20,000 nucleotides of DNA, taken from IMG/VR virus record IMGVR_UViG_3300030333_001711, one strand, 5' to 3'. The notes under the pieces are model-generated. The model saw nothing but the letters and a program-made list of their open reading frames with translations. It was not told where the DNA came from and did no database searches. The stretch is from an uncultured virus (IMG/VR IMGVR_UViG_3300030333_001711). Taxonomy: Duplodnaviria; Heunggongvirae; Uroviricota; Caudoviricetes. The translations under genes and the position numbers were made by a program. The number at the start of each line of letters is the position of its first letter. Position 1 is the first letter of the stretch. This document shows positions 1-20,000 of the stretch, in pieces.

Positions 1-285
1 GAAAGACTCGATACCGCAGCATCAGGAATGGTTGCTGAAGCGGGCGAGTTTATGGAACTTGTTAAAAAAATCAAATTTCAAGGTAAACCTTGGAACGATG
101 ATGTTAAAGACCACCTTGTTACAGAACTCGGAGACGTGATGTGGTATGCTGCACAAGCAGCAATGGCATTGGATGAACGTCTTGCAGAAGTAATCTTCCG
201 TAATACAGTGAAACTTGCATCTCGCTATCCAGAGGGAGAGTTTTCTATAAAACGTTCAGAGGAACGAAAGGAAGGTGACAGATAA
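1..285 (+). CDS. mazG: MazG-family nucleoside triphosphate pyrophosphohydrolase, 5'-truncated by the window edge
   Basis: Frame is open from base 1 (ERLDTAASGMVAEAGEFMELVKK...ELGDVMWY). The E-x-x-E and ELGD motifs match MazG, a common cyanophage gene. Confidence 0.88.
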   Translation, partial: ERLDTAASGMVAEAGEFMELVKKIKFQGKPWNDDVKDHLVTELGDVMWYAAQAAMALDERLAEVIFRNTVKLASRYPEGEFSIKRSEERKEGDR

Positions 286-610
286 ATCACAACAGGAAAA
301 GGAAATGACTAATTTTCCATTCTCAGATATGAAACCAAGTATAAAACTTCCAGGATTAGGAAGTTTTTATACTAAGGAAGAAGTTAAATTTTTACTTCAA
401 CAGACATTAGAACAAGCGAAGAAGATAGATGAAGAATCTATGCGTAAACATAACAGAGATGCTACTGTCATAAGTATGATATTAGGATTTACTTGCCTAG
501 CATTATTTTTAGATGGAACACTACGTCTACTAGGTATCATTCCACCATTTTTAGGAATAGATATTGACATTATAGATAAAATAGTAGAGAAAGTTAATGA
601 ACTAAGATGA
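275..610 (+). CDS. Hypothetical membrane protein
   Basis: 111 aa ORF overlapping both neighbours, with a hydrophobic stretch VISMILGFTCLALFLDGTLRLLGIIPPFLGI. The start could instead be the ATG at 305. Confidence 0.7.
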   Translation: MTDKSQQEKEMTNFPFSDMKPSIKLPGLGSFYTKEEVKFLLQQTLEQAKKIDEESMRKHNRDATVISMILGFTCLALFLDGTLRLLGIIPPFLGIDIDIIDKIVEKVNELR

Positions 611-1152
611 CAGTTTATGTCGGTAGTGGACAACCAGTATTTGAGTTTATACTACCAGATGAATGTATTGAAGAAGCAAACACTGTTATTGATGATTGGT
701 TAAAGTTAGATAAACCATCACCAGAAGCATCTAATGTTGTAGCACGTCAAACTGATTGGGATATGAAAATGCCTAAGTGCGAATCATATGTCAGTTTGTG
801 CTGTAAAATGATTGCTAACCTGATATACAATGCAGGTGGCAGAGTTTATGGTGGATTGAATGATGGAACCACAGATGTAGAATATTTTGCTAAAGATATA
901 TGGGGTGCAGATTATAAACAGGGAGACTATGTGAAACCACACTGTCATTTTCCTGCTGATTTTGCTGCTGTTGGATATTTAAAAATAGATGATGGTGCAT
1001 CACCTATAATATTTGACGGACGTAATCCATACTATGTGTCAGCAAGACAACTATTAATATTTGATGCAAAGATGCAACACGAAGTGCCAGTTACGTCAGC
1101 AGGAAGACGTTGTTTTGCTATGAATTTATATAAAAAAGCAGGTACCTTCTAA
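607..1152 (+). CDS. Putative 2OG-Fe(II) oxygenase / double-stranded beta-helix protein
   Basis: Pattern W..Y..GDY..PHxH...AAVGYL...LLIFD..MQHEV......RR.FAMN, typical of the cyanophage 2OG-Fe(II) oxygenase-like family. ATGA overlap with the upstream gene. Confidence 0.72.
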   Translation: MTVYVGSGQPVFEFILPDECIEEANTVIDDWLKLDKPSPEASNVVARQTDWDMKMPKCESYVSLCCKMIANLIYNAGGRVYGGLNDGTTDVEYFAKDIWGADYKQGDYVKPHCHFPADFAAVGYLKIDDGASPIIFDGRNPYYVSARQLLIFDAKMQHEVPVTSAGRRCFAMNLYKKAGTF

Positions 1153-1169
1153 ATAGTAAAAAAAGGTCG

Positions 1170-2069
1170 ATGGCAAGGAAACAAGATCAAGGAACTCAGT
1201 TTGAATGGTGCGTATTACATACTGCATATAGTCGTCTTACTAATCCAGAAGTTTTATCTAGTAAACAACTAAAAACTAAAGAAAAAGCATTAGAAACTTG
1301 GAATAAAACAAACAGTACAGTACAAAAAGACTCTGTAAAAGTAGTAGATAAACTTGCAAAGACCTTATCCACTAATGAAAGTTTAAAATTTTATGCCTCA
1401 TTTGAAAAGATGGAATCGGGAAGTAAATCTGATATAGTTTTTTATAAAGGTGGTAAGATATATCAATGCTCTATGAAATATGGAAATTCTTTTCAACTTA
1501 GTAGTTCAATGATAGAGACTAATGTAACTGCACTTAATGAAATATATAAAAAAATTGCTAGAGGTAAAGGTTCAAGCACAGATGGTAATACTTTGGCAAA
1601 TATCCAAGCAGTAATTAATGATGTGGAAGCATTTTTTCCAAATAAATATATGACAAAGGAAGACGTTGATTCATTAGTCAAACACAATCCAAATGCAGCA
1701 GCACTAGAAGAAAGGTTGATAGAAATTATAGGAACTAAAGGTAAGGATGGTGTCGGATCAGTCTATGATGAATTTAGATGTGCCTTTGTAGAAGAATCAA
1801 TCACAGGAAAGTTGACATTAAAAGGAAAACCTCTCCAAATAGCGACACATATACTAACAGAAAAAGGTTTGAGACCAATTACTAAGAAATTAGTACAAGA
1901 GTTTTGTGCAATAGTAAATCCAAGATTTTCTAAAAAGAAACAAGGTACATTTCCAAAGACAAGACAACTAGGGCAAGGTGTTCAAGGTCCTATAGAGAGG
2001 ATTCCTACCAGTCTACAAGGTGTCACACAATATAATCCAGTAATCAGAATAGATGTTAAACTAGGATAG
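1170..2069 (+). CDS. Hypothetical protein, possible PD-(D/E)XK-like nuclease fold
   Basis: 299 aa lysine-rich ORF containing N-terminal QFE and KSDIV...QCSMK (K-x-D...S-x-K), reminiscent of restriction-endonuclease-like folds. Preceded by the late-promoter-like CTAAATA near 1149. The function is inferred. Confidence 0.55.
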   Translation: MARKQDQGTQFEWCVLHTAYSRLTNPEVLSSKQLKTKEKALETWNKTNSTVQKDSVKVVDKLAKTLSTNESLKFYASFEKMESGSKSDIVFYKGGKIYQCSMKYGNSFQLSSSMIETNVTALNEIYKKIARGKGSSTDGNTLANIQAVINDVEAFFPNKYMTKEDVDSLVKHNPNAAALEERLIEIIGTKGKDGVGSVYDEFRCAFVEESITGKLTLKGKPLQIATHILTEKGLRPITKKLVQEFCAIVNPRFSKKKQGTFPKTRQLGQGVQGPIERIPTSLQGVTQYNPVIRIDVKLG

Positions 2070-2070
2070 T

Positions 2071-3258
2071 ATGAAAAACACTCACCTCGAACATTTAGAA
2101 GACGATATACTCAACAGTGGGTCTAATGGTGGTAGAAATGCTATCAAGATTCTAAGAGAGTTAGGTCTTATGTTAACAGAACCACATTCCAATATACGAA
2201 TCACTACCAAATGGGATGGTGCACCTGCTATTGTATGTGGACAGCATCCTACTACAGGAAAATTTTTTGTTGGAACAAAAGCAGTATTTAATAAAGGAAC
2301 ACCAAAAATTTGTAGAAGCAATAGTGATATAGACACATACTATGCAGGTCAACTAGCAGATAAACTTAAGGTTTGTTTAGAATATTTACCTAAGTTAGGT
2401 ATCAAAGGTGTACTGCAAGGTGATTTACTTTTTTATAATGATGTGGTTACTAGAAATGTAAATGGTGAATCTTGTTATGTGTTTACACCTAATACTATTA
2501 CCTATGCTGTACCTGTAAAGAGTGATATGGGTAAGAAAATTAGAACCGCAAAGATGGGTATCGTATTCCATACAAAGTATAGCGGTGGTGATGGCACAGT
2601 TAGAGATATGAAAGCATCTTTCGGTGTTAATACATCTTCTATGAAAAGTAATGACGTAGCAGTATTCTCATCTAACTTTAAAGATGCAACAGGTGCTTCT
2701 ACATTTGATAGAACTACATTATCTAAGTTTATCTCAGCAACAAACCGTGCAGAGGGTTCTCTCAAACAAGCATCACAGTTCTTAGATGTTCTAGGACAGA
2801 CAGGTAGTGGTAAGTTTTTACTATCAGAAGTCTTTAAATTATTCTTTAACAGTTATATTAAAAAGGGTGTGAAGTTTTCTAGTACAGCAGATGTATCTAA
2901 TGCTTTTGAGAAATTTTATAAAGCAACATTGCAAAAAGAAATTGATACCAAGAAAACAGAAGCGACAAAGAATAAATATAAACAGATACAACTAGATGGT
3001 CTAAAGTTTATTAAAACTAATGCACGACCGATATATATGACAGTAGCATCTTATATGAATTTAACTGAATGTAAGATGTATATTGTTCGTCAGTTATCAA
3101 AAGTAAATACTATTGGTACTTACATCAAAACTGACAATGGTTATCGTGTTACAGCACCAGAAGGTTTTGTAGCAATTAAATCTGGTTCCGCTATAAAGTT
3201 AGTTGACAGACTAGAGTTCAGTAAAACTAACTTTAATATAGAAAAGAACTGGGGTTGA
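2071..3258 (+). CDS. Conserved cyanophage protein with ATP-dependent ligase/nucleotidyltransferase-like motifs
   Basis: TTKWDGAP (motif I, KxDG), LQGDLL (motif III-like), PEGFV (motif IV) and a downstream IKLV (motif V-like lysine). Confidence 0.65.
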   Translation: MKNTHLEHLEDDILNSGSNGGRNAIKILRELGLMLTEPHSNIRITTKWDGAPAIVCGQHPTTGKFFVGTKAVFNKGTPKICRSNSDIDTYYAGQLADKLKVCLEYLPKLGIKGVLQGDLLFYNDVVTRNVNGESCYVFTPNTITYAVPVKSDMGKKIRTAKMGIVFHTKYSGGDGTVRDMKASFGVNTSSMKSNDVAVFSSNFKDATGASTFDRTTLSKFISATNRAEGSLKQASQFLDVLGQTGSGKFLLSEVFKLFFNSYIKKGVKFSSTADVSNAFEKFYKATLQKEIDTKKTEATKNKYKQIQLDGLKFIKTNARPIYMTVASYMNLTECKMYIVRQLSKVNTIGTYIKTDNGYRVTAPEGFVAIKSGSAIKLVDRLEFSKTNFNIEKNWG

Positions 3259-3269
3259 TAAATAGTATT

Positions 3270-4421
3270 ATGAAATTTAAGCAATTCCTATCAGAAGCAC
3301 GCACTGTTGCAGGAGAAGCAGCAGCGAAACGAGGTCTCCAACACGTTGGTCACGGTTACTATGCTGATCGCACAGGTAACATTGTGGCAAAATCAGAAGG
3401 TGGTGAGAGACTTGTTACAGTTTCTCGTGATGAAGCAGAACAAGCACAAGCGGGTGCTGAAGAAGGTGCTGCTGAAAATGAAGGTAATTCATCGGTAACA
3501 GATCTTGGAAACATTGCAATTACTTTTGGGAGGTTCAATCCTCCTACTGTGGGTCACGAAAAACTTTTATCCAAAGTTGCGGAGTCTTCTCAAGGAGGAG
3601 AATACAGGATTTATCCATCACGTACTGTTGATGCAAAGAAAAATCCGTTGGAACCTGCGGAGAAGATAAACTATCTTAAACAGATGTTCCCCGACCACGC
3701 AAATGCAATACAAAATGATCCTGATAAAGGAAACATTTTTAATGTATTGTCTTCTATCAATGAAGAGGGTTACAGTTCAGTAACAATGGTTGTTGGTAGT
3801 GATAGGGTAGCAGAATTTAATGACCTCCTACAAAAATATAATGGTCAAGCATATAACTTTGAAGAACTCAAGGTAGTATCTGGTGGACAAAGAGATCCTG
3901 ATGCTGAAGGTGTTGAAGGTATGTCTGCATCTAAGATGCGTGCATTTGCTGCTGAAGGAAACCTAGAAGATTTTGCTAAAGGTATCCCTGGAAAAGATGA
4001 GGGAGTAGCAAAAAGACTTATGGATGCGGTACGTAAAGGTATGGGTATCCAAGAGAAAGAGGACGTAGAGATTAAAGAACTCTGGCAGATCGCTCCTAAG
4101 TTAGATCTACAAAACTTAAGAGAAGCATACGTTCGCAAAAGTATTTTTGATATGGGAACAGTAGTTGAGCACCTAGACACTGGTGTTCAAGGTAAGATTG
4201 TTCATCGTGGAACTAACTATGCAATATTTGAAGACGGTAACGGATGGAGATTCCGTTGTTGGTTAACCTCACTAAATGAGGTAAGAGAAAAACATCATTC
4301 TGCTGATGATGGGTCAGGAAACGACTGGAAAATAGGAACCGATACCTATAGACAAGCAGTACAGGCAATGACTCCTGGGCAAAGCATAAAGAAATTTAGC
4401 GACTTCCGAAAGTCTAAATAA
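3270..4421 (+). CDS. Cytidylyltransferase-like (HxGH superfamily) nucleotidyltransferase
   Basis: FGRFNPPTVGHEKL (T/HxGH), VVGSDR and GMSASKMR motifs. ATG at 3270 is preferred because it follows GATAAATA and gives the N-terminus MKFKQFLSEA. Confidence 0.85.
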   Translation: MKFKQFLSEARTVAGEAAAKRGLQHVGHGYYADRTGNIVAKSEGGERLVTVSRDEAEQAQAGAEEGAAENEGNSSVTDLGNIAITFGRFNPPTVGHEKLLSKVAESSQGGEYRIYPSRTVDAKKNPLEPAEKINYLKQMFPDHANAIQNDPDKGNIFNVLSSINEEGYSSVTMVVGSDRVAEFNDLLQKYNGQAYNFEELKVVSGGQRDPDAEGVEGMSASKMRAFAAEGNLEDFAKGIPGKDEGVAKRLMDAVRKGMGIQEKEDVEIKELWQIAPKLDLQNLREAYVRKSIFDMGTVVEHLDTGVQGKIVHRGTNYAIFEDGNGWRFRCWLTSLNEVREKHHSADDGSGNDWKIGTDTYRQAVQAMTPGQSIKKFSDFRKSK

Positions 4422-4442
4422 TATCATAGGATAATTAATCAA

Positions 4443-6278
4443 ATGGACCTTAAAACAGCGACAAAACTATTGAAGTATAGTCCTTCAGACGTACAACGTG
4501 TCAGATATGTCGTAGAGTATGCTAATCATAACACCGATAACCCTAGTGAGTATATCGATGTGCATACACACAGCACTGCACAAAAAGAAATAGCACAGAT
4601 TTTTGTAGAGACAGCAAACGCAGCGACACTTAATATGAAACCAAGTGATGCTTCTCCAAAGATTGATACTGTTAAGGAAAAGGAGACTACTGTAGATCCA
4701 CAGTGCGAGAATCAGAAAACTATAAAAGCAAAACCATCAGAAGCATCTGCTAAGACAGAAGAGGTAGAGCATATAGAGGAGAAGAAAGGTCTTTATGCTA
4801 ACATCCACGCTAAGAGAGCAAGAGGTGAATCACCTGCAAAACCTGGTGATGAAGACTATCCTGCAAAAGATGCTTTCAAGAAAGCAGCAAAGACTGCTAA
4901 AGAAGAGGTTGAGCATCTTGATGAGTTGAGTAACAAAACTCTAGGTGGTTACGTTGCTAAAGCATCGAAAGAAGTTGAAGGACATATGAAATACAAAGGC
5001 GATAACCCTGATGTTAAAAAAATAAAAGATAAACAAATTAAAAAGAGAGTAGGTGGTATGGCAAAAGCAGGTGCTAAGATGGCAGAAGCATACGCTGCTG
5101 TATATGAAAAGTATGACAATAGATACTCTGATAACACAGGTGAAGAGTCAGCAAAAAAGAAAGCAGCACTTGAAAAGAAAAGAGGAATGAAGTTAGACAA
5201 TCATCCTCAGTTTAAGAGAGAAGAGGTGGAGCATATTGAAGAGAAGGATACATCAGTAATGAAAAAGTATCTTGATGATAAAGCAAAGAAGTTAACAAAA
5301 CAAAGAGACGCACAACCTGATCGTTATAAAAACAATCCTGCTTTTGATAGTACTTCACCTAATCCAAAGTACGAGGGAGTATTGCATAGGGTAAAAGAAG
5401 CAGTTGGTAATTATAATGAAGAACTCAAGATGACTAAGAAGGAATATGATAAGATTCATAAAGACTTCAAGTCAGATGATCCTAAGAATCCTAGAACTAC
5501 AAAGTACGTTCCAGGAAAAGGAACTGTATCAATGCCTGTTAAGTTTGTAGAGCATCATCAAAAGGATAAAGATGGTAAGGTAATCGAACACGAAGATACC
5601 ACACCAGTATCTGTAGAGGAAGGTCTAAAGCAAGCACGTAAGAACGTGGGAGCATCTAAGTGTTGGGATGGAAAGAAGATTGGCAGTCCTCCAACTAAAA
5701 TGAAAGGTGGAAAAGAAGTTCCTAATTGTGTTCCAGAAGAAATAATTAAGTCAACTAAATTTGTTATTTCTGAAACTCCAAAGGGAGATATGGGAAAAGA
5801 CAGAGCGACTAAAGTAAAAGATAGAATAGCACGTAATTATGGTGGATCAGGAACTTACGGTGCAAAGTATAATGCTGATGCTCGTAAACATAACCACGAG
5901 GCAGAAAGAGGTGTCAAGAAGAAGAAAGGTCACGTTATGAATAGACCCAATTCGTATCATCCCTATAATGATAGAAGACAAGGTGGATCTCATTGGTACA
6001 ATCAAGGTCAAGGTTTAGCGGGTACAAAGAAACACGGTAAGTCTGACTACGATGAACCTTCAAGAAAGAAGGTCAAAAAAGAAAATTATTCTTGGAGAGA
6101 AAGAATGAATTTTGAAGAAGGGATGGCAACTCCTGAGTCAGGGACTGGTAAGTATTACAATGAGAAGAAACCAACCGCTATGCAGTTGGCGAAGAGAGAG
6201 AAGATGAAGAAGGTCAAGGCATTGACCAACCAAGGAAAGCACAAAGAAGCAAATGATCTCTATAACCAGAAAGATTAA
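4443..6278 (+). CDS. Large basic modular protein, probable internal head protein processed by the prohead protease
   Basis: 611 aa, K/E-rich, with short basic modules separated by EE-containing linkers (EEVEHIEE, EEVEHLDE, VEE, PEE, FEE). Preceded by CTAAATA near 4413. The function is inferred. Confidence 0.6.
   Translation: MDLKTATKLLKYSPSDVQRVRYVVEYANHNTDNPSEYIDVHTHSTAQKEIAQIFVETANAATLNMKPSDASPKIDTVKEKETTVDPQCENQKTIKAKPSEASAKTEEVEHIEEKKGLYANIHAKRARGESPAKPGDEDYPAKDAFKKAAKTAKEEVEHLDELSNKTLGGYVAKASKEVEGHMKYKGDNPDVKKIKDKQIKKRVGGMAKAGAKMAEAYAAVYEKYDNRYSDNTGEESAKKKAALEKKRGMKLDNHPQFKREEVEHIEEKDTSVMKKYLDDKAKKLTKQRDAQPDRYKNNPAFDSTSPNPKYEGVLHRVKEAVGNYNEELKMTKKEYDKIHKDFKSDDPKNPRTTKYVPGKGTVSMPVKFVEHHQKDKDGKVIEHEDTTPVSVEEGLKQARKNVGASKCWDGKKIGSPPTKMKGGKEVPNCVPEEIIKSTKFVISETPKGDMGKDRATKVKDRIARNYGGSGTYGAKYNADARKHNHEAERGVKKKKGHVMNRPNSYHPYNDRRQGGSHWYNQGQGLAGTKKHGKSDYDEPSRKKVKKENYSWRERMNFEEGMATPESGTGKYYNEKKPTAMQLAKREKMKKVKALTNQGKHKEANDLYNQKD
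4758..5243 (+). repeat. Three dispersed 24-bp coding repeats (EEVEH[I/L][E/D]E) at 4758-4781, 4902-4925 and 5220-5243
   Basis: gaagaggtagagcatatagaggag / gaagaggttgagcatcttgatgag / gaagaggtggagcatattgaagag. Confidence 0.85.
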
Positions 6279-6286
6279 TAAATAAA

Positions 6287-6742
6287 ATGGAACTCTCTGA
6301 AAAAAAATCTAAGATTTTAGTAAACCCAAAGAAATCTGATCTAATGAAAGAATCTATTCGCGAAATGCTTCGTCTTGAAGTACAAAACTTACAAGAGAAA
6401 GCAAAGAAAAAACTTGATCCTGTAGGAACAGAGGACAAGGACATCGACAACGACGGTGATCACGACAAAGATGATAAGTATCTTCTTAACAGAAGAAAGA
6501 CTATATCAAAAGCAATGGGTAAGAAGACTCATATCTGTGCAAAGATGGCAGAGCACGCTGAGTATGGTCTTGTAACTACTATCCCAGAGCATCACACTCT
6601 AGTTGAGATGGAAGAACCAGATGATCAGGGTAACACTCACTACGTATCACACTATGACATCGTAGACAAGGGTGGAAGAATCTATGAGAACGTAGCAGTA
6701 GAAGATTTAGAAGTATTAGTATCTGAAGCACATAATCATTGA
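6287..6742 (+). CDS. Hypothetical protein with a Dx[DN]xDG calcium-binding-like loop
   Basis: 151 aa ORF containing DIDNDGDHDKDD at 6440-6475. Preceded by AATAAATA. Confidence 0.7.
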   Translation: MELSEKKSKILVNPKKSDLMKESIREMLRLEVQNLQEKAKKKLDPVGTEDKDIDNDGDHDKDDKYLLNRRKTISKAMGKKTHICAKMAEHAEYGLVTTIPEHHTLVEMEEPDDQGNTHYVSHYDIVDKGGRIYENVAVEDLEVLVSEAHNH

Positions 6743-6778
6743 TGTATATATAGGGTAGGTACCTTATTCTTTATTAAA

Positions 6779-6985
6779 ATGATTGGTTCAGTTTCAAGTT
6801 TTCTCTTACCTTTTGCAAAGAGTATTATAGAGAAAGCAATCGCTAAAATCCCTGATGATGCAGAACTCGGTGATAAACTCATCGACATCTGTTTAGTCAT
6901 CATAGGTAAAGCAGTCAAAATGACTAAAACAGAAGCAGATGATAAGTTGTTTGAGCAAGTCTCAGCAGCAATCAAAGCAAGATAA
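6779..6985 (+). CDS. Small hypothetical protein (amphipathic helical)
   Basis: 68 aa ORF followed directly by a terminator hairpin. Confidence 0.75.
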   Translation: MIGSVSSFLLPFAKSIIEKAIAKIPDDAELGDKLIDICLVIIGKAVKMTKTEADDKLFEQVSAAIKAR

Positions 6986-6988
6986 ACG

Positions 6989-7012
6989 AAGGAGGGTACA
7001 CCCCTCCTTTTT
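6989..7012 (+). terminator. Rho-independent terminator
   Basis: AAGGAGGG-tacac-CCCTCCTT followed by a T-run. Confidence 0.8.
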
Positions 7013-7014
7013 AT

Positions 7015-7022
7015 TATAAATA
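7015..7022 (+). promoter_or_regulatory. T4-like late promoter (TATAAATA)
   Basis: Exact gp55-type consensus between the terminator and a structural gene that has a GGAG RBS. Confidence 0.8.
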
Positions 7023-7058
7023 AATAATAGGAAACACAATGTTCTTGGAGAATAACTA

Positions 7059-7847
7059 ATGGCGATCTATGGTAAGATTGACGCTGCTGCATTTACACAG
7101 AACATTAGCGTCACTAATGGCGACGCTACTGTAACAAAAAATGCTGCTGATAGCGTAGTCCCAGGTGACGTACTAGAAATTTCTAGCGTTGCATATATTG
7201 TTAAACAGGTAACTAGCACTACTGCTATAGAGTTACACAAAGCATATGCAGGATCAACTGCAACAGTTACTGCATCAAGCGTAATTAAAAGAACTCCACC
7301 AAAAGCGGTTGCAGAGTATGTAATCAAAGGTGGAGATAGTATCACTGACTATCAATTAGTATTTGTAGATACAACAGAAGATGGAATTGCATCTAACAAG
7401 TCTCGTGGTATAGACGGACCAGGATGGTGGTTGTATAGAACATACAATACAGCACAAGGAACCACACGTCATAAGGCAGAGAAACTTGCTGCACTAAGAG
7501 TAGCAGTAGGAACATCAGGTGATATGGCAGACGAGACAGTAGTAGCAGACGTACTTGAAACTATTACTATCGGTACACAACCTTCTAACCAGACCTCATC
7601 TAGTGGTGCTGCAACATTCACAGTTGCTGCAACTGTTGATCAGTCAGGTACAATCACATATCAGTGGCAGAAGAGAACTGCTAGTGGTACTAGATTTGCT
7701 GACGTAAGTGGTGCTACAAGTGCATCTCTTGTATTGTCTGGACAACTTGCTGCTAATGATGGTGACTCATACAGAGTTAAACTTAACAGTAGCAAAGGTG
7801 CTAAAGAGGTAGTAAGTTCTATCGCAACTCTATCATTTGGTAGTTAA
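7059..7847 (+). CDS. Virion structural protein with a C-terminal Ig-like domain
   Basis: T/S/A-rich beta composition. The C-terminal ITIGTQP...ATFTV...TYQWQK...DGDSYRV...ATL matches the Ig-like pattern of phage surface proteins. Late promoter and GGAG RBS upstream. Confidence 0.75.
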   Translation: MAIYGKIDAAAFTQNISVTNGDATVTKNAADSVVPGDVLEISSVAYIVKQVTSTTAIELHKAYAGSTATVTASSVIKRTPPKAVAEYVIKGGDSITDYQLVFVDTTEDGIASNKSRGIDGPGWWLYRTYNTAQGTTRHKAEKLAALRVAVGTSGDMADETVVADVLETITIGTQPSNQTSSSGAATFTVAATVDQSGTITYQWQKRTASGTRFADVSGATSASLVLSGQLAANDGDSYRVKLNSSKGAKEVVSSIATLSFGS

Positions 7848-7864
7848 TTAAATTATAATTCGTT

Positions 7865-8239
7865 ATGAATTTTTCAGTGTTAACGAACGACAACTATATG
7901 TTGTTCGCTATGAAGCATTATGACAATCCCCAGTCTGTAACTTACGATGACTTTCAAGAAGATATGATGAGGTTTAAGTATCTCAAACGTCTTTTTGGTA
8001 GGTATGTTAAGTCTGGGGTATTGCGTAATCATTTGATCTTAAACCATTTGATTGTATTGTTCAATGTATTTGGTGAAGCAGCGATACCCTTATTGGTTTT
8101 TAAAATCGAGATGGAGTATTGGTCTATTATGAAATCCTATCTATTATATTTGAATAGATTAGATCCCGAAGGTGGCAATGGTATTCTCGATGAGATAGTC
8201 ATTGACGCTGAAGTTACGTCACAGTTGAGTAAACTCTAA
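7865..8239 (+). CDS. Conserved T4-like cyanophage hypothetical protein
   Basis: LFAMKHYDNPQ...RFKYLKRL...LILNHLIVLFNVFG resembles a family recalled to lie upstream of primase in T4-like marine phages. Confidence 0.8.
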   Translation: MNFSVLTNDNYMLFAMKHYDNPQSVTYDDFQEDMMRFKYLKRLFGRYVKSGVLRNHLILNHLIVLFNVFGEAAIPLLVFKIEMEYWSIMKSYLLYLNRLDPEGGNGILDEIVIDAEVTSQLSKL

Positions 8240-8946
8240 TGCCCGCAGTATCAGTAGCACAACGTAGATTTATGGGGATGGTCAGAGCAGTCCAGAAGGG
8301 CGAGATGTCTGCACCATCGAAAGAGATTGCGTCTGCTGCTAAAGGTATGAAAAAGACTGATGTAAAGAAGTTCGCCTCTACTAAAGAGAAAGAACTACCT
8401 ATGGTGAAAGAATATATGATTGGGTATGGTGCTGTTGTATCGTCAGCAAGACCTGGATCTACCAGTCATAGTGATGCGAAAGGAAAGTATGTTGCTAAGA
8501 CAGCGAAGAAAAAGAAAACTGTCAAAGAAGAAGGTGCTCCTACTATGAGCACAGGTTCTACTGCACAAGCAGCGGGATTCTCTGGTGACTCTGATCCTAA
8601 TGGTCCTACAGCAGGACTAGATGAACCTTTAGGTGGTGTTGGTAGACCAGTTAAAGGTAGAAGGTTTAAATGTAAAACCAAAAAGAATGGAACCATCAAG
8701 TGTGGTCCTTCTACTACTAAAGAAAGTTATACTAGAAATGAGGGGAGATACTTTCCTTTCAAAGTAGAGTTCACTGAGTTTGAAGGAGAGACAGACTTTG
8801 TATTCTATGGTCGTAGTGTCTCTGATGTAAAAATACGTTTGAGGTCTATATACAGACCAGAAAAATTTGACAAGATAAAAATCACCCGTCTAACACCTTC
8901 TACTGTGTTAAAATATTACTGGGATAAGCGTCAAGGAGCAATGTAG
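8239..8946 (+). CDS. Hypothetical basic modular protein (MPAVSVAQRRFMGMV N-terminus)
   Basis: TAATG coupling to the upstream gene. Basic modules are separated by KE/KEE/KES linkers. Confidence 0.75.
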   Translation: MPAVSVAQRRFMGMVRAVQKGEMSAPSKEIASAAKGMKKTDVKKFASTKEKELPMVKEYMIGYGAVVSSARPGSTSHSDAKGKYVAKTAKKKKTVKEEGAPTMSTGSTAQAAGFSGDSDPNGPTAGLDEPLGGVGRPVKGRRFKCKTKKNGTIKCGPSTTKESYTRNEGRYFPFKVEFTEFEGETDFVFYGRSVSDVKIRLRSIYRPEKFDKIKITRLTPSTVLKYYWDKRQGAM

Positions 8947-9326
8947 TGTCTGATATTAATTCAGCGATAATAGAAAGACTAGAAAAAGTTGTAGATACCC
9001 TTCAAGAGAACTCTGTAAAGATGGGTCAACTGCTTGCGGTTCATAATGAGAAGTTAGATAAGCAAGATAAGATTGATCAAGTTCTATTCGAGAAGGTAGA
9101 TAGACTACACGCTGATGTAACCAGAGAAACAAATGCTATTAAGAAAGGATGTGAGAGAGATATAAGAAAAGTAGATGATAGACTCAGGTTGATGGAGAAA
9201 AAGATGTGGAGTATCTTTGGTGCTCTTAGTATTATCTCTTTCCTTGTAAGTCCAGTTGGACAGAAAGTGATACAACCTATGTTGACATCACAAACAAATA
9301 CGAGTATGATAGAAATCGTTCCATAA
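8946..9326 (+). CDS. Coiled-coil protein with a C-terminal transmembrane segment
   Basis: GTG start overlapping the upstream stop. A heptad-like body is followed by the hydrophobic segment MWSIFGALSIISFLV. Confidence 0.7.
   Translation: MSDINSAIIERLEKVVDTLQENSVKMGQLLAVHNEKLDKQDKIDQVLFEKVDRLHADVTRETNAIKKGCERDIRKVDDRLRLMEKKMWSIFGALSIISFLVSPVGQKVIQPMLTSQTNTSMIEIVP
9282..9310 (+). promoter_or_regulatory. Sigma70-type (early) promoter for the primase/nrd operon
   Basis: TTGACA (9282-9287), 17 bp spacer, TATGAT (9305-9310). Confidence 0.7.
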
Positions 9327-9338
9327 GAAACTTTTATA

Positions 9339-10337
9339 ATGAGTTATGTTGATGTCAAGTACGCACGTCTTGTAGGCAGTCGTCTTGATCTCTTCAAGGA
9401 AAAGAAGACAAACCTATACAATTTTAGATGCCCTTATTGCGGAGACTCACAGAAACATAAGTCTAAAGCAAGAGGGTATTTTTTCGTCAAGGGTTCTGAT
9501 TTTATATTCAAGTGTCACAACTGTGGTGTTGGTAGAACACTAGGAAATTTCTTGAAGGATAATGCTAGAGACTTATACGATCAGTTTGTCTTAGAAAGAT
9601 ATAAGATGGGATTGACAGGTAAAAGTACAAGAGTTGCTGAACCAAAGTTTACAAGTCTTCAAACCAAACCAATCTTTAATACAGGTACTAAGATTCCAAA
9701 AATCTCAGACCTAAATAAAGAACACCCTGCAAGATCCTACCTTGAATCGAGAAACATTAATGGAGATAAACTTGATAGAATTTTCTATGCAGAACGTTTC
9801 AAAGAGTTTGTTAATAAACACAAACATACCTTTGACAATCTGCAAAACGATAGTCCAAGGATTATAATACCACTCATAGACCAAAGTGGAAAATGGTTTG
9901 GAATACAAGGGAGAGCAATCTCATCCAATCCAAAACTAAGATACATTACTATTATTTTCGATGAAACAAAACAAAAAGTCTTTGGTCTCGACACAATCGA
10001 TAGCAACAAGACAGTCTACATCGTGGAAGGACCGTTTGATTCCCTCTTCTTGGAAAACTGTGTTGCTATGTGCGGGTCCGATCTTGATCCTAGGACGTGT
10101 GGTTGGAGCGATAGTGTTTTTGTTTTTGATAACGAACCACGCAACAAACAAATCACCGACCGAATTGCAAAAGCAATATCAGGAGGTTACAAAGTCGTCA
10201 TCTGGAATAACTCCATAGAGGAAAAAGATGTCAACGATATGATTCTGTCTGGACATAATGTTCAAAGTATAGTAGAATCAAACACCTACTCAGGGTTAAC
10301 AGCACAAGTTAAATTTCAAAACTGGAAAAAAGTATGA
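9339..10337 (+). CDS. gp61: DNA primase (T4 gp61-like)
   Basis: Zn-ribbon RCPYCGDS...KCHNCG, RIIIP...QGR, and TOPRIM motifs VEGPFDSLF and FDNEPRN...KDVNDM. Confidence 0.95.
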   Translation: MSYVDVKYARLVGSRLDLFKEKKTNLYNFRCPYCGDSQKHKSKARGYFFVKGSDFIFKCHNCGVGRTLGNFLKDNARDLYDQFVLERYKMGLTGKSTRVAEPKFTSLQTKPIFNTGTKIPKISDLNKEHPARSYLESRNINGDKLDRIFYAERFKEFVNKHKHTFDNLQNDSPRIIIPLIDQSGKWFGIQGRAISSNPKLRYITIIFDETKQKVFGLDTIDSNKTVYIVEGPFDSLFLENCVAMCGSDLDPRTCGWSDSVFVFDNEPRNKQITDRIAKAISGGYKVVIWNNSIEEKDVNDMILSGHNVQSIVESNTYSGLTAQVKFQNWKKV

Positions 10338-12661
10338 ACGTAATTAAAAGGGATGGCACTGCCGAACCTCTCAACCTAGACAAGATACATCAAATGGTTG
10401 AGTTTGCCTGTGAAGACATAACAGGTGTATCATCATCACAAGTAGAAATGAATAGTGGTCTACAATTCTTTGATGGTATTGAATCAGAACAGATTCAAAA
10501 TATTCTTATTAAATCTGCGAGTGATTTGATTAGTTTAGATTCACCTAACTATCAGTTCGTAGCAGCAAGATTACTATTGTTTAGTGTTCGTAAACAAGTA
10601 TTTGCTGATTGGAATAATACTGGGTATCCTAAACTCAAAAGTCACGTTGAGACTTGTGCAGAAGCAGGAGTATATGATGGTGGAATCCTAAAGAAATATG
10701 ACGATGAAGAGTGGGAAGAACTAAATTCTTATATAGATCACCAACGTTGCTATGGATTTACATATGCAGGGTTGAGACAGATCGTAGATAAGTATCTTGT
10801 ACAAGACCGTAGCACTGGTAGAGTATATGAGACTCCTCAGTATATGTACATAATGGTTGCTGCAACCTTGTTCCAAGATTACCCTAAAGATAAAAGACTC
10901 GATTATGTCAAACGCTACTACACAGCAACCTCCAAAGGGAAAATCAACGTCCCAACTCCAGTTCTCGCAGGTGTTAGAACACCTCTTCGGCAGTTTGCGT
11001 CTTGCGTTTTGGTTGATGTTGACGACACCTTGGATAGTATTTTTACTTCTGATATGGCCATTGGTCGTTATGTTGCACAAAGGGCAGGGATTGGTATCAA
11101 CGCAGGTCGCATCCGTGGGATCAACAGTAAAATCCGTGGTGGAGAAGTCCAACACACAGGTGTTGTACCGTTCCTCAAAAAGTTTGAAAGCACTGTCAGA
11201 TGTTGCACTCAGAATGGCATTAGAGGTGGATCAGCGACTGTCCACTTCCCCATCTGGCACCAAGAAATAGAAGATATTATTGTTCTAAAGAACAACAAAG
11301 GCACAGAGGATAACCGTGTCAGAAAATTAGACTATAGTATTCAGTTCAGTGAGTTATTCTATAGAAGGTTTATCGAAAATGGAGAAATCACACTCTTCTC
11401 ACCACACGATGTACCAGGATTATATGATGCTTTTGGAACTCCTGAGTTTGATGCACTGTATGCTCAGTATGAGTTGGATGAATCAATACCTAAGAAAAAG
11501 ATAGGTGCACAAGATCTTATCCTAAACTTCTTGAAGGAAAGAGCAGAGACTGGTCGTCTATACATTATGAATATAGACCACTGTAATAGTCATAGTTCAT
11601 TCAAAGACAAGGTTAATATGAGTAACCTATGTCAGGAGATAACTCTACCTACCGATCCTTTAGATCATATAGATGAAGATGGTGGTGAGATTGCATTGTG
11701 TATTTTATCTGCTATTAACGTAGGTAAACTCCGTAGTCTTAATGAGTTAGAAGAACTATGTGATCTTGCAGTTCGTGGACTAGAAGAACTAATTGATTAC
11801 CAACGCTATCCTGTTGCAGCAGCACGACGTAGCACCCTTGCAAGACGCTCCTTGGGCATCGGATTCATCGGTCTAGCACATTACCTAGCAAAGAATGGAT
11901 TTAAGTATAACGATCAAGGTGCATATGATATAGTACATAACCTTACTGAAGCATTCCAATACAATCTTCTTAAAGCATCAAACGAGATAGCAAAAGAGAA
12001 GGGTGCTTGTGATGGTTTCTCTCACACAAAATACTCTGATGGAATCTTACCAATAGATACATATAAGAGTGAGGTAGATCAGATAACAAAAGAGGAATAC
12101 AAGTATGATTGGGAATCTCTTAGGGCATCTATCTTGGAGCACGGTCTCAGGCACTCAACACTGTCCGCACAAATGCCTTCAGAGAGCAGTTCCGTTGTGT
12201 CAAATGCAACCAATGGAATCGAACCACCTAGAGACTACTTGTCCGTTAAGAAGTCAAAAAAAGGACCTCTTAAGCAGATTGTTCCAGGGTTTCCCCATCT
12301 GAAAAACAAATACACATTACTTTGGGATATGCCATCTAACGAAGGATATATCAAAGTCACATCAGTTATGCAAAAGTTTTTTGATCAGGCAATTAGTGGT
12401 AACTGGAGTTATAATCCAGAGAACTATGATAACGATGAAGTGCCTGTCTCTGTTATGGCACAGGATCTTCTTACCACATACAAATATGGTTGGAAAACTT
12501 CTTACTATCAGAATACATATGATGCTAAGAAAGAAATTGAAGAACCTGCACATCCAATGGGATGGAGGGATGATATACCTATGGATGAAACCAATCAAAG
12601 ATTAAATCAACTCATACAAGAATTAGAACAGGAGGAAGACTGTGACAGTTGCAAAGTTTAA
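10334..12661 (+). CDS. nrdA: Ribonucleotide reductase class Ia alpha subunit
   Basis: N-terminal ATP cone (VIKRDG), SCVL, SNLCQEI, MPSESSS, KTSYY and C-terminal CDSCKV. Confidence 0.97.
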   Translation: MNVIKRDGTAEPLNLDKIHQMVEFACEDITGVSSSQVEMNSGLQFFDGIESEQIQNILIKSASDLISLDSPNYQFVAARLLLFSVRKQVFADWNNTGYPKLKSHVETCAEAGVYDGGILKKYDDEEWEELNSYIDHQRCYGFTYAGLRQIVDKYLVQDRSTGRVYETPQYMYIMVAATLFQDYPKDKRLDYVKRYYTATSKGKINVPTPVLAGVRTPLRQFASCVLVDVDDTLDSIFTSDMAIGRYVAQRAGIGINAGRIRGINSKIRGGEVQHTGVVPFLKKFESTVRCCTQNGIRGGSATVHFPIWHQEIEDIIVLKNNKGTEDNRVRKLDYSIQFSELFYRRFIENGEITLFSPHDVPGLYDAFGTPEFDALYAQYELDESIPKKKIGAQDLILNFLKERAETGRLYIMNIDHCNSHSSFKDKVNMSNLCQEITLPTDPLDHIDEDGGEIALCILSAINVGKLRSLNELEELCDLAVRGLEELIDYQRYPVAAARRSTLARRSLGIGFIGLAHYLAKNGFKYNDQGAYDIVHNLTEAFQYNLLKASNEIAKEKGACDGFSHTKYSDGILPIDTYKSEVDQITKEEYKYDWESLRASILEHGLRHSTLSAQMPSESSSVVSNATNGIEPPRDYLSVKKSKKGPLKQIVPGFPHLKNKYTLLWDMPSNEGYIKVTSVMQKFFDQAISGNWSYNPENYDNDEVPVSVMAQDLLTTYKYGWKTSYYQNTYDAKKEIEEPAHPMGWRDDIPMDETNQRLNQLIQELEQEEDCDSCKV

Positions 12662-13835
12662 ACTTAACAACGACGATCAACAAATGCCAAAGACAAAAAT
12701 TAAAGGAGTAACGGTATTCAATAAAGAAAAGAACAATACCAATCCTCCTATGTTCTTCGGACCACCTCTAGGAGTACAAAGATATGATGGTGCTAAGTAT
12801 CCAGTGTTTGATAAACTAACTAATCAACAACTAGGATACTTCTGGAGACCAGAAGAGGTCTCATTACAAAAAGATCGAAGTGACTTTGCTACATTAAATG
12901 AAACACAGAAACACATCTTCACGTCAAATCTCAGGTATCAGATCCTCCTTGACTCCGTACAAGGTCGTGGTCCTGGTCTTGCTTTCATCCCTTACTGTTC
13001 GATACCTGAGTTAGAATCTGCTATGATTGCGTGGGAATTTTTTGAGATGATACACTCAAAAAGTTACACACATATTATTAAGAATGTATATCCAGACCCA
13101 TCAGTTGTCTTTGACACTATCTTAGACGATGAAAAGATACTTGCACGTGCTAAGAGTGTTACAGAAGCGTATGATGACTTCATAAACGCTGCACAACAGT
13201 ATGGATCTGGTAATATGTGGGTACACAACCTTGACGGTGTACCTCTCGGTCACTATGAACTCGTTGAATTAAAACGTAAACTTTATAGGGCAGTAGTAAA
13301 TGTCAACATTTTGGAAGGAATTCGCTTCTATGTCTCCTTTGCGTGCTCGTTTGCATTTGGAGAACTTAAACTTATGGAGGGATCAGCAAAAATTATCTCC
13401 CTCATCTCAAGAGACGAAGCACAACATCTTGTCCTTACTCAACAAATCCTCGGAAAGTGGGCACAAGGAGACGACCCAGTAATGCTCCAGATAATTAAGG
13501 AGGAGAAAGATAGAGTAACTGAGATGTTTGTCAACGCAGTAAACGAAGAGAAAGCGTGGGCAGAATACTTATTTAAAGATGGTAGTATGATAGGATTGAA
13601 CGCTAAACTATTAGGACAGTATGTAGAATGGATTGCTAATCGTAGAATGAAAGCGATAGGAATAGATCCAATCTATGATATACCTTTAAGAAACAATCCA
13701 CTACCTTGGACAGAGCACTGGTTAAACTCCAGAGGACAACAGAATGCACCACAAGAAACTGAAATAGAATCATATGTAGTAGGTGCAATCAAACAAGACG
13801 TAACCTCTGACACCTTCAAAGGGTTCGAGTTGTAA
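12642..13835 (+). CDS. nrdB: Ribonucleotide reductase class Ia beta subunit
   Basis: FWRPEE, LDSVQGR, EMIHSKSY, LEGIRFYVSF, RDEAQH and APQETEIESY. GTG start with an AGGAGG RBS at 12630-12635. Confidence 0.96.
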   Translation: MTVAKFKLNNDDQQMPKTKIKGVTVFNKEKNNTNPPMFFGPPLGVQRYDGAKYPVFDKLTNQQLGYFWRPEEVSLQKDRSDFATLNETQKHIFTSNLRYQILLDSVQGRGPGLAFIPYCSIPELESAMIAWEFFEMIHSKSYTHIIKNVYPDPSVVFDTILDDEKILARAKSVTEAYDDFINAAQQYGSGNMWVHNLDGVPLGHYELVELKRKLYRAVVNVNILEGIRFYVSFACSFAFGELKLMEGSAKIISLISRDEAQHLVLTQQILGKWAQGDDPVMLQIIKEEKDRVTEMFVNAVNEEKAWAEYLFKDGSMIGLNAKLLGQYVEWIANRRMKAIGIDPIYDIPLRNNPLPWTEHWLNSRGQQNAPQETEIESYVVGAIKQDVTSDTFKGFEL

Positions 13836-13863
13836 CAGAACGGGTATTAAAACCTTTTAGTTG

Positions 13864-13871
13864 TATAAATA
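13864..13871 (+). promoter_or_regulatory. T4-like late promoter (TATAAATA)
   Basis: Exact consensus in the intergenic DNA after nrdB, upstream of the riboswitch-like island. Confidence 0.7.
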
Positions 13872-13911
13872 TATGTGAATGGTGACATTTCTCTAAGAAT
13901 ATGTTATCATT

Positions 13912-14150
13912 ATTTACAAACGTTCATCTAAATGATTAGTCTTGCACTATCGGGGTTTCTAATCGCTGAACACAATCCATCTCATTGGGAGATGTCTTGT
14001 TCAGAGTGGAACCAGAATAGGGTAGAGATTATGAGCGATCAGAATCTTATACCTGATGCCAAGGAGTATCTTATAGATTACTTCAGAACAAAGGTATCCG
14101 ACGATAGATGTGATGTCTTTATCATTGGACGCAAGTAAGTCGCGGAACGG
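13912..14150 (+). ncRNA. Downstream-peptide (glutamine-II riboswitch)-like element 1, with an ORF inside its P2 loop
   Basis: P1 CGTTC(13921-25)/GAACG(14145-49); P2 TCTA.ATGAT(13927-36)/ATCATTGGA(14121-29); junction CGCAA; possible pseudoknot ATTTAC(13912-17)/GTAAGT(14135-40). The family assignment rests on the recalled consensus and the YRG-peptide context. Confidence 0.6.
13932..14138 (+). CDS. Small protein with a hydrophobic N-terminus, nested in RNA element 1; paralog of 14163-14351
   Basis: 68 aa ORF that aligns without gaps to the next ORF (C.E.........S...L.P..[KR]E.LI[DE]). Confidence 0.7.
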   Translation: MISLALSGFLIAEHNPSHWEMSCSEWNQNRVEIMSDQNLIPDAKEYLIDYFRTKVSDDRCDVFIIGRK

Positions 14151-14359
14151 TACGTTCATCCTATGATTCATCTACTTGCTTTACTCATTGCAACTAACGG
14201 TTTTACCTGTGCAGAGATTGCTGCAAAGGTAGAGAAAGCAAAGAGTTATCCAGATCTTACACCTCAAGAGAGGGAAGAACTTATAGAACTCTATACAGTT
14301 TATTTGCCAGAGGCGATGGGAGTAGAATGTAATTGGGACGCAAACGACTGAAGGAACGG
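14138..14359 (+). ncRNA. Downstream-peptide (glutamine-II riboswitch)-like element 2, with an ORF inside its P2 loop
   Basis: P1 CGTTC(14153-57)/GAACG(14354-58); P2 TCCTA(14159-63)/TGGGA(14334-38); CGCAAACGACTGAAGGAACGG tail; pseudoknot AGTCG(14138-42)/CGACT(14345-49). Lies directly upstream of a YRG-motif peptide gene. Confidence 0.68.
14163..14351 (+). CDS. Small protein with a hydrophobic N-terminus, nested in RNA element 2 (ends WDAND)
   Basis: 62 aa ORF, paralogous to 13932-14138. Its last codons are the conserved RNA-motif nucleotides. Confidence 0.7.
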   Translation: MIHLLALLIATNGFTCAEIAAKVEKAKSYPDLTPQEREELIELYTVYLPEAMGVECNWDAND

Positions 14360-14395
14360 ATCTTAAAAACATCCAACTACTTTAGGAGTAAACAA

Positions 14396-14524
14396 ATGGC
14401 ACAAGTAACTTATCGTGGTATCCCTTATGATACCGACGCTCGTGTACAGAGTCAGAAGACTCAACAACCACAACAAAAGAATCTCGTTTATAGAGGTCTA
14501 AAAGTAAAGGAGGAGAACAAATGA
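14396..14524 (+). CDS. DUF4278-like YRG-motif peptide (42 aa)
   Basis: AGGAG RBS at 14384-88, ATG at 14396. MAQVTYRGIPYDT...LVYRGLKV has two YRG motifs. Confidence 0.85.
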   Translation: MAQVTYRGIPYDTDARVQSQKTQQPQQKNLVYRGLKVKEENK

Positions 14525-14613
14525 TGATTGTTACTCAGATAACCCTCCTTATGGCAGTTGCCCTTTCACTATTTTATTTTGAAGTCCGTCTACTGCAAAG
14601 ATTGGAGGGATAA
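14521..14613 (+). CDS. 30 aa hydrophobic peptide (not in the ORF track)
   Basis: AGGAGGAG RBS and ATGA overlap with the upstream stop. MMIVTQITLLMAVALSLFYFEVRLLQRLEG. Confidence 0.65.
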   Translation: MMIVTQITLLMAVALSLFYFEVRLLQRLEG

Positions 14614-14618
14614 GGTCT

Positions 14619-14807
14619 ATGTTAAGAATCCATTTTAGTTGGGGTCTTGACTATGATTTACCAGAGTATGATCCTGAGATCCACGATCCGAAAGAGGTCT
14701 TCGCTATGCTATGCTATAGAGGAGTTCATTACGCTAAATGGGTTCGATTAGATACATTCAATATAAATAACTGGTTTCTGCATAACCCTAGACAAACAGA
14801 AAATTAA
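14619..14807 (+). CDS. Small protein with a YRGVHY motif
   Basis: GGAGG RBS upstream. Contains LCYRGVHY, resembling the DUF4278 motif. Confidence 0.7.
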   Translation: MLRIHFSWGLDYDLPEYDPEIHDPKEVFAMLCYRGVHYAKWVRLDTFNINNWFLHNPRQTEN

Positions 14808-14816
14808 TGTTATAAT
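14789..14816 (+). promoter_or_regulatory. Sigma70-type promoter for talC (extended -10)
   Basis: TAGACA (14789-94), 16 bp spacer, TGnTATAAT (-10 at 14811-16). A TATAAATA also occurs at 14762-69. Confidence 0.55.
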
Positions 14817-14818
14817 AT

Positions 14819-14845
14819 AGAGATCCGCAAGGGTCTCTTTTTTTT
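14819..14845 (+). terminator. Rho-independent terminator
   Basis: AGAGATCC-GCAA-GGGTCTCT with a GNRA loop and a long T-run. Confidence 0.85.
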
Positions 14846-14880
14846 ACTCGAACTAAATAATGACAAAAAGGAAACGTCCA

Positions 14881-15546
14881 ATGAAAATATTTCTAGACTG
14901 TTCTGATCCAGAATTACTTAAACCTGCAATAGAAACAGGTTTAGTTGATGGAGTAACAACAAACCCATCTCTAATGAAAAAGCAAGGGATGGAACCTATG
15001 GATGTAATCCAAAAAATTACAGAATTATTTTCGTGGAGTTCGTCAGTTAGTGCTGAAGTCGTTGGAGAAACAGCAGACGATATGCTAGAGATGGCAGTAG
15101 ACTACTATCAGATAGCACCTAACGTAACAATTAAATTACCCTGTAACGTAGAAGGATTGAAAGCGTGTAGTGATCTTACAGAAGATGGTATCAAAACAAA
15201 TGTAACTTTAATCTTCTCAGAAGCACAAGCAGTTCTTGCAGCAAAAGCAGGTGCAACATATGTCTCACCTTTTGTAGGACGTGTTAATGACAATTCATTT
15301 GATGGTATAGGATTGATTAAAGGTATATCAGATTTGTATATGATGCACGACATAGAGACACAGATCTTATCTGCTTCTATAAGGGATGTTAAACAGGTCA
15401 CAGACAGTTGGAAAGCAGGTGCTGATGTAGTTACTATGCCAATAGGTATTTTTTGGAAAATGTATCAACACGTCTTGACAGACATAGGACTTGCACGTTT
15501 TAATGAAGACTGGAAAGCATTACAATCTGACTTACAAAATGGATAA
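14881..15546 (+). CDS. talC: Transaldolase (TalC/Fsa-type), an auxiliary metabolic gene
   Basis: MKIFLD, GVTTNPSL, TIKLP (Schiff-base lysine), NVTLIFS, YVSPFVGR and ASIR. An alternative start exists at 14860. Confidence 0.95.
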   Translation: MKIFLDCSDPELLKPAIETGLVDGVTTNPSLMKKQGMEPMDVIQKITELFSWSSSVSAEVVGETADDMLEMAVDYYQIAPNVTIKLPCNVEGLKACSDLTEDGIKTNVTLIFSEAQAVLAAKAGATYVSPFVGRVNDNSFDGIGLIKGISDLYMMHDIETQILSASIRDVKQVTDSWKAGADVVTMPIGIFWKMYQHVLTDIGLARFNEDWKALQSDLQNG

Positions 15547-15688
15547 AGACAAACTCAAAGTTTTGATTGGAGAATTGAAGTATCTAATCAACGAACTTGA
15601 ATCAGAAGTCTACTCAGATGTTACTACATATACTGAGGGACCTGATCATTTACCACAGTATGAACAAGAAGGAGTCGAACACGAATGA
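15539..15688 (+). CDS. Conserved small cyanophage hypothetical protein (49 aa)
   Basis: MDKDKLKVLIGELKYLINELESEVYSD...; the ATG at 15539 overlaps the end of talC. Confidence 0.7.
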   Translation: MDKDKLKVLIGELKYLINELESEVYSDVTTYTEGPDHLPQYEQEGVEHE

Positions 15689-16127
15689 ACAACACTATGA
15701 TAACCCGTGGATCTTTGATAGCAATATCTTTAACAGCACTGACATTGGGAGTAGTTACGGGTTCGTCTATGTCATCACAAACGAACGCACTGGACAAAAG
15801 TATATCGGACGCAAATACTTTGTTCAAAAACGAAAACCTAGAGGTGGAGGTAGGAGACGTACGAGTGAAAGCGACTGGAAGAATTACTATGGAAGTTGTC
15901 CAGATCTTAAGCGAGATATTAAGGAGTACGGAAAGCAATGTTTTTCCAGAAGAATACTCTCCTTACATCCCACCGTTGGAAAGACAAACTATGAAGAGAC
16001 ACGACAACTTTTTGCCAACAATGTATTAACAGAAAAATTAAAAGACGGTACACCTGCATACTATAACAGCAACATACTTGGTCGTTATTATAAAAAAGAC
16101 TATTACGATTCTGAATCCGTCACATAG
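15660..16127 (+). CDS. GIY-YIG-like endonuclease family protein (start uncertain)
   Basis: GFVYVITNERTGQKYIGRK...ESDWKNYYGS...E matches the GIY-YIG pattern. Confidence 0.75.
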   Translation: MNKKESNTNEQHYDNPWIFDSNIFNSTDIGSSYGFVYVITNERTGQKYIGRKYFVQKRKPRGGGRRRTSESDWKNYYGSCPDLKRDIKEYGKQCFSRRILSLHPTVGKTNYEETRQLFANNVLTEKLKDGTPAYYNSNILGRYYKKDYYDSESVT

Positions 16128-16151
16128 ACCCCTACACAGGGGTCTTTTTTT
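16126..16151 (+). terminator. Rho-independent terminator
   Basis: AGACCCCT-acac-AGGGGTCT followed by a T-run, then TGTGTATAAT (extended -10). Confidence 0.85.
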
Positions 16152-16181
16152 GTGTATAATAAGTACACTAACAATATTATT

Positions 16182-16436
16182 ATGCAACTAATTCACGAGA
16201 GATTCCCATACAAGTATGTTACTTGTGGTGATCTAGAGATCAATGGCAAACCAGATTGTCGTATTCTAAAGTTTGATGAGTACACAGAGAGATACAAAAC
16301 AATGTACTACTGTGACAATATGGATCAGATGATGACCGCTATAGAGGACTTCGAGTACACCAAATGGTTAGACCCATCAGGACCTCCTTGTTACGTACGT
16401 GACAGTTCTGATACAGATGCTACACTAATCTCGTAA
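16182..16436 (+). CDS. Conserved cyanophage hypothetical protein
   Basis: MQLIHERFPYKYV...NGKPDCRI...EDFEYTKWLDP. ATG at 16182 lies downstream of TATAAT (16155-60). Confidence 0.75.
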   Translation: MQLIHERFPYKYVTCGDLEINGKPDCRILKFDEYTERYKTMYYCDNMDQMMTAIEDFEYTKWLDPSGPPCYVRDSSDTDATLIS

Positions 16437-16493
16437 TATAAGTTTACATATCAGCATATTAAGTAAGGATTTGTACTCATTTTATTAAAATAC

Positions 16494-16523
16494 TTGACAC
16501 AAATCTTTACAATGCTATATAAT
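16494..16523 (+). promoter_or_regulatory. Sigma70-type promoter of the hli cluster
   Basis: TTGACA (16494-99), 18 bp spacer, TATAAT (16518-23). Confidence 0.7.
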
Positions 16524-16550
16524 ATATGTAACGTTTCTTTACAAAAGACA

Positions 16551-16748
16551 ATGACAGTTATTACTGAATCAGGTGGAAGACAAAATGCCTTCCCAACCGA
16601 AACCAGACCTTACATAGATGAGTCTGTTTCCTACGAAGGTTATCCTCAGAATGCTGAGAAAGTCAACGGTCGTTGGGCGATGATCGGATTCGTAGCATTG
16701 ATAGGTGCATACGCAACTACAGGGCAAATCATTCCAGGTATCTTCTAA
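16551..16748 (+). CDS. hli: High-light inducible protein
   Basis: AEKVNGRWAMIGF...TTGQIIPGIF. Confidence 0.93.
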   Translation: MTVITESGGRQNAFPTETRPYIDESVSYEGYPQNAEKVNGRWAMIGFVALIGAYATTGQIIPGIF

Positions 16749-16861
16749 TGAACTATTGGAAGAACGCAGAGCAAACAAACGGTAGATTAGCAATGATGGG
16801 TTTCGCCATCGCTGTAATAAACTACGGTTTTACTGGATGGATAATTCCAGGATTCTATTAA
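16748..16861 (+). CDS. hli: High-light inducible protein (37 aa)
   Basis: MNYWKNAEQTNGRLAMMGF...TGWIIPGFY, with TAATG coupling. Confidence 0.9.
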   Translation: MNYWKNAEQTNGRLAMMGFAIAVINYGFTGWIIPGFY

Positions 16862-16905
16862 TGAAATTTCAATCACAATTCACAATCAACAAAGAGGAAA
16901 AACTA

Positions 16906-17013
16906 ATGACTCCAGAAGCAGAAAGATTTAACGGTTGGGCAGCAATGCTTGGTTTCGTTGCAGCAGTTGGTGCTTACACATTCACAGGTCAAATCATTCC
17001 AGGTATATTCTAA
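16906..17013 (+). CDS. hli: High-light inducible protein (35 aa; not in the ORF track)
   Basis: GAGG RBS. MTPEAERFNGWAAMLGFVAAVGAYTFTGQIIPGIF. There is also an in-frame upstream ATG at 16861. Confidence 0.93.
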   Translation: MTPEAERFNGWAAMLGFVAAVGAYTFTGQIIPGIF

Positions 17014-17103
17014 ATGAAAAGACATCCTGTGCCACTTAGAATTGTGCCATACATTTTCGCAATGGCACTAGGAGCAAGTACATTAACAACCGCATTCGTA
17101 TAA
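17014..17103 (+). CDS. 29 aa hydrophobic peptide within the hli cluster
   Basis: MKRHPVPLRIVPYIFAMALGASTLTTAFV exactly fills the gap between two hli genes. Confidence 0.6.
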   Translation: MKRHPVPLRIVPYIFAMALGASTLTTAFV

Positions 17104-17104
17104 A

Positions 17105-17239
17105 ATGACAAACAAAAAACCAATCGAAAAAGAAAAGTTAGTTGCTGAAAAACTAAACGGAAGACTAGCAATGCTAGGTATCGTTGCAGGACTAGGTGCT
17201 TACTTAACTACAGGACAAATCATACCAGGATTTGTTTAA
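17105..17239 (+). CDS. hli: High-light inducible protein (44 aa; not in the ORF track)
   Basis: AEKLNGRLAMLGIVAGLGAYLTTGQIIPGFV. Confidence 0.93.
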   Translation: MTNKKPIEKEKLVAEKLNGRLAMLGIVAGLGAYLTTGQIIPGFV

Positions 17240-17427
17240 TGATCTTAGAGGCAGATTATAATACTTGGGTTAATACCATACTGTTTCCTTTTTTACCTGT
17301 AATTACGGTATTCTTATGCAGTTGGTTGATGCTAGGTGACTTGCCTTTTGATGATGACGATGATGATGACGACGGTGGAGGAGGAGTAATGACTCCTGTT
17401 TATAACTACGCACCATCAGGAGCATAA
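17239..17427 (+). CDS. Small membrane protein with an Asp8-Gly4 tract
   Basis: TAATG coupling at both ends. A transmembrane segment is followed by DDDDDDDDGGGG. Confidence 0.7.
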   Translation: MILEADYNTWVNTILFPFLPVITVFLCSWLMLGDLPFDDDDDDDDGGGGVMTPVYNYAPSGA

Positions 17428-17507
17428 TGAAGTATCAATTACTTTTTGCTGTAGTACTCGCAGCATTTGCCATTAACGGCAATATAACAAGTTTATTTTA
17501 CGCATAA
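17427..17507 (+). CDS. 26 aa hydrophobic peptide
   Basis: MKYQLLFAVVLAAFAINGNITSLFYA, with an AGGAG RBS and TAATG coupling, ending just before a terminator. Confidence 0.6.
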   Translation: MKYQLLFAVVLAAFAINGNITSLFYA

Positions 17508-17512
17508 TATAT

Positions 17513-17544
17513 AAGGGTAGCACAAACTAACGCTACCCTTTTTT
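17513..17544 (+). terminator. Rho-independent terminator closing the hli cluster
   Basis: AAGGGTAGC-loop-GCTACCCTT followed by a T-run. Confidence 0.8.
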
Positions 17545-17712
17545 ATGAAATATAGACTTGAGTACCAGACAGAAAATTCAAACAAGTGGATTAAGATGAA
17601 TAACTATCGTAATTTATCTGATGCAAAATCTGAATTTTATCTTTACCTCTGTAGACAATCTCAAAATATGGTCTACAATAAAACTAGAATAAGAAGAGTA
17701 CAAGATGACTGA
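17545..17712 (+). CDS. Hypothetical protein (55 aa)
   Basis: MKYRLEYQTENSNKWIKM...RIRRVQDD; overlaps the next ORF. Confidence 0.55.
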   Translation: MKYRLEYQTENSNKWIKMNNYRNLSDAKSEFYLYLCRQSQNMVYNKTRIRRVQDD

Positions 17713-17884
17713 CCTTTCACTCAGAACAAAATCTTACCTACAACTGAAGAAGTATTTCAAAGTTTGTGACAACCAAAAAGTCTACGAGTTCTGTGACTAT
17801 TGGATCACAAGTGGAAACACTGACACAGATGGACTTGACGAAGCATTTCGTGTAAGATACAACATAGATAAACTTGGAGACTAA
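17705..17884 (+). CDS. Hypothetical protein (59 aa)
   Basis: MTDLSLRTKSYLQL...VYEFCDYWI...LGD; tight tiling with its neighbours. Confidence 0.6.
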   Translation: MTDLSLRTKSYLQLKKYFKVCDNQKVYEFCDYWITSGNTDTDGLDEAFRVRYNIDKLGD

Positions 17885-17888
17885 CTTA

Positions 17889-17969
17889 ATGAAAGTGTCA
17901 TATTTGTTGATACTTCTTATAATATCTGCTATGGTATTATATCTCCCACAATTCGCCTATGTACGCTAA
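17889..17969 (+). CDS. 26 aa hydrophobic peptide
   Basis: GGAG RBS. MKVSYLLILLIISAMVLYLPQFAYVR, with TAATG coupling to the next ORF. Confidence 0.6.
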   Translation: MKVSYLLILLIISAMVLYLPQFAYVR

Positions 17970-18142
17970 TGATTTTTCTATCTTGTCCACCAGTATATAC
18001 TCTTCCTGGAACTTGGACTAAATGTGAACACGCATTAATTCCACACTTTGAATTTAATGTAGGTCCATCACTCGCAGTTTTCCTAGGACTAATTACAATA
18101 GGGATACTGATATACAGTACAACATCAATTAGAAAAGATTAA
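17969..18142 (+). CDS. 57 aa single-TM protein (YTLPGTW N-terminus)
   Basis: MIFLSCPPVYTLPGTWTKCEHALIPH...SLAVFLGLITIGILIYSTTSIRKD. Confidence 0.6.
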   Translation: MIFLSCPPVYTLPGTWTKCEHALIPHFEFNVGPSLAVFLGLITIGILIYSTTSIRKD

Positions 18143-18144
18143 TT

Positions 18145-18366
18145 ATGAGAAGAGAAATGTTAGAGGCACTGAAGTCACTCTCTATCGGCAACATCAAGAA
18201 AGCAAAGATGAACATTGAGATATATCTCAAGAGTCCTGTCGGTATTGGAGAACACCCTGACGTTTTAGGTGCAATACAAGATCAAATTGATTTGATTGCA
18301 AAAGAAGAAGAACGTATTGAAGTAATCAAAAAGTATTTTGAAATAGGATCTGATCTTTATGAGTGA
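18145..18366 (+). CDS. Conserved phage hypothetical protein (VGIGEHPD motif)
   Basis: 73 aa helical hairpin with NIEIYL..PVGIGEHPD. Confidence 0.78.
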   Translation: MRREMLEALKSLSIGNIKKAKMNIEIYLKSPVGIGEHPDVLGAIQDQIDLIAKEEERIEVIKKYFEIGSDLYE

Positions 18367-18832
18367 TGTACACTACAAAAAACATCGTGTGTTTAGAGAG
18401 ACAGACGATGTTATTTTTTATGATATATCTGTAGAAGAATCTAATGCTAGTGACCTTGTAGTACACACAGGTCCTGCTACATCACCACCAAACGATAGTG
18501 TGGGTGCAAAGCAATTCTACATTCATAGTTTTCAAGATGATTACAATAGAGTTGTATCAGGGCAGAGAACATTTGAACTGGTAAACTATTCTTGGAAATA
18601 TCCTTATCATATTGTGCATCTAAATGTTCACAACGGAGCATTGTTTATACCTCGTGGTACATTCCATAGATCGGTATCAGGAGAAGATGGTTCAATAGTT
18701 ATTAATCAGGCAAAGAGATATGATGGATTTGACCCAAGTGCAGAGTTTTATCCTGTGTCTTCTGCAACTAATATAGATCTTTATAATGCACTCACAAAAG
18801 AAAAACCAGTAATTCACAAACTAGGAGAGTAA
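18359..18832 (+). CDS. Cupin-like protein of cyanobacterial type
   Basis: FYIH..QDD....SG.R.FEL and LFIPRGTFHRS resemble the two cupin motifs. Confidence 0.7.
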   Translation: MSDVHYKKHRVFRETDDVIFYDISVEESNASDLVVHTGPATSPPNDSVGAKQFYIHSFQDDYNRVVSGQRTFELVNYSWKYPYHIVHLNVHNGALFIPRGTFHRSVSGEDGSIVINQAKRYDGFDPSAEFYPVSSATNIDLYNALTKEKPVIHKLGE

Positions 18833-18833
18833 A

Positions 18834-19121
18834 ATGCTCGCATTTTTATTTACAGCAGCAGGGTTCTTAAACCTTTTGTTCTACATCTTTGCTGTTGGTT
18901 TTGTAATCTCATTGTTATTAGAACAGTGGATAAAGTTTAGACCTTTATCTGTTGACGCATCAATGAATGAAAGAAATATGTATATCGTACAATCTAATAG
19001 AAGATATTGTTGGAGACAAGCGTGGATAACTAATATCTATTGGTTTCTATGCAACGTAGGTCTGTATTTTATCTCAAGGAATATGGCAACACCAACAGAT
19101 ACATTCTGGAATGGAATGTAA
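18834..19121 (+). CDS. Hypothetical membrane protein
   Basis: AGGAG RBS and two hydrophobic segments. Confidence 0.72.
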   Translation: MLAFLFTAAGFLNLLFYIFAVGFVISLLLEQWIKFRPLSVDASMNERNMYIVQSNRRYCWRQAWITNIYWFLCNVGLYFISRNMATPTDTFWNGM

Positions 19122-19124
19122 CTC

Positions 19125-19153
19125 TTGACAAAGTGTTGAAACGCATATATAAT
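19125..19153 (+). promoter_or_regulatory. Consensus sigma70 promoter of psbA
   Basis: TTGACA (19125-30), 17 bp spacer, TATAAT (19148-53). Confidence 0.85.
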
Positions 19154-19239
19154 AGGTAGATCGTGAAGTTTTGTAACTTCCTCGATCTTTTTTTACAAAG
19201 GACCCGAAATTATCGTCACCCTGCGTACAAACTGCTCGT

Positions 19240-19340
19240 AAACCAAGACCTATAGGCAGTATAATACTTCGTCTTTCTATCCAGTAGTGAGGGATTACTG
19301 GAAATAAGTTTCGCATCTACCCTTGGTGCCCTACTTAAAT
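19240..19340 (+). ncRNA. Structured psbA leader, PhotoRC-II-like RNA motif (boundaries approximate)
   Basis: Hairpin TCCAGTAGT-GAGGG-ATTACTGGA (19280-19302) and downstream CCCTACTT able to pair with the loop region. Its position upstream of a cyanophage psbA matches the recalled PhotoRC-II motif. Confidence 0.65.
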
Positions 19341-19350
19341 CGTCTTACTA

Positions 19351-20000
19351 ATGACAACTCTTTCAACTCAATCCCGCAGATCAGGTGGTCTCCTAGCAGG
19401 GTGGCCAGAATTCTGTGAGTGGGTAACATCAACAAACAACAGACTTTATGTTGGTTGGTTTGGTGTTTTAATGATTCCTTGCTTGCTAACAGCAGCAGCG
19501 TGTTTCATCGTAGCATTCATCGCTGCTCCTCCTGTGGACATCGATGGAATCAGAGAACCAGTTGCGGGTTCTTTTATGTATGGTAACAACATCATCTCAG
19601 GTGCTGTAGTTCCATCTTCAAACGCAATCGGTCTACACTTCTACCCTATTTGGGAAGCAGCAACAGTAGACGAATGGTTATACAATGGTGGTCCTTACCA
19701 GTTGATAATCTTCCACTTCCTAATCGGAATCTCTGCTTATATGGGCAGACAGTGGGAACTATCATATAGATTAGGTATGAGACCTTGGATATGTGTAGCA
19801 TATTCAGCACCTGTATCAGCAGCATTTGCTGTATTCCTTGTGTATCCTTTCGGACAGGGTTCTTTCTCTGACGGAATGCCACTAGGTATCTCAGGTACAT
19901 TCAACTTTATGTTTGTGTTCCAAGCAGAGCACAACATACTAATGCACCCCTTCCATATGGCAGGTGTAGCAGGTATGTTCGGTGGTAGTCTCTTCAGTGC
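19351..20000 (+). CDS. psbA: Photosystem II D1 protein, 3'-truncated by the window edge (not in the ORF track)
   Basis: MTTLSTQ...[20 protein letters not shown]...[12 protein letters not shown]...[17 protein letters not shown]...[13 protein letters not shown]. Confidence 0.98.

Follow-up and report, generated by a model that had tools for sequence, protein, structure and literature searches.

A probable composite glutamine riboswitch with small genes in its P2 loops in a cyanophage operon leader

Genes and signals of the locus

The window analyzed here, that is, the whole stretch of 20,000 nucleotides from an uncultured virus (IMG/VR record IMGVR_UViG_3300030333_001711), contains a doubled sequence unit at 13921–14150 and 14153–14359. 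A search of the 20 kb with the composite motif CGTTCATCY-N170-200-GGACGCAA-N4-20-GGAACGG returned these two matches, reproducing both coordinates given in a preliminary description of the DNA, with a mean of 0.00 and a maximum of 0 matches in 200 dinucleotide-preserving shuffles. The junction between the units, GGACGCAA..GGAACGG..CGTTCATC, has a single occurrence in the window (14127–14160; expected 0.00). A pattern scan of relatives yielded at least 120 loci, and all features described in the following lie on the forward strand.

Each unit contains an open reading frame, and both frames were found as previously described. ORF1 (13932–14138) encodes a two-cysteine microprotein of 68 aa, which ends in GRK before a TAA at 14136–14138 and matches phrog_6471 (E 3.4e-27), and ORF2 (14163–14351) encodes a two-cysteine microprotein of 62 aa, which ends in WDAND before a TGA at 14349–14351 and matches phrog_504 (E 6.9e-11). 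The two proteins are distant paralogs (hhalign 96.6%, E 4.9e-10). AF2 predicted helical models of reasonable confidence for both (pLDDT 79.8 for ORF1 and 78.7 for ORF2); a Foldseek search of the PDB with the ORF2 model gave no match at E ≤ 0.001. Neither nested ORF is preceded by a Shine-Dalgarno sequence. In the relatives, an ATG follows the C of CGUUC by 9–16 nt in 41/41 and 91/91 long units, and the reading frame covers the whole insert in 40/41 and 91/91 of them.

One could regard the inserts as long variable extensions of the aptamer stem P2 whose open frames are accidental, and the region 13915–14400 does fold more stably than shuffled sequences (z = -3.06). This reading is already contradicted and has next to no chance of being correct: besides the PHROG matches and the reasonably confident helical models, the frame from the fixed ATG spans the insert in 131/132 long units, codon positions vary in the order 3 > 1 > 2 with a synonymous excess (58% and 42% of single-step changes in the two families), and each of the families has a pair of invariant cysteines (Cys23 and Cys60 in phrog_6471, n = 36 sequences; Cys16 and Cys56 in phrog_504, n = 84). 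ORF1 and ORF2 are real genes, and the earlier claim of protein-coding frames inside the units is borne out by the PHROG matches and the codon-position pattern.

The units are framed by the signals of an operon. A promoter-like site at 13882–13910 (GTGACA-17-TATCAT, 10/12, with a TG before the -10 element) stops about 10 nt short of the aptamer, and its predicted start at about 13917 lies some 4 nt upstream of it. In the relatives, 90/117 unique upstream sequences have a site of at least 9/12 no more than 60 nt upstream of the first CGTTC, and its -10 element ends 7–12 nt before CGTTC in 81/90. Downstream, a gene for a YRG peptide (14384–14524) comprises the Shine-Dalgarno sequence AGGAG (14384–14388) and a 42-aa reading frame at 14396–14524, which begins with MAQVTYRG; the preliminary description had placed a YRG-motif peptide at 14396. 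The peptide is DUF4278/IF17-like and belongs to phrog_5049, with a Pfam PF14105 match on 14396–14521 (25.5 bits versus a cut-off of 25.3). YRG is present in 105/113 unique downstream peptides examined in the relatives. The remainder of the operon (14521–14848) consists of a hydrophobic ORF of 30 aa (14521–14613), a phrog_6192 ORF of 62 aa (14619–14807) and a terminator-like hairpin (14819–14838) followed by a T run.

Among RNA-library contigs, one equals 13877–14357 without mismatch and another 14371–14795, which we take as a weak hint only: these data are contigs in which depth, ends and strand are unreadable, and DNA was possibly present in the library. The first contig extends beyond the predicted start on the upstream side, to 13877, and transcript ends cannot be read from contigs. 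Apparent RNA depth peaks at 14305–14398 were discarded as a signal, since they are due to a conserved core common to many relatives.

Relationship to known glutamine riboswitches

Rfam gave no usable glutamine match for the whole window at the gathering threshold, and glutamine families were absent from the matches to 13800–14560 at E ≤ 10. Run against the window's own record, the type-2 Downstream-peptide model RF01704 found a sole match of 9 nt and 4.7 bits (14351–14359), and the type-1 glnA RNA model RF01739 returned zero matches. The preliminary description had anticipated that standard covariance searches might miss the element. The window lacks a match because its inserts of 174–197 nt presumably exceed the alignable length of the models, and we take the empty result as a limit of the models rather than absence of the element. 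The family assignment proposed for the window is instead based on its homologs and on feature-by-feature matching.

As a substitute for a loop-excised window, natural relatives with short loops were scored. The phages P-RSM6 and P-SSM7 carry identical flanks with short P2 loops at the homologous genomic position; these versions reach 34.9 and 31.0 bits on RF01739 (gathering threshold 35 bits) and 33.1 bits on RF01704 (gathering threshold 33 bits). Loci with two short loops score 38.4–43.6 bits on RF01739, above gathering. The scores of up to 43.6 bits establish homology to canonical aptamers, and the flanks are parts of a glutamine aptamer, as had been proposed from the sequence of the window. 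The 126 junctions examined fall into short-long (60), long-long (30), short-short (20), long-short (11) and incomplete (5) combinations of loops.

Comparing the individual features, the pseudoknot layout of Downstream-peptide (glutamine-II) RNAs favoured in the preliminary description was not supported; the core fits type 1 (RF01739) better. Similar to type-1 RNAs such as the Synechocystis gifB/IF17 leader (PMC6212724), the element has a P1 of CGUUC/GAACG, a P2 after CGUUCA, the core GACGCAAGUA, a P3 and GAAGGAACG, and it stands in the 5' leader of an IF17-like gene with a candidate helix blocking the ribosome-binding site; its short-loop relatives exceed the Rfam threshold. In the window, CGUUC and GAACG form five standard pairs in either register, and a hairpin directly 3' of CGUUCA closes next to GACG. 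The J23 core of the outer aptamer at 14130–14137 (CGCAAGUA; Rfam consensus CGGAAGUA) and GAAG at 14350–14353 match the consensus junctions CG(G/C)AAGUA and GAAG. With type-2 RNAs, the element shares the words CGUUCA, GACGCA and GGAACGG as well as its context: it is part of the leader of a gene for a short DUF4278/YRG peptide, the position that passages of PMC2864571 and PMC6212724 give for type 2 in marine picocyanobacterial systems. In contrast to type 2, the window contains no 3' hairpin with GGAACGG in its loop (pseudoknot to CGUUC): the flanking stem is missing, and a small hairpin H follows GGAACGG instead; the window match is confined to the 9 nt mentioned above, and the best scores of the relatives are on RF01739.

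Several features also set the locus apart from type-1 RNAs. Here, P2 and its counterpart P2' in the second unit each enclose a conserved gene of 53–68 codons, a second core, circularly permuted, lies inside P3, and start and stop codons lie within an aptamer that is invisible to the Rfam model. Furthermore, the element is phage-borne. The last codons of ORF1 (GGA CGC AAG UAA) and the tail of ORF2 (UGG GAC GCA AAC GAC UGA) are aptamer core bases. The stop codons had been assigned to the pseudoknot strand; they do lie in conserved core bases, but these are the J23/P3 and P3/J31 boundaries. In the literature collection that was searched for open reading frames within aptamers, no account of such a layout was found. 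In the relatives, the gene-in-aptamer arrangement is widespread. A scan of genome contigs, covering the exact pattern with inserts of 145–175 nt, gave 85 matches, of which 5 combine P2 pairing with a spanning ORF, all on low-GC contigs of metagenome bins; no such case came from an isolate cyanobacterial genome.

Helices around the genes and the arrangement of the two cores

The 5' strand of P2 (13927–13936; UCUAA and UGAU with one bulged A) includes the ORF1 start codon and forms nine pairs, all standard, with the 3' strand at 14121–14129 (AUCA and UUGGA). ATGAT (13932–13936) is complementary to ATCAT (14121–14125), which places the ATG inside this stem as first described. P2' is formed by UCCUA (14159–14163), which ends with the A of the ORF2 start codon, and UGGGA (14334–14338).

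The relatives show that these helices close around the genes. At position 3 of P2, 97 unique long units carry CG (41), UA (16), AU (15), UG (9), GC (1) and GU (1), with 14 unpaired; 14 units have a mismatch at position 4. P2' (helix 5 of the long-long alignment) is paired in 100% of the loci, with CG 14, UA 7, AU 5 and UG 3 at columns 308/514. Across 29 long-long loci, 93.6% of cells are paired, as compared with 28–51% in slid controls, and the covariation score of 0.110 versus 0.044 in shuffled alignments was reached by 0/500 shuffles. The claim that a P2 stem closes around each ORF is confirmed by this covariation across the inserts. An alignment of homologous loci had been suggested earlier for covariation in P1 and P2 and for short-loop variants: P2 covaries and short loops exist, but the P1 strands are invariant across the 29 long-long loci. 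This invariance leaves P1 pairing and the choice between nested and tandem partners without covariation support.

These data also bear on whether the flanks are kept for a role other than glutamine sensing, for example as initiation or coupling signals, for processing or as sites of cassette recombination, with the aptamer dead once a gene sits in the loop. The missing Rfam match of the window would fit, as would the four combinations of short and long loops and the appearance of short-loop variants as joints in three RNA-library runs, which look as if cassettes had come and gone at fixed positions; moreover, conserved bases before the ATG could serve initiation in genes that have no Shine-Dalgarno sequence. 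We nevertheless consider this highly improbable. P2 is as long in units with long loops (mean 5.58 pairs; 4.04 shuffled, sd 0.128) as in those with short loops (5.40; 3.89 shuffled), both about 1.5 pairs above shuffled, and compensatory P2 changes bridge inserted genes of 144–228 nt. Covariation of the inter-unit helix P3 is seen with or without genes in the units, and the core words outside the ORFs, CGUUCA and GGAACGG, are invariant in the relatives.

P3 connects the two units. Its 5' strand AGUCG (14138–14142) pairs with CGACU (14345–14349) in the second unit, and its loop is the entire inner core with ORF2. The relatives contain the compensatory variants AAUCG/CGAUU, AGUCA/UGACU and AUUCG/CGAAU, and uncompensated variants were not found in the spacing class of the window (16 nt from core to GGAACG). 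In a second spacing class, whenever unit 1 has a U/A change, unit 2 has an A/U change; the shared helix there has two A.C mismatches, and Rfam favours per-unit alignments.

In a nested arrangement, the 5' strand of the outer P1 (a1, 13921–13925, CGUUC) would pair with 14354–14358, P2 would enclose ORF1, and P3 would enclose an inner core made of a local P1 hairpin and P2' around ORF2. This hairpin lies in the segment c1-a2 (14144–14157, GGAACGG-UA-CGUUC), where 14145–14149 and 14153–14157 form five of five standard pairs around a GUA loop. The J23 core, to which the U and the first A of the ORF1 UAA belong, and GAAG belong to one core in the nested reading only. Within 14350–14359, the J31 GAAG is followed by GGAACGG with the outer P1 3' strand and matches the RF01739 consensus GAAGGAACG, and the inner-core junction CGCAAA (14339–14344) is a shortened J23 without GUA. 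The full family consensus is reproduced only by AAGUA of unit 1 together with GAAG of unit 2.

Alternatively, the units may form a plain tandem, in which each pairs its own CGUUC and GGAACG (13921–13925 with 14145–14149; 14153–14157 with 14354–14358) and the inter-unit helix is a kissing or pseudoknot contact or reflects register toggling. The pairing strands are identical in both units and give standard pairs in either register, the first GGAACG is transcribed about 210 nt before the second, and within the second spacing class the Rfam alignments treat the units separately, with single short units at 27.8–36.7 bits. A passage of Weinberg et al. 2010 (PMC2864571), in which a tandem arrangement is mentioned for some glnA RNAs, also counts in its favour: two glutamine-aptamer cores are adjacent in one leader there as here, but a shared helix, nesting and loop genes are not described in that passage. 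We judge the tandem to be unlikely. Neither of its cores would be complete, with unit 1 lacking the GAAG junction and unit 2 lacking GUA and the P3 5' strand, and the covarying inter-unit helix would cross both P1 helices. In short-short relatives, the best RF01739 alignment begins at the first CGUUC, ends at the second GGAACG and treats the inner unit as a P3 insert of 38–41 nt; it reaches 43.6 bits, whereas the inner unit by itself scores at most 34.1 bits within that spacing class. In 126/126 junctions, GGAACGG is followed by a fixed linker of 2–4 nt, although 0–8 nt were allowed.

The model helices are absent from the unconstrained minimum free energy fold of 13915–14400, which is uninformative here, since tertiary and ligand contributions also shape an RNA of 486 nt. 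When constrained, the nested model reaches -125.8 kcal/mol, at a cost of 5.8 relative to the unconstrained -131.6, and the constrained fold that leaves out P3 gives -123.5, a further point against the tandem. Altogether, a nested or interlocked double aptamer is favoured, with the nested P1 partners suggested by the junctions and the Rfam alignments. The two head-to-tail units of the preliminary description stand, but not as simply independent aptamers, given the covarying P3 and the nested alignment.

Possible coupling of glutamine sensing and translation

The region between the second unit and the YRG peptide gene contains a candidate expression platform (14348–14385). In the local minimum free energy fold, CUGAAG (14348–14353), which contains the ORF2 stop codon, pairs with CUUUAG (14380–14385), which overlaps the AG of the downstream ribosome-binding site. 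Hairpin H between these strands (14358–14361 with 14371–14374) shows compensatory changes in the relatives. In 90 sequences, the variable pair of the platform is GU (34), AU (32) or GC (22) and never A.C, so that pairing is kept in 88/90; these changes are one-sided only, and the consensus energy is weak (-2.68 kcal/mol). A consensus fold (alifold) gave no structure for this region from one alignment and recovered it from another.

We consider it likely that 13917–14395 is the leader of a small operon in a marine cyanophage, with a composite type-1-like glutamine riboswitch, whose two cores share P3 and carry genes in P2 and P2'. Its anatomy and covariation are established by the alignments described above; glutamine binding by this leader and the direction of regulation are what we infer from them. 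Glutamine sensing and translation of the nested genes probably compete on one RNA. With start codons in the 5' strands of P2 and P2', and last and stop codons among the core bases, a ribosome on ORF1 or ORF2 would have to melt the aptamer, and the glutamine-bound, folded aptamer would conceal both start codons. The GAAG of the outer core, as part of CUGAAG, may pair alternatively with the CUUUAG that overlaps the DUF4278 ribosome-binding site. As GAAG is used in the folded aptamer, folding at high glutamine should free this site (ON), and a ribosome terminating ORF2 at the UGA inside CUGAAG should likewise free it. The proposed direction agrees with the model for the gifB riboswitch in a passage of PMC6212724, which postulates that glutamine binding melts a duplex blocking the ribosome-binding site and describes DUF4278 proteins as IF17-like. 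The overall interpretation of the preliminary description, a gene-inside-a-riboswitch switch, is supported in part.

More tentatively, and with clearly less than even chances, a single RNA could be both metabolite sensor and message for three genes, acting as a logic device in which the glutamine fold turns the microproteins OFF and the IF17-like glutamine-synthetase inhibitor ON. Ribosomes on the nested genes would then work as unfoldases, resetting or overriding the sensor; with two copies of the P1 strands, the RNA could switch between tandem and nested registers; and the loops would be landing sites where small genes are acquired, lost and swapped by phages and come under nitrogen-dependent control.

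Related principles exist in other structured RNAs. The Salmonella mgtA Mg2+ leader contains the translated ORF mgtL, and ribosome position and RNA fold interact there. Leader ORFs of this type encode short regulatory peptides and are located between stem-loops; the genes described here, in contrast, are conserved families under purifying selection, lie in aptamer loops, and some of their codons double as ligand-binding core. Group I and II introns are self-splicing ribozymes with homing endonuclease or maturase genes in peripheral loops, and forms with and without the ORF coexist. They resemble this leader as structured functional RNAs that tolerate a complete gene in a hairpin loop, but here the RNA is a candidate metabolite sensor with a microprotein cargo.

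Riboswitch aptamers are usually regarded as compact non-coding domains. At this locus, an entire conserved gene occupies each of two hairpin loops of a validated aptamer class, and individual bases have a double role, as part of codons and as part of the ligand pocket or a junction. If this leader is functional, split aptamers of its kind are systematically missed by scans with covariance models, so that riboswitch censuses would undercount them. The leader would also be a natural case in which metabolite sensing and translation must compete on one RNA, testable in culturable pairs such as S-TIM4/WH8102 and P-SSM4/NATL2A. It would then tie cyanophage infection to the nitrogen status of the host via an IF17-like peptide, a likely inhibitor of glutamine synthetase.

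Genes nested in split glutamine-aptamer units

The composite motif CGTTCATCY...GGACGCAA...GGAACGG occurs twice in the window, at 13921-14150 (unit 1) and 14153-14359 (unit 2), with 0.00 occurrences expected from shuffles, and the junction between both units is found a single time. As proposed in the preliminary description, unit 1 encloses ORF1 (13932-14138, 68 aa, ending in GRK, stop codon TAA at 14136-14138), unit 2 encloses ORF2 (14163-14351, 62 aa, ending in WDAND, stop codon TGA at 14349-14351), and an ORF for a YRG peptide begins at 14396. The element escapes covariance models, as had been anticipated: no glutamine family of Rfam matched at E<=10, with zero matches in the window for RF01739 (glnA RNA, the type-1 glutamine riboswitch) and one 9-nt match of 4.7 bits (14351-14359) for RF01704 (Downstream-peptide, type-2).

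The description had made its reading depend on the flanks being recognizable as glutamine-aptamer parts without the inserted genes, and this is borne out by natural short-loop homologs, which score on both families. At the homologous place, unit 1 of the phages P-RSM6 and P-SSM7 has the same flanks as the window with a short hairpin between them. In P-RSM6 this unit scores 34.9 bits with RF01739 (gathering 35) and 33.1 bits with RF01704 (gathering 33), in P-SSM7 31.0 and 22.0 bits. Unit 2 of these phages carries an ORF, like that of the window; S-TIM4 and P-SSM4 have an ORF in each of two units. A pattern scan of IMG/VR detected the inter-unit junction at at least 120 loci. The 126 junctions considered (the IMG/VR loci listed, the window and four named phages) comprise 60 short-long, 30 long-long, 20 short-short, 11 long-short and five incomplete architectures, where long denotes a gene and short a small hairpin loop within the unit. 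Among the loci listed, the inserts between CGUUC and GACG are 144-228 nt long, and the best RF01739 score of short-short loci is 43.6 bits. One locus of 1166 nt (L081) shows three consecutive units (short-long-short) with two junction matches; the element can therefore extend past two cores.

The proposed closure of a P2 stem around each ORF is likewise upheld by pairing and covariation kept across the inserts in the homologous loci listed. In the window, all pairs are standard both in P2 around ORF1 (13927-13931 with 14125-14129 and 13933-13936 with 14121-14124, one bulged A) and in P2' around ORF2 (14159-14163 with 14334-14338). Anchoring on invariant words gave 97 unique long-unit strand pairs among the loci listed, in which position 0 (UA) and position 1 (CG) are invariant (97/97 each). 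Position 2 is paired in 96/97 (CG 86, UG 5, UA 5), position 3 in 83/97 (CG 41, UA 16, AU 15, UG 9, GC 1, GU 1) and position 4 in 83/97 (AU 69, UA 13, CG 1). Across these loci, the mean contiguous P2 length is 5.58 in long units versus 4.04 after partner shuffling (sd 0.128, maximum 4.44) and 5.40 versus 3.89 in short units; P2 is thus kept equally well in long and canonical units. An alignment of 29 unique sequences from the 30 long-long loci listed, window included, has 93.6% of cells paired and a covariation score of 0.110 versus 0.044 shuffled, a value reached in 0/500 shuffles, with slid controls 28-51% paired. P2' is 100% paired in these 29 loci, one pair occurring as CG 14, UA 7, AU 5 and UG 3. 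At least one start-codon base lies within contiguous P2 in 95/133 long units listed, and all three do in 34.

Judged from their frames and codon patterns, the inserts are genes. Among the loci listed, ATG follows the C of CGUUC by 10-13 nt in 41/41 long first units and by 9-16 nt in 91/91 long second units. The reading frame runs uninterrupted to within -14..+8 nt of GACG in 40/41 of these first units and within -3..+15 nt in 91/91 of these second units. Mean pairwise differences per codon position are 0.445/0.337/0.570 in first and 0.526/0.361/0.596 in second units, and 58% and 42% of single-step codon differences are synonymous. ORF1 matches phrog_6471 (E 3.4e-27) and ORF2 phrog_504 (E 6.9e-11), with zero Pfam matches for either, and one BLAST-linked cluster takes in 102/107 unique nested proteins of the loci listed. 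Exactly two cysteines are invariant in each family (alignments of 36/38 ORF1 and 84/88 ORF2 sequences, named-phage rows omitted), and a profile-profile comparison joins the two families over a 40-column stretch that includes both cysteines (probability 96.6%, E 4.9e-10). AF2 predicts a helical hairpin for each protein, with a mean pLDDT of 79.8 for ORF1 and 78.7 for ORF2; the ORF2 model has no match in the PDB at E<=0.001.

Interlocking of the two units

The preliminary description presented the units as head-to-tail aptamers. Their succession holds, but their independence is contradicted by a covarying inter-unit helix and a nested RF01739 alignment, and the two units appear interlocked. The helix, P3, joins 14138-14142 to 14345-14349: in the window's spacing class, AGUCG after AAGUA in unit 1 is complementary to CGACU before GAAGGAACG in unit 2. 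Among the loci listed for this class, compensated variants are AGUCA with UGACU (five loci), AAUCG with CGAUU (one) and AUUCG with CGAAU (one), two loci combine GGUCG with CGACU through a G.U pair, and uncompensated variants are absent. A second spacing class (e.g. L003, L005, L023) carries a AGCCGACU-like quasi-palindromic 8-mer in each unit, and in the loci listed every U-to-A substitution in unit 1 goes together with A-to-U in unit 2. The inter-unit duplex of this class has two A.C mismatches; some variants repair them (AGUUGACU, AGUUUGCU).

These units could be arranged as a nested fold, with an inner core inside outer P3, or in tandem, each CGUUC pairing with the GGAACG of its own unit. 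In the short-short loci listed for the window's class, the RF01739 alignment begins at the first CGUUC, closes at the second GGAACG and scores 38.4-43.6 bits, treating the inner unit as 38-41 nt inserted into the P3 loop; the inner unit alone reaches at most 34.1 bits. Only AAGUA of unit 1 combined with GAAG of unit 2 reproduces the full RF01739 consensus. The linker from GGAACGG to CGUUC, for which 0-8 nt were allowed, measures 2 nt in 74, 3 nt in 49 and 4 nt in 3 of the 126 junctions listed, a length that suits a hairpin loop. On account of this alignment, consensus combination and linker length, nesting is favoured over a plain tandem, and we regard it as the probable fold. A tandem fold with P3 as a kissing interaction would also accommodate the covarying helix and seems rather unlikely; covariation is powerless on the register of P1 (CGUUC/GAACG) because its strands are invariant, and folding energies for the window are -125.8 kcal/mol with nesting forced, -123.5 for the tandem without P3 and -131.6 unconstrained. 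What confidence remains falls to a toggle between both folds, which we hold to be improbable.

Genomic setting and occurrence

The window originates from a T4-like cyanomyovirus (source record: 24.7 kb, viral metagenome), and the element lies in the spacer between nrdB (12642-13835) and a transaldolase-like gene, talC (14860-15546); in named cyanophages this spacer contains small conserved ORFs annotated T4-GC 429-432. With GTG taken as its start codon, the nrdB frame shares 20 nt (12642-12661) with the 3' end of nrdA (10334-12661); the annotated genes of S-TIM4 and P-SSM7 overlap likewise. The sole gathering-level Rfam match of the window is a PhotoRC-II RNA (19216-19315, 62 bits, gathering 39). 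A manA RNA stands near the small-gene cassette of P-RSM6 and P-SSM4 (L003:2426-2611 and L005:1165-1350, 188 and 184 bits), with no gathering-level manA match in the window.

A promoter-like site, GTGACA-17-TATCAT (13882-13910), ends 10 nt 5' of the aptamer. Such a site is present in 90/117 unique upstream sequences of the relatives listed, and ends 7-12 nt before CGUUC in 81/90 of these. In some relatives (e.g. L016, L010, L121) the -10 box lies within a short palindrome, such as GGTCTATAATAGACC or GTGTTAGTATTAACAC, a possible operator or 5' hairpin; no obvious palindrome is present in the promoter region of the window. Downstream, the YRG peptide gene (14396-14524) belongs to DUF4278 (25.5 bits, cut-off 25.3), and YRG is found in 105/113 unique downstream peptides examined in relatives. 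Its stop codon is overlapped by the start, ATGATGA, of a 30-aa hydrophobic ORF (14521-14613, MMIVTQITLLMAVALSLFYFEV...) with no PHROG or Pfam match; an ORF matching phrog_6192 follows in the same operon, which ends at a terminator-like hairpin (14819-14838). A second strong promoter-like site, TAGACA-16-TATAAT (11/12, 14789-14816), lies just before this hairpin and talC and runs across the 3' end of the phrog_6192 ORF.

In one study, RNA-library contigs are identical to the window over 13877-14357 and 14371-14795; they carry no information on transcript ends or levels, and the libraries may contain DNA. In contigs from three runs, 14162-14335 is replaced by 9-10 different letters; these are short-loop unit 2 variants from the same communities. 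Among species-representative genomes, 5/85 pattern matches are true instances (L145, L160, L169, L177, L205). All are low-GC metagenome-bin contigs (GC 0.38-0.42) with a split aptamer of the phage type and a spanning ORF, labelled Synechococcus (193,981-base contig), Verrucomicrobiales, uncultured bacterium, Gammaproteobacteria and Euryarchaeota, and are probably mis-binned cyanophage DNA. The element was found in no isolate host genome within the range scanned (exact pattern, 145-175 nt inserts). Glutamine riboswitches are already known from T4-like cyanophages (PMC9964418), and glnA RNAs in tandem were noted in 2010 (PMC2864571); in the papers covered by full-text search, neither genes within the aptamer nor a shared helix are described.

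A candidate expression platform and its possible consequences

CUGAAG (14348-14353), which includes the UGA of ORF2 and the junction GAAG, can pair with CUUUAG (14380-14385), a segment that shares the AG of the ribosome-binding site AGGAG. In an alignment of 90/91 generated sequences, omitting the mis-parsed inner unit of the triple locus, the variable pair of this helix occurs as GU 34, AU 32 and GC 22 with zero A.C, and a small hairpin 3' of GGAACGG shows compensatory changes. Given its weak consensus energy and one-sided changes, we treat the CUGAAG/CUUUAG helix as a candidate platform, a supported hypothesis.

DUF4278 proteins resemble IF17 and have been named candidates for glutamine-synthetase inactivation; IF17 synthesis is enhanced by glutamine binding, for which the authors postulate a duplex blocking the ribosome-binding site that is melted by the ligand (Klahn et al. 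2018, PMC6212724). In the proposed mechanism, glutamine would favour the folded aptamer, burying both start codons in P2 and P2' and holding GAAG in the core, which would leave the DUF4278 ribosome-binding site free. Ribosomes on ORF1 or ORF2 would have to open P2 or P2', and by terminating inside the core they would in addition disrupt P3, the inner P1 and the CUGAAG/CUUUAG helix. Expression of the nested genes and of the IF17-like gene from one message would then respond to glutamine in opposite directions, and translational coupling could override this response.
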